Shown: positions 1 to 64,000, counted from the stretch's first letter. The stretch: DNA of 64,000 bases from an uncultured Methanosarcinales archaeon (GCA_963843555.1 CAWJKV010000012.1:54666-118665); one strand, 5' to 3'. Translations and numbers: made by a program. Notes: a model not told the origin generated them from the letters alone.

Positions 1-1
1 G

Positions 2-319
2 GCGATCGCCCAGGACTGGAAGACAGGCGAGGTGCTTATGCTGGCCTATATGAACGACGAGGCATTGGCCAGGACCAGAGAGACGGGCAAAGCACATTAC
101 TGGTCTCGCTCGCGAAAGAAGCTCTGGCTAAAGGGCGAGTCCTCCGGGCACTTTCAGCTTGTCCGGGAGATACGGGTCGATTGCGATGAAGATGCCATAC
201 TGTTAATGGTCGAGCAGGAAGGAGGGGCCTGTCATACCGGTTATAGGTCCTGCTTCTACCGCACCTTAGACGGCCAGGTTGTAGGCGAGAAGGTATTCGA
301 TCCAGAGGATGTCTATTGA
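2..319 (+). CDS. hisI: Phosphoribosyl-AMP cyclohydrolase (5' end outside window)
   Basis: [18 protein letters not shown]...[18 protein letters not shown]...DCDEDA...[11 protein letters not shown] are HisI motifs. Confidence 0.95.
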
Positions 320-1470
320 TGTCCCGGCTAAAGAGAGCAAAAGATGCCAATTCCCGTTATACATCCCTTGGCAGTTCTGGCTCCTACCCCCTCTACTGCA
401 ATCCTCTGCTCAAGGCTGAGGCCTGCGTAGAGGAAGGCCGGATTAAGGTGCATGTTGCCGGCCCGCTGGCTCATCTGCCACTGATCAGATCCAGCATGCA
501 GATGTTTGAGGGCCAGGTCGCGGCTCAGGCGGGACCGGATCAGCTCTCTCTTTCCACCTGGATTCCTCCTCTGCCCAGCCGGGCTTTCGATCGGCTGGCG
601 AACAGCCGCATGCGAGCCCTGCTGGGGCTTCGCACCCCTGACCAGGTTACCATCTCCATCACCGAGGAGTGTCCCAATCGCTGCTCCCACTGCGCCCTGC
701 CCAATTCCGGAAACAAGCTCCGCCTTTCTCCGCATACGGTTCAGGACCTGGTCAACCAGATTCTGGAGATGGGTACAACGCTGGTGATATTCGATGGAGG
801 GGAGCCTGCACTCTACCCGGATCTGCCGGAATTGGTGCGATCTGTGGACGACCGGGCCATTTCCACACTTTTCACTTCGGGAGCGGGCTTCACTGCCGAA
901 CTGGCATTGCAGCTCAAGGAGGCGGGCCTCTATGCCGTCAATGTGAGCCTGGATAGTCCTGATGCAGAGGAGCATGATGCCATGCGGGGAAGAGAAGGAG
1001 TCTATCTGGAAGCCATGCGGGCCGTGAAAAATGCTCTTCAAGCCGGCCTGCTGGTAGACCTTTATGTGGTCTTGCGCCGCGAGAATATCTGTCATCTGCA
1101 GCATTTCCACGACCTGGCTCAATGTATAGGCGCGCACGAGCTGACCTTCTTCGAGGTGGTCTCCACAGGCCGCTGGTCTGATCGAGAAGGGGTAGCCCTG
1201 ACGCCAGAGGATCATATCCAACTGGCGGACTTCGTCTCGGGCAGAAGAGCACGAGCGCCCAGGATCTTCTCGGTTCCCGAGGCCTACAAGCTTTTTGGCT
1301 GCTTTGCGGCCCGCAGCTGGATGCATGTGACTCCTGCGGGAGAAGTCTATCCCTGCTCCTGCTACCCGGAGTCCTGGGGCAGCATCTTCAAGGAGCCCGT
1401 GAAAAAAATCTGGAGGCGTATGGGACGTTTTCCATATCAAGGAAGCAAAATATGCCCCATGAGAAAATAA
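316..1470 (+). CDS. Radical SAM protein with C-terminal SPASM/Twitch-like domain, substrate unknown
   Basis: CxxxCxxC (ECPNRCSHC), DGGEP, VSLDS, C-terminal [20 protein letters not shown]; start overlaps hisI stop. Confidence 0.85.
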
Positions 1471-1488
1471 GGAGTTTTTATTCCCATT

Positions 1489-1506
1489 TAGAGCAAAATT
1501 GCTCTA
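1489..1506. promoter_or_regulatory. Inverted repeat TAGAGCAA-AA-TTGCTCTA, candidate operator or hairpin
   Basis: Perfect 8-bp arms between the radical SAM gene and the HTH-CBS regulator gene. Confidence 0.45.
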
Positions 1507-1613
1507 TGATGGAGAGTTGAAAACCGGATTCGAATTAAACTAGATTTGTTTTGGAGATATCACGATCAATAAATCTATATAGGACATTAATCATGAACAA
1601 TATTGATCGAATT

Positions 1614-2480
1614 ATGGATTTGACACCTGTTCAAAGAGACATCTTAACCGCATTGATCAACATTCATCGCATTGAAGGACGAGCTGTAAAGGGCGAGGAG
1701 ATTGCCGAGTTGATAGATCGCAATCCTGGTACCATCCGAAACCAGATGCAATCCCTCAAAGCCCTGAACCTGGTGGAAGGCGTGCCGGGCCCCAAGGGCG
1801 GCTACCGGGCTACGGGAGCTGCCTACGAGGCGCTCAGTATCGAAGCCACCGGGGATGTTGTAACTGTTCCCGTAATCAGGAACGGAGTGCTGATGGAGGG
1901 CACCACGGCCAGCGAGATCATCTTCAACAAGGTCATGCACTCGCAGCAATGCGACGGCGTGATTCGCGTCATCGGCAACATAAGAGACTTCAACGTGGGA
2001 GATGAGATCGAGGTGGGGCCGACACCCGTGAACAAGCTCTACATCCGGGGCACAGTTCGGGGCAGGGACGACACCATGAGCCGGCTCATTCTACACATCG
2101 ACGAGATGATATCTGTCCCCAAGGTGCCCGTCAAGAAGATCGCCCGTCGCGCTGTGCGCATCCCTCCCGGCGTCTCGTTGCAGGAGGTGGCGCGTATTCT
2201 GGTGCATAACGGTGTTCAGGAGGGCCTGGTGGACGACAGCTCACCAGGATTGATCACCCTGGCCGATGTCGCCCGGGCAGTGGCGGACGGCAGAACAGAC
2301 CAGGAAGCGAGAACGATCATGACGCGAGGTTTCCTCACCATCGACTCAGAGGAGCCCATCTATGAAGCCATCAAGATGCTGGGCAAGACCGGTGCCAGCC
2401 AATTGGTGGTCTCGGAAGAGGGTGTGCTCTGGGGATTCGTCTCTCCCACAGACCTCATCAAGTCGCTTACTCCGGCCTGA
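1614..2480 (+). CDS. Predicted transcriptional regulator with HrcA-like N-terminal wHTH and C-terminal CBS domains
   Basis: MDLTPVQRDILTALINI...KGEEIAELIDRNPGTIRNQMQSLKALNLVEGVPGPKGGY; CBS-like C-terminus; ATG at 1614 preferred to TTG at 1551. Confidence 0.85.
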   Translation: MDLTPVQRDILTALINIHRIEGRAVKGEEIAELIDRNPGTIRNQMQSLKALNLVEGVPGPKGGYRATGAAYEALSIEATGDVVTVPVIRNGVLMEGTTASEIIFNKVMHSQQCDGVIRVIGNIRDFNVGDEIEVGPTPVNKLYIRGTVRGRDDTMSRLILHIDEMISVPKVPVKKIARRAVRIPPGVSLQEVARILVHNGVQEGLVDDSSPGLITLADVARAVADGRTDQEARTIMTRGFLTIDSEEPIYEAIKMLGKTGASQLVVSEEGVLWGFVSPTDLIKSLTPA

Positions 2481-3141
2481 TCTCTGTGCCAGTGTGCCCA
2501 CCCAGGGCACCTTTTCTTAAATTTTCCAGTTTGCTGCCCAGGACTATTGATGTGGGAATGGAGCTTCTCTCTATGATCTTGGCAGCCAGAGGATCGACGG
2601 GAGAGCGCGAACCTGCTTTCATTTCTGTCTCCATGGCCAGGCGCACCAGTGCATGGTGCGTCATTGTGGCCAGCCTCTTGGCAGCTGGATCCTTCTCCGG
2701 ATCGGCGTTATAGACGCCATCTACCGAGGTGGCCACGATCAGTTTGTCGGCGTGCACGTACTCCGCCAATAGGGCAGCGACGGCGTCCGTTGTCTGACCG
2801 GGGGCAACCCCGCCCATGACCACGATCTTGCCCTTCTCAGCCAGCCGGGCAGCCTGGGCATAGGAGTCGGGAATCTCCTGCGGTGCGGCAGCGCCAAGAG
2901 CTGCCACGAGCAGCGCCGAGTTGAGCTTTGTCGCACCGATGCCGATGGTGTCGCAGAACATCTCGCTGGCGCCCAGAGCGCGCGCCTTTTCGATGTACTC
3001 GCGGGCAATTTTCCCGCCGCCAACTACTACGAAGATCTGGTGCTCCTGGGCCAGTTGCCGGAGGGCATCTGCGTATTCACGCAGGCTCCGCGCATCGCGG
3101 CCTGCCAGGATGGAGCCGCCCAGAGAATAAACAAGTATCAT
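2467..3141 (-). CDS. pyrH: Uridylate kinase (archaeal type)
   Basis: SLGGS, VVVGGGKIAREYI, PGQTTDAVAALLAE, TSVDGVYNADP. Confidence 0.95.
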   Translation of the reverse strand: MILVYSLGGSILAGRDARSLREYADALRQLAQEHQIFVVVGGGKIAREYIEKARALGASEMFCDTIGIGATKLNSALLVAALGAAAPQEIPDSYAQAARLAEKGKIVVMGGVAPGQTTDAVAALLAEYVHADKLIVATSVDGVYNADPEKDPAAKRLATMTHHALVRLAMETEMKAGSRSPVDPLAAKIIERSSIPTSIVLGSKLENLRKGALGGHTGTEIRPE

Positions 3142-3439
3142 GGAGAGGGAGAGCGAGTGAGGGGATAAATAGGTTGCCGGGAGGTGACACGATGGAGAAG
3201 AGCAATTTTAGTAAACGAAATGAAGGTGTAACTCTTCAAGATTGAGCTTGAACAGATAGTATCTATCTCAACCATTTTTCTGGTTCCTTCTTGCCACTTT
3301 TGCGTGGGAGCTTTCCACTTGCTCGAAGATCGTGAGTGAAGATATTGCCCGTTTGATTGCCTAGGCCCTGACCAAGATCATTCAAACATATGCTCAAGTC
3401 GAATAGAGTGCCTCATTCGCTCATTTTATCTCCTAGATT

Positions 3440-3505
3440 ATGGCGAGGAAGAAATTGCATAGTGTCAAACTGAAAAATGAGGAACGGGAAGAACTAAATC
3501 GATAA
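3440..3505 (+). pseudogene. Possible IS630-like transposase N-terminal remnant
   Basis: ATG 3440 reads MARKKLHSVKLKNEEREELNR*, resembling IS630/Tc1 transposase N-termini; no continuation found. Confidence 0.35.
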
Positions 3506-3778
3506 TTTCCTGAAAGCAAGCTGCATCCCATCAGGATAGACATGATCCGACATCGACCAGAAAGGAAAAAGTGTTTCATAAAGGTACCGATTAGTGAAGG
3601 AGAAACTTTTGGGAGATCCAGAGCGAGGGCCAGACTACAAGTCGTTTGACCCTCGCATCTGGTGCTGAATGGACGCATGGAATAGCAAACCATTCCAGTA
3701 CACTTTACTTTATACAATCTGGTTTTACTTAAGGGTTTTGGTAAGCTCAAATTATGGGTCAAATGACATACAGCCCTC

Positions 3779-4960
3779 TTAGCAGGAGGGTATCTTGACA
3801 GCAGCAATCTCGGTTCCTGACTCCCGGCCGTAGGCCTCAATCCTTTGCAGGGCATGGTCTACCATTCCTCCTGAGGTCATGATCAGAGAACTCTTGCCGG
3901 TTAAAGCCTTCAGGATGCATTTGTCTATGACACCATAGGTGAAGTCCAGGTGGATCGAAGACCGCTCGGCCATAACCTTGGCGCTGGTACCCATTGCGCC
4001 CGTATAGTCCGCTCCCGTCTTTTCGAGGATCTCAGGGATTTGCAGAAAGAGATCTTCATCCACATTGCAGATGTAGATCTTTCCCCGGCCCTTTTCCGTA
4101 ACCGGTTCCTTCTTCTCTGTTCTTGACTCCAATAGATCGCAAAGCTCGAGGATGTTCAAGGGAGGCTTAGCCCCATTTACAAGACCACGGCCCGCCAGCT
4201 CCTGGTAAAGGTCGACAACGGTAGGAAGCTTCAGCCTGGCCTCCTTGATCAGCACTGCATCGCCGAATATCTCCTGGCCCTTGCCGCGGCGCAGCACTCC
4301 CCCGTCCTTCATCAAGACCACATCGTCCGCCCAGCGATAGGCCAGGTCAACATCATGGGTGGAGATGATCATGGTCTTTCTGCCGAGGTTCAGCTCATCG
4401 AGCATCTCCATGATCTCCTCGGAGCTGGCCGGATCGAGGTTTGAGGTGGGCTCATCGAGAATCATCACCTCGGGCTCCATGGCCAGGACGCCGGCAATGG
4501 CAGCCCTCTTCTTCTCGCCTCCGCTGAGGTGATGGGGCGGCCGGCGTTCGTATCCCGAGAGGCCAACGTACTGCAGGGCGTAACTCACGTATTTCTTTAC
4601 CCTCTCAGGCGGAAAACCCAGGTTCACGGGCCCGAAGGCTACATCCTGGTAGACAGTAGGAGCAAAGAGCTGATCATCGGAGTTCTGGAAGACCATGCCC
4701 ACTTTTCGCCTGACCTCTCTCAGGGAAGCAGAATCATATCTCAGACTCCGGCCGTGAAAGAGGATTTCGCCGTTTGTCGGCCGAAGAATCCCGTTGAACA
4801 TGAGCATAAGGGTGGACTTGCCGGCACCATTGGGCCCCACCAGGGCGATCTTTTTGTCTTCCTCCAGGGAGAGGCTCACATTGTTCAAACCCTGGGTTCC
4901 GTCTCCGTAGGAATAGTCAACACTTCTGGTTTCAAGGATGTTCGTCATTTGTTTCCTCAT
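3779..4960 (-). CDS. cbiO: Cobalt/nickel ECF transporter ATPase with C-terminal extension
   Basis: Walker A GPNGAGKST, VFQNSDDQLF, LSGGEKKR, LDEPT; in cbiMNQO operon. Confidence 0.93.
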   Translation of the reverse strand: MRKQMTNILETRSVDYSYGDGTQGLNNVSLSLEEDKKIALVGPNGAGKSTLMLMFNGILRPTNGEILFHGRSLRYDSASLREVRRKVGMVFQNSDDQLFAPTVYQDVAFGPVNLGFPPERVKKYVSYALQYVGLSGYERRPPHHLSGGEKKRAAIAGVLAMEPEVMILDEPTSNLDPASSEEIMEMLDELNLGRKTMIISTHDVDLAYRWADDVVLMKDGGVLRRGKGQEIFGDAVLIKEARLKLPTVVDLYQELAGRGLVNGAKPPLNILELCDLLESRTEKKEPVTEKGRGKIYICNVDEDLFLQIPEILEKTGADYTGAMGTSAKVMAERSSIHLDFTYGVIDKCILKALTGKSSLIMTSGGMVDHALQRIEAYGRESGTEIAAVKIPSC

Positions 4961-5754
4961 AGAAGATTGATGCTTCGGGTTAAAGCCGCGAATGCCATAA
5001 CCAGGATTAAATACGCCACCACGGCAAAGACCTCAATTGGCTTTGGTCCGGGGCTCTGGTCCATGAGATCAAGCACGCCGTTGTAGCAGCGTGCGTCCAT
5101 GGCCACGATAAGCCGTTCTCCCTGCTCCCAGGATCGCAAAAAGAGAACGCTGGAAAGCATGGCGAAGGAGCCAAGAGAGTTTCTGGCTCCAACATCCCCC
5201 AGACGCATCACCTGGGCGTTGTGGATCATGGCTGCCTGATCCAGAAAGACAAATATGTACCTGTAAATCATCATTGATAGCTCAAGTACTGATTCCGGAA
5301 TCCTCAGGGACTTCAAAACGGCAAAGATCTCAATCATAGGTGTGGTCAGAGCTATGAAAAAGAGAGAGGTCATGCCGCCGAAGGTTCTGGCGATCAGGAG
5401 AAGGGCCAGGTTTGCTCCTTCTGCTCCAATGCTCAGTTGCAGCCCGAAGATGTCCAGGGCGAATAGTGTTTGTCCGGAGCCATGCATGAAGGCCACAATT
5501 CCGGCGCTGAGCATTGCGAAGGAGAGGGGCAGGAGAAGCAGCCGGGAGTAAAAGCGGATAGGAATTTTGGCCAGCATCACAGTTATAAGGCTCATGGTCA
5601 CGGCCACGAACAGAGGTGTCAGGGGCGTGACTGAAGATACCGAAATAAGGATGGCGCCCAGGCCCAGGAGCAATTTGAGCCGCGCATCCGTATTCCGCAG
5701 AGCGTTGGATTGTGCCCAGTCGTCCAGAAGGTCATGCATCTGATTTTCCTTCAT
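4957..5754 (-). CDS. cbiQ: Cobalt ECF transporter T component
   Basis: Hydrophobic; LTTP, MIYRYIFV, AQVMRLG, AMDARCY. Confidence 0.93.
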   Translation of the reverse strand: MKENQMHDLLDDWAQSNALRNTDARLKLLLGLGAILISVSSVTPLTPLFVAVTMSLITVMLAKIPIRFYSRLLLLPLSFAMLSAGIVAFMHGSGQTLFALDIFGLQLSIGAEGANLALLLIARTFGGMTSLFFIALTTPMIEIFAVLKSLRIPESVLELSMMIYRYIFVFLDQAAMIHNAQVMRLGDVGARNSLGSFAMLSSVLFLRSWEQGERLIVAMDARCYNGVLDLMDQSPGPKPIEVFAVVAYLILVMAFAALTRSINLL

Positions 5755-6055
5755 TCTCCTGGACAGCTTTGGCAGTCTTCATCTTCGCTGCAGCTCGGTA
5801 GTAACCCAGAAAATAGCCGATGATGAGGCTGCCGATGGCCGCCTGCAGGGCAAAGAGGAGGCTCTCAATCTCTCCACTGGGCGGCGTATAAATGGACTGG
5901 AACCAGGGCTGGTAGGTGCCGCCGGTCAGATCGGAAATCACTTCTTCTGCCTGGCCGTCAGCTCCGCCCCACTCGTGGTTTCCGGTTGAACTTACGTAGG
6001 CGAAAGCCGCGATGAAGACAACTATAACACCCAGAGTTACGAGCTCCAGTTTCAT
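5732..6055 (-). CDS. cbiN: Cobalt transport protein CbiN
   Basis: WGGADGQAE, YQPWF, PPSGEIESLLFALQAAIG. Confidence 0.95.
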   Translation of the reverse strand: MKLELVTLGVIVVFIAAFAYVSSTGNHEWGGADGQAEEVISDLTGGTYQPWFQSIYTPPSGEIESLLFALQAAIGSLIIGYFLGYYRAAAKMKTAKAVQENEGKSDA

Positions 6056-6747
6056 GCCGAAGACTCCTTTAAGCTATTCATAGTGCTTGGTGAGACCACA
6101 TTCATTCTCAGCAGCACATCGCCTCGAAGCTGCACTATGTACTTGAACATCAATGCTGTCACCACCCCTTCAACTATGGCCAGGGGAACCTGGGTTATGG
6201 CAAAGACTGCGGCAAAGGCCCAAAAGGATGCCAGGACTCCTCCAGAGGCTGCCGGGAACGCCAGAGCAAGTTGAAGAGACGTAACAACATATGTCGCTAA
6301 ATCGGCGAACATCGCCGCCAGAAAAACAGCTACATACAAATTCAACCTTGACTTCATGGCAGCCTTATAGATGATTACTGCGACTATCGGCCCCGCAATG
6401 CCCATGGAGAAGGTATTAGCACCCAAGGTGCTCAGACCGCCATGAGCCAGAAATACCGCCTGATAAATCAGGACTATCGTGGCCATGACCGAGGTTATCC
6501 AGGGACCGAAGATAATCGCACTCATGCCCGTGCCCGTGGGGTGGGAGCAGCTTCCAGTGACGGAAGGCATCTTTAGAGAGGAAAGAACGAAAATAAATGC
6601 ACCAGAGACGCCCAATAGTGGCAGTATTTCGCGGTTCTCTTTTATCATCCTGTTCATTCTATGGACTCCGTAAGCGACTGCCGGCAGGGAGAGTGCAAAC
6701 CACAACACGCACCACTGCAGAGGCAAGAAACCTTCCATTATATGCAT
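6052..6747 (-). CDS. cbiM: Cobalt ECF transporter S component
   Basis: Canonical MHIMEGFLP N-terminus at ATG 6747; GSCSHPTG; LAHGG. Confidence 0.95.
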   Translation of the reverse strand: MHIMEGFLPLQWCVLWFALSLPAVAYGVHRMNRMIKENREILPLLGVSGAFIFVLSSLKMPSVTGSCSHPTGTGMSAIIFGPWITSVMATIVLIYQAVFLAHGGLSTLGANTFSMGIAGPIVAVIIYKAAMKSRLNLYVAVFLAAMFADLATYVVTSLQLALAFPAASGGVLASFWAFAAVFAITQVPLAIVEGVVTALMFKYIVQLRGDVLLRMNVVSPSTMNSLKESSA

Positions 6748-6946
6748 TGCGCCACCATTAATGACAGAGATATTCTGCCATATAAAGTTTTCTTGTGTTA
6801 TGATCAACTAAGTTTAATTAAAGCATAATTCGACAGCATTACCCATAAAACCGAAAAAATCTCATTGGATCTCTTTCTCATCTTAATCAGTTTCGGCCCG
6901 CTCTTGAATCGCCCTTAAATATTGAGTCTGTCCAGAAGAATCTATC

Positions 6947-8156
6947 TTGACCCGGATATTTACCGTCACGGACCTGAATGAGAGGATAAAAGACCGCCTG
7001 GAAAATGATCCCCGCCTGCATGACCTCTGGGCGCAGGGCGAGGTCTCCAACTACGTCCATCACAGGTCCGGGCACAGGTACTTCACCCTCAAGGACAGGG
7101 ACTCACAAATCTCCTGCGTTCTCTTCAAAAATCAGGCCTCAAGGCTGGACTTTGAACTGAAGGATGGATTGAACATTCTGGTCTATGGAGATATTGCCGT
7201 CTACAGGCCGCAGGGCAGAGTGCAGCTGGTGGCCCAGGGCGTAAAGCAGGATGTAGGCCTGGGATTTCGCCACTTGCAATTCGAGGCTTTGAAGAAGAAG
7301 CTGGCAGCGGAGGGGTTGTTCGATTTGGAGCGCAAGCGCGGCATCCCCCGCTATCCAGAGAGGATCGGCATTGTCACCTCTCCGCAGGGGGCGGCGCTGC
7401 GAGATGTCCTGCGCATCATAGGCCTCTATCCGGCGCGCATCATTCTCTCTCCGGCGCAGGTGCAGGGCGAAGGGGCGGAGGAGAGCATCGTCTCGGCGTT
7501 GCTGGCGCTGCAGGGCCAGACTGATGTGGTCATAGTCTGTCGTGGCGGTGGCTCCACTGAAGACCTCTGGTGCTTCAATTCGGAAGCAGTGGCCCGTGCC
7601 ATATTCGGATGCGACTCACCTGTCATCTCGGCTGTGGGCCACGAGACTGATGTCACCATTGCCGATTTTGTGGCCGATATGCGCGCAGCAACGCCCACAG
7701 CAGCAGCAAAGATGGCTGTGCCTGATATTGAGGAGGTGAAAGAGTGGCTGCGTGAGAGCGAGGTAAGAATGGTGCGCGCCCTTTGGACGGTCCTGGAGCG
7801 AAAAGAGGAGCGTCTGGAGTATCTGCAGCAAAGCATCTCTGCCAGGAGGATGTATTCCCTGGCGACAGAAGCCCGGCAGCGTCTGGATTATCTTGGTGAA
7901 CGACTGGCTGCCGCCCAGGTGGATGAGCTAAAGACCAGGAGGGCGCGCCTGGATCTGGCCCAGGGTCGCCTGGTGGCTGTAGGACCTCGTGCGACCCTTT
8001 TGCGGGGCTATGCCATAGCCCGATCGAAGCGGGGCCTGATACTGAGAGCAGAGGACGCAAGGCCCGGTGAGGTGGTGGAACTGATCCTGGGTGCAGGGAA
8101 GGCTCAGGTGCAGGGTTTTGGAGATCGCGGATGGGAAGGAGGAGTCAATTGAGTGA
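6947..8156 (+). CDS. xseA: Exodeoxyribonuclease VII large subunit (probable 1-nt indel near C-terminus)
   Basis: GEVSNY..HRSGHRYFTLKD, IGIVTSPQGAALRD, RGGGSTEDLWCFN, SAVGHETD, AATPTAAA; alternative frame gives KLRCRVLEI...ending TGA 8156. Confidence 0.93.
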
Positions 8157-8362
8157 ATAAGGGAGAAGTCGGACTGGAAGAGGCGCTGGAAGACCTGGAG
8201 CGCATAGTCTCGGAGCTGGAAGAGGGAAAGATGAGCCTGGAGGAGAGTCTGGACCTCTATGAGAAAGGGATGAAGCTGGTCAAGCTCTGCAACGCCCGGC
8301 TGGAGAGAGCCGAGAGAAGGATCGAGAGCCTGACGGGCGAGGTGCCGCCCGATCTGGCCTGA
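8153..8362 (+). CDS. xseB: Exodeoxyribonuclease VII small subunit
   Basis: LEEALEDLERIVSELEEGKMSLEESLDLYEKGMKL...C...L..AE. Confidence 0.95.
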   Translation: MNKGEVGLEEALEDLERIVSELEEGKMSLEESLDLYEKGMKLVKLCNARLERAERRIESLTGEVPPDLA

Positions 8363-8380
8363 TGCGGTGTGCTGTGTGGT

Positions 8381-8440
8381 AAAGCTTAAATACGATATTA
8401 GATGTACTTTTTCGTACATTATAGTATTGATTAGTACATC
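8381..8440 (+). promoter_or_regulatory. trpBA promoter (BRE/TATA-like AAAGCTTAAATA) followed by TRP-box-like GTAC repeats
   Basis: GATGTACT(8401)...AGTACATC(8440) perfect inverted repeat with internal CGTACA and AGTATT. Confidence 0.55.
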
Positions 8441-8477
8441 AGAAGCATACTAAGCCGGTGATCCTTTGAAGTGTTTG

Positions 8478-9659
8478 ATGCCCGAGAATTTTGCGATAAA
8501 GTTTGGGAGGTACGGCGGTCTCTTTGTGCCCGAAACGCTCGTGCAACCCCTGTCAGATCTGAGTGCCGCCTATGAGGGCCTGAAAGGAAACGAGCAGTTT
8601 CAAGATGAACTGAGGTCTCTTCTCAGGAACTTCGCGGGACGGCCGACGTCCTTATATTTTGCCAGAAATCTCAGCCGGGAGCTGGGTCGCAAAGTCTACC
8701 TGAAGAGAGAGGATCTGGTGCACGGCGGGGCGCACAAGCTCAACAACACACTCGGCCAGGCTCTGGTGGCGAAGAAGATGGGAAAAACCCGGCTCATAGC
8801 TGAAACGGGCGCAGGCCAGCATGGCGTGGCCACGGCCATCGTGGGAGCCAATCTGGGCTTCGAGACGCAGATCTATATGGGCGAGGTAGACATCGAGCGG
8901 CAGAAGATGAATGTCTACCGCATGGAGCTGATGGGTGCTGAGGTCATACCGGTCCGGTCCGGCTCCAGGACTCTCAAGGACGCCATCAATGAGGCCATGC
9001 GTGACTGGGCGGCCAGTTTCGATCACACTCATTATCTCTTGGGAACAGCGGCAGGCGCCCATCCCTTTCCAACAATGGTGCGGGACTTTCAAAGCGTAAT
9101 CGGACTTGAAGCCCGCAGGCAGATTCAGGAGGCAGAAGGCCGTCTTCCGGACAGCATCGTGGCCTGTGTGGGTGGCGGCAGCAACGCCATGGGGATCTTC
9201 GCCCCCTTCTTGAAGGACGAATCGAGGCTTATAGCAGTGGAGGCGGGAGGCCGGGGCCCCGGCAAGAACGAGAGGATGGCGGACAATGGAGCATCTCTTG
9301 GTTACGGCACAGACGGCATTCTGCATGGCGCTCTCACCAAGATCCTGCAGGACCCTTACGGCCAGATTCTGGAGTCGTATTCCGTGGCTGCCGGACTGGA
9401 TTATCCTGGAGTGGGTCCGGAGCTGGCCTTTTTAGCGGAAAAGGGGCGCGTGCAGCCCAGGATCGCAGATGATAAGACCGCTATGGAGGGATTCCATGCT
9501 CTCTCACGGCTGGAGGGCATTATCCCGGCGCTGGAGTCGGCGCACGCCGTGGGCTATGCCCTGCAGGAGCCGGAGACTCTGGGTGAATTGGCGATCATAA
9601 ATGTATCCGGCCGCGGTGACAAAGATCTGGCAACGGTGATGGAATATGAGAATCTCTGA
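8478..9659 (+). CDS. trpB: Tryptophan synthase beta chain
   Basis: [51 protein letters not shown]. Confidence 0.97.
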
Positions 9660-10422
9660 AGCCTTTGAGAATGGGCCCCTGTTGATCGTGTATATCTGCG
9701 CCGGAGATCCCTCGCCGGAAGCGACGCCCGATCTGGTGCGTCGGCTGGAGAAGGCAGGCGCGGACATCATCGAACTGGGGCTGCCTCACTCCGACCCCAT
9801 CGCGGACGGGCCAACCATCCAGGCGGCAGCACAAAGGGCCATTGCCGCCGGAATGAACACGGACGTCTACTTCCAGGTGGCAGCCGCGGCCAATGTACCG
9901 GTCCCCAAGGTCTTCATGGGCTACTACAACATGATCTACGCGCGGGGCCTGGATAAGTTTGCCAGGGACTGTGCAAAGTCCGGTATCACCGGCATGATTG
10001 TTCCCGACCTGCCGCCCGAGGAGGCCGCACCTCTGCAAGAGGCCTGCACCAGATACGGAGTGGACCTCATCTTCCTGGTGGCACCCAATACCCCGCAGGA
10101 GCGGCTGAAGATGATAGAGATGGAGACCTCTGGGTTCCTCTACCTGGTGGCTCGTACGGGAGTGACGGGAGCCCGCAGCGAGGTGCTGCAGGACACCCGC
10201 GACCTCATCGCCCGCGTTCCGGGCAAGAAACCGAAAGCAGTGGGCTTTGGCATCTCCACTCCAGAGCAGGCGGCCGAGGTCATCCGTGCCGGAGCTGACG
10301 CCGCCATCGTGGGCTCCGTCTGCGTGGACCTGATCGCCAGAGGCGAGATAGAAGAGCTGGAAAGTCTGGTCCGCGAGATGAAGAAGGCGGTGAAGGAGGC
10401 AGGGAAGGCAAAGCTCCAATAG
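9646..10422 (+). CDS. trpA: Tryptophan synthase alpha chain
   Basis: [39 protein letters not shown]. Confidence 0.97.
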
Positions 10423-10446
10423 TTGGCAAAGAACCCTACCACAGCT

Positions 10447-11063
10447 ATGCAGGAAGAGCAGAGGAGATTTGCGGAAAAGACGCGCACGGATCTTGAAGCA
10501 GGCGGCGATGCCACCATTGTCGCATTTGGGGACTCCATTACCGCAGGCTTCGCTGTAAGGCGAGGTTTCCCATCCTTTTGGCGGGAGCAGCTGCAGCAGA
10601 AATTCCGCGAAGCAAAAGTGGAGATGATCAACTCCGGCATATCAGGAGACACCAGCCGGGATGGGCTCGCCCGGCTGGACTGGTCAGTGCTATCTTACGA
10701 GCCGGATCTGGTTACCATCAACTTCGGCATCAACGACTCCGTCTTTGACATAGATGTGGATGAGTTCAAGGAAAATCTTATAAAGATGATCCGGCGCATT
10801 CGGGCGGGACCTGATTCAGAGATATTGCTCCTCTCTTCACAGCCGTTGGAGACGCCTCCCTACGACAGAATCGTGCAGGACTACTACCGAGCCCTCGAAG
10901 ATGTGGCCAGGGAGATGGATGTCGGATTCGTGGACGTCTACGGAGCATGGATGGAGCGCGTGCGCCGGGGGACGCCTCTGGGATCATTGATCATACCAGG
11001 TCTGGACCATCCGAATGAGGCGGGTACAGGATCATAGCCGAGGAGCTGATGAAGCTGTTCTGA
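10447..11063 (+). CDS. SGNH/GDSL-family hydrolase (1-nt indel just before the C-terminus)
   Basis: FGDSIT, NSGISG, FGIND, DHPNEAG; shifted frame continues YRIIAEELMKLF* to 11063. Confidence 0.88.
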
Positions 11064-11110
11064 CCTTGGGTCAGTTAGTCTGCCACCAAAATCAAAATAA
11101 GATGGTAGGG

Positions 11111-12358
11111 CTATTTCTCAGTGGGATCGCTGATCCTGCCCATGAAACAGTATGCAGCCCGTTTCGCCATCTGTTATCATGAATATGAAGGGATGATCGG
11201 CACGGAAGACGGGCGTCCTTTGGACCCGCGAGCAAAGACCCCTGCTCATGATGACCGCCGTGGCTGCTGCCGCCTCAGTTCCTTCTTCGTTCACATCGAC
11301 ATAAGCCTGATGGATGACCTGCGCTTATGAACAGCCCTCCGCCTGGCACTTATCCCTGAGAAGTCAGCGTCTGCGAATGCGGTCGGCATCCCCAAATTCC
11401 GCAGGTTATTTTTCAAGAAGTATTTGGCATCGATCTTGAACTTGGGTATGTAGACATCGACGCGCTGCAGCGCTAAGCCCTCTCTCCATTGGGCGAGCTT
11501 TTCCACAGTGAGAGAACTCTCCAGCGAGGCGATGTCATGCTCTTTGGGCAGGAGAATAATCATGGAGAGTTTTTCCCCCAGGTAAGGCATCTGCAGCATC
11601 TGCATGTCTTCTGTCTCCAGGTAATTGAATTTGGCATCTTTGTCAAGCCGTCCTCATCATGGGTACAGTGACAGTCCTGCCGTCGCTCGTATGAAAATTC
11701 TCATCCCGTGTCAGGCTCTTGTCAAACTCTTTAACCCATGTGCCCTTGAAATATATGGCGTTGGTCAGGACCAGACAAGTCGAAGAATCGATATAGGGGG
11801 GAGGAATGAGATCTTTTATCTTTTGGGAGGTCTTCTGCTCCACCCAGGAGTTTATGGTCTTTCTGGCTTCTTCGCTTGCTCCTATGAAATCCAGGTTCGT
11901 CGCCCTGGCATGATAGATGCGATCCATCAGATCCCTATACCCATCGAGCAGCGAGAAGCCGTTATCCACCCAGAGGGCGTTGGCAGTAGAGAGGATATAG
12001 CCGGATATCGTTGGCATTGAATCGCTGGTCGAGCGAGGAAAACGACTGCCTTCTGACTGCTCTCATCGCCGGAGAAATGCAGCACGGATCGCATCTCATC
12101 TGCTGTCTTGCCTCTCGCCCCTTCATAGGTCATGGCCAGGGCCGTGTTCAGGCTCCAGGGAGAGAAGAAGATGTTCTCATCTTTGCCTGCCAGCTCCCGA
12201 TACATATCCAGAGCAAAGCGATTGCTGGCAATTGCAGTCTGTTCTATGTCTGTCAGCTGCACTTGAACAGACGGCTCAGATTTCATATTTTCCTGCCCCA
12301 GAGCGGGCTTAATTATCAGGATGAAGATAAACAGAATAAGAAAAAGCTCCAAATGCAT
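11111..12358 (-). CDS. Secreted serpin (split by several indels)
   Basis: Signal peptide; NIFFSPWS, YEGARGKT, ANALW, INSWVEQKT, LVLTNAIYFKGTW, PKFKI, DVNEEGTEAAAAT, FRADHPFIF, MGRISDP across successive frames. Confidence 0.9.
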
Positions 12359-12679
12359 GGCAATACACCAATTATATATTCCGCCTTGATTACAGATAAG
12401 GATTTGCCAGTCTAAGGTTTTTGCTTTGAGGGTAGACGGCCAGGGATCAGCCGCATAAAGCGAACTGTGGTTTGAAAACAGACTACACCCCTCAGGCCGA
12501 CGACATTCAACCCTCCCTGCTTTTTACCTGATCCCGTCTCCTAAGCGTTGCGATCTATACAGTTTCTGGGGGCGTCCTTTGCCTGCCAATTTTCGCCTCA
12601 TTGGCCCGGCTTGAGAATGCAAGAGGCAGTCGAAGTGCCCCAAGGTATAAATAAAAATAATTGAAAACCATCAACCGTT

Positions 12680-12874
12680 ATGTCCTCCAAGAAGTGCACA
12701 TCGGTCTGCCCCGTTTGCGGCAGCTCCGATTTATATTACGAGGTCGGTGGCTACACCGGCAAAATCTACCACTGCAAGATCTGCGATTATATTGGCGCCC
12801 TGGTCGTCGAAGCAGATGAGGAGATGGCTAAAGCCATAAGAGATGACTACGAGCAGAAGAAGAAGAATGAATAA
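12680..12874 (+). CDS. Small zinc-ribbon protein
   Basis: CPVCGS...YHCKICDY; preceded by TATA-like GGTATAAATAA. Confidence 0.75.
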   Translation: MSSKKCTSVCPVCGSSDLYYEVGGYTGKIYHCKICDYIGALVVEADEEMAKAIRDDYEQKKKNE

Positions 12875-12993
12875 AATAGAGAGCAAGTAACGCTCCGTTA
12901 CCCATCCAAAAAAGCAGAAATCAAGGCAGCTAATCCTTGTCCGGATCACTGACTCTGCCCAGGAATGGTTTGCAGCCCATCTTTTATCAGCTG

Positions 12994-13882
12994 TCACCTC
13001 AGGGATTGCATAGCTGGAGACTTGCATGGATTCGAGGAGCTTTCCTGCGAGCGAACGTGCGCACTGGCATGGGGGTGCCGGTGCAAGGCTGCTCGGGCAG
13101 CCATAATATTCGCTTGCCAAAAAAAAATTAAAATTGGAAAGAACCTCAGGAAACCGGCTGCTATCTCGTAGGTTATTGAAATCGTGGCCTCGACAGTAAC
13201 ATCTTTGGGCTGTAGCGGTATTGAGAGGTTAGAGGTAGAGCCATCCGCCGCAAAAACCACAGACTCAGCCTCATCCCCATAGTAGTAGCTGCGGCCTGAG
13301 GAAATCTCCAGCACTCTGACGAGCTCGACTCCTGCGGATGAGGCAATTATTTCCGCCTTTCGCCTGGCATCGGCCACTGCTTTGGCCAGGGCCTCGTCCT
13401 TCTGTGGTCCTGAATCCTTCAGGCCATAGCTCACGCTCTTCAAGTTGTTGGACCCGGCTGCTATGGCGGCCCCCAGGATCTTGCCAATGTCTTCAGTGGT
13501 ATTCATCTTTACTATGACGCTGCTGATGGCTACATACTCTGGAGACTGTTCCACTCCTGCCAGAGCTTTTATCAACTCCTCATCTCCATAGGGCATGGTG
13601 AGTCGGAACTGGCTGGTCTGAATCTCATCCTCTCTCAAGCCCGCCGACAATAGTGCTTTCACCGTTTTGTTCATGAGTTTTGCATTCTCTGCTGCAGCGA
13701 CATCAGAGCTGATGTTCTTTGTCTCAACACCCAGTTCGATGGTCACCAAATCAGGAGGCACGGTTACCTCGCCGCTCCCATCCACAATCAGATTGGAGAC
13801 ATCCTCATTTGTAATCCCATATCCTGGTAGGGCCGACATTATCAGTATTAGCCCTAAAGAACATAATTCTTGATCGTCTCAT
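12994..13882 (-). CDS. SIMPL/DUF541 domain exported protein (ends uncertain, probable indels)
   Basis: VDGSGEVTVPPD..IELGVET, ALAKAVADARRKAEIIA..AGVEL, VEATISITYEI; likely ATG 13882 after GTGGAG; true stop probably near 13146. Confidence 0.8.
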
Positions 13883-14042
13883 AATATCTCCACTATAATA
13901 CCTAACTTTAACACTATTAAGTATTATGTTTGCTTGCAGCGGAGTATGCTATTTGACTGTCCAAATATCAGGATTCTTTCTTGCCTGTTACTGCAGTAGT
14001 AAATCAAAAATATTTTTATGAGATGGCCAGAAGCGAATCGCT

Positions 14043-15455
14043 TTATTTCTCGATCCACTTCCCATCCTTCTTCAGCCAATCGTCCATATCAGCTGCCGCG
14101 ATCTTGCCTTCGCCCATGGCGCTGATCACAGTTGCGCCGCCGCTGATGATGTCTCCTCCGGCCCAGACGCCCTCCATTGTCGTTCTCCCCCGTCCATCCA
14201 CCACCAGCGTGCCCCATTTGGTGGTCATGAGCTGGGGAGTGCTGGAGGCGATGAGGGGATTGGGAACTGTGCCGACAGCAATGACCACCGTGTCCACATC
14301 CACAGTATGCTCCGAGCCCTTCTTCACCCGGGGGCTTCTCCGGCCTGAGGCATCGGGCTCGCCCAGCTCCATCTCAACCACCTCCATGGCCTTGACCATG
14401 CCCCTATCGTCGCCTGAGAACCGGGTGGGATTGGTGAGGAAGTCGAAGATCACCCCCTCCTCCATGGCGTTCTCCACCTCTTCCAGACGGGCAGGCATCT
14501 CCTCACGAGAGCGTCGGTAAATGACATGCACCTCATCCGCTCCCAGGCGCATAGCAGAGCGGGCGGCATCCATGGCCACGTTTCCGCCTCCGACGACGGC
14601 CACCTTCTTGCCCTTTTTTATGGGCGTATCGTATTCCGGGAACTTGTAGGCCTTCATCAGGTTGACCCGGGTGAGATATTCGTTGGCAGAGTAAACGCCG
14701 CTCAGGTTCTCGCCGGGAACATTTAGAAAGCGGGGCGCGCCTGCGCCGATGCCCAGGAATACTGCGTTATAGCCACCTTTGAGCAGCTCCTCCACCTGGA
14801 TTTGTCTGCCCACCACAGAGTCAAGCTCCAGGTCGGCGCCCAGGGATTTGACGTACTCGATCTCCGACTTGACAATGTTCTTGGGCAGGCGAAACTCGGG
14901 AATGCCGTAGACCAGGACGCCTCCGCCATCATGCAGCGCCTCGAAGATGGTGACTTTGTGGCCCATTCTGGCCAGATCGGCTGCACAAGTGAGGCCAGCT
15001 GGGCCCGAGCCGACGACTGCGACGCGTTTGCCGGAGGGAGGGGCAACTTCACATACAGGGCACTTTTTCGTGGTCTGCTCCCAGTCGGCCACATAGCGTT
15101 CCAGACGGCCTATGGCCACAGGCGCCCCCTTCTTGGCCAGGATGCAGCGGCTCTCGCACTGCACCTCCTGGGGACAGACCCGGCCGCAGATTCCGGGCAG
15201 GCTGTTCTTTCTCTTGAGGGACAGGGCCGCCTCAGGCATATCCCCGTCCCGCAGGGCGCGAATGAAGACCGGAATCTCCACTCCCACCGGACAGCCTGCA
15301 ACGCACTTGGGCTTCTTGCATTGAAGACATCTGCCAGCCTCTTCTGCCGCCTGCTCTGGACTGTATCCCAGGGCAACCTCCTGGAAGTTGCGTTTCCTCT
15401 TCTCGGGAGATTGCTTGGGCATCTCCACCCGGCTTAAATTTATCTTGCTTGACAT
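14043..15455 (-). CDS. NfnB/SudA-like (GltD-family) FAD and 2x[4Fe-4S] NADPH oxidoreductase
   Basis: EAGRCLQCKKPKCVAGCP, CGRVCPQEVQCE, GSGPAG, GGVLVYGIPEFRLP, GGGNVAMD, YRRS, AGGD. Confidence 0.9.
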   Translation of the reverse strand: MSSKINLSRVEMPKQSPEKRKRNFQEVALGYSPEQAAEEAGRCLQCKKPKCVAGCPVGVEIPVFIRALRDGDMPEAALSLKRKNSLPGICGRVCPQEVQCESRCILAKKGAPVAIGRLERYVADWEQTTKKCPVCEVAPPSGKRVAVVGSGPAGLTCAADLARMGHKVTIFEALHDGGGVLVYGIPEFRLPKNIVKSEIEYVKSLGADLELDSVVGRQIQVEELLKGGYNAVFLGIGAGAPRFLNVPGENLSGVYSANEYLTRVNLMKAYKFPEYDTPIKKGKKVAVVGGGNVAMDAARSAMRLGADEVHVIYRRSREEMPARLEEVENAMEEGVIFDFLTNPTRFSGDDRGMVKAMEVVEMELGEPDASGRRSPRVKKGSEHTVDVDTVVIAVGTVPNPLIASSTPQLMTTKWGTLVVDGRGRTTMEGVWAGGDIISGGATVISAMGEGKIAAADMDDWLKKDGKWIEK

Positions 15456-15763
15456 CTCTTCTGCACCGCGCCTCTGTGGCTAAATTATCTTATTGCTGAT
15501 TATACTTATGCTCGGAGAACCCTGGATGTCTCCTTTCCATACATCTTTTCCAGATCCTGTGCCCTCAGACGGACCTGCAGATATAAATAAGATAATGCCT
15601 GTCGCGGGCTTCCTTGAAGAAGCATTTAAATCTATCCCTAGAAGATGGCTGACCCAGAACATTTTCCGACGAGGCACACCGTTTTGGAACTCTGCCGGTG
15701 ATTCCTTTTAGAGGAACGTTCTAATACAACCAATCCTCATCATTATTCGGCGCGGTTGGAAAC

Positions 15764-18514
15764 ATGTCCGAGATTAAACTGACCATCGATGATCGAGAAA
15801 TCCTGGTTCAGGAGGGTTCCACGATTCTGGAAGCAGCCCGCAAGGCCGGCTCTTAGTGCCAGCACTTTGCCACCACCCAGACCTCAAGCCCATCGGCTCC
15901 TGCAAGCTGTGCATCGTCTCTGTAAAAGGCCTGGACCATTACCCCGCAGCCTGCAATACCCAGGCGGAAGAGGGAATGGTGGTGGAGACCAGGACAGAAG
16001 AGCTACAGGAGATGAGAAGACACACCCTGGAGATGCTCTTAGCCCTTACCAACCATCCCACCAGCTGCCTGTTCTGTGATAGGAAAGACGAATGCAATGA
16101 CCTGCGCGAGTGCATGAGAAAGTTCCCTGTGACGGTAGGCTGCAAGTACTGCCCCAAGAACGGCGAATGCGAACTGCAGCAGGCAGTGGAGTTCGTGGGG
16201 CTGGAAAAAATCAGATATCAGATCTCTTTTAAAAATATGCCCGTCTTTGAGAGAGCCTTTCTTCGATCGCAATTACAATCTCTGCATCCTGTGCAGCCGT
16301 TGCGTGCGAGCCTGCCAGGAGGTGAGGGGCGAAGGCGTTCTCACCAGCAACCCCGATTTTCACCGCATGCACTGGATAGGCCCCGAGTCTCTGCAGGACT
16401 CGGACTGCAAGTTCTGCGGAGCATGCGTGGATATCTGCCCGACGGCTGCCCTCTACGCCCGATTTGAGAAATGGCAGAGGCCGGAAAAGACCATCTCGAC
16501 CATCTGCCCCTACTGCGGCGTGGGCTGCCAGATAGAGGTGGGCGTCCTGGACAACCGGCTGGTTAGGGTAAGGGGCAAGAGGGACAACCTGCCGAATTTT
16601 GGCCAGCTCTGCGTCAAGGGCCGCTTCGGCCTGGGCTTCGTGGATAGCCCGGAGCGTCTCACTGTGCCTCTCATCAGGAAGAATGATAAACTGGTGCCGG
16701 CGACCTGGGAGGAAGCACTGGAATTGGTGGCCGGAAAATTGAATGGCTATAAAGGCGACAGCTTTGCTTTCCTATCGTCGGCCAAGTGCAGCAATGAGGA
16801 GAACTATCTGGCCCAGAAGTTCGCCCGGCTGGTTATGCAGACCAACAACGTAGATCACTGCGCCCGGCTCTGCCATGCCTCGACCGTATCCGCCCTGGCT
16901 CTCGCTTTCGGCAGCGGAGCCATGACCAACTCCATTTCGGAGCTGGCGGATGCCGGATGCATATTCATCATCGGCTCGAACACCAGCGAGCAGCATCCCG
17001 TCATCGCCCTCAAGATAAAAGAGGCGAAAAGGAAGGGTGCCAGGATAATCGTCGCCAACCCCCGCTGGATCGACCTCTGCAAGATCGCGGACGTCTGGCT
17101 GCGGCAGACTCCGGGAACGGACGTGCCCCTCGTCCTGGAGATGTGCCGCATAATTCTGGAAGAGGGGCTAATGGACGAGAGCTTCATCTCGGAGAGAACG
17201 GAGGGCTTTGATGATTTCAAGGCCTCCCTCTTGAAGCTGTCCGGATCGGACGCGGCGCGCATTACGGGCGTGAATTCGGAGCTCATCCGAGATGCTGCCC
17301 GAATCTATGCCAGGGGCAATCCCTCTTCTATAATCTATTCCATGGGCATCACCCAGCACTCTCATGGCGTGGATAACATCTTTGCTCTCGCCAATCTGGC
17401 CATGATGACCGGGAATGTGGGGAAGCCCTCCTCGGGCATCAATCCCCTGAGAGGCCAGAACAATGTGCAGGGCTCCTGCGACATGGGAGCTCTTCCCAAT
17501 CTTCTGCCGGCATACCAGGCCGTGACCAATCCCGATCTGAGAGGGAAATTCGAGCAGGCCTGGGGAGCGGCTCTGCCGGAAAATCCCGGTCTCACCGTTG
17601 TCGAGATGATGGATGCCGCAGCGGAGGGCAAGATTCGGGCCATGTACATTATGGGAGAAAATCCAGTTGTCAGCGATCCAGACAGCAGTCATGTGATAGA
17701 GGCCCTGAAATCCCTGGATTTCCTGGTAGTGCAGGATATCTTCCTCTCCGAGACGGCTGCATTGGCGGACGTGGTCCTGCCGGCAACGTCCGGCCTGGAG
17801 AAGGACGGAACCTTCACCAATACGGAACGCCGGGTGCAGAGGATCAGGAAGGCCCTTGACCCCGTCGGTGAGTCCATGCCCGACTGGATGATCCTGTGCG
17901 CTCTGGCCGGTCGCATGGGCTGGGACAGCCAGTTCAGCTATGACGACCCCGGCCAGATCATGTCTGAGGCGGCAAAGCTCGCTCCCAGCTACGGTGGCAT
18001 AAGCTATGAGCGGCTGGAGGGCGACGGGCTGCAGTGGCCCTGCCCCAACGCTGAGCATCCAGGAACCCAGTACCTGCATAAAGGCCAGTTTACAAGGGGC
18101 AAGGGCAAGTTCAATGTCGTCGACTACCGGCCTTCCATGGAGTTGCCCGATGAAGAGTATCCTTTTATTCTCACCACAGGCAGAGTTCTCTGCCAGTATC
18201 ATACCGGAACCATGACGCGAAAGGTGGGCGACCTCAACCTTCTCAGAAATGAGGAGCTGGTGGAGATGAATCCGCAAGATGCTCTCAGGTTGAGCATTGA
18301 AGACGGCGAGCTGATAGAGGTCAAATCCCGCCGCGGAGCAGTCCGGGCCAAAGCCAGGACCACAGAAAAGTCGCCTGCCGGCGTAGTCTTCATGACCTTC
18401 CACTTCTCAGAGACGCCCACCAACGTTCTTACCAATCCGGCCTTGGACCCCATCGCCAAGATCCCGGAATTCAAGGTATGTGCCGTGAAGCTGAATAAGA
18501 TTAGAGGAGGCTAG
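15764..18514 (+). CDS. fdhA: Mo/W-bisPGD formate dehydrogenase alpha subunit with N-terminal [2Fe-2S] and [4Fe-4S] modules (two indels near 15855 and 16246)
   Basis: MSEIKLTIDDREI..EGSTILEAA; LCHHP..GSCKLC; CILCSRCVRAC; CKFCGACVDICP; CPYCGVGC; LCVKG; active site DHCARLCHAS (Cys); LRGQNNVQG; PEFKVCAV. Confidence 0.92.
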
Positions 18515-18516
18515 AG

Positions 18517-19455
18517 ATGTACGAGATCATAACCAAGGAGACTGTAGCTCCCAATATCATTTACATGAAACTGAAAGCTCCCAAGATTGCGGCCACTGCC
18601 AGACCGGGTCAGTTTGTGATCATAAGAGTGGACGAGCGTGGGGAGAGAATACCCATGGGCCTGGCCGGCTGGGATGAGCTGGAGGGCACAGTGGACATTG
18701 TCTTCTACGTTTTGGGGACAAGCACGGCCAAGCTATCCACGATGAAAGAAGGCGAATCAGTGGCCAACATCGCCGGACCCCTGGGAAAACCCACCGAGAT
18801 CGAGAACTTCGGAAGAGTCATCTGCGCCTGCGGTTGCTTTGGGGCCGGCCCATCACTGCCGCTCATAAAGGCCCTCAAGGAGAAAGGCAACTATGTGATA
18901 ACGGTCGTGGAGAGCCGCGGCCCTGATTTCGTTTTCTGGAAGGATAAACTCAAAGAGTATAGCGATGAGATTCATGTTGTGACGGGCTGCGGCAAGACCG
19001 CCTGGGCCAATGATTTCATAGAGCAGGAGCTGCAGTCCGGAAATAAGATCGACAGGATCTTTGCTCATGGCTGTCCCTTCATGATGAAGGTATCCTCGGA
19101 TGCCTCACGGGCCGCGGGTGTAGAAACGATCGTCAGCCTCACACCTCTCATGGTGGACGGCACGGGCATGTGCGGTGCCTGCCGGGTGGAGGTGGACGGG
19201 AAGACCCAGTTCGCCTGTGTGGACGGTCCGGATTTCGGAGGCCACTCTGTCAACTGGGATGGGCTTGTTCTGCGGCTGCGCCAGCTTATTCCGGAAGAGG
19301 ACAGATCCTTCAATCTTTGGGAGAGGGATAACTGGCATAAGCTGATGGACAGCAAAACCAAGAAGAGCTTCAATCCGGCAAAGAGAAGGACTGCAGCCGA
19401 GCTGGAACATCATGAGGGCCACAGCCACGGTGGCTGCAGCTCCGCCGGGGCCTGA
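18517..19455 (+). CDS. NfnA/SudB-like (PyrK-family) FAD and [2Fe-2S] subunit
   Basis: ARPGQFVIIRVDERGERIP, GPLGKP, MVDGTGMCGACRV..FACVDGPDF; starts 2 nt after fdhA stop. Confidence 0.9.
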   Translation: MYEIITKETVAPNIIYMKLKAPKIAATARPGQFVIIRVDERGERIPMGLAGWDELEGTVDIVFYVLGTSTAKLSTMKEGESVANIAGPLGKPTEIENFGRVICACGCFGAGPSLPLIKALKEKGNYVITVVESRGPDFVFWKDKLKEYSDEIHVVTGCGKTAWANDFIEQELQSGNKIDRIFAHGCPFMMKVSSDASRAAGVETIVSLTPLMVDGTGMCGACRVEVDGKTQFACVDGPDFGGHSVNWDGLVLRLRQLIPEEDRSFNLWERDNWHKLMDSKTKKSFNPAKRRTAAELEHHEGHSHGGCSSAGA

Positions 19456-19720
19456 ACTGCTTTTCCGGCGGATCCAAGCGGCCGCCAGAATGAAGAATCT
19501 TGCAGCTTGAATGAAGATTAAATCAAGGAATGCAGACTGCCGGGGGCTGGACTTGCATATAGAAGAGTTTCTCACGGGCGTGCTCAAGCGTCACGCCCCT
19601 GCCCAATCATGAGACCCATTGCTGCCTTCCTGAAATATTCGATTCTAAATAAGATGAAGTTCTATTTTTCCGTCCATAGAAACTTTTCATGATTCTTTTT
19701 ATTTTACATTATGCTTCAAA

Positions 19721-19775
19721 TGGATTCATAATTTTTCACAATATTTCATAATTCTTCATAACTTTTCACAATTCT
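19721..19775. repeat. Degenerate 10-bp tandem repeat (about ATTYTTCAYA x5) upstream of the FNT gene
   Basis: tggattcata/atttttcaca/atatttcata/attcttcata/acttttcaca/attct. Confidence 0.75.
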
Positions 19776-19928
19776 GCTGACTGCAACCGCAATCCTTTTA
19801 CACAATTCCGCCAGCACGAGTGGCCATCCTGCGGGCCGCCTTCGAAGCAAAGCGATTTGGTTCATCCAGTCCCCAAACAAGCTTCAATCGCAAGAATTCC
19901 AGGCTGCCCGTTTTAATGGAGGGAGAAT

Positions 19929-20844
19929 ATGGCATTCAAAATCCCCGCTGATATCGCCAAGGCAGCGATCGCTGCCGGATGCACGAAATGCAACATAACC
20001 TGGCAAAAGCTGCTGGTGCTGGGCTTTCTGGCCGGAGCTTACATCGCCTTCGGAGCCCTGTTGAGCGAGATCGTGGCTGGAGGCCTGTCCAACGGCACGA
20101 TCACAGGTCCTGATGGCGCCATCTGGAAGATCGCTCTGCCGGCAGGCCTCGTAAAGTTCGCAGCGGGTGCAGTGTTCCCTGTGGGACTCATGCTGGTAGT
20201 GATTGCCGGCTCTGAACTCTTCACGGGAAACTGCATGTTCGCACCCATAAGCGTACTGAACGGAGAGGCTCCCATCAAGGGTCTTCTTAAGAACTGGTCA
20301 ATCGTCTATCTGGGCAACTTCCTGGGATCTATCTTCGTGGCCTATTTCCTGGCATACCAGTGCGGATTTTTCGATAGCCTTCCCTGGGCGGGCTGGGCGG
20401 CGACTGTGGCCAACACCAAATGCGGCCTGGACTTTGGCACTGCATTCCTGCGGGGAATAGGCTGCAACTGGCTGGTCTGCCTGGCGGTCTGGCTGGCCAT
20501 AAGCTCGGAAGATGTGATAAGCAAGATCTTCGCCTGCTGGTTCCCTATCATGGCATTCGTCGCCATCGGCTTCGAGCACAGTGTGGCTAATATGTTCTTC
20601 ATACCTCTGGGCATCTTTGCCGCCAACGATCCGGCCATTGCATCCAATCTGGCCACTGCGGGTGTGGCTACTGCAAACCTCGCCGGCGGCGTGGGATGGT
20701 ACAATTTCTTCGTCACCAATCTCATTCCCGTCACACTGGGCAACATCGTGGGGGCGGCACTCTTCGTGGCTGCACTCTACTGGTATGTCTACCTCCGGGG
20801 ACCTCTTTGCGTGCATGAGCCCCGAGAAGACCACGAAGAAGTAA
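19929..20844 (+). CDS. fdhC: Formate/nitrite transporter (FNT family, FdhC/FocA-like)
   Basis: [60 protein letters not shown]; probable indel in C-run near 20820 gives stop at 20844. Confidence 0.88.
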
Positions 20845-20928
20845 CTGCCCAGACAAAAATTAGGATCGGCGCCTCCAGGCAAGAGGCCCCGAGCATTTCC
20901 TATTCGTCTTTTTCGTTCCTCGTATTTT

Positions 20929-22164
20929 TCAGGCGGATATGTTCATCTCGCTGGATCTGGGAGCATAACCTGCCAGCTCCATATAACCGATGCCGATCTG
21001 CTTACCGGTATGGTTCTCCTCCCGTATTCGCATAATCCCTTCCCAGTACTTCACTTCACCATCTGCCACATTCATGGTCTGCTCGTCGAAGTATGGCTCC
21101 AGGGCAAATCTGCCTGCAGGGGTGTTGATGACCCATTCCAGTGGGTACTTGAATCCGAACAGGTCCGATGTCCACCATCTGGATGCTGTCAAGTTGGCGG
21201 CATCGTCTCCCGCCCACCAGGTCGCATTGCCAAGAGAGTCGATATAAGTCAGGCCGCGCATACTTGGTATATCCTTCAGTGAGGGGTCCTTGAGGTTATA
21301 GAGCATCACATAGCTGCCATTATCAAGACGCATGCTGAACCAATCCCAGGCAGGGAGACATCTTCCAAAGCCACCCCACTGATGATCAAACCAGCTATCA
21401 CCACGAACCTTAATCTCCCGCCCATCAATGGTCACTGTTCCTGTGGTATTCATGGCCGGATGGGAGTAGTAATAGGTCATTCCTGTCATGTTCTCTGCGT
21501 CTATCTTCTCGCAGGCCCCCATGGCGCTGACGCCCCCAGGCCGGTGCAGATAATAGCCCAGCTTGTCGTCAACCAGAGTCAGATTCAGGGATATGTTCTT
21601 TCCATGGCCGCCATCGTCTGATACATTTCCCGATGTGAGAATGTTCCAGGCATCCTGATCCTGCCAATAGGTAAGGTTGGTATGTGCATCCTGGTAGCGC
21701 CAATAGTCGCCTTTTATGCTGTCAGTGCCATTGGTGATCCCGGCCTGGTCAGGAAGAGTTGCATATCTGTAACGGGGATGCTGGCTGTTGTAGACATCGC
21801 TTATTGCAGCGTGATTTACGTATCCGATCAAACCAGGTTCGAGGTTTTGCTGGAAGAGGGTGTACTGAAATCCCAAGAGTTCGCCGGTCTTTATGTCGTT
21901 CAGGCCTCCTGTCCAGTAAAGCCATTCCACGAACAGCTCAGGGTCCTTAACAACAGATTGGGGCTGGTGGAGCAGATGGTCGGCGGGGAAATGGTATACG
22001 GTTTCAGCCTTTCCACTAATCACATCACCGAGTGGAGGCGAGCTGTTATTCAGTACCTGGCCTGTAGAATCAGCTAGCGTGAGAGGCACGAGCGCCATTA
22101 TAAGGCCGCCGATCAGCAGCAGGACCAATATAGAATGGAAGCATTTAATTCTTGATGTCATCAT
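20929..22164 (-). CDS. Secreted AttH/CrtC-like lipocalin-fold protein
   Basis: Signal peptide; [46 protein letters not shown]. Confidence 0.8.
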
Positions 22165-22242
22165 TTGCCCTCCAAGGGCTCAACTTCACTATAATAAAAA
22201 GTAGCACATATAGCTTTCGGAATAGGAAGATAGATTTAAGGC

Positions 22243-22340
22243 GCTTACTTTGCCCGGGCTCCGGATAAGGAGGAAAGGGCCTCTATTGCAGCAGCCCTCA
22301 ACTCAAGACGACACGCCAGCCGCAAGGTGTCGGCGATCCT
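22243..22340 (+). repeat. Diverged copy of an internal segment of the downstream MFS gene (source about 23651-23749)
   Basis: gcttactttgcccgggctccg.ataaggaggaaagggcctc.attgcagcagccctca.ctcaagacg present at both sites. Confidence 0.9.
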
Positions 22341-22344
22341 ACTT

Positions 22345-22737
22345 TCAGTACGCTACGACCTTCAGCCCCGGCACTCGCTGGAAATGCTGGTCCTGGCTCA
22401 CGATGGTTGCATCATAGGCCAGAGCAATAGCTGCTATGGCCTCGTCAAGATCGCCCACCGGCCCTCCCCCGGCTCGAAGCAGGGCAGAGATGGCTCCAAA
22501 GATCTCATAGGCGTCTTCATTCAAATCGAGCACAAGAAGCTGATCAAGCAATGCGATTAGGATTCTCAGGTTCTCGTCCACCCTTTTTGAAAGGAAAACG
22601 CCTCTGTAAAGTTCCAGGACGTTTATGGATGTGGTGCAAACCGATTCATTGACGCCCTCAAGATGAGAGAGCATCTCCCGCGCGCTTTCCTGCCCCCGCA
22701 ACAGGTCGACAATGAAGGACGTATCCAGGACGATCAA
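22345..22737 (-). CDS. vapC: PIN-domain toxin, VapC family
   Basis: [41 protein letters not shown]. Confidence 0.92.
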
Positions 22738-22961
22738 AGATCAACACCACGAATTTTGGCCTGGCGCATCTCCTGGGATGCAGACTCAATAGAATCCGCC
22801 AGATCCCGGTTGACACCGATCTCAGCCAGGACAGAGGAGAGCCCTTTTCTCGCTGGATAGTATTTCAAGATAACATCGGAGAAGCTCTCTTTTTCCGAAC
22901 CCTTCAGGCTTTTCAGCTTCTGATATGCTTCGTCCGTAATGCTGATGGTTCTCGTAGGCAT
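22734..22961 (-). CDS. vapB: Archaeal VapB-type antitoxin
   Basis: [27 protein letters not shown]; 4-nt overlap with vapC. Confidence 0.9.
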
Positions 22962-23110
22962 GGCAATGATATGTGTATGTATGTGTATTTATGATTTTCT
23001 GAACTGAAAAAAAAAGTCAATACAAAGCTGGGAGGATTGGGGAAAGAGCGAAAGCCACATGTATGCTCCGTGCTGGCTTACAACACGGTGAACTAGGAGA
23101 TTGATCTGAA

Positions 23111-24331
23111 TTGCCCAGTAACAGAAAAGCCCTTCTTGCCGTCCTCGGCTCATGCATCGCCATCTTCTGGCCTGGCGCTCTCACCTTCGGCTTTCCGGGA
23201 GTGATGGCTCCCATCTGGCAGGAGATGTTTCATGTCGGGCATGCTGCCACCGGCATGACCATCTTTTTCATGCTGGCGTCTGTGGGCGTTTTTATGTTCC
23301 TGGTGGGCCGCTGGCAGGAGCATTACGGCACCAGGAAAATGATCACTCTCGGTATCATACTCACCGCCTGCAGCTCTGTGGTCGCCGCCTATGCAACTTC
23401 AATCTACATGGTCTATGCCTGGGCTTTTCTCAATGGGCTTGCCTCCAGCTTCGTCTACATTCCGACCCTGACTCTGGTGCAATTGTGGTACCCGGAGAAG
23501 AAGGGGCTCGTCTCCGGCGTCGTCAGCATGGTCTTCGGACTCTCCGCAGCTATTATGGCTCCTCTTTTTGGAAAGATGCTGGCGACTCTCGGCTACCAGT
23601 CCATGAATCTGGCTCTCGCTCTTCTCACCCTGGCCGTTGGCCTGACAGGAGCTTACTTTGCCCGGGCTCCGAATAAGGAGGAAAGGGCCTCCATTGCAGC
23701 AGCCCTCACCTCAAGACGCCCCGCCAGCAGCAGGGTGCCGGCAAGATCTATGACTGCGGGGGAGAGTTTGCACACCCGAAGTTTCTGGTTCCTCTGGATA
23801 ACCTGGACGCTGGCGGGAGCTGCGGGCGTCTCCATGACGGTTCTATCCACCGGCTACGGACTGTTCCGGGGCTTTCCTCTGGAGTCGGCGGTTCTCATCC
23901 TGACCGCCTTCAACCTCACCAACGGGGCCGGGCGTCTGGTGAGCGGATACTTCTCGGATAAAATAGGAAGGACCAGGATCATTAGCCTGGCCTTTCTGGC
24001 AGCAGGCCTTGCCTATTTCGTCCTCCCCTGGACAGGCGACCTGGCGACCTGCGCACTCCTGGCGGCGGTGGTGGGATTCTCCTTCGGGACTCTATTCTCC
24101 GTCTCGGCTCCACTGGTGGCTGACTGCTTTGGCCTGGAGCACTTCGGGGCCATCTTCGGCCTAACCTTTGCTGCCTACGGTTTTGTCGCCGGACCTCTCG
24201 GGCCGATCCTTTCTGGATATCTGCTGGACAGGACCGGAGATAACTTCTTCCTGGTCTTTCTCTACCTCGGGCTCCTCTGCTTGCTCGCGGCTATCTGCAT
24301 CCGCCAGGTGGTGCCGCCCAAACGTGTATGA
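23111..24331 (+). CDS. MFS transporter, oxalate/formate antiporter (OFA)-like
   Basis: About 12 TM segments; WYPEKKGLVSG, NGAGRLVSGYFSDKIGR, FGLEHFGAIFG. Confidence 0.85.
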   Translation: MPSNRKALLAVLGSCIAIFWPGALTFGFPGVMAPIWQEMFHVGHAATGMTIFFMLASVGVFMFLVGRWQEHYGTRKMITLGIILTACSSVVAAYATSIYMVYAWAFLNGLASSFVYIPTLTLVQLWYPEKKGLVSGVVSMVFGLSAAIMAPLFGKMLATLGYQSMNLALALLTLAVGLTGAYFARAPNKEERASIAAALTSRRPASSRVPARSMTAGESLHTRSFWFLWITWTLAGAAGVSMTVLSTGYGLFRGFPLESAVLILTAFNLTNGAGRLVSGYFSDKIGRTRIISLAFLAAGLAYFVLPWTGDLATCALLAAVVGFSFGTLFSVSAPLVADCFGLEHFGAIFGLTFAAYGFVAGPLGPILSGYLLDRTGDNFFLVFLYLGLLCLLAAICIRQVVPPKRV

Positions 24332-24404
24332 TGAAGAATGAATGGGAAAGAATAGGGAACTCATGATTCAAATTTTTTCCAGAACCCTTTATAATATCCC
24401 CGGC

Positions 24405-24836
24405 TCAGAATTGCACATCTACCTCAACCAGTTTCGCCCCCTGCCGGAGGGCCTCCTTCACTGCATTCTGGTCCTTCATGAGGAAGATGCGCCACTCCTG
24501 GGTCTCGATTTGAGCCAGGGAGTTCTTCAGCACCTCCGCGTACCTGCTCTTGTGGCCTAATTTGACGACGTATCCTCTTGAGTTTTCCACCAGCTCCACG
24601 GCAAATCCCCTTCGCTCTAAGAGTTTCTGGACCAGGTTCCTCTCGCCGGGGGTCTTGAGGACGAATCGGTAGCCATCTTTATCGTAGTAATCGGCAAGCT
24701 CTCGAAAGGTCTCCCTATCCTCGAAGAAGTGCTTGAAGATCCAGTGGCGACCGGCCTTGATGATGGTGATGCTCTTCTCCGGAATGGCTGGCAAAGCGTT
24801 TTCAAGCACGAAGAATTCCTCGGAAGTAATTATCAT
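24405..24836 (-). CDS. Hypothetical protein
   Basis: 143-codon ORF from ATG 24836 with protein-like composition (WIFKHFFEDRETFRELADYY; RIFLMKD). Confidence 0.7.
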   Translation of the reverse strand: MIITSEEFFVLENALPAIPEKSITIIKAGRHWIFKHFFEDRETFRELADYYDKDGYRFVLKTPGERNLVQKLLERRGFAVELVENSRGYVVKLGHKSRYAEVLKNSLAQIETQEWRIFLMKDQNAVKEALRQGAKLVEVDVQF

Positions 24837-25079
24837 TGTATTAGATATAAAATTTGTGGAGATAGAATACTGACCGGCCTTGACATTAACTAGGAAGGCT
24901 CGGTTAGGTTTCAACCATAAAAACTGTGAAATTCGGCATTGCCAGGCGAGGGAAACTGGATCCAATACTAATCATCCAGATCTGTATTAAGTATGAACGG
25001 AATCGTCTATATTATTCTTGAAGAGTACATTACTAGTCTATGAGATGGGTGAGCGCAGATAATAGCGATCTGCATAATA

Positions 25080-25313
25080 ATGGTCTCCTTTAATACAGCT
25101 TCGGCTTCGGGAGGAGATATCTCGGACCTGGAGAGACTTATCGCAACCAATGAAGATACACGCATGGATTCCCAAGACCTGGCGTTCTTCCTCGCCACCC
25201 ATAACTACAACGCTATGCCCAAGGATGGCTATGTAGAATTGAATCTGAATGGCAAGATCTGTAAGCTCGTCCCAAATGGCGATAAGACTGGGTTATGTGA
25301 TCTAATGCCTTGA
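25080..25313 (+). CDS. Small hypothetical protein, probably exported
   Basis: Hydrophobic segment upstream in frame (AQIIAICIIMV); DLAFFLATHNYNA; start uncertain. Confidence 0.6.
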   Translation: MVSFNTASASGGDISDLERLIATNEDTRMDSQDLAFFLATHNYNAMPKDGYVELNLNGKICKLVPNGDKTGLCDLMP

Positions 25314-25319
25314 TGTGAT

Positions 25320-25601
25320 ATGGGAGAGACAATGAGATCAAGAATAGTGTCCAACGACGTGGTCAAAGCTCAGGTTCTAAAAGCATGCGCAAACGGGGCG
25401 AGCTGTACGAGGATTGTTCATCAAGCCAGCCCTAACACGATAAAAGTGATATCATATTTGCTCTTGATAGACCAGGGTTTAATTGAAGTAAAATCAGTAG
25501 GTCCGAAGGTTGTTCACAGAACGACGCCCAAAGGAATGGATCTGATAGAGAAATTCGAACGTTTTCACGTAGAGACGGATAAATCAACCTGTAAAATATG
25601 A
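25320..25601 (+). CDS. Small winged-helix protein (ArnR1/HTH_45-like)
   Basis: QVLKACANGASCTRIVHQ...LLIDQGLIEV...HRTTPKGMDL. Confidence 0.65.
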   Translation: MGETMRSRIVSNDVVKAQVLKACANGASCTRIVHQASPNTIKVISYLLLIDQGLIEVKSVGPKVVHRTTPKGMDLIEKFERFHVETDKSTCKI

Positions 25602-25748
25602 GAGTCCCGAACTCAAAATGCTTTCTTCGCCTATTTGCCAAAAAAGAATCTTGACCCCTGCCTGGGGCAGAGGCCGCCCTGCTCAGAACTTTTCCAGGGA
25701 ACTCTCATTCAGAGGACAGAGGAGCCAGGAACACTTTCCATAGGTCGC

Positions 25749-26474
25749 TCACGTATAGGGATTGTAAGTGTGACCTGTAGAGGGGTAAGTGTAGGTTGTC
25801 TGGCCATCTGCATAGGGGTAGGGATAGGGATATGGCGCGGGGGTGGGGGTTGGGCTCGGGTTCGGGTTTACCCAGTAACTGCTGGGGCCGTAGACATAGA
25901 TGTAGGCATAGTTGCTCCAGCCGTTGCAGTAATATTGCAGAATGTGCCAGCCGGGAACGTCAGCGAAGAACCATCTCTTGTACCAGCCTGGGTAGTAGAC
26001 ATTTCCAGCATATTGAGTTTCGAGCCTTCCATTGGGATACCACTCATAAAACCATATATCGCCTGCTCCTGAGGTCTCCATCCATAAAGGCAGATTAGCA
26101 TAAAGGTTACAGCTTGCCACGGTCAGCGGGGCATAAGAGATGTAGAGGCTATTTTGCGCATAACCGCCTGGGGGAACAACCATCTTACTGTACACAGGGT
26201 TGCTGGCAGTGGATTTCAACCCTTGGGGTGCTGAGGCATAAGCTGCACTCTCGCTGGCACTCATGAGACCCTGATTTCTCTCCTGCACAGAGGGAGTCTG
26301 TCCCGAGGTGGTGAGAGCGGTTGGCGCCTCCAGTCCCAGGGATTCTGGGCTGGTCGGAGTGCTCGGTGTGGGTGCGCCACCTGCTGTGCTTGTAGAATAC
26401 GATTCCATTTGCCCCCACGCTACAGTGCATAGGAGCATAATCAGCGCTATTATCAATACAGTCCATTTCATCAA
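25749..26474 (-). CDS. Secreted hypothetical protein with S/T/P-rich linker and Pro/Tyr-rich tail
   Basis: Signal peptide MKWTVLIIALIMLLCTVAWG; Trp/Tyr-rich core; NPNPSPTPTPAPYPYPYPY. Confidence 0.8.
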   Translation of the reverse strand: MMKWTVLIIALIMLLCTVAWGQMESYSTSTAGGAPTPSTPTSPESLGLEAPTALTTSGQTPSVQERNQGLMSASESAAYASAPQGLKSTASNPVYSKMVVPPGGYAQNSLYISYAPLTVASCNLYANLPLWMETSGAGDIWFYEWYPNGRLETQYAGNVYYPGWYKRWFFADVPGWHILQYYCNGWSNYAYIYVYGPSSYWVNPNPSPTPTPAPYPYPYPYADGQTTYTYPSTGHTYNPYT

Positions 26475-26739
26475 GGAACACCTCTGTAAATTATTGACGT
26501 TATGTATGTATATAGGTAACTGTGGAGGTATGCAGCTGTGGGGGCGTGCAACTGTGGAGAAATGAGAAATGTAACGGTGGAGATGTAGTACATTTCTTCC
26601 TGGGCCGGATGGCTCGACATATTTTTAGCCAGTTCCGCAAACGATAATAAATATCAAAAAATTAATTCTGTTATGCCAAGAGAACACTTTCGCTCCGCAT
26701 CCATCATACTTTTATTCGAATTATGCGAACCTTTGCCAT

Positions 26740-27904
26740 GTGATTAAAGGCAAGGAAGCCTATTTAAAAAAATTGACCGCCAATATGTATATCCCTTCGC
26801 TGGAGGTGGGAAAGGAGCTGGATGGCAGCACTCCACCCTCCGTCTTCATCGGCAGCTGGAACTATCCAAAGGTCTACGCTGGACCAATGATCGCCGCGCA
26901 GCACGGCAATACGACTATCATGGACCGGCCGGAATCATGGATACCGGAAAAGAAGACCCAGGAGGAGATCATAAGATACCGCTTGAACCTGATAAGGGGC
27001 AAGCAGTCCGTCAAAGTCACCCAACTGGAGAATCCCTTTATAGAGAAGCTGCGCGACATCTCACTTTCAGCTTCATCCATTGAGAGCCTGGCGGAATTCG
27101 GTCATGCTCCCAAAGGCATGTCATTCAGCGACGAACACACCCCCTTCGGGCCCAGCGCGCCTCTGGAGAGGTTCGACATCGACAATACCAGATGGGATCA
27201 CGATCTTGAGAAGGTCTATTATGATGGAGACCTCCTGGCAAAAGACGCAGTTTTCGATTTGCATCAGAAGGGCCTGCCTTTTTCCAGTATCCAGAAGGCT
27301 TTCTCCGTGGGTGCCATGGGCACGAAGAAGAGACGCCGCCTTGTCCCTACGCGCTGGTCCATAACCGCCTGCGACAGCACTCTAGGAAATCGCTTTCTAC
27401 AAGAGGTCAGAGACAACGATGTCATCGATGGCTTTGAGGTGAGGGAGTTCGCCAGCCTCAACAACTACTATGCAGTCTTGCTCCTGCCCAGTGCCTGGCA
27501 GTACGAGTGGATGGAAGCCTTCCTGCACATTCTTGGAAAGGAAGAGCTGATGTTCTCCGATTTCGAGAATAATGGGGGCAAGAAGGGCTATTCCCGTGTC
27601 GGTGGATGCTACTACTCCTGCAAGATGGCGGTCCTGGAGGCACTGGCGCGCGAGAAGAAGCAGGCAGGAGCGATTATCCTGAGGGAAGCGTATGCAGGAT
27701 ATGTGCCGTTGGGTGTCTTCAATGTCAGGGAAAATGTAAGGAACGCCATGCTCCAGCCTCCAGTGGAGTTTGAAGACATGATCGGCGGCTCTGGGATACA
27801 TCTCCAAGAGGCTTGAGCTTCCTGTGAAGAGGTTCATCAGCCAGAGCGGTCTCCTCAGGGAGCAGCTCAAGAGCCGCCAGACCAAATTGAGCAGTTTCTC
27901 CTGA
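26740..27904 (+). CDS. nreA: Archaeal PCNA-interacting DNA repair protein Nre (indel near 27780)
   Basis: [52 protein letters not shown]; shifted frame ends QTKLSSFS* (PIP box). Confidence 0.88.
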
Positions 27905-28012
27905 TGCACTTATTCAATCTATTCGTTGGATCGATTCTTTGATCTCCGGGCAGTTCTCTTATATCCAGCCGCATGCCAATATATCATACATCAAGGATCA
28001 GGATGTGTGCTT

Positions 28013-28897
28013 ATGCAAGATGGCGGGACCAGGATGACAGGCGGCGATATGGCGCCAGAGCTTCAGGCAAAAGTGGATAAACTGATGGAGGAGTTTGCAG
28101 CTGTGGTGGATGCCATGGCTGAAGATCGTCATCTCCAGAAGGGCATAGCCAGAATCCAGTTACCATTCAGCATGGTGGCTATCCTGGACAAAGAGAAACT
28201 CTCTATCCTGGCCCAGTTTCGAATGGAGAACAGATTCGCAAGCTATTTTTATAAACCCAACATAGCATTAACTCCCCAGCAGGCAGCCAACAGCGCTCAG
28301 TGGGAGTTTGGTTTTGTTGACGCCTACATAATCCAGTTTCCAGGATCTTTGCTGGACCAGAGTTCTACTGATAGACATTCAGCTCTGCAAACAGTAGCTG
28401 CCCAGCATATCGACTCGGAGTTCTCGAGATTGGCTCAAATGCTCAGCCTCATGAGCACAAGGCCCATATTTGGGCCGGCAGCCCAGCCAATAGGGTCCCG
28501 ACCTGTGCTTTTGCTCCTGCCCCAGGATGCAGATCTGAGAATCAACCAGGAGGCTATTTTGAAAGCCATTGAGGCCAACAACCTCAGCGAGAATGAAGCC
28601 GAAGACATAAGGGCTGGAAAATCTGCTGTTCGCGAGATGTGGTATTCCCTCAATCGTGCGGCAGTAATCATTGCCGATCTCACAGGAACCGATGCAGGGG
28701 TCATGTATGGCCTGGGCATCGCTCATACCCTGGGAAAAGAGACGATCCTGATTCATCCGCAAGGCTCAAGATACCTGACGGATATTCCCAGGACATACAG
28801 GATAGAGTACGAGGACAGTACTGTTGGCAGGGCAAGTTTGGAAGAGCAGCTTTCCCAGATGCTACGCTCCATGTTGACATCTGTTGTGGAAGACTGA
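28013..28897 (+). CDS. Hypothetical protein with C-terminal nucleoside 2-deoxyribosyltransferase-like domain
   Basis: AAVIIADLTGTDAGVMYGLGIAHTLGKETILI matches the IADLT..N.NV.YELG.A..LGK pattern. Confidence 0.65.
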   Translation: MQDGGTRMTGGDMAPELQAKVDKLMEEFAAVVDAMAEDRHLQKGIARIQLPFSMVAILDKEKLSILAQFRMENRFASYFYKPNIALTPQQAANSAQWEFGFVDAYIIQFPGSLLDQSSTDRHSALQTVAAQHIDSEFSRLAQMLSLMSTRPIFGPAAQPIGSRPVLLLLPQDADLRINQEAILKAIEANNLSENEAEDIRAGKSAVREMWYSLNRAAVIIADLTGTDAGVMYGLGIAHTLGKETILIHPQGSRYLTDIPRTYRIEYEDSTVGRASLEEQLSQMLRSMLTSVVED

Positions 28898-29015
28898 GGC
28901 CAAAACTAGCCAAATCCAGTGAAGCCTATAATGTTATATATGTCCTGCCTTTATACGAAGCTCCGACTCCGAACTCAGGTCTCGAGCTTCACTTGACCCA
29001 GGAGGGGAAAAGAGG

Positions 29016-30155
29016 TTGAAAAAGATAAGGTTGGCAATCGCGGGCATGGGAAACTGCGCAAGCTCCCTGATTCAAGGGATCGAATATTATAAACACATAG
29101 ATGAAAAAGAATGCATCGGACTGATGCATTATGATATCTGCGGTTACAGAGCTGGCGATATCGATGTCGCGGCGGCTTTCGACATAGACGTGCGAAAGGT
29201 AGGCAAAGATGTAGGCCAGGCCATATTTGCGAAGCCCAACTGCACCAAGGTCTTCTATCCTGATGTTCCCCACAAAGATGTCGAGGTCAAGATGGGACCG
29301 GTTCTGGATGGCGTTGCTCCTCATATGTTGAACTACCCTGAGGACAAAAGATTTGTCGTGGCCGATGTCGAGCCCTGCAATGTAGTGCGGGAGCTTGAGG
29401 ATTCCGGTGCCGATGTTCTGGTAAATTACATGCCAGTAGGCTCAGAAAAGGCCACTCGCTTCTATGCTCAGGCGGCTCTTGATGCGGGTGTCGGATTTGT
29501 CAACTGCATGCCGGTATTCATTGCATCCAACCCCGAGTGGGCCAGGAAGTTCCAGGAATCAGGTGTGCCGATTGTGGGCGATGACATAAAATCTCAAATA
29601 GGCGCTACCATTGTGCACCGGGCTCTCACTCAACTGTTCAAGGATAGAGCCTGCGTCATGGACAGGACCTACCAGCTTAACATTGGCGGGAATACCGACT
29701 TTCTGAATATGCTCAATCGGGAGAGGCTCAAATCCAAGAAGATCTCCAAGACGGAAGCCGTGCAATCCATTCTGGACACGCCTCTGAGCGACGATGATAT
29801 CCACATCGGTCCTTCTGATTATGTGCCATGGCAAAAAGACAATAAGGTCTGCTTCCTGAGAATGGAAGGCAGGATCTTTGGTGATACTCCTATCAATCTC
29901 GAGCTGCGTCTTTCCGTGGAGGACTCGCCCAATAGCGGAGGAAGCTCCATTGACGCCATAAGGATATGCAAGCTGGCAAAAGACAGAAAGATCGGAGGGC
30001 CGCTTCTGGCCATTTCTGCTTACACCATGAAGCATCCGCCGGTGCAGTATCCTGATGATGTGGCCAAAGAACTGGTAGAGCAGTTCATCCAGGGCGATGC
30101 ATGCGTGCCGGAAAACGCGAGGCCTAGCCTGCGCCAGGTAGTAACCGTTAAATGA
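29016..30155 (+). CDS. ino1: myo-Inositol-1-phosphate synthase
   Basis: AGMGNCASSL, VNYMPVGS, VGDDIKSQIGAT, QLNIGGNTDF, SKKISKT, VEDSPNS. Confidence 0.95.
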   Translation: MKKIRLAIAGMGNCASSLIQGIEYYKHIDEKECIGLMHYDICGYRAGDIDVAAAFDIDVRKVGKDVGQAIFAKPNCTKVFYPDVPHKDVEVKMGPVLDGVAPHMLNYPEDKRFVVADVEPCNVVRELEDSGADVLVNYMPVGSEKATRFYAQAALDAGVGFVNCMPVFIASNPEWARKFQESGVPIVGDDIKSQIGATIVHRALTQLFKDRACVMDRTYQLNIGGNTDFLNMLNRERLKSKKISKTEAVQSILDTPLSDDDIHIGPSDYVPWQKDNKVCFLRMEGRIFGDTPINLELRLSVEDSPNSGGSSIDAIRICKLAKDRKIGGPLLAISAYTMKHPPVQYPDDVAKELVEQFIQGDACVPENARPSLRQVVTVK

Positions 30156-30225
30156 TTTGACTATTTTGCTTTGGCCGTGGATGGCACGGCCAGAGATAAC
30201 CGTCTTTTCAAAGAGATGATCAAGA

Positions 30226-30552
30226 TTGTTCCACCAATATGCAGATGCGGTCGAAGTGCAGATGGCACCTGGCCTCATCCGTCGAACCCTAGTCAGCGGA
30301 GAGAGACTCATGATTTGCCGATTTGATCTGGACCAGGGCGTGGTGATTCCAAACCACTCTCACCCCCATGATCAGGCGGGCTATGTGGTCTCGGGACTGA
30401 TTCGAGTTACAGTTGAGGGCGTTGGTCTGGAACTGGGTCCTGGGGACAGCTACTGCGCTCCATCGGGAGTCCTGCACTCTGCGCAGGCTCTGGAGAAGAC
30501 TGTGGTAGTGGATACCTTCAGCCCGCCAAGAGAAGACTACCGCTCCACATAG
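30226..30552 (+). CDS. Cupin domain protein
   Basis: PNHSHPHDQAGYVVSG, GDS..PSGVLH, DTFSPPREDY. Confidence 0.9.
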   Translation: MFHQYADAVEVQMAPGLIRRTLVSGERLMICRFDLDQGVVIPNHSHPHDQAGYVVSGLIRVTVEGVGLELGPGDSYCAPSGVLHSAQALEKTVVVDTFSPPREDYRST

Positions 30553-30589
30553 CAAAGTCGTTGGAAAAAAGATGGCAAATAAATGAGGG

Positions 30590-31084
30590 CTAAAGGCTGT
30601 GGCTCTTCAGACCCAGGATCTCGTCAACCTTGACTCCCTCCAGCTTCCAGACCATGTTTCGCCCTCCGTTCAACAGTACCTCCACCGGCCCCTCGGGCGA
30701 ATGGCCAAGAGCAGATAGGACATTGGATGAGAGCCCTTTGCTCTTAATCAAGTTCACGAATCTCTCCCTAATCTGGCTTTTCACTCCGGCATCTTTCACC
30801 TCTGCAAGCCGGCCGGGCAGGGCTACAAAGCTGAAAGTGGAAAGATCCGGCGAATAATTCTCTATTTCCACGATTACGTTGGGATTATTCCGGAAGTACT
30901 GCACCTTCCTTCCATAATTGGTAGACAGAAAGTACATGAATCTGCCATCAAATACGTAAAGGAAAGGCGCGATGTAAGGATGCTCTTCGCCCTTGAAGGC
31001 GATGCGGCAGATGTATTGTTCTTTTACCAGGCGGTCGTACTCCGCCTTTCCCATGCGGGGCATCTTGAAGATATCCTCAGACAT
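30590..31084 (-). CDS. Pyridoxamine 5'-phosphate oxidase-like flavin-binding protein
   Basis: ICRIAFKGEEHPYIAPFLY, YFLSTNYGRK...NPNV; ATG 31084. Confidence 0.85.
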   Translation of the reverse strand: MSEDIFKMPRMGKAEYDRLVKEQYICRIAFKGEEHPYIAPFLYVFDGRFMYFLSTNYGRKVQYFRNNPNVIVEIENYSPDLSTFSFVALPGRLAEVKDAGVKSQIRERFVNLIKSKGLSSNVLSALGHSPEGPVEVLLNGGRNMVWKLEGVKVDEILGLKSHSL

Positions 31085-31224
31085 TTCATTCTCCTCTGCG
31101 AGAGCCGTCGCGTAAAGTCTGCTTGACCGCCGTCCCGAAAAAGATTTCGAAACGATTTTAGATGGGATCACTTTCACCCCGCAAGCATATTGATTATAAT
31201 CCAATAAGTTCGACAACCATCTGG

Positions 31225-32412
31225 ATGGTCACACTGGAGAAGATCGCCCACCTGGCCCAGGATTGCAGATTCGAGTCCCTCGGTCCTGCCTTGCATGTGA
31301 ACCCGGAAAAGCTCAGCTCTCTAGGGGAGGGAACCCGCCATGACGTATGCGCCTCCACCTACTCCCCTCGTGAGTCGCCGTTGCCCGGAATTTGCCATGC
31401 CTTCACCCAGGACGGCAGGTGCGTTAGCCTCTTCAAAACCCTTTATACCAACCACTGCAGCCATGAGTGCAATTACTGCACCAATGCCACAAACTGCAGC
31501 CGCAAGACAAAGGCGTTCTCATATACTCCGGAAGAGTTGGCGAGCATCACCCTCTCCCTATACCGCTCCAACTATATCGAGGGCCTTTTTCTCAGCTCAG
31601 GTGCGGGCCGAAATGAAGATGATATCATGGAGAAGATGGTGGATGCAGTGCGTCGGCTGCGCCACGATCATGGTTTCCCGGGATATATTCATCTCAAGGT
31701 CTTGCCCGGAGCCTCCCAGGCTCACATTCAGGAAGCAATGGAACTGGCAGACAGGGTCAGCATAAACCTGGAGGCTTCAACTGCAACGCATCTGAATGAG
31801 ATGTGCGCCACCAAGAGCTATGAGAGCGATATCCTGCAAAGGCAGAGATATATCCGCGACCTGAAGACGGCGGCCAATCTTCCCGCAGGCCAGACGACAC
31901 AGCTCGTCGTGGGCGCGGGCGGGGAGAGCGATCTGGAGATCTTCAAGAGAATCCTCTACGAGTATGAGGAGATCGGGCTCAGACGCGCCTACTACAGCGC
32001 TTTTTGCCCCCAAGAGGGCACGCACTTCGAACGCAAAGAGGCACAGCCGCAGTGGCGAGAGCACCGCCTCTACCAGATGGACTGGCTCTACCGGGTGTAC
32101 CATTTCCAGCCCCGTGAGATCCGCCAGGCCTTTGACGAGAACGGTTTTCTGCAGAATAATGATCCCAAGACGGCCATCGCCCATGAGTTCATGGACTCGC
32201 CCGTGGACCCTAATGTGGCAACCTTCCAGGAATTGCTGAGAGTCCCGGGCATCGGGCCCAGAAGTGCTCAGCGAATTATGGCCCTCCGGCAGAGACAGAC
32301 AATTCTCGCCAAATCGGAGCTGGCGGCGCTAGGAGTCAGAATCAAGAGGGCTGCGCCCTTCTTGAAGATCAACGGCTGGAGAGATGCCACTTTGGAGATG
32401 TGGTCATCTTGA
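31225..32412 (+). CDS. Putative DNA modification/repair radical SAM protein with C-terminal HhH (TIGR03916-like)
   Basis: YDVC-like HDVCAS, GICHAFTQDGRCVSLFK, CSHECNYC, NYIEGLFLSSG, GYIHLK, REHRLYQMDWL, LLRVPGIG. Confidence 0.9.
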   Translation: MVTLEKIAHLAQDCRFESLGPALHVNPEKLSSLGEGTRHDVCASTYSPRESPLPGICHAFTQDGRCVSLFKTLYTNHCSHECNYCTNATNCSRKTKAFSYTPEELASITLSLYRSNYIEGLFLSSGAGRNEDDIMEKMVDAVRRLRHDHGFPGYIHLKVLPGASQAHIQEAMELADRVSINLEASTATHLNEMCATKSYESDILQRQRYIRDLKTAANLPAGQTTQLVVGAGGESDLEIFKRILYEYEEIGLRRAYYSAFCPQEGTHFERKEAQPQWREHRLYQMDWLYRVYHFQPREIRQAFDENGFLQNNDPKTAIAHEFMDSPVDPNVATFQELLRVPGIGPRSAQRIMALRQRQTILAKSELAALGVRIKRAAPFLKINGWRDATLEMWSS

Positions 32413-33053
32413 GAGTACCGGAAGACTACCACCATTACCTTTCCCTGCACCAGGACTGCAATGAACGGCTGCTCGCCAGGGCAAAAAGTTTTACATCACT
32501 GGACCTGAAAGTCTCTCTCGATCCGGAGGCAGTGCGCCTGAGAAAGATGGTCTATGCTGTCATGGGAGAGGTGCACAGGATGCTGGCCTTTGTGCGGCTG
32601 AAGCCCCTTGGCTCTCAAGTCCTTTATGGCTACCTGAAACCGAGACACAGGATTGGAGGGCACGTCTCTGATCACTTCGCTCGCAGGACTCCGGGAATAA
32701 TAGTAGTCCTTGGCAATGGCAGTGAGAGCTGGATAGCGCTCTGCCAGGAGGGAAGAATTATGCGAGATCATGGGAAGGGAGTGGCTGAGACACTGGAAAG
32801 ATTGAGGTCGGCCCTGGATTGCCCTGCGGACGGTCTGGATTTGGATAATTCGAATGTGAACAATCTGAATGTGGGTAATATCAATGTAGACGACCTCTGG
32901 CAGGTCTATTACGACAGCCAGTACTGCCCGGAGCGCAAGAATCTGGCCGCCTTTCACAGCCGCATGCCCAGGAGGGATCAGGAGGCAGCAGGGCTCCGGC
33001 TGGTGCAAAACAAGAAAGAGACAACTCTGGAGGACTTTCTTGGCGAAGGTTGA
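32400..33053 (+). CDS. DUF4130 (TIGR03915-like) partner protein
   Basis: EVHRMLAFVRL, HFARR, LWQVYYDS..PERKN..F..RMP; overlaps the radical SAM gene stop. Confidence 0.85.
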   Translation: MVILRVPEDYHHYLSLHQDCNERLLARAKSFTSLDLKVSLDPEAVRLRKMVYAVMGEVHRMLAFVRLKPLGSQVLYGYLKPRHRIGGHVSDHFARRTPGIIVVLGNGSESWIALCQEGRIMRDHGKGVAETLERLRSALDCPADGLDLDNSNVNNLNVGNINVDDLWQVYYDSQYCPERKNLAAFHSRMPRRDQEAAGLRLVQNKKETTLEDFLGEG

Positions 33054-33166
33054 TATTTTCTTTCGTCATTTTCTGGTAACAGCGGTTCTTTTTCTCCTAT
33101 GAATAAAGTATTTATTGGAGCACGCATAACCACGTATAATAATAGTGTAACCCGGAGGGATTAAAT

Positions 33167-33457
33167 TTGAATAAGCTAATATCGGTATTTTTCGCTGCAA
33201 TGATGCTTCTGTTTGCAGCAGCGTCTGTAATCGCAGCAGAAAACGCAACTCAAGAGGCGTCAGAGAAGGAGAGTAAGGTACTTGAGCAGGCAGAGAAAAA
33301 CCTTTCTGCCACACAAAAGATTAGTGAAGAAGCCAAGGAGACGGCTAATAAGGCCAAAGAGGAAGCCTCCGGAAAGGAGCAGCCCGGATTTGAGGCTACC
33401 TTTGCGTTAGCTGGTCTTTTGGCAGTCGCATTTATCGCCTTGAATAGGAAAGCTTAA
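33167..33457 (+). CDS. Small exported PGF-CTERM (archaeosortase-target) protein
   Basis: Signal peptide, helical E/K/A-rich body, C-terminal QPGFEATFALAGLLAVAFIALNRKA. Confidence 0.85.
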   Translation: MNKLISVFFAAMMLLFAAASVIAAENATQEASEKESKVLEQAEKNLSATQKISEEAKETANKAKEEASGKEQPGFEATFALAGLLAVAFIALNRKA

Positions 33458-33644
33458 TGAGCTAGCTAACCATCTTTTTATACAACCGATGCGGGCCACA
33501 TAATTTATATCGTTTAATTCAATTGCCATTGTATATCTCATAATAAGCTATAAATACTAATTTTCCTATAAAATCAAACGGCGCATCTATTGTGAGCTGC
33601 AAAGGCAATTTAACGAATTTTAAAGTGTAACCTCTATATACTGA

Positions 33645-33885
33645 CCTGCAAAAGCCTCCCTGAGATGCTCTTCCTATCCCTTGGATAGAGAAGTCTTTGA
33701 GAAGTCTTCAAATACCTTTACGTTCTTGTACTTCTTCAGCCGCTATTACTCAATCTGGGTGGATTCTCTATCAACAAGAACAATACTAGGTTTCCAGGCT
33801 GAATAGCATCTCCGACTTCTTTGATGAATTGGTGGTCCACACCCACATCTGTAAACTTTTCAGCAACGGCTCCGGCTGGTGCAGA
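33645..33885 (-). pseudogene. DUF1269-family membrane protein remnant
   Basis: Minus strand reads GAVAEKFTDVGVDHQFIKEVGDAIQPGNLVLFLLIE, then broken KTS/LSK..EHLREAF; no N-terminus found. Confidence 0.6.
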
Positions 33886-34003
33886 ACAAGAAAGAGGTCA
33901 CTCTGGAGGACTTCCTCGGCGGAGGCTAGAGCCTCATTGATCATTCTCTGAGCCCAATTTGCCGTGAAATCGTTTCGGTTAAAGAAACTGAATTGCAATC
34001 ATT

Positions 34004-35056
34004 TCAGTCTTTCAGGTTAGCATTGCTGAGAATGGAGCCCTTCTTGGAGGGCAATAGGCTTGCCGCCATGGCAAGTATGGGACCCATGATCAGACCCGAA
34101 CCTGACAGAAGGGCGATGGTTCCCAGGACTGCCATGAGTACCCTCTGCAAAATCCCGGCTTCTCCCCTGGCCAGGCGGATTACAGCCACGCCCAAGAGAG
34201 CATGGAAGACGGCTATTGCCAGAGTTATATACACCTCCGGTCCAAAGGGTGCCCGGCTGAGGCTGAAGACCATTTGCGTGAGGATAGAGGCGCTGGTGCC
34301 CAGGAATAGAAACCCTGCAAGGGTTCCGGCCAGACAAAATGCGGTGTGACGGGGGCCTCGCCAGAAGATGAGAAGGCCTATGATCTCCGCCAACAGATAA
34401 GGCAGGAATAACAGCCCCAGGTTCTGGCCCTCCCAGACATACACAGATATGAGCCGGAAGGGCATTGTTATTCTCTCTGTTAAGCTGAACTCCTCTCGAT
34501 AGCCTACTCCCAGGCTATAGTGTCCAGCCGAACCCCCAACCGTTTGTCCGGCCATGCCTGACATATTGTTGCCATAAACGGCGGCGTAATATCGGGCCGA
34601 TTGAGGGGCTGAGATGTTAATCTCCCCCATCTCGATGTAGCTGCTGGGCCCGAAGGGCTCATAGGTGGCATTTTCTGCCTCGCTGCCCTGGACCGTCAGG
34701 ATTCCCAGATCCTCTAAACCTGCAGGCAAGACCACATCATCCGGCAGCTGCCCGGACGGTTCCAATCCCGGCCCCAAAAGGACCAGATTCGGCTGGAAAT
34801 CCTTCTCCTCCGGATCAGCGGACTTGGAGAGCATCAGATCGATTCGCCCACCCAACTTTCTGTCGAAGCTGTAGTACTGGACCATATCCGGCTCAAGAAC
34901 GCCGTAAATCGCCCAGGATTTTTCGGGATCAGAGATATGCATGGCTGTGGAAATGTTTTCATTTCCCCCGGCCATGAGAGGCACATGAGCCATAGCTGGA
35001 GAAGAAATCAAAAGCAGTATCAGCAAAACAATCCAGGGAAATACGCCGGGCTTCAC
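34004..35056 (-). CDS. Exported/membrane hypothetical protein
   Basis: Signal peptide then AHVP, DPEKSWAIYG, YEPFGP, YSLGVGYREEF, several C-terminal TM helices. Confidence 0.8.
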   Translation of the reverse strand: MKPGVFPWIVLLILLLISSPAMAHVPLMAGGNENISTAMHISDPEKSWAIYGVLEPDMVQYYSFDRKLGGRIDLMLSKSADPEEKDFQPNLVLLGPGLEPSGQLPDDVVLPAGLEDLGILTVQGSEAENATYEPFGPSSYIEMGEINISAPQSARYYAAVYGNNMSGMAGQTVGGSAGHYSLGVGYREEFSLTERITMPFRLISVYVWEGQNLGLLFLPYLLAEIIGLLIFWRGPRHTAFCLAGTLAGFLFLGTSASILTQMVFSLSRAPFGPEVYITLAIAVFHALLGVAVIRLARGEAGILQRVLMAVLGTIALLSGSGLIMGPILAMAASLLPSKKGSILSNANLKD

Positions 35057-35160
35057 GCTAAACAGGGAATATCCAATTGGTATTCAATATTTCGGCTTGA
35101 CATGAGAAGATTTATCTTTTATCCGGGCCACTTAGCTGGTGTTAGAGTGGAGGTTGATGT

Positions 35161-36105
35161 ATGATTCAAAAAAAATGGTCTTTACTGAGTCTATTGTTTA
35201 TAGCGAGCTTGATTTGTATGGGGTCATGCGCAGCCCAGAATGATACGACGGCAAGATATGGTGTGTTAGATGCTGCAAACGACCTTGGTCTCAGTGAATT
35301 CTCTGCAATGATAGGGAGTTCCAGCCTATCGAATACTTTGAACAACCAGGGGGTACTTACTTTTGGCACAGGGTCCTATGTGATCTTTGCGCCCAGCGAT
35401 GAGGCCTTTGCCGGCGCCACAGGTATTGACATCAATAGCGTCAAAGAGAACCGGACGGATCTTAAAAGAATTTTGAGCTATCACGTGGTCTGGAACGACG
35501 GTGCCTTCGAAAATATATCCGAACTCTCTTCTGTGAGGACGCTGCAAGGGGAGAATTTGACGCTGAATAACACCGACGGTCTCAAGGTGAATGGGGCGAA
35601 TGTCACTCTGAGCCAGAAATATGATAACGGCACCATCTATGTGATCGATCAAGTGCTGCTGCCTGAGAAGAGCTCAATTCCAGGCGTGGCTGAGGCGGCC
35701 AATGATTTGGGCGCAAAGAAATTCGCAGCTGCTATCAAGGCAGCAGGATTAGAGGAGACGCTGAACGGTCAGGGCCTTATGGGAATTGAGAGCTTATCAG
35801 AAGGACCCTTTACAGTCTTTGCCCCTAGCGATTCGGCTTTTGACAAGGCCAAATCGGAGATAGATTCGATCAACAAGAAAGATCAGGGCATGATAGACCT
35901 TCTTGGCTACCATACAGTTGATGCTAAAGAGCTCGTCAACATGACCGACACCAATTCTGTCAAGACCCTGCAAGGAGAATCCCTGGCAGTAGACGTCGGA
36001 GCAGGGCAAGTCGGCGGAGCTCGTGTTTTGAAATCCGAGAGGTATGATAACGGCATAGTCTACGTCATCGACAGAGTGCTCGTTCCGATAGGATTGAGCA
36101 TGTGA
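35161..36105 (+). CDS. Fasciclin (2x FAS1) domain exported protein
   Basis: IFAPSDEAF/TVFAPSDSAF, LSYHVV/LGYHTV, TLQGE, NGTIYVIDQVL/NGIVYVIDRVL. Confidence 0.92.
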   Translation: MIQKKWSLLSLLFIASLICMGSCAAQNDTTARYGVLDAANDLGLSEFSAMIGSSSLSNTLNNQGVLTFGTGSYVIFAPSDEAFAGATGIDINSVKENRTDLKRILSYHVVWNDGAFENISELSSVRTLQGENLTLNNTDGLKVNGANVTLSQKYDNGTIYVIDQVLLPEKSSIPGVAEAANDLGAKKFAAAIKAAGLEETLNGQGLMGIESLSEGPFTVFAPSDSAFDKAKSEIDSINKKDQGMIDLLGYHTVDAKELVNMTDTNSVKTLQGESLAVDVGAGQVGGARVLKSERYDNGIVYVIDRVLVPIGLSM

Positions 36106-36398
36106 AGCGAGCAGCCTTCGTTTGCTCTTCTTGGGTCGAGGCATTCCATGCTTCGATCCCAATTCTTGTGATTAAGGGTTAATGCTTTCCTGAAACTCTA
36201 CATTCCTGCGATATGGTCGTCTAATTGTATTCCTTTTGTAATTTTCCGAGCGAATGCGCTGCAATATTTGTCATGTATCCGACTCATTACTCGGAACGTA
36301 CCAAATCCTTTAGAAAAATTTATATTCCATGCATACTAATATTGGTATAGAATTTTGCACTAAATTTCGGTGCAGTTCATAATATTGGAGGATTTAGA

Positions 36399-36875
36399 AT
36401 GATTGGAAAGCTATCTATAATAGCATTATTGACTTCGGCTCTGCTCTTGGCCGGAGTATGCATGGCGGCCGAGAAGAACATCATGGAGATCGCCAATGCA
36501 ACATCAAACCTAACCGAATTTGTTGGCGCAGTCGAGACCGCAGGATTGACTGATACCCTTAGCTCAGGAGATTACACTGTATTTGCACCCAGCGACGAAG
36601 CCTTCTTCAAGATACCGAATGAGGACTACAAAGCGCTGCTTGAGAATTCCACAGGGCTTAAAGACATCCTCATCTTCCATGTAGTTAAGGGCAAGATGAT
36701 GTCCAAGGACCTTAAGGATGGGCAGGAGCTCACAACCTTGCAGGGCGAAAATCTGATGGTTAAGGTCTGGCCAAATGGAGTCATGAGCGTCAACGGTGCC
36801 AATATAACCCAGGCAGATGTTGAAGCCAGCAACGGCGTCATCCATATTATCGACACCGTTCTGATGCCCAAGTAA
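36399..36875 (+). CDS. Fasciclin (FAS1) domain exported protein
   Basis: YTVFAPSDEAF, LIFHVV, TLQGE, ASNGVIHIIDTVLMP. Confidence 0.93.
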   Translation: MIGKLSIIALLTSALLLAGVCMAAEKNIMEIANATSNLTEFVGAVETAGLTDTLSSGDYTVFAPSDEAFFKIPNEDYKALLENSTGLKDILIFHVVKGKMMSKDLKDGQELTTLQGENLMVKVWPNGVMSVNGANITQADVEASNGVIHIIDTVLMPK

Positions 36876-36879
36876 AAAA

Positions 36880-36921
36880 AAAGCCGGTCGAGCCGGCTTT
36901 CAATAATTTTTTGTTTTTCTG
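36880..36921 (+). terminator. Hairpin plus T-rich tract terminator
   Basis: AAAGCCGG-TCGAG-CCGGCTTT followed by T-runs directly after the fasciclin stop. Confidence 0.65.
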
Positions 36922-36972
36922 TTATAAAATTTCATGAAACATCGATCTTGCGCCTTTGAGAGGCCGATAGAA

Positions 36973-38534
36973 ATGGCAGAAGATGGTCTTAATCTGAAAT
37001 TAAGCTCCGCCTTTGAGGAGATCTATGAGACAATCGACGGATTACCCGTCTTTAAAATGCTGATCGACGGAAAATGGCGAAGCAGCGAACGAGAGGAATT
37101 GGTCGATGTACACACTCCGATAGACGGCAGCGTCATAGCACGAGCCCAGGACGGCACAGAGAATGATGTAAATTTTGCCTGCCGCACAGCTTATGAGAGA
37201 AGAGGCATCCGGGAACTTCCAGGCCGGGAGAGAATCGAGATCTTCGAATGTGGGGCAGGTATTCTGGAGAAGCACCGGGAAATGTTCGTACGCATTCTTC
37301 AGATTGAGACCGGCAAGACAGCCCAGGATGCAGAGGGTGAATTTAAAGCTGCTTTGCAGAGATTTCGGTTAACAAAGCAGGAGGCCAGCCGGATTTTTGG
37401 CGAGTATATTCCAGGGGATTGGAATACTGGAACCACAGAGAAGATGGCAATGGTGATACGCGAGCCGGTGGGCGTAGTGGCGGCCATAGTTCCATTCAAC
37501 TATCCTCTCTTCATTGCCGCAACCAAGATAGTGCCTGCCCTTCTGGCCGGTAACTCGGTGGTCATAAAGCCCTCCAGCACCAATCCCATCGCTGCTACTC
37601 TGCTGACTGGAGTTCTGGAAAGCGCAGGGGTGCCGAAAGGGAGCATGAACCTGGTTACTGGCAAGGGAGACAGGGCTGGAGACGCACTTGTGGCGAGTGA
37701 AGATGTGGATATGATCAACTTCACAGGAAGCACGCCCGTGGGGAGGGCGATTTCAGAGAAGGCAGGGATGAAACGGCTCCATCTGGAACTGGGCGGAAAG
37801 GCTTATGCCCTGGTTCTGGAGGATGCGGATCTTGATTTGGCTGCCCAAAAATGCGTCTATGGATCTCTGAAGTCTGCCGGGCAGAGGTGCGACGCTGTGA
37901 GTGCTGTTCTGGCCATGGAGCCCATTGCCGATGCCTTAGTCAGGAAGATCACCGCCGAGGCGGACGGATGGAAGATGGGAGACCCCAGGGATGAGTCTGT
38001 CAATATTGGCCCTGTGATCAATTCTCGGGCCGCGGCACGGATCGGAGAGCTGGTCTCGGACGCCGTGGCAAAAGGAGCCGAGCTCTTGCGGGGCGGCAAA
38101 TTTTCCGGGCCATACTTTCAGCCCACTGTGCTCGACCGTGTGCCACAACAGGCCTTAATCGCCAGCGAAGAGGTCTTCGGGCCTGTGGTTACAATTATCC
38201 GCTGCAAGGACCTGGACGAGGCCTTGATGTTTGCCCGCAAATCAAAATACGGACTGGAGTCATGCGTCTTTACAAAAGACTTCTACCTCATGTGGCGTGT
38301 GGCCAAGGCACTGGAATGCGGCGAGGTTACTATCAACGACTGTCCGTCTCACGGGTTGGCTATTTCCCGTTCGGCGGAATAAAACAATCCGGCCTGGGGC
38401 GAGAGGGCATAGGCTACAGCATCGATGAGATGACCCGCCTTAAGACCATCGTCTTCAATCTGGCCCCTGCGGGCCTGGGAAAGAAAGAGCAATCAGCTGC
38501 GACCTGCAAGAGCAAGACCGGATCTAAACAATAG
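36973..38534 (+). CDS. Aldehyde dehydrogenase, archaeal GAPN-like (indel near 38355)
   Basis: GEYIPGDW, REPVGVVAAIVPFNYP, FTGS, LELGGK, AGQRCDA, EEVFGP; shifted frame has YFPFGGIKQSGLGREG. Confidence 0.85.
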
Positions 38535-38613
38535 TTGATAGGCGAAGAGAATGCATAAATGCGAAAAAAATGAAAAAGGCGGCAAAATGCCATTGGCACG
38601 TGCAAAATGCCAC

Positions 38614-39980
38614 CTATTTTTTTATGGGATACTTATTCGATCTCCAGCCGGCCATGCCGCCCAAGATCACCGCCAGATCCGACCAGCCCCGGGACTTCAG
38701 AAAGCTTGCCGCCACCATGGAACGCATGCCGCTGCCGCAGAAGATGTAAACTGTCATACTCTTCGGCACTTCATCCATTTCTCGCCGCAATCTCTGTGAT
38801 GTGGATATGCTGGGCACCATCGATCTGGCCGTCTTTCTCCAGCTCGCCCTCGGATCTCACATCCAGGATCCAGATCGGTTCACCGAATCCAGCCGTCGGC
38901 ATATTTCGTGCACCGTGAGGTTCTGATGGATGCCGACTCTCTGCCCGACATGTGCCAGTTGAGCATGCCTCCGGCCAGGAATCCGGCGATGTTGTCGAAG
39001 CCCAGACGGATAAGAATGCGAGTGGCTTTTTCATGATCGTTGCCCTCTCCCACCAGGAGAATGGGCTGGTCGTAGTTCTGAGAAACCAGCCGGCAAAGCT
39101 GGCCAATCCGTCCAGCCAGATGGATTGGGCGCCTGGAATGTGAGCGGCGCCATAGCGCGAGTTCCATCCGGGTGTCCAGGATCTGGGCCCCTTTCGATGG
39201 GTCCGAAAGTCCTTTGGGTCCAGGGGCCGAATATTGGGCAGGGCCCCCAGGATGGGCGCTCCCTCCAGGTTCACCTTTTCCATCCTGCTGAAGTAGGGCG
39301 GCCTATCCGGCTGGCTCTCTCAATAGAGCTGCCACGAACTCCTCCTTGCTTTTCGCCTGCAGCCTCGGGTTGTGCTTTCTCTCCAGGCCGATGGTGGTCC
39401 AGAGGCGCTCGGCGATCGACTCTCCGCAGGCGGAACCGGATCCGTGGGCCGGGCAGACGATTACTTCGTCTCCGAGCGGCAAGAGCTTTCCGAAGAGGCT
39501 GTCGTAGAGGAGGCCGGCATTTTCGGCGGCCCTTTCCCAGCCCATCAGGTCGATGCGGCCCACCTCTCCGGCAAAGAGAGCATCCCCGCAAAAGACCATG
39601 GAGGCAAGGCCTGTCGGATCCCGGAGGAGATAGCTCATGCTCCCGGGAGTATGACCGGGCGTGGGGATGGCTTCGAACTCCAGACGGCCCACCTTCCATT
39701 TCTGGCCCGGACGAACATTATTGCCATACTTGTAGTCCCACTGGCCGTCGGCATGCCAGACCTCGGCTCCAGTCCTTCCGGCCAGCTCCATCGATCCCAC
39801 AAAATAGTCCTCATTGCGGTGGGTCTCCAGGATGTGAACAATCCTCATTCCGGCATTTGAGGACAACTCTGTATAGACCTCAACGTCTCTGCGGGGATCG
39901 ATTACCAGTGCTTGGTTCTTGTCTCCAATCAGATAGGAGTAATGAGCCAAACCCTCTGAGACAATTCTTTCGAAGAGCAT
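38614..39980 (-). CDS. MBL-fold hydrolase fused to rhodanese domains (persulfide dioxygenase-like; several indels)
   Basis: GLAHYSYLIG, VIDPRRD, ETHRNEDY, TPGHTPG, GDALF, PAHGSGS.CG; downstream frames AHIPGA, LDVRS, FCGSGMRS, GGMAGW. Confidence 0.85.
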
Positions 39981-39999
39981 ATTAGTATTTAGCGAGTAT

Positions 40000-40890
40000 T
40001 TAGCGAGGTTTCTCTCCCGTGACTGTCTGGTTCTCCGGGTGGGACGACCACTCTGTAAAAGAGCCCTCGTAGATTTGAACCCTCTCATGGCCCAGGTAGA
40101 ATTTGAAGAAGAGGAATTCGTTCGTGGCTTCTCGCCCCGTTCCGCAATAGATGATCAGGTTCTTCTCAGGAGTTATGTCGAACTTCGCCACCAGCTCTTG
40201 CAGTTCTTCGTCGCTCTTCATGAGCCGGGCATTGTCCTTGGTCATGAGAGTTCTCCAGGGGAGACTGTTGGCTCCCGGGATATGGCCGTTCTTGATCCAC
40301 AGGCCGCCTTCTTTGTAGGACCTCATAGGGTCGGGCGTCGAAGAGGATCACATCCTCCTGATCCTTACGCCTCTTGAATTCCTCGTACTCGATAAAATAC
40401 TCTTTCCGAACCTGGACACGGAAGTTGGATGGTTGCCAGGAAGGAAATACTTTGGTAAGCTCCCGGCCTTCGCTCCTTCCATTTCTCCAGGCCGCCGTCC
40501 AGGATGCAGACATTCTTATGGCCGAAGCGTATCAGGGAGTAGGCCATCATGGTCTGCTCCAGGCCGTCTCCCAGGCCTGCAGTGCATTTGCTGTATCGAC
40601 CGGCTGAGGAATAAATCACCACTGGTTTATCGGGGTCAAGGCCGGCTGCGGCTGAGGACGGGCTGCAGGGCTTCGGGCTGAACATACATGGACGGCAGTC
40701 GATCCTGGGCCGAGCGCAGTACGCCCTCGTTCAGGTAGATTGCCCCGGGAAGGTGACCCATGATGTAGTCGTGCACATTGGGCTGCACATCGAGGATCAT
40801 GAGATTTTCTTCGTTTATGTGATCTGCCAGCCAATCTGTCGAAATCCACTTCACTATGCTCTTGCCGAGAGGATAAGGATACGTCTTCAT
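40000..40890 (-). CDS. Two-domain sulfurtransferase (TST/MST type; several indels)
   Basis: ISTDWL, LDVQP, GHLPGA, LDGGLEKW, FDARP, GHIPGA, YCGTGRE, YEGSFTEWS. Confidence 0.88.
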
Positions 40891-41015
40891 AATCTCAAAA
40901 CTCCCTGATTTTCCGTATCAGTTGTGCCTTCAGAAATTGTGTGTTTCACTGTTCATTTAGGTTCTAATAGCTTATCTATTTAACGAGGTCTGTCTTGCAG
41001 GCAGATTAAATTACA

Positions 41016-41806
41016 TTACGATCGAACTACTGATTTCTGGCCCCTGGATTCCCTGTCACCATTCATATTTCTATTTCCATCGTAATTGAAGACATCATCC
41101 GCGCTTATGGAAACTGGATTTGGAGGGTAAATATCCAGGTAATTGCCACAGCAGTTGAGCCAGCTGTCAGTATATCATTAGCTGACGGTCACTCTTACTG
41201 ATAGTTATATTTTTAGATATATGGTAGGTCCCAATATACTCTTCTTCGATCTCGATAGCCGGATTCTTCCAGGCACTTGTCATGGGGCCCCTTCCGTCCC
41301 TTCCAGGCTCTCCTCCCGGGGCCTCGCTCCCCCTGAAGTACGCCAATGTGAACTCTGCCGTCCGTTACGGTCTCATCGATTCTCATCTGGGTGGAGGTCG
41401 TGCTGGCGTATTCAGAGTCGCCCTGACGATAGCTCTTTTCCGCTACCGTGTACTCCGCCGAGCCTGAAATCCCCTGGGCGGATTCAACGGCATGATGCAT
41501 CGATGCTGCTTCGCCGTTATTCATCAATTGAGTCTGGCTGCTGATTGCAGAATCGTAGTTGACGGGATGGGATGAATAGTAACCATTTCCGACGGAAAAG
41601 CTCACGGGTGCACGGGTGTTGTTGTATTGACTCTCGAGACGAATAATCGAGCTGTTGTATGATGAATTATCGATTGCAGCCTCAAAACGGCCGGTTACCG
41701 CAATCTCATCAAGACTGCTTATGGCTCCTCTCTGTTTGCATCTTTGCAGATCAGCGAGGATTGCCCAGGCTGCCACGAGTGTGCAGGCGATGATCATCCA
41801 ATGCAT
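41016..41806 (-). CDS. Exported hypothetical protein (indels; ends approximate)
   Basis: Hydrophobic N-terminus MHWMIIACTLVAAW; S/N/Y-rich body; continuing frame SAWKNPAIEIEEEYIGTYHI...DSWLNCC. Confidence 0.55.
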
Positions 41807-41971
41807 TGCTCTTGTGCCGAATGATCCGGATGGAATGAGGGGCAATGTCTTATCTCCAGGCATCTTCCCATCAGGTATCTTATCTTCAATCCCTATTGTG
41901 GATCTTGAGTGCAAGACCATATATTTGAATCGGTTGGGACAGGACGGCAAAGGTCTCAATTCTTCTTTTTT

Positions 41972-43107
41972 TCACTGCTTGCCAGTAGCGGCTGTAAGCC
42001 TGGTCACATTGGATTCGGTGAAAAAGCCGTCAAAGTCGCCGTATCTGTGAATGTATTCCGTAACCTGGAGTGTATTCTGGGAAGGTTTGCTGAAGATCTG
42101 TTTCAGACCATCTTCACGAGATCCCGTCAGATCGAGAAGGAACTTCATGCCGTCTTTCTCGAGGCCCATGGTAGTCTCTTCGATCTCTTCCGTCTGGAAG
42201 GCGATATGATGAACGCGCGGGCCATAGTTTCGGATGAACTTTTCAGTGGGGCCGGAGGCCTCCAGGCTCACATAGGGGGTGATGCCGGAGGTAAAGACCA
42301 TTGCAAAATCTGAATGTGTTAGGCGTGCTACACTGGTGATGGAGTTGAGGCTTTTTACATGAATGGCAAAGTCGAAATTGTAGTTTGTGAGCCTCAAGAA
42401 CTCCAGAATGGCATGATTGCGGTCTTGTGCTTTGACGCGGGTAGCGGCGTGGTCCAGCCATCTGATATTCTTGAGATGAGGGGATTGGGACAAATGGGAC
42501 AAATCCATCTTCAAGTCCAGGGGCTGGCTGTCCGGAGAGGAATAGACTCCCTTCTCGCCTTTCCATTGAATGAAGCCCAGGGAGTTTCCCGTCCAGGGGG
42601 ACGGCTCCGTCTGGATGAAGTAGTAGTTATGGCAGTCCTGGATGTCACTCAGAAATTTTGCGCCGCATTCCTCTTGCAGGGATACATACCTATTGAGGTC
42701 ACTGGTCTCAAAGACAAATGTCTCCAGACGTGTATTGGGCAGATGTCCAGACCGCGGGGCGAGGTTCATCTCCTGGAAGGGATTGGGGCCTTTTTCTTCT
42801 GGAGCGGATAAGGAAGTCTGCAGAACGAAACTCTGGCGAGCCAGGGACTTTGAGAACGCAGGTTTTGTAGAGCGAATCACTGAATGCCTCTTGTAACTGC
42901 AAACCGCTGTAGCGGATGAGCTCCTCGACGGCAGAATTATGTAGCTCCGGCTCGGTGTTGATGATGACCGCCTGCAGGCCTCCCACCAGCCCGTCCAGAC
43001 CGAGCCGCTTATGCTCCTCAATAACGTGCGCCGCCTCGCGCATCAACTCTATGTCTGCGCTTTGCAAATTTGCCAGATCATCCTCAAATTCTAAATGCTC
43101 GGGTCAT
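41972..43107 (-). CDS. VOC-fold, 4-hydroxyphenylpyruvate dioxygenase-like metalloenzyme (indels near 43100 and 42800)
   Basis: WLDHAATRV, FIRNYGPRVHHIAF, GLKQIFSKP, TEYIHRYGDFDGFF: HPPD-like His/His/Glu triad; ATG 43107 after CCAGGAG. Confidence 0.75.
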
Positions 43108-43170
43108 GGTGAGAAAACTCCTGGATGCCTGATATTTGCTCAGCAATCCGGCTGACGCTGACTCATCTAT

Positions 43171-43250
43171 CTTATTCGTCTTTATTCGTCTTTATCCATC
43201 TTTATTCATCTTTATCCATCTTCATTCATCTTTATCCATCTTCATCCATT
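43171..43250. repeat. 10-bp tandem repeat array (about TTTATYCATC x8)
   Basis: cttattcgtc/tttattcgtc/tttatccatc/tttattcatc/tttatccatc/ttcattcatc/tttatccatc/ttcatccatt. Confidence 0.93.
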
Positions 43251-43370
43251 TCCCACGGGCTTGCTGATATAATCATCTATTCCGGCCGCAAGGGCTCTCT
43301 GATTTATTCTCTTCTAAATTTTCCAGTAAGCCTCTCAAGCCTAATAAGTACGGACCCGTATATCCTCGCT

Positions 43371-43924
43371 ATGACCTCCGGAGCAGTGGAAATGGTTGCA
43401 GAGCTGATGGCCCTCTCAGCCCGTACCGCACCCAAGGGAAGGGGCCAGGACTCCATAGTGATAAAAGTGATAGCAGGCGAAGAGCTGCAGACGCTCTCCA
43501 GAGAGCTTCGCCGCCTGGGCGAAGCCCGCGGCATCAAGTTCTATCTGAGGGACGCAGGCAACCTGGAAAAGAGCGAAGCATGCGTACTCCTGGCCAGCAA
43601 GGTTCAAGACCATGTAGGTCTGGACTGCGGAGGCTGCGGCTTTGCCACCTGTCTGGATATGCTGCAGGCGCAAAAGCAGTTCTCTGGAGAAGGAGACTGG
43701 AAAAACCCTTCCGCGGCCCCAACTGCGTCATCAAGATGGCGGACCTGGGCATCGCTCTGGGCTCTGCTGCCAAGACTGCCAGCCTGCACAATGTCGACAA
43801 TCGTGTCATGTTCTCTGCGGGAGTCGCTGCCCTCTCCCTGGGCTGGCTGGAGGGCTGCTCCGTGGCTTACGGTCTGCCACTAAAGGCTTCGGGAAAGAGC
43901 ATCTACTTTGACCGGCCGAGCTGA
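43371..43924 (+). CDS. DUF2148 ferredoxin-like domain protein (indel near 43700)
   Basis: LMALSARTAPKGRGQD, RDAGN, LDCGGCGFATC, GPNC..DLGIALGSA, VDNRVMFSAG, GKSIYFDR. Confidence 0.85.
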
Positions 43925-43933
43925 GGTGAAAAA

Positions 43934-45011
43934 ATGGTTAAAATGAAGATTCGAGGCGGGGACCTGGACCTGGTGGAGTACGAGTTCCAGCCCTTTAGCC
44001 CGGGGGACGTCATCCACACTCTGGGATTGGAAAAGGATTACAAGCTCACTCCCATCAAAGGAAGAGTAATGGCGATTGCGCCCGGCCGCATTCATCTCAC
44101 AGTGCTGGACATGAACCGTTTCGCTCCCAACAGACCGGGCGGCGGAGGCGTGGGCTATGCCCTGCAGATCTACTGCTCTGCCCAGGTGGAGTGCACGCCT
44201 TCGGAGATCGTGATCGACTACTCCCGGGAGCCCATCATCCGCCATTTCGTGGAGGTCTACAGAAAGACGGTGCGCTATAGCGGCGGATTTCGCATTGTGA
44301 TCAAGGATCACGGGAATAAGCACGTCGGCCTCGGCTCTACAGGCTCGGTTCTCCTGGCATTGGGCCATGCCATGAACGCAGCTCTTGGATCGCCCCTCAG
44401 CTCCGAGCAGATCCGTCTCCTCCTGGGCCATAACTACGTGGAGGAGACGGAAGACGGACGGGTTACCAACGGCTTTGAGACGGGCGTCGGGCCTGCGGCT
44501 GCGACCTACGGCGGCATGGTCATCACCGGTGACGAACTGGCTCTGGTCTACCGCCACCGTTTTGCTGAAGGCAAGAACGTCTTCGTCACTATCCCCCCGA
44601 CGGTCGTCTCCTCGGCCGGCAGAACGGAGTTCGACCTGCTCATGAACCGGGCTCGCAACCTGGACTATCAGGATCGCGAGCTGAAGGCCTACCTCCTGCT
44701 CATGGACCTCATTCCGGCTCTGGAAAGGGACGATCTGAAGAAGATCGGAGAGATCATCTGGGAGATCGAGTTTCGGGGCTCGAAGAGGGCAGAGGTGGAG
44801 CACCACGGCTTTGAGATCTACAGGCACATGAGCCTCCTGCGGGAGGCGGGCCTGGAGTTCGTGGGCATGAGCTCCGTGGGCCCCTCCATTGCCATTGTGA
44901 CCGACCGCAGCCGGGAGGAGGTCGCAGGGTCTTATCGAGCCCCTGGGCCTGGAGATCGCCATAGAGACGAAGGTGGATAATGAGGGGCTGAAGATCGAAT
45001 TTGTGGAATAA
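43934..45011 (+). CDS. GHMP-fold protein, beta-RFA-P synthase-like paralogue (indel near 44930)
   Basis: PGRIHLTVLDMN..PGGGGVGYAL, HVGLGSTG, YGGMV, GMSSVGP; shifted frame ends TKVDNEGLKIEFVE*. Confidence 0.75.
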
Positions 45012-45295
45012 AAAAAATTCATTAGTATATTTTTATAACTCTTTTTTCTTAAAGTCCGAAAAGCATCGGGAAATCTGAAAATTGAATTATAACCTAAGGC
45101 AAGTGATGCGGAATTAAGCAGATCTTTACTGGAAATCAAGAAAGCTGAGATGGGAAATACACTCCAACTTACTGGTAATTTACATCCGACAGTGTGAGAT
45201 TTGGGCTAAATTGTAGTATTTCAGCTTGCCATTTATCCTCGCTCATCTGCGAATAAAATAAGCAGCGTAAGATTTTTAATTAGGTGCATTGATCC

Positions 45296-48283
45296 ATGAT
45301 TGTGGTGTGGAGATCCTTTAATGCAAGAATATGTTTTATCTTCTTGGCCTTAGCATTGCTAAATTCCCCAACATTTGGGGACACTGCGACTATGGATTGG
45401 CTTTCCAAAGGCGATATTTTCTATAATCAGAGCAGGTACGATGAGGCTCTTCAAGCTTACACCATAGCCTCCAATCTGGATCCAAACAATTCGAGTGCCT
45501 GGGTCGGCAAAGGCAAAGCTCTTGGAAAACTCGGATTTATTGAAAATAATCATAGCAGGTACGATGAGGCTCTTCAGGCCTTCACCATAGGCACCAATTT
45601 GGATCAAAAAAATACACTTGCCTGGGTCGGTAAAGGCAATGCTCTTGGAGCTCTTGGATTTATTGAAAAGAACAATAAGAGCAGGTATGATGAGGCTCTT
45701 CAGGCCTTTACCATAGCCACTATTCTGGATAAAAATGATACGAATGCCTGGGTTGGCATAGGCAATGCTCTTGGAGCTCTTGGATTTATTGAAAATGATA
45801 ATAAAAGCAGGTACGATGGGGCTCTTCAGGCCTACACGATAGCCAGCAATTTGGATCAAAACAATACACTTGCCTGGGTCGGTAAAGGCAATGCTCTTGG
45901 AACTCTTGGATCTATTGAAAATGATAATAAGAGCAGGTATGATGAGGCTCTTCAGGCCTTCACCATAGGCACCAATTTGGATCAAAAAAATACACTTGCC
46001 TGGGTCGGTAAAGGCAATGCTCTTGGAGCTCTTGGATTTATTGAAAAGAACAATAAGAGCAGGTATGATGAGGCTCTTCAGGCCTTTACCATAGCAACTA
46101 TTCTGGATAAAAATGATACGAATGCCTGGGTTGGCATAGGCAATGCTCTTGGAGCTCTTGGATTTATTGAAAATGATAATAAAAGCAGGTACGATGAGGC
46201 TCTTCAGGCCTACACGATAGCCATCAATTTGGATCAAAACAATACACTTGCCTGGGTCGGTAAAGGCAATGCTCTTGGAACTCTTGGATCTATTGAAAAT
46301 GATAATAAGAGCAGGTATGATGAGGCTCTTCAGGCCTTCACCATAGGCACCAATTTGGATCAGAATAATACACTTGCCTGGATCGGCAAAGGCCAAGCTC
46401 TTGGAAAACTTGGATCTATTGAAAAGAACAATAAGAGCAGGTATGATGAGGCTCTTCAGGCCTACACGATAGCCACCAGTTTGGCTACAAAAAAATGACA
46501 CTTGCCTGGATCGGCAAAGGCCAAGCTCTTGGAGCTCTTGGATCTATTGAAAATGATAATCAAAGAGCAGGTACGATGAGGCTCTTCAGGCCTTTACCAT
46601 AGCCATTAATCTGGATAAAAACGATACGAATGCTTGGGCATTTAAAGGTCTTACGCTCTACAATTTAGGCGAACTAGAAAATAACCAAAACAGATTCAAA
46701 GACGCATTAAGAGCAAGCGAAAACGCTATCAATATCAGTCCTGACTACTCTCTTGCTTGGGCCAATGCCGGTTTTTGTATTATGCGCTTGGGCAAGTTTA
46801 ATAATTCGGGCGATGACTTCGAAAGAGCCCTCAAATATTTCGAAAACGCTCTCGAATTCGATCCAATCAGTATAGATGCTTGGAAAGGCAAAGGCGAAGC
46901 TTTTCAGGCTCTTAATCTAAATGGAGAGGCTACAATTTCCTTTGCTAAGGCAAATGAACTTGAAATGCCCCTCAACGAAAAGTTAATTATTTTTTTGATA
47001 TTTTTATTCATTTATCTATTTGTGGCTCTAAAATGTTATAACTATATATATCTAAATTTTCATTTTCTATCATCCGAGGTAATAGCACTCTCGGCAAACT
47101 TGCTTGGATTTCTGGCTTTTTGCTGGACTTTTTCAGGCCTATTTGACATCAAGCTTCTATCAGGATTCTTGGCAATCTCTTCTCTTTTAATCCTTATCCC
47201 CTTGATAATCTGGGCTTTAATCGGTTTTCCGGTAACATCTTTCCAAAAAAGGATAATTATAGCTCTCTGGTATATTTTTGGAGTTTTTTGGGAATTTGAA
47301 AGAAAACATGCTAGATGGTCCTCAATGATAAAAACGATTAGCCTAATATCGATCGTTATTTATCCTATCGTTTCGATTATCTTTTATTTTCGTATCGGTT
47401 TGTACTCGAGCAGATAACGCTGCAATATCTCAGAATTGCTCTAATAGTGATGCCGTCGATCGGTTTGTTGGTTACACTTCCCCCAATAATCGCTGCAATG
47501 CTATCGATTAAAACAGACCTGGATGATCGTAACACATTGCTGATTTTCCAATTCGGTAACCTTGGAGTCCATTTCCTGATGATATCTGTTGCTCTGGGGA
47601 TTTTCGGGCTTGTTCAAAATAAATTCTCGATATCCGTTACCTTTCTCGTAATTGCAATTTCGCTAATTGTGCTACTCCCTTACTTAGCTGGATGGCAGCA
47701 TAAAAAAAGGTCGTATGAATTATCTTTGAAGAAACAACAGAATTGGATTAAAAAATTGATGGAGATCTTTGAGTTTTCAACTCCCTCTGTATATATTTCT
47801 AGGCTATCACAACTCTATGTTGAAGCTGAAACGGATAAACGCATGTGCAGAGGAACATTCATTATACGAATAGGTGAGATCAGTGAGAAAATCGATGAAT
47901 CAAACTACTACTTGTCTATGTATGAAGAAGATATTAGGCGCAGATCTCCTTGTGCTGATTATCTAGATTTTCTGGATAAATTTCAGAAGAATTTGGACGG
48001 AGTTATCTCTAGATTAGAAGGCCTGGCAGTACATGACGAGAATAGACTCGTAGATGAGGCACATGACTATGCCCAGAAATACCGCATTAAAAACGACGAA
48101 ATATCTGAACTAATTGAAAAACAAAAGAGCTCCAAGCCACTATTATGGATTGTCCTATCTTTTATTCTTACTCCAATTCTAAGCGTAATCATTAATGCAT
48201 TTGGCATTTGGCTTAGCAAGATCATGATGGAGATTTTGCCACAATTAGCGTATGCTTCAAGTGGATTCCCACTAGCAAGGTAA
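45296..48283 (+). CDS. Large exported TPR-repeat protein with C-terminal multi-TM region (probably one gene broken by indels near 46490, 46562, 47410)
   Basis: Signal peptide, TPR consensus AW..KG.AL..LG...YDEALQA, then hydrophobic helices; fragments abut in successive frames; AT-rich. Confidence 0.75.
45430..46640 (+). repeat. Intragenic tandem array of 10 near-identical 126-bp (42-aa) TPR-coding units with 378-bp higher-order period
   Basis: agcaggta(c/t)gatgaggctcttca recurs about every 126 bp; unit variants repeat in threes. Confidence 0.93.
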
Positions 48284-48368
48284 TAGCGTTGTTCTCAATA
48301 ATCAGCTAGCAAGATAAAATCGGTATCGAGACTTTCGCAATATCATATTAAAGCCGCTTTAGAAAATT

Positions 48369-49536
48369 TTACGCTTCCGCCTCTCCCATCAATCTATCGA
48401 CCAGCCATGCCGGCTCGAACTTCACCAGATCCGGATAGGTCTGGCCCACGCCCAGGAAGAGCACAGGCTTGCCGGTGATGTAAGCTATGGATATGGCAGA
48501 ACCCCCTTTGGCGTCCGCGTCCGTTTTGGTCAGGATCGATCCGCCGATAGGCACCGACTCGTTGAAGAGGCGCGCTCTCTCCACAGCATCGTTGCCGGCT
48601 ATTGCTTCATCTACGAAGATGAGCAGATCGGGTTTTGTCACCCGGACGATCTTTCTCATCTGATCCATGAGATTGATGTTGGTGTGCAGCCTTCCCGCCG
48701 TATCCGCCAGGACAACGTCTTTGTTATGCGCCTTGGCATACTCGATAGCATCGAAGATCACAGCTGCGGGATCGCCCCCAGTCTTATGCTTGACGACCTT
48801 CAGGCCGAGATTAGTGCCATGCACTTCCAATTGCTCAATGGCTCCCGCCCGGAAGGTGTCCCCGGCAGCCAGGACTACAGAGTAGCTCTGGTCCATCAGG
48901 TATTTGGCCACCTTGGCGATGCTGGTCGTCTTTCCAGTGCCGTTCACGCCCACAAACAGAATCTTGATAGGCTTCTCTTTGGTCTTGATGTACTCGTCGA
49001 AGTCCAGATAATTCCTGGAGAGAATATTTATGAGCGCATTTCTCAGGGAGTCCTCGGCCAGCTTTCCTGTGTCAGCTCCTATCTTCTTCTTCTTTCCCAC
49101 CAGATCGGACTTGACCTCTTTGACAATCTCTTCGGCTACTGGAAGGGCCACATCGCTCTCCATGAGGGCCATCTCCAGTTGCCACATGGGTTCGTCCAGA
49201 TCCTTCTCCTCCAGGATTATTTCCTGCTCAAATACCAGGCTCTTGGCCTTTTGCAGGAAGGAGAATTTGCTTTTGGGTTTGCTGACCTCGCCTTTCTCGG
49301 CAGGTGATGCATGCGAGGCAGAAGCATCGGATGCAGACGTAGAGACTGGCCTTTTGCAGGGCATTTTTATCGGCAGGGACTTCTGCAGTCTTGACCTCGG
49401 AGGCCTTCAGCTCGTTTTCCTCGGGTTCTGGCTCAGCCTTTGCGCCGGATACAGCGGATGCAGAGACCTTTTCCGCAATCTTGGTGGATAATGCCTCTTT
49501 GAATCCCGAGAGCTTCTCCTTAAACCGGTTAAACAA
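48369..49536 (-). CDS. ftsY: SRP receptor FtsY (indel near 49365)
   Basis: MFNRFKEKLSGFK N-terminus; GVNGTGKTTSIAK, AGDTFRAGAIEQL, DTAGR, TKTDADAKGG, GVGQ. Confidence 0.95.
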
Positions 49537-49984
49537 CCCCTTCGCTCCCTTGCCCTGGCTGCTGTGCGTCTTCGTACTGCTGCATTACGGCCTGAATCTT
49601 CTGCATCTCTTGATCGATCTTGGCAAGCACTTCGTTGAGCTTTTTCGATCCCTCAAGAACTTCCTCTTTGCGAACTTTCAGAATTTCCCGGGTCTCGCCA
49701 GCCGTCTTCTCAATGCTTACGCCTGCACCTACATTCAAAACTACTTTCTCCTTAGAGGCGAGTTTACCATGGATGAACGACCCGGACCCGATGGGAACAA
49801 GGATCTCCTGTCCGACTTCCGCCGTATCCAGAGCATCAACGGCTCCCAGAGCCCTCTCCAGACCTTCGGCCGTCATCTGCGTTATGCTCAGCTGGCGCAT
49901 GATGCCATCCGCCTGGGCCTGATACTGCTGGTATGCGGCCAGGAGTCTTCTGATCTCCTCCTCGCCTCCAGGAGAGCTACTCAA
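49529..49984 (-). CDS. pfdA: Prefoldin alpha subunit
   Basis: EILVPIGSGSFI, VVLNVGAGVSIEK, flanking coiled coils; conserved operon position. Confidence 0.93.
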   Translation of the reverse strand: MSSSPGGEEEIRRLLAAYQQYQAQADGIMRQLSITQMTAEGLERALGAVDALDTAEVGQEILVPIGSGSFIHGKLASKEKVVLNVGAGVSIEKTAGETREILKVRKEEVLEGSKKLNEVLAKIDQEMQKIQAVMQQYEDAQQPGQGSEGVV

Positions 49985-50165
49985 CTGCCTTCACCTCGTC
50001 TATCTTGATGAGGCCCCTCTTCAGGCCATGTTGGCTTCCCATGAGGGAATAGACTTTGTTTGTGGCATTCTTCTCGTTCTGGCTATCCACAGTCTTGCTG
50101 AAGGGCAGCCAGGTCTTGCCGACAAGTCCTCCCTTATATCTTCCTTTAATCTCGAAATTGCTCAC
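49977..50165 (-). CDS. rpl18a: 50S ribosomal protein L18Ae (LX)
   Basis: FSKTV..NEKNA..KVYSLMGSQHGLKR..IKI. Confidence 0.92.
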   Translation of the reverse strand: MSNFEIKGRYKGGLVGKTWLPFSKTVDSQNEKNATNKVYSLMGSQHGLKRGLIKIDEVKAVE

Positions 50166-50245
50166 TATTCCACCCCAACTATGTTTATAAATTTTAGGAT
50201 TTTAGGATTTGAACTCAGGAATATCCTGACACTCGTCATCTGGAA

Positions 50246-50917
50246 TTATTCCAGGAAACCCAATGCGTCCACAATGCGACCCATCTCCGGGCCGGTTGTA
50301 TCTAGACCCGCGAAGTACCCATGGCTGTTGGCCAGCACTCCTGAACCCACCAGCGGTGAGCCCAGGTTCACTGTGCCCACATCTACCGGCAGCCCGAAGT
50401 GCTTCTCCAGGACTGCGATCTCTTCCTCGGTGACCCGCGGGTGCACCAGAAGACCTTTATTGGTTGCGACGCCGGCCATTCCCACGGTCTTCAGGCCACC
50501 GATGGTGCCCTTCTCTACCCTCACGCCCAGAGTCTCAGCTATGGCCTCGCAGGCTCTGATAGATAGCCCCGGATGAACCAGGGCCGCGCTGTCGTTGGCA
50601 AGAATCACATTGCCAGCGGCATTGATCTTGGCAGGCAGCCTCGTTACCTTTCCATGCTTGCGAAGAATTTTTAGTTCCTCTTCCCCGGCATGATGGGTTA
50701 CAATGAAGCCATTGCTGTTGGCAGAGACGAGGGACCCCAGGACTGAACCTACTCCGGCCAGCACCTGCACGGCCTCGACATTCAGACCAGTCTGCAGAGT
50801 CTCTATATCTGCCGGCCCGACTTCAATGGGGACCAGTACAACTTTCTCCGTACACCTGGCAAAGACTCCCAGGAGGGAGCTACCTGCAATCTTCAGCCGT
50901 TTATCGGTCACCTGCAA
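50246..50917 (-). CDS. eif6: Translation initiation factor 6
   Basis: GSLVSANSNG, GNVILAND, VATNKGLLVHP, GTVNLGSPLVGSG, TTGPE. Confidence 0.95.
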   Translation of the reverse strand: MQVTDKRLKIAGSSLLGVFARCTEKVVLVPIEVGPADIETLQTGLNVEAVQVLAGVGSVLGSLVSANSNGFIVTHHAGEEELKILRKHGKVTRLPAKINAAGNVILANDSAALVHPGLSIRACEAIAETLGVRVEKGTIGGLKTVGMAGVATNKGLLVHPRVTEEEIAVLEKHFGLPVDVGTVNLGSPLVGSGVLANSHGYFAGLDTTGPEMGRIVDALGFLE

Positions 50918-51167
50918 ACTCCGCTTCTACCCCGCCGTCTTCGAATTTGACCGCGCGCACCCTTACGCGCAGGGGGGGCTTCATATCGCCTCTGGCCCAG
51001 ATGACTTCATTCAGTCCCGGGTCGATCTTCACATTTTCTACGGAGGTCTTCATGTGCCGGGCAAGGTACTTGCGCACCTCGGTCATGGCCCGGTTGGACC
51101 TTCTGTAAATTGGAACGCTCTTCACAATACCCAGAGGTATGGTGTAAACTCTCTCTGTGTCAGCCAT
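50901..51167 (-). CDS. rpl31e: 50S ribosomal protein L31e
   Basis: ERVYTIPL, RSNRAM, RHMK, KIDPGLNEVIWARG..KPP. Confidence 0.96.
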   Translation of the reverse strand: MADTERVYTIPLGIVKSVPIYRRSNRAMTEVRKYLARHMKTSVENVKIDPGLNEVIWARGDMKPPLRVRVRAVKFEDGGVEAEFAGDR

Positions 51168-51170
51168 TGT

Positions 51171-51323
51171 CTATCTCTCTAAGCTGCTTCTTCTCCAATG
51201 TCGTCTCTTGGGGTGAGAAACTACCTGCCTCAGGGTCTTGACAATGACCCAGGAGGGAACTCTACGATTCTGATTGAATGCCTTGGCAAGCCTGATCTTC
51301 TTGCCTTTCAATTTCTTGGACAA
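51171..51323 (-). CDS. rpl39e: 50S ribosomal protein L39e
   Basis: TTG start; [31 protein letters not shown]. Confidence 0.96.
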
Positions 51324-51918
51324 ATCTCTTCCTCCGAATAACTCTAGTGTGCGTATGATTGGAGGGGAAGATCCGATCGACCTCCCCCTGGCCGTGCCTC
51401 TTTGCAAGCTCATATCTCAGGCCTACCTCGAAGTCCGAGGCGGGATACTTCTCGGAGAGAATCTCCTCGAAGTCCAAATAGCGCGAGGCCATGGCTCTGA
51501 TGGTCTTTCCACCCAGACCTGCCAGGGGTCTTATGTATTGCACATGCAACCGGTCTTCCAGGCTTCGGATAGCGCTAACTCCCATCTTGGGTGCGCGATC
51601 GTCCCGCCTCGTTCCGTCCGCCACAAATTCGCACTCTTGTGCCATGGTTTCTACTGCAATAGGATGAACATAATTGAGAGCATCATTGGGGTAGCCCGTG
51701 GAAAGCAATATCTCCAGGGCTTCCTCCAGGACATCTGTTTCAAAGACCATCCTTTTCAGAGGATGGCCCAGCTCTTGCGCTGCATCCGCCGCTCTTGTCC
51801 AGGTATCTTCATGGCCAAAGCTGAAGGTGACAAGCTCTATCTCATCGAAGTAAGGTTCGAGCAGAAGAGCCGCCAGGCTGCTATCTTTTCCGCCGGAAAA
51901 TAAGACTGCAACCTTCAT
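51262..51918 (-). CDS. Conserved archaeal PP-loop ATPase
   Basis: [26 protein letters not shown]; usual position upstream of rpl39e. Confidence 0.85.
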
Positions 51919-51947
51919 AAATTGCCTGAGATCAGCTGGACTGTCTC

Positions 51948-52289
51948 CTATCTCCTGGTTATGGTGATGTCTCTCTTCTTGGGCTGGGCCTGCTTGAGGA
52001 TCGCTTTAAGCTGTTCGTCCGTGATCGCGCCCCGCAGCCTGCCGCTTTGAGCAAGCATGATGAGCTGGGCCTCAATCTGAGAGACGAACTCGGGCCTGGT
52101 CATGCGTATTGCATTGAGCCGTTCCCGGGCTTCGGGTGTGAGGATGGTTCTCATGAGGGCCGCTTTCTTGGACTCCAGCTCCTGCTGGGCCTGCTCTTGC
52201 TGAGCGGCCGCCATCTGCGAATCTCCCTGCTGTCTTTGGATCTGCTCCAGCCTCTTTCGTCTTAAATCTGCAAGCTCATCATCAGCCAT
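51948..52289 (-). CDS. PDCD5-like DNA-binding protein
   Basis: [35 protein letters not shown]. Confidence 0.93.
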
Positions 52290-52303
52290 TTGCCAATTCC
52301 ACC

Positions 52304-52771
52304 TTATGTTGCCGATTCTGCGCCGGATTCAGCCACGGATGCGGCCGAGCTTTGCATTTTGCTTCTGACCTTATGGGCCATTTCATCAAGGAATGCCTGG
52401 CCCGCGGGGGTCATCTGGCGTCCCTTCTTCAGCTTCTTCACGTAACCGGCTTTCTCCAGTTGCTGCAGGGATTCTCTTACCACAGAGCCGCTGCCTTTGG
52501 CAAAGGCTCCGGTAGCTACCCCTTTGCGCTTCTTTCCGCCGTAAAAGCTTCTGAGGCGGGAAACGCCCACCGGCCCGTCAATATATATTCTGCGCAGGAT
52601 AGACGCCGACCGCACAAACCACCAGTCTGGATTGGTGGGCGGCATCTCCCTATTTACCCCAGTCTTGGCAAATTCAGCCCATACAGGTGGCTGAACTTTG
52701 CCTGCCGCCTTCAGCTCTTCGGCTGTGGCAGCTATCAAGTCGTGGGGAGGTACGTCGTAAACAGTTGTCAA
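52304..52771 (-). CDS. rps19e: 30S ribosomal protein S19e
   Basis: [46 protein letters not shown]. Confidence 0.96.
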
Positions 52772-53327
52772 ATTCTTCAATCCTCCAAGATGATAAGGAA
52801 CAAACCAGAACCCTTACGCCAAAACAAGTATAAATGCTTTTTCGAGCTTTTTTCTGGCTGGGTATTTCAGCCCAATTGTCAACTTAACGAGATCGATTGG
52901 GTTCTGCCAGAGAACTCACCCTCTTGCGATCGTTTCTTGAGTTGTTTGGTCTGTGGGTGAGAGAAACTCGTGCCTACTATTACTACGTCCTGAGGATTTA
53001 GCTTTATGCATCTCCTCTCTCGATCATATCATTTCATTTTGCGCGTCATATTTAGCCGAATATGTCGCACAAAATTATTTGTGCGTCACGGATGACGCGC
53101 AAATCACTTCCAAGCTGCAATTCTCGCCGAGACTTCTTTTTTGGGCAGACGCCTTCCAGAATCAGCCCCCCGATCCCATCCGCCATAGCCAGCCTGGTCG
53201 AACTCACTTTCACCAGAGAGCTGTAGTTCACGGAAACGCCACACTCCAGGTCATCCAGCAGATCACGAAACAAATGTTTGTTGCACGTATGAGATGTAGA
53301 TGTCTTTGTTTTGCACAGACTAACCAT

Positions 53328-53708
53328 CTATGAGACACAAATCAAATCCCGGCTAAATAATCCCCAACCGATCTCAAAGGGTGGGTCGATGTAGATCAGA
53401 TCTATCTTGCCCCGAAAATCCTTGAGCAGCGAGGCCGTGACCAGCTTGTTGTCGCCCCAGATGAGCCGGTTGCGAAAGTCCTCCCGCACGGCGGTGGACA
53501 GCTCTCCCAAGGTGTTCTGGCCGGAAGCCAGAGCTTCGCTCCGGGGCATGTCCACCGTCTCGATCTTCTGCATTGGCATGGCTGCCCCTGCCACGTCCAC
53601 GCTGCGGCGGCGGCCGTACTCGTCGTACTTGCCATCCCAGACCAGCTCCGTCTTCATCTGGGAGGGGGGATGGGGATTGTCCGGCCCCAGACGGACGGGA
53701 TCAGGCAT
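53328..53708 (-). pseudogene. 5' fragment of a Mod-type adenine DNA methyltransferase
   Basis: KTELVWDGKYDEYG, NRLIWGDNKL, KIDLIYIDPPF, then homology stops. Confidence 0.8.
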
Positions 53709-53861
53709 GGGGACGGGCCTCCGGGCCGGGGCTGATGGGGGCGATCGAGACTGCGGCGCGGGACTTAAGAATGATATTTTGGAACTTGGGGCTCAGAGTC
53801 AATTACTATTATCCTCCTGATTGCTCCTTTGCGGCGGCCAACGGGAAAAACCTTTTGGATG
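53384..53861. repeat. ~475-bp direct repeat, copy 1
   Basis: Aligns along its length with 54659-55134 (e.g. gacttaagaatgatattttggaactt..ggctcagagtcaattactattatcctcc). Confidence 0.92.
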
Positions 53862-53995
53862 AAGTGAGGGATTTCAAGTTTCTTAGTGGATGTCAAGGAG
53901 GCTTAAATGGGGAGGTCGCCCCAGCCCAAAGTCGAATAATCTATGCGGGAAGATTATTTATGCAAACAAATTCCATTTAAAAGTAGGAGAAGAAA

Positions 53996-54187
53996 ATGAG
54001 TGAATCAAAGACCATTGAATGCATCTATGAAGGTGGTGTATTCAAACCACTTGAAAAGGTGGATTTAGAAGACGGAACGAGACTGAGAATCAAAATGGGC
54101 AGATGCGATCTTTCGAAATTTTACGGCATACTTGGTAAAGCATCCGCCGAGAGATTGGCAGAGCTTGAAGAAGAGGCCCAGCTTTGA
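53996..54187 (+). CDS. DUF104/AF2212-like antitoxin
   Basis: KTIECIYEGGVFKPLEKVDLEDG. Confidence 0.9.
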   Translation: MSESKTIECIYEGGVFKPLEKVDLEDGTRLRIKMGRCDLSKFYGILGKASAERLAELEEEAQL

Positions 54188-54639
54188 TCTTTTTAGATAC
54201 CAACGTAATTTACAATTTGCTATTTGAAACCAAATTCTCTATCGCTGCTAGAAGATTCATCGAGCATCATAACGAGCTTGCGACTTCATCCAATGTCATA
54301 AACGAATTGATTTCTATCTCGGTTCGAAACCTTTGCGAGGAGAGATACAACACCAAAAACCATTCCTCATTTAGGAGATTCATAGCGCAGAATGGCTACG
54401 GCCCATTCGAAAAAGATCTGGATGCGATCTTTCAGTTTTTAGAGAACAGCGATTTATGTATCTTACCCATCGATGCGGATGCAAACCATTGGAGGGAAAT
54501 TATGCAAAAGTACAGGCTTCTTCCCTGCGACTCGCTTATTGTCTCCACCTGCATTTCCAATGGCGTTAAACAGATCGCTACCTTTGACCGTGATTTTCTC
54601 AGAGTGGATCAATTGAATGTAATTGATTTGAATAAATAA
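54184..54639 (+). CDS. vapC: PIN-domain toxin, VapC family
   Basis: IFLDTNVI, VINEL, KYRLLPCDSLIVSTC, IATFDRDF; 4-nt overlap with the antitoxin. Confidence 0.9.
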   Translation: MIFLDTNVIYNLLFETKFSIAARRFIEHHNELATSSNVINELISISVRNLCEERYNTKNHSSFRRFIAQNGYGPFEKDLDAIFQFLENSDLCILPIDADANHWREIMQKYRLLPCDSLIVSTCISNGVKQIATFDRDFLRVDQLNVIDLNK

Positions 54640-54658
54640 AATAGTCAACTTGGATTTT

Positions 54659-55134
54659 GGTCAACGTAGATCAGATCGATCTACCCCAAAACTCCTTGGT
54701 AGCGAATCTATTTCAGACATTTGTCGCCCAAATGAGCCAGCTGCGAAAGTCCTCCCGCACGGTGGTGGACAGCTCCCCAGGGTGGTCTGGCCGGATGCCA
54801 GAGCTTTGCTCCCGGGGCTCAGCCCACCATCTCGATCTTCTGCCCGGGGTAGGCTGATCCGGCCATGTCCACGCTGCGGCGGCGGCCGTACTCGTCGTAC
54901 TTGCCGTCCCAGACCAGCTCCGTCCTCATCTGGGAGAGGGGATGGGGATTTTCCGGGCCCCAGCGAACGGGGTCAGGCATGGAGACAGGCCTCCGGGCCG
55001 GGGCTGACTGGGGCGATCGAGACTGCGGCGCAGGACTTAAGAATGATATTTTGGAACTTTTGGCTCAGAGTCAATTACTATTATCCTCCATATGGCTTCA
55101 TTGAGAGCGCAAACTGGAAAAAACTTTTGCATGA
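54659..55134. repeat. ~475-bp direct repeat, copy 2 (more decayed methyltransferase stub)
   Basis: Same sequence as 53384-53861 with substitutions and indels. Confidence 0.92.
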
Positions 55135-55178
55135 CTGCCTGCCAGGAAGTTAACGTTTATATAAAAAGAGAGCTGCGA

Positions 55179-55628
55179 ATGAACGTGATGAAAAGGCTAA
55201 CTGCTTACGTCTCCGGCAAGGTTCAGAAGACCGGCTACAGGGCCAGAGTTATCACCATTGCTCAGCATTTCAAGCTGAACGGATACGTACAGAACCTGGA
55301 GGACGGACGCGTGAAAGTGGTGGCCGAGGGCGAGAATATTGACCTTGAGATCCTGCTCCGGGCACTTGATATTAAAGATACGTTAATCCATGTAGTAAAC
55401 ATCAAAAAAGAGTATTCTTCGGCAACAGGCGATTTTGAAGGTTTCTTCAAGGTCATATCGGACGAGGACGAAACGGATCAAAGGCTCGATGTAGCTGTAG
55501 AAAAGCTCGCAGAGCTCATCATTGTTAATAACGAGATTTTGAAAAGACTGAGAGCCACTCGTGAAGATCTGAAGAATGAGATTGAAGACCTACGCTCTGA
55601 AATGAAGGAGATCCTTACGAGAGGTTGA
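55179..55628 (+). CDS. Acylphosphatase with C-terminal coiled-coil extension
   Basis: VSGKVQKTGYR, GYVQNLEDGRVKVVAEG; heptad-rich tail. Confidence 0.85.
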   Translation: MNVMKRLTAYVSGKVQKTGYRARVITIAQHFKLNGYVQNLEDGRVKVVAEGENIDLEILLRALDIKDTLIHVVNIKKEYSSATGDFEGFFKVISDEDETDQRLDVAVEKLAELIIVNNEILKRLRATREDLKNEIEDLRSEMKEILTRG

Positions 55629-55694
55629 CGAGAATAGAATCCGATGTCTTCCAGATAAAAGCAAATGTATGTCTCCAAATCGATATCTTTCAGA

Positions 55695-56906
55695 TCATAG
55701 CACCTTTTCCTCCGCCAGCCCCAGGACATTGAGCAGTCCCAGCAGATTCTCTCGGGACAGGGTTCCATCCGAGACCTTCTTCAAGACTTCTTTGGCATTG
55801 AAGGCCACCCCCAATCCGGCATTCTTGATCATGAGGCAGTCGTTGGCTCCGTCGCCCACGGCCACGATGCTGTCCGGGCTGATCTTCTCCAGCTCCGCCA
55901 GCCGGTAGATGATGCGCCCCTTGGCCTCGGCATCGATGATCTCCCCTTTGATCTCGCCCGTAAGAACGCCGTCCTTGATCTCCAGCTCATTGGCGAAGGT
56001 GTAGTCGAAGCCGAGGCGCTCTTTGAGCACGTCCGTAAAGTAGGTAAAACCGCCGCTGATTAGGGCGATCTTATAGCCCATATGTTTGAGGTGATGGAGC
56101 AGTTCCTCAGATCCCGGGGTGAGCTGCAGGTCGGCAGCGATCTCTTGCAGGGTGGCGAGCTTCATGCCTTTTAAGAGACGCACCCTCTGGCTGAGGGATT
56201 CCTTAAAGTCCATCTCTCCATTCATAGCCATCTCTGTTATCGCTTTCACCTGCTCATCCACTCCGGCAAAGCTGGCCAGCCGGTTGATGATCTCAAAATC
56301 CACGATGGTCATGTCCATGTCGAAGACGATGAGCCTCTTCTCTTTGAGGGAATGAAAAAGATCCTGAATCACCACGTCCAGCCCCAGACGCTCGCAATCC
56401 CGCTTGATCAAAGCCCTGCAATCATCGGCAACGCAGCCGGCAAAGTCCATGAGGAATTCAATGGAGATGAGATCCCCCCGAGCTGTAACCGATGCCCTCT
56501 CCACGTTGACCATATTCTGGGCAGCCACTTCTGCCACATCACGAATGATGCCCACCCTGTCTTTGGCGAGAATAGTGACCAGATGCAAACTCTTCTTCGA
56601 GGGTAGCCGTCTCCTTGCCTGCCCCAGAGGGAAGAATATGACCTCGACTGCAAGCCGTTTTGCATTCTCTGTAAACCAGTCGTTGAGTGCCTTTGCTGTG
56701 ACTCTCGCAGATCCGAAATCCGCAACCACAGACATGACGAATATGCCCTGCATGACCCGTTGATCCATGTCCACGATGTTCACATTCTGCAGAGCAGGCT
56801 CTTTCAGGATATCGCGAATCAGTCCCGGCCTGTCCCTGCCCGTGAAGGAGATGACCCAGAGATCATCCGTCGGAGTGCCATTGCCCTCTCTTTCTGGCGG
56901 TTGCAT
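55695..56906 (-). CDS. serB: Phosphoserine phosphatase with two N-terminal ACT domains
   Basis: GRDRPGL, AKDRVGI, FDMDMT, AMNGEMDF..SL..RV, SGGF, GDGAND; ATG 56906. Confidence 0.92.
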   Translation of the reverse strand: MQPPEREGNGTPTDDLWVISFTGRDRPGLIRDILKEPALQNVNIVDMDQRVMQGIFVMSVVADFGSARVTAKALNDWFTENAKRLAVEVIFFPLGQARRRLPSKKSLHLVTILAKDRVGIIRDVAEVAAQNMVNVERASVTARGDLISIEFLMDFAGCVADDCRALIKRDCERLGLDVVIQDLFHSLKEKRLIVFDMDMTIVDFEIINRLASFAGVDEQVKAITEMAMNGEMDFKESLSQRVRLLKGMKLATLQEIAADLQLTPGSEELLHHLKHMGYKIALISGGFTYFTDVLKERLGFDYTFANELEIKDGVLTGEIKGEIIDAEAKGRIIYRLAELEKISPDSIVAVGDGANDCLMIKNAGLGVAFNAKEVLKKVSDGTLSRENLLGLLNVLGLAEEKVL

Positions 56907-57095
56907 TGAGTTCAATCCTAACCATACAAGCCTAAATACTTTTTCGGCCGCGGGCTTTTTCTTCCCCCGGCACCGGCCCTGAGTAAATCCGTCTTCTGAT
57001 TGCCCAATAGTAGGATAGGATATCTCGCGCCACATTGACGGGAAAGCAAAGATTAAGGATTTGAACAGTCTAAATGTCAGTATCAAGAGGTCGTT

Positions 57096-58529
57096 ATGTA
57101 CCAATCCCATATGCTTATCAATGCCGAGCCTGTTGCCTCCTTATCTGGCAAAGTCGAGATCATCCGCAACCCAGCCAATCAGGAGCCGGTGGCAGAGGTC
57201 TCTGTGGGCTCGCGCCAGGATGCATGCATTGCGTTGCAGGCAGCGAAGAAGGCCTTCCCTATCTGGTCCCAAACACCCAGCCAGAAGAGAGCAGAGATCC
57301 TGCATGCCGCTGCCTGCCTGGTGCGGGAGCGATCGGAGACGATCGCCCGGCTTCTCACTCGGGAGCAAGGAAAGCCGCTCAAGAATGCTCGGGCAGAGGT
57401 CCTCTCATCTGCGGATGTCCTGGACTACTACGCTGAAGAAGGGAAGAGAAACATTGGAGAGTGGATAACCTCAGCGCACAGCCGCAGCATTGTGCTACGA
57501 CAACCCCTGGGCGTTGCGGCACTGATCACGCCCTGGAACTTCCCGGTGGATCTTCTGGCCTGGAAGGTCGGACCCTGTCTGGCGGCGGGCTGCACATTTG
57601 TGGCCAAGCCGCCCAGGCTTGCGCCGCTGGCAGCCACGGAGTTTGTGCGAGCCGTGAGCGACGCTGGCCTGCCCGCGGGCGCAGCCAATGTGGTGCACGG
57701 GCCGGGAAGCGAGGTCGGGGCGGAGCTGGTGGAGAACCCCATCTCCCGCAAGATTGCCTTCACCGGGGAGACAGAGACCGGACGCTGGATTATGGCTCAC
57801 GCAGCCATGCACATCAAGCGAGTCTCTCTGGAGCTGGGCGGACAGTCGCCCTTCATCGTCTGCCAGGATGCCGATTTGGAGACTGCTGCAGCTGCCTGCA
57901 GCCAGCGAGCCTTCTCCAACATGGGCCAGATCTGCATCAGTGTCAATCGAATTTATGTGGCAGAAGAGGTGGCAGAAGAGTTCACAGAGCTGCTCGTCCG
58001 GCACGCCGAGCGGCTTCGCATAGGCAATGGTTTAGAGCCTGATGTGGATCTGGGGCCCATGTTCAGCGACGCACAGCGCGAGAAGACCCGGGAGCATGTG
58101 AAAGACGCACTCGGGAAAGGAGCAGAACTGATCTCGGGAGGCCGGGAGCCGGTGGGAGAGGCTTATCTGAAGGGCTATTTCTTCCGGCCCACAGTGCTGG
58201 GCGAGGCCGATCACAGCATGCGGATAATGCGTGAGGAAACCTTCGGCCCGGTGGCGCCCATCATGAAATTTAAAACTGTGGATGAGGCCATCCAACTTGC
58301 CAACGATTCGGAATACGGCCTTGCGGCCTACATCTTTACCAACGATATCAAGACGGCCTTTCGGGCAGCAGAAGGGCTGGAGGCGGGAGGGATAGGGGTG
58401 AATGTAAACAATGTGGTGGACCTGCAGGCGCCTTTTGGCGGATGGAAAGAGAGCGGTCTAGGGCGGGAGCTGGGCCACTATGGCCTGGATGCGTACTTGG
58501 AGACAAAGCACATTCGGTTGGGGATGTGA
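57096..58529 (+). CDS. NAD(P)-dependent aldehyde dehydrogenase (succinate-semialdehyde dehydrogenase-like)
   Basis: TPWNFP, FTGET, LELGGQSP, GQICIS, EETFGP, PFGGWKESGLGRE. Confidence 0.9.
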   Translation: MYQSHMLINAEPVASLSGKVEIIRNPANQEPVAEVSVGSRQDACIALQAAKKAFPIWSQTPSQKRAEILHAAACLVRERSETIARLLTREQGKPLKNARAEVLSSADVLDYYAEEGKRNIGEWITSAHSRSIVLRQPLGVAALITPWNFPVDLLAWKVGPCLAAGCTFVAKPPRLAPLAATEFVRAVSDAGLPAGAANVVHGPGSEVGAELVENPISRKIAFTGETETGRWIMAHAAMHIKRVSLELGGQSPFIVCQDADLETAAAACSQRAFSNMGQICISVNRIYVAEEVAEEFTELLVRHAERLRIGNGLEPDVDLGPMFSDAQREKTREHVKDALGKGAELISGGREPVGEAYLKGYFFRPTVLGEADHSMRIMREETFGPVAPIMKFKTVDEAIQLANDSEYGLAAYIFTNDIKTAFRAAEGLEAGGIGVNVNNVVDLQAPFGGWKESGLGRELGHYGLDAYLETKHIRLGM

Positions 58530-58600
58530 GTCGACAGAGTATGTGAGATGAGAAAAAGAATATTTGTAATATCAAATTTTGATATAATAAGCAAAGGTAT

Positions 58601-58855
58601 TTATTTGCCAGGACAAGGCCCATTGATCCATGCACCGTAGACGGTTTCCGGGATGTTCTCGGCAGGATCATCGCAGCGAGTGACATAGCCATACCAGCGG
58701 TGTACCTTCTTGTCGGAGCCGGCGACGATCTGCTCCTCGCACCATAGCTTTAGACCGCACCCTTCCGCAAGACTGAGCTGCTTTATCAGCTCCTCCTGAG
58801 GTACTCCCTGACCCAACAATTCTTTCAACCTCTTCTGCGTATCTTCCATCGACAT
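58601..58855 (-). CDS. Small hypothetical protein
   Basis: 84-codon ORF filling the gap between convergent genes; Cys/Trp-containing (WYGYVTRC, GAWINGPC); TATA-like element upstream. Confidence 0.6.
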   Translation of the reverse strand: MSMEDTQKRLKELLGQGVPQEELIKQLSLAEGCGLKLWCEEQIVAGSDKKVHRWYGYVTRCDDPAENIPETVYGAWINGPCPGK

Positions 58856-58963
58856 AGATAATACTTATACTTCGCATTTATTTAAGGCATTGCCATTGGC
58901 CTTTAACAAGCCATTCGTTGCAGAAGGGGAAAGAAAAGGGATCGTTGAAAGGCTTTCACTCCA

Positions 58964-60127
58964 CTAGGCCAGAACCTCTGTCTTCTTCATGCGGAGGAGC
59001 CCTGTTGCCGCCAGCGCTGCTACGCAGGCCCCAAAGAGGAATGTCGCCTGCGGACCAATTATTGACCAGAGCCCTCCTGCCACAAGGCTGGCCAGGATGG
59101 CAGCCATTCCCGTGACAGCGTAATAGAGCCCAAGAGATGTACTGCGCAGATTGGATTGGCTGAGGTCGGAGACAAAGGCGCTCTGCGAGGCATCGATTAT
59201 GGCATAGACCAGCCCAAACATAGCAAAGAGGACTACGAGCCCCAGCAGAGAGGAGACAAAGGCAAATCCCAGGGCGGTCAGGGCAAAGATGGCATATCCC
59301 AGAGTCAGGACTCTCTTTCTCCCGATTCTATCCGACCAGACCCCCATGGGCATGGATAGGGCTGCATAGACAAAATTGAAAAGAACATATAGAAGCAGAG
59401 GCGCAGCCACAGCCTCCGCGCCACTGAAAAAAGTTTGGGCGCGCAGGATGAAGAACATGTAGCTGAAGTTGCCCAAAGCGAAAAGGGAGGCAATGACCAA
59501 GAATTTTCTGAGGTCCGGCGAAAGATCGGAAATTTTTGGTCTGACCTGGCAGCTGGGGGACCTTTTCTGCTCATGGACCAGTATGAAGGGAATAAGGGCA
59601 GCAACTGCCAGAACTGCCGCCACGGTGAAGATGGAGCTGAAACTAAGGCCCCTCTGCCAGAGAAGATAGGCCAGGATCGAACCGACCACAGCTCCAGCAG
59701 AGTCCATTGCTCTATGCAGTCCAAAGCCCCTTCCCCGTAGGCTTTTATCTGTGGATTCGCTGATCAGGGCATCCCTCGGTGCTGACCGCACTCCTTTGCC
59801 GGTTCGTTCCAGGGTCTTGAGCACAAAGACCTGCTGCCAGGTTGTGGAAATTGGCAAGAAGAGCTTGCCCAAAGCGGAAAGACCATAACCTGCCACTACC
59901 AGCGGCTTTCTTTTGCCCAGGCAATCGGACCAGTATCCCGAAAAGACCTGCAGAATGCTGGGCAGGCCGTCGCTTACCCCTCCGATGAGCCCCAACGCCA
60001 GGGAGCCGCCACCGAGACTGGTGATAAAGATAGGCAGAATGGGCTGGATGATCTCGCTGCTGATGTCGTTCAGCAGACTGACGAATCCCAGCAGCAATAT
60101 GTTCTTGCTTGTTTTAGGGTCGGACAT
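58964..60127 (-). CDS. MFS transporter
   Basis: SLLNDISSE, SGYWSD..GKRK, ERTGKGVRSAPRDAL, GFGLHRAMD, WSDRIGRK. Confidence 0.9.
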   Translation of the reverse strand: MSDPKTSKNILLLGFVSLLNDISSEIIQPILPIFITSLGGGSLALGLIGGVSDGLPSILQVFSGYWSDCLGKRKPLVVAGYGLSALGKLFLPISTTWQQVFVLKTLERTGKGVRSAPRDALISESTDKSLRGRGFGLHRAMDSAGAVVGSILAYLLWQRGLSFSSIFTVAAVLAVAALIPFILVHEQKRSPSCQVRPKISDLSPDLRKFLVIASLFALGNFSYMFFILRAQTFFSGAEAVAAPLLLYVLFNFVYAALSMPMGVWSDRIGRKRVLTLGYAIFALTALGFAFVSSLLGLVVLFAMFGLVYAIIDASQSAFVSDLSQSNLRSTSLGLYYAVTGMAAILASLVAGGLWSIIGPQATFLFGACVAALAATGLLRMKKTEVLA

Positions 60128-60280
60128 TGGACTACCTAGGCATTGGGATGCCCTTATGAAACGCTAGTTAATTTCGTTAGGTGTTCTCGAACTTCTAAGA
60201 CACCGGTAGGACAGCCCCGGGGGAAGGAACCATTGCCTGATTTATCGGACCCTGCTTCCAGGAAGAATGAGGTGGAATGG

Positions 60281-61027
60281 TTATGAGTCTTCTTTCTTGA
60301 GGATTTTGATGGCATACGCGATACCCGCCACCTCGTCCGGAGCCAGTTCCTCCGGCCTTTTCTCCAGCAGCGAGGCGTCCAACTGCATTTGAATCTCCCG
60401 CCTCACGCCAAAGGCCGCCAGACCGTTCTTCACCTTTTTGCGTCGATTCCTGAAGAGCGCCTCGGCCAGTCTCATAAACACTTCCGGATCGACTTCGAGC
60501 TTTTTCATCCGGGGCCGCAGGCGAACTATTGATGAGTCGACCTCGGGCACCGGCCGGAAGGCCGTTCTGGGAACGCTCTCCATAATCTCGATCTGGCAGA
60601 AAAAACCAGCGACCATTCCCAGACGGCCATACTCTTTGCTGCCCGGCCGCGCCATCATGCGCAGGGCAAACTCCTTCTGGAACATCAAGACCGCCAGCTC
60701 AAAGGGCCGGGAAAGCAAGCGATAGGTGATCTTAGAAGAGATCTGATAGGGAAGGTTGGAGACGATCTTATTGTAATCAGGCAGATCAACCTTCAGGGCG
60801 TCGGCATTTATCACCTGAACATTGGGGGCGCGACCGCAAAGCGCCCCGGCGAGATCGGGATCGACCTCCACGGCATAAACGATTCCTGCACGGGCCGCGA
60901 GCGCTTCAGTGAGGATTCCCGTGCCTGGCCCTATCTCCAAGACCCTGTCATCCGATTTAATCCCGGCAAAGCTCACGATGCGTTCTATTACCGAGGGATC
61001 CAGGAGAAAATGCTGCCCCAGTTTCAT
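60281..61027 (-). CDS. rsmA: 16S rRNA adenine dimethyltransferase
   Basis: LGQHFL, LEIGPGTG, VSNLPYQISS, MFQKEFA, YGRL, F.PVPEVDS. Confidence 0.96.
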   Translation of the reverse strand: MKLGQHFLLDPSVIERIVSFAGIKSDDRVLEIGPGTGILTEALAARAGIVYAVEVDPDLAGALCGRAPNVQVINADALKVDLPDYNKIVSNLPYQISSKITYRLLSRPFELAVLMFQKEFALRMMARPGSKEYGRLGMVAGFFCQIEIMESVPRTAFRPVPEVDSSIVRLRPRMKKLEVDPEVFMRLAEALFRNRRKKVKNGLAAFGVRREIQMQLDASLLEKRPEELAPDEVAGIAYAIKILKKEDS

Positions 61028-61605
61028 CTCAGGCGGGGCATAGTAGTAAAGACCCGATACTTAATACGGTCATCCATCAGCTCGTCTTCGACGCGCTTAG
61101 TGATGAGCTTCTCGGGGTTATGCAGCCCTTTCACCCTCTCCGTCAAATCCGCAAAGCCCTTGAAGGGACCTTTCTTGCGCTCATTGAGCACCGCCCACAT
61201 CAGCTTCTTGCCGATGCCCGGCAGCAGCTCCAGGGCGTGCATGCGCGTGGTTATGGGCCCGGCTTCATTGAAGTAACGAATGAACCTGGCCTCATCTTCC
61301 AGGACTATGTTTTGGATCTGAAAAGTCAGCTCCAGCTTGGCGCTGTTGGAGAGTTCAGGATAATCGATCTTGCGGTTGACGTGATCTATTATATCCCGGC
61401 TACCGCTACCGATGTATACTCTGGTTCCGGCTACTGGAACTACGCTTTCCTTGGGCGTCATCTCCATGAGCACGAAATTCGTCTCGCCCACGGCCTGGAC
61501 AAGAGGCTGCTTCTGGTAGCTTCTGGTGTCAGGAGTACGTCCATAGGGGAGGTAATCGAGAACCCTAGCTACCTCTTCTCTCTTCGGCGGTCTCCCCTCA
61601 GGCAT
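61024..61605 (-). CDS. DUF655 predicted RNA-binding protein
   Basis: VLDYLPYG, QAVGE..F.LME, RMHALELLPGIGKK; conserved position between rpo4 and ksgA. Confidence 0.92.
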   Translation of the reverse strand: MPEGRPPKREEVARVLDYLPYGRTPDTRSYQKQPLVQAVGETNFVLMEMTPKESVVPVAGTRVYIGSGSRDIIDHVNRKIDYPELSNSAKLELTFQIQNIVLEDEARFIRYFNEAGPITTRMHALELLPGIGKKLMWAVLNERKKGPFKGFADLTERVKGLHNPEKLITKRVEDELMDDRIKYRVFTTMPRLR

Positions 61606-61610
61606 GTGCC

Positions 61611-61955
61611 TTACCCCCTGAACACGATCTCTAAAATGCTTGTGAGCTCTTCTTCGCTTAGAGTGAACCTTTCCTTGGCATAAATCGCCCTCAGCTCATC
61701 CTTGGTGGTGGGCCGAATGTCGGCGATCTTGACGGCAATTTGCTTGTTCATCTTCTCTAGCTTCATGAGCTCAGCTACCATCGCCTGGCTCTCTTCAGCA
61801 GTACCCCTGGCAAAGAGATCCGCGTGCCTTATGGCCCGGCGCAACTCGTATCCCAGTTCTTCCTCGTCGGCTCTTTTCAGCCGGATCTGGTCAAGGAGCT
61901 CCTTAACCTCTGCCAGGGTCAGGAGATCCTCCTGCAACACGCTTTTAACAATCAT
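61611..61955 (-). CDS. rpo4: RNA polymerase subunit F (Rpo4)
   Basis: LTLAEVKELL, ELGYE, AVKIADIRP...ELRAIYAKER. Confidence 0.93.
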   Translation of the reverse strand: MIVKSVLQEDLLTLAEVKELLDQIRLKRADEEELGYELRRAIRHADLFARGTAEESQAMVAELMKLEKMNKQIAVKIADIRPTTKDELRAIYAKERFTLSEEELTSILEIVFRG

Positions 61956-62246
61956 CTACTTTTGCGCCATAAGATGTTCAGGTAATGTGATCAAGGTCTT
62001 GGTGGCGTCGCCATCGGTGACCTTCAGGACGAAGGCTCTGCCCCTCTTTCCTATAACCTCAGCCGTCTTTCCATGGAACCTGGGGTGAGGCATGCCCTTG
62101 TGTATGCTGGGATCGATGAGCACGTGAACCATTGCTCCTGTCTCGAACTCTTGAATCGCCCTGACTACGGGGGAGATTCCCCTACCCCTGACAGTCTTGC
62201 TCAGCTTGTCTCTTGACTTCTTCCGCATTCCGTGATGATGTGCCAT
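61956..62246 (-). CDS. rpl21e: 50S ribosomal protein L21e
   Basis: G.RKKSR.KL, IDPSIHKGMPHPRFHGKT, PEHL; ATG 62246 after GGTGGAG. Confidence 0.96.
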   Translation of the reverse strand: MAHHHGMRKKSRDKLSKTVRGRGISPVVRAIQEFETGAMVHVLIDPSIHKGMPHPRFHGKTAEVIGKRGRAFVLKVTDGDATKTLITLPEHLMAQK

Positions 62247-63567
62247 CTGATTCTCCACCTACATCTATTACATCTAGCTCTTCGACGATCGCGTCGACTC
62301 TAAGGGCATCCGCGAGGTTCGGGCGGGTTCTGCCTCCGTCTCCGGAGATCAGCTCTTTGATATAGAGACCGCTGTCGCCCCTGATATTGATGCGGGCCAA
62401 ATTGCCCGTGACCTCAATTAGATCCGCGCTGTGAACCTTCCGCACTCTGAGCTTATCTGCTCTTCGGTGGGACACGCGAGTTGGCGTACGCTGATCGATC
62501 GGTCCTACCAATTCAGTGAGGACCAATTTAAGCTTTTCTTCTGGAACCTCCGCCCCGAGCTTCACCAGCGCGGAATAGGTCTTCTGGAAGGTGGCTTCTT
62601 TGAGCCGTTCCACCATAGCGGAATCTGCCCTGGCCAGTTCCAATACCTCCACCTTTCCCAAAGCACTGCAGTTGATCTCTTCTTGCAGCTTCATGAGATC
62701 TATTGTTCGAACCCGTGGCCGCACGGCTTCAACTATGAAAGGTCTGCCTGTGCCGATCATTCGGGCGTCGATATCCTCGCGACCTGCACCATGGAAGACG
62801 GTGTCCTCGGCCTGGGCCGCTTCCATCACAGCAGGGCGGATCAGCTCATCGACTGACTCCTGGTACATGCGGCCGGTGCCGTTGCAACGCGGGCAGCCGC
62901 GACCGTGACACTCGCGGCAGGGCCATCTGGTCTGGGGAATGCCACGAACAAGTTTCCTGTAGCGGCCGCGCAGGTATAGCGATGCCACCTGCAGCTCTAT
63001 TTCGCCCTTCTCCAGGTTCAGGTGGACGACTACATCCGGGCTCTTCAAATCGACCTGTTTTCCCGTCTTCAGGGAGAGCCTTTTGCCAACTTCGCGATTG
63101 AGCTCGGACTTGAAGGGTTCGGCATGAGTGGAGCCGCCGTCCGCCTGGAGGAGTTCCTCGTTCTCGGCGAGAAGGCCGGACACCTTTGTGCCGACGACTA
63201 TGGTACTGTACTCGCGGCCCTGCAAGGCATCTGCCGCCTTCTCAGCCCAGGCATCGAGGTTTTGTGGCGACATCTCGCCCAGGCAGACAGTGCAGCGAGC
63301 GTCCTCCTCGTCCTTGCGGCCCAACTTGAGACGGGCCGACCGGAAAGAGGGCGCCAGCTCTTCCTGCATGGCTTTGTCCTCCGTGGCGGAAGCCTGCATG
63401 GCCAGCACGGTCTTAATGGAGCGCCCTCGCTCGGCATTGGTGAGACCTGTGGAGAGCATGGCAAACTGGCGGCCCAGGCAGTTGTCGCAGATAGGACCCA
63501 GGCGGACGATATTCCGGGCAGTCTCCAGAATGTCGTCTTTGGGATTACTTAGGTTCTCTTCACACAT
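62182..63567 (-). CDS. pus10: tRNA pseudouridine(54/55) synthase
   Basis: CDNCLGR, GRYRKLVRGIPQTRW, FHGAGREDIDARM.GTGRPF, QRTPTRV.HRRAD, GLYIKELISGD.GRT. Confidence 0.96.
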   Translation of the reverse strand: MCEENLSNPKDDILETARNIVRLGPICDNCLGRQFAMLSTGLTNAERGRSIKTVLAMQASATEDKAMQEELAPSFRSARLKLGRKDEEDARCTVCLGEMSPQNLDAWAEKAADALQGREYSTIVVGTKVSGLLAENEELLQADGGSTHAEPFKSELNREVGKRLSLKTGKQVDLKSPDVVVHLNLEKGEIELQVASLYLRGRYRKLVRGIPQTRWPCRECHGRGCPRCNGTGRMYQESVDELIRPAVMEAAQAEDTVFHGAGREDIDARMIGTGRPFIVEAVRPRVRTIDLMKLQEEINCSALGKVEVLELARADSAMVERLKEATFQKTYSALVKLGAEVPEEKLKLVLTELVGPIDQRTPTRVSHRRADKLRVRKVHSADLIEVTGNLARINIRGDSGLYIKELISGDGGRTRPNLADALRVDAIVEELDVIDVGGESDGTSSRNAEEVKRQAEQDCQG

Positions 63568-63784
63568 AATGACTCTTCTTTTTCAGGCAAATCGGGCTCA
63601 TGGTTTATTAGAGCTCGCATTTCGGGTTAACGAGCGCGATGCAAAGGGAGAAATGGGCCCTGTCGTACCCCGGGGGATATCTCACCTGTATTCAGGCGCC
63701 GGATGCCTGGCTATGCCCGATCCCTGCTCTGGTCTATTCTGACCGACCGCAAAACATGAAAGCTAAAAATGCCATGCAAGAATT

Positions 63785-64000
63785 ATGGCATTGAAGACGG
63801 CTCAAGCCATCCGTAGGAGGCACGGTATTGCAGAAGATACCGACTGGGTTCTATACGAATGGATCGAGGAGCATCCGGACTTGAGCATATATGAGTTGGC
63901 AAAGTCCATCAACCGGTCACATGGCAAGGTTTACTCTTCAGTGAAACGCCTCAGGGACGACGGATTGGTGAATGTGGAGACGGCCATTAGAAATAGGCGG
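63785..64000 (+). CDS. Winged-helix DNA-binding protein (runs off the window end)
   Basis: Manual translation: MALKTAQAIRRR...LYEWIEEHPDLSIYELAKSINRSHGKVYSSVKRLRDDGLV. Confidence 0.7.
   Translation, partial: MALKTAQAIRRRHGIAEDTDWVLYEWIEEHPDLSIYELAKSINRSHGKVYSSVKRLRDDGLVNVETAIRNRR

Follow-up and report, generated by a model that had tools for sequence, protein, structure and literature searches.

A formate dehydrogenase gene nested in a variant nfn gene pair of a Methanothrix relative: a candidate formate- and ferredoxin-dependent NADP+ reductase

Introduction

Methanothrix is a dominant acetate-consuming methanogen and has no hydrogenases. As an acetoclast, it obtains reduced ferredoxin from catabolism and needs NADPH. 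We know of no settled role for its formate dehydrogenases (FDHs).

Several described systems resemble parts of the locus reported here. With NfnAB/NfnSL (4YLF, 5JCA), it shares the cluster motifs, Glu ligand, and Arg residues of the large subunit and the fold and [2Fe-2S] ligands of the small one, but it differs in having two Cys in place of the NAD loops, no Thr at the a-FAD, and a Mo/W FDH gene between the two nfn genes. The accessible part of PMC6405883 calls methanogen Nfn unstudied and describes P. furiosus NfnII (Xfn, 5VJ7), whose NAD domain is altered and which shows no activity with NAD; for our small subunit, the same is predicted from sequence. However, NfnII has GAYTG/GP loops without Cys, and no protein partner is known for it.

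Type 1 Fdh-Bfu and HylABC-FdhF2 (accessible parts of PMC9304861 and PMC5861303) combine a pterin FDH domain with an Fe-S domain of the BfuA/NuoG type, as does the FdhA described below. Our locus, in contrast, has no BfuBC, the only nuoF match lying on contig C7, and a BfuA-type FDH without BfuBC is not Fdh-Bfu. The roles of formate differ as well. In Fdh-Bfu, and for the bifurcating FDHs tabulated in the accessible part of PMC5861303, formate is the mid-potential donor (to NAD and ferredoxin in Fdh-Bfu), whereas at our locus it would serve NfnL as the high-potential donor. StnABC/NfnABC (8OH5, 9BOV, 9N5U) likewise combines NuoG-type, NfnL-like, and FdhA-like modules. Its NfnL-like domain is fused within BfuA, is non-bifurcating, and has a Lys ligand (PMC12018979, accessible part), and it has neither NfnS nor a doubled Cys motif, while our locus encodes a stand-alone NfnL with Glu119.

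Among archaeal enzymes, T. onnurineus Fdh3 is an NADP-reducing, ferredoxin-active FDH whose gene cluster includes a formate transporter. Besides a short FdhA, it has an NAD(P) subunit of 39 kDa and two small Fe-S proteins; the accessible part of PMC8965080 reports no NfnS/NfnL pair. Methanogen FdhAB and FdhAB-Hdr are also Cys-type Mo/W FDHs with a formate channel gene, but our locus has no FdhB or Hdr and its FdhA has a long N-terminal Fe-S domain. PMC9304861, in its accessible part, assigns F420-Bfu to Methanosaetaceae and lists no type linked to NfnS, and the accessible parts of PMC6085437, PMC5736913, PMC9012536, and PMC8965080 do not describe the module. A literature search outside most subscription papers found no account of the module or of the Cys variant; an entry in Supplementary Table 1 of PMC9304861 is possible.

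Results and Discussion

Layout of the locus and genome context

The window is the whole 64,000-nucleotide stretch of DNA that we analyzed, from an uncultured Methanosarcinales archaeon whose closest named relatives are Methanothrix/Methanotrichaceae metagenome-assembled genomes (MAGs). The gene order at the locus is nfnL on the minus strand and fdhA-nfnS-fnt on the plus strand, with 2 nt between the fdhA stop and the nfnS start:

14043..15455, minus strand: nfnL, NfnB/SudA-type large subunit, 470 aa (TIGR01316, above cut-off)
15456..15763, no strand: divergent intergenic region between nfnL and fdhA
15764 (ATG)..18514 (stop), plus strand: fdhA, long NuoG/BfuA-type Mo/W-bisPGD formate dehydrogenase (TIGR01591)
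18517..19455, plus strand: variant nfnS, NfnA/SudB-type small subunit, 312 aa
19760..19928, plus strand: conserved element upstream of the FNT channel gene (AACCGCAA..TTTTAC..)
19929..20844, plus strand: fnt, FNT-family (formate/nitrite) channel gene (TIGR00790, above cut-off)

An earlier note on this DNA had placed an nfnB-like gene on the minus strand, then fdhA, an nfnA-like gene 2 nt past its stop, and an FNT gene, all of which we find as described. It overlooked that FdhA is a long NuoG-type protein with a Cys insert and that the NAD site of the NfnA-type subunit is rebuilt. Its claim that the window has no fdhB also holds, as no match to the FrhB/FdhB family (PF04432) occurs anywhere on contig C12. 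The genome as a whole is another matter: it has four such matches (two on C7, one each on C15 and C16), and away from this locus it also encodes fdhA-fdhB pairs and an operon of the F420-Bfu type. Thus, Methanothrix is not without F420-type FDH. An FdhB or BfuBC acting in trans seems unlikely because the nuoEF pair on C7 has its own F420-type BfuA and the FdhB homologues on C7 and C16 adjoin their own short fdhA. An F420:NADP oxidoreductase in the genome is another NADPH route. No clear hydrogenase large subunit was found in this genome, which is 82% complete and gave one weak NiFe match.

FdhA has a doubled Cys motif

The 755-aa main piece of FdhA scores 835 bits with TIGR01591 (cut-off, 666), and its active site, DHCARLCHAST, carries the Cys/Sec-His motif with Cys rather than Sec. 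Its N-terminus has motifs for a [2Fe-2S] cluster, a doubled His-[4Fe-4S] motif (HxxxCxxCx5C...CxxCx5C), and two further [4Fe-4S] clusters. The doubled motif (H98, C102, C105, C111, C127, C130, and C136) recurs in all 62 partners of variant NfnS among the matches listed and holds three Cys beyond the need of one His-[4Fe-4S] cluster; the closest solved FDH, HydA, and BfuA chains have only the single motif. Methanothrix FdhA has a further candidate ligand, C117, present in 7/62 partners among the matches listed. C117 could complete a second cluster alone, which weakens, for the Methanothrix lineage, the idea of a bridging cluster that is set out below. The Cys insert is also found beside a canonical NfnS in Chloroflexi (loci L044 and L152), which likewise speaks against the simple picture. 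In three pairs of tandem FdhA paralogues, the likeness is 84-90% in the Fe-S domain and 52% in the catalytic part, as expected for a common dock. The Cys-His active site of an FDH is found in 6 of the 62 partners among the matches listed (five Methanotrichaceae and one Desulfobacteraceae).

The large subunit is canonical, and the small subunit is not

The best solved match of NfnL is T. maritima NfnB (4YLF_B, E 1e-169), with P. furiosus NfnL also among the best. Residues 42-58 contain RCx2Cx4Cx3CPV (C43, C46, C51, and C55) and residues 90-120 contain GRVCPQExQC...ER (C94, C100, and C104 with Glu119 as ligand), the two [4Fe-4S] motifs. In a sequence alignment, Arg189 (EFRLP) at the b-FAD and Arg314-Arg315 (YRRS) at the NADPH site match 4YLF_B. 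We take the b-FAD N5 Arg to be the counterpart of T. maritima Arg187 and the Arg pair to be the NADPH 2'-phosphate site. The cluster motifs, Glu ligand, and Arg residues are as named in the accessible parts of PMC6405883 and PMC12018979, and by these predicted features, NfnL is canonical. One nfnL was found in the genome and two nfnS, the second canonical and on C2; most genomes of the genus give two nfnS matches. A comparison of 65 NfnL proteins from variant loci and 75 from canonical loci found no noteworthy distinguishing residue, and the NfnL of the variant loci are not monophyletic.

The small subunit matches the P. furiosus NfnI small subunit best among solved structures (5JCA_S, E 2e-74). 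Its predicted fold is unaltered (TM 0.88 to 5JCA_S) and the [2Fe-2S] ligands Asp214, Cys219, Cys222, and Cys234 are kept. Relative to 5JCA_S and 4YLF_A, however, GGGVG has become CGCFG and AVGP has become AHGC, which puts G106-C107-F108-G109 and G185-C186 where canonical NfnS has GGGxG and GP. From what is known of the FNR family, we take these loops to be the NAD site. In the model, C107 and C186 each come after a strand of the nucleotide-binding domain; by the FNR fold, they would presumably sit side by side, lining that site. Both Cys occur in 62/62 variants among the matches listed, whereas 73 canonical NfnS have Gly (73/73) and Pro (72/73) at the same columns. The earlier note had read this protein as an NAD-binding NfnA, and the replacement of the NAD loops by two Cys speaks against this; with the loops rebuilt, NAD is probably no substrate.

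A second change is at the a-FAD, where the Thr of ERxPxT, present in 73/73 canonical NfnS, is Gly48 (ERIPMG). This Thr contacts the a-FAD N5, and FAD binding or chemistry may therefore differ. The Gly is that of the Methanothrix group (7/62 variants among the matches listed). As the protein departs from NfnS in both of these features, it should not be filed as an NADH-dependent NfnAB subunit. Its tail is His-rich and variable.

Variant NfnS has a fixed partner across phyla

A search at the DNA level, with a pattern built on both Cys loops, identified at least 119 stretches from many bacterial and archaeal phyla. Neighbors were counted after removal of duplicates, in loci with 2.5 kb or more of upstream sequence (39 of the 119 stretches, without flanks, were left out), and L146, scored as canonical in these counts, carries both Cys. 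Among the matches listed, a NuoG/BfuA/FdhA-type gene adjoins 60/62 variant nfnS (the exceptions are L033 and L234) and 3/74 canonical ones, and nuoF is near 54/62 and 6/74, respectively, counts that overstate independence because the loci are mutually related. The commonest order is nuoE-nuoF-nuoG-like-nfnS-nfnL, and the nuoE/nuoF of non-methanogen loci recall StnABC/NfnABC. Among the matches listed, 10 loci encode the partner and variant NfnS as a single polypeptide, and in none is the partner fused to NfnL. The same fusion is found in 8 of 150 representatives, one of which, P0089, has lost nearly its whole Mo domain. An AlphaFold2 model of P0089 (18 sequences) had a pTM of 0.55, with the Fe-S half poorly modeled.

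With the motif columns masked, the variants formed one clade in IQ-TREE (SH-aLRT, 98.4; 81 variants and 41 canonical sequences, of which 40 were sampled from 94 and one is the genome's own). This clade takes in one half-variant, L098, and FastTree support at its root was just 0.35. Inter-protein mutual information over 62 pairs (Meff, 44) gave a top z of 7.1, inside the 6.2-7.4 of five shuffled pairings.

The linkage bears on whether the genes at our locus are merely co-regulated, with FdhA working with NuoEF/BfuBC, FdhB, or ferredoxin from elsewhere and NfnSL being a separate NfnII-like ferredoxin:NADP reductase. Although the nuoE-nuoF pair on C7 and five genomes with long fdhA away from the nfn genes would fit this, the candidate partners on C7 and C16 have FDH or BfuA subunits of their own, and 60/62 against 3/74 (among the matches listed), together with natural fusions, argues for a joint function. 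We regard mere co-regulation as very doubtful.

More broadly, the variant may stand for a branch of Nfn that has yet to be described, with Cys at the former NAD site connecting the high-potential arm to a wire of the NuoG/BfuA type. The wire would end in an FDH in Methanotrichaceae and some Desulfobacterales; in many other bacteria and archaea, NuoEFG would take the place of FdhA and the wire would end in a BfuBC core, which would put two unrelated bifurcation sites in series. This proposal is tentative, and we hold it a little short of probable. The pairing of Cys-rewired NfnS with NuoEFG in more than 12 phyla points to a modular joining of two bifurcating families.

The nested arrangement is conserved in the genus

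The earlier note had proposed a synteny search in relatives. We surveyed 58 other Methanothrix-like genomes, with identity cut-offs of at least 67% for NfnS and at least 73% for the N-terminus of long FdhA. nfnL was present in 53, a close orthologue of variant NfnS in 45, and the long-FdhA N-terminus in 44. FDH-type variant NfnS and long FdhA were both present in 43 genomes and both missing in 12 (concordant, 55/58); the three discordant genomes are only 58-69% complete. The nested order, with fdhA between nfnL and nfnS, was found in 31 of the 58 genomes, nine of them with two fdhA copies, and thus is not due to chance. Among the other genomes with variant NfnS, nine were split by contig ends and five had nfnL and nfnS adjacent, with long fdhA elsewhere. 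A M. harundinacea MAG (L217) has fnt-fdhA-nfnS-nfnL on a single strand, and the order fdhA-nfnS-nfnL occurs in two MAGs of Desulfobacterales (L242; L022 partial). In several Methanothrix genomes without the FDH type, nuoE-nuoF-nuoG-nfnS lies away from nfnL (L131, L132, L298, and L299); L301 has the same form in a genome with both types.

The module of FdhA, NfnA, and NfnB suggested by the earlier note is borne out as a linkage by synteny, by concordant presence or absence in 55/58 genomes, by co-occurrence across phyla, and by fusions, while its NAD-binding NfnA is not. We think it likely that some physical FdhA-Nfn complex exists.

Proposed wiring and energetics

The changes sit in variant NfnS and in the Fe-S domain of its partner, which makes wiring from FdhA to NfnS the most likely. 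We lean, at slightly better than even confidence, toward a soluble three-subunit FdhA-NfnS-NfnL enzyme that would reduce NADP+ at the expense of formate and ferredoxin and be served by a dedicated formate channel. Electrons would run from FdhA through its Fe-S chain to NfnS, then by the [2Fe-2S] cluster to the b-FAD of NfnL, which would also receive electrons from ferredoxin through the [4Fe-4S] pair. NfnL would be a normal bifurcating subunit, with NADP(H) at the b-FAD and ferredoxin at the distal [4Fe-4S] cluster. Variant NfnS would keep the [2Fe-2S] cluster of the high-potential arm and lose the NAD site, where its two Cys would meet the three extra Cys of FdhA, probably in a metal or Fe-S contact (possibly a bridging cluster). 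FdhA would then give, or take, high-potential electrons in the stead of NADH. The net reaction would be formate + 2 Fd(red) + 2 NADP+ <-> CO2 + 2 Fd(ox) + 2 NADPH. We infer docking on NfnS and not NfnL, the bridging cluster, bifurcation, and direction from the features above.

The accessible part of PMC7382037 gives digester formate as ~2.5 uM, equal to 4.5 Pa H2, from which we computed an in-situ formate potential of ~-280 mV. With potentials assumed to be -360/-380 mV for NADP and -450/-500 mV for ferredoxin, transfer from formate to NADP+ alone would cost +15 to +19 kJ/mol, and coupling to two reduced ferredoxins would bring this to -12 to +6 kJ/mol. The uncoupled reaction is thus uphill at in-situ formate and reduced ferredoxin is needed; the coupled reaction is near equilibrium and therefore reversible. 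The cell would likely use it to scavenge micromolar formate and so make NADPH for anabolism with half the outlay of ferredoxin.

Alternatively, FdhA could serve as a built-in ferredoxin by docking on the distal [4Fe-4S] cluster of NfnL; the complex would then be a plain formate:NADP+ oxidoreductase in which NfnS is structural or reduces disulfide or sulfur through its Cys pair. There are precedents for this: the solved StnC and NfnA chains, and 2/150 representatives with the same Cys insert, carry an NfnL-like domain and a NuoG-type Fe-S domain in one polypeptide, and the accessible parts of PMC8965080 and PMC6405883 describe an NADP-specific FDH (T. onnurineus Fdh3) and P. furiosus NfnII without NAD activity, which may use another acceptor. 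Yet, at variant loci, the partner fuses to NfnS and never to NfnL (among the matches listed), the Bfu-type cluster of Methanothrix is nuoE-nuoF-nuoG-nfnS with nfnL elsewhere, and NfnL has no partner-specific change. The uncoupled reaction would face the uphill step given above, and the disulfide version would waste 57-65 kJ/mol. We consider docking on NfnL rather unlikely.

Being near equilibrium, the same wiring might also run in reverse in vivo, splitting NADPH to reduced ferredoxin and to formate from CO2 for purines or for export through the channel. The genome holds a PurP-family gene (PF06973), whose product presumably uses formate. An acetoclast, however, already makes reduced ferredoxin and is in need of NADPH, no large source of NADPH is evident, and a dedicated channel suits uptake equally well, all of which makes this direction improbable.

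Returning to the formate- and ferredoxin-dependent reductase, the FDH reported as expressed in situ in Methanothrix is the Hdr-linked one (PMC7382037, accessible part), which counts against a formate-fed Nfn, as does the F420:NADP oxidoreductase as a second source of NADPH. If the reading is true, such an Nfn would give Methanothrix FDH an assayable purpose and a cheap NADPH route, and Methanothrix would be an interspecies formate sink without growth on formate. Among bifurcating enzymes, it would be the first whose high-potential couple is formate/CO2. An enzyme that links formate and NADPH and is driven by ferredoxin could find use in cofactor regeneration and CO2 reduction.

Reading frames and upstream regions

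In this assembly, two 1-nt changes, a deletion near 15855 and an insertion near 16244, leave fdhA spread over three frames. At these sites, 9/9 aligned relatives are in frame, and FdhA is 916-917 aa in relatives. In fnt, a 1-nt insertion near the 3' end makes the frame run on to 21035; in 6/6 aligned relatives, the gene ends ~10 codons beyond the insertion point, in agreement with a stop at 20844. Frames also change in fdhA on C7 and on C16, at the start of BfuA, and in a serpin gene, against a background of 2/37 other genes, which fdhA and fnt exceed. Four sequencing runs yielded no same-strain contigs spanning the indels (the best DNA share among runs was 0.15), and no RNA sequencing runs with the locus were listed. 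A search for the source reads found none, and we think it likely, though unproven, that the fdhA and fnt indels are assembly errors.

The nfnL-fdhA spacer has ~175 extra bases that occur nowhere else in the genome; its flanks, with an AT-rich, TATA-like element, are kept in relatives, where the spacer is 134-170 bp. This promoter insertion of 175 bp, together with the indels (two for fdhA and one for fnt), could mean that the module is decaying in this genome and that fdhA is a pseudogene. Such decay seems unlikely to us, as the 755-aa FdhA piece has no in-frame stop and retains every ligand, FdhA is 91% identical to its relatives, the same as neighboring genes, and further genes of the same assembly also shift frame. 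The question of decay leaves the family-level reading of variant NfnS untouched.

The conserved element upstream of fnt suggests that the channel gene has its own promoter. A scan for bacterial promoters and terminators gave 6 and 3 sites, respectively, compared to 3.6 and 4.9 expected by chance.

Relatives of the nfnS* gene in other phyla

The gene order nuoE-nuoF-nuoG-like-nfnS*-nfnL, in which nfnS* is the variant gene for the Nfn small subunit, is widespread (loci L023, L025, L026, L045, and L172-L247), with hosts among many bacteria, Thorarchaeota, Thermoplasmatota, and Bathyarchaeia. The Mo domain is non-catalytic in these operons, and their product may be a Bfu-Nfn hybrid that bifurcates at two sites. 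In some nfnS* operons (L174, L186, L198, and L244), an NfnL/GltD-like domain is joined to NuoF, giving about 1050 aa. Separately, three NuoG-type proteins from Chloroflexi (L044, L152, and library representative P0148) have an eighth Cys in addition to the doubled Cys motif and neighbor canonical nfnS-nfnL; an NfnL-like domain is fused to the protein in L044 and P0148.

FDH and Nfn genes in the genus and in G000

Long FdhA occurs in two types among the genus loci (L104, L106, L107, and others), DHCARLCHAST versus DNCARVCHAPS. The Fe-S N-terminus is near-identical between them, while only 52% of the catalytic part is shared; the pair is possibly Mo versus W isoenzymes, or a product of domain conversion. 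One genus genome has a deviating set (L292, G063:C24), divergent from the usual nfnL: its nfnS is canonical, there is another nfnL (62%), and its long fdhA carries the Cys motif only once.

Two further loci lie elsewhere in the genome of the window (G000):

L134:5303-6187 (G000:C2), orphan canonical nfnS
L135:2631-11700 (G000:C7), short fdhA-fdhB, then nuoE-nuoF, then BfuA with an FrhB domain

About 3 kb from the orphan nfnS lie glnA, genes resembling glutamate synthase, and a short fdhA accompanied by polyferredoxins. Together with the genome's single nfnL, it may provide NADH-dependent activity. The L135 BfuA is of the F420-Bfu type described in PMC9304861, and the locus has several frame changes. 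In two genomes from another family of the class (L126 and L127), a nuoF-like gene directly precedes a single-motif long FdhA, an Fdh-Bfu-like unit.

Surroundings of the module

The divergent promoter region holds about 175 additional bases (window 15510-15690), single-copy in the genome and found in none of the 10 relatives compared. Two other genes of the window are:

11291-12358 (-), serpin-like gene in three ORF pieces
20929-22164 (-), secreted-looking CrtC/lipocalin-domain protein

The former, which we take to be serpin-like from its motifs, is probably a further frameshifted gene in the G000 assembly. The latter is convergent with the fnt channel gene.
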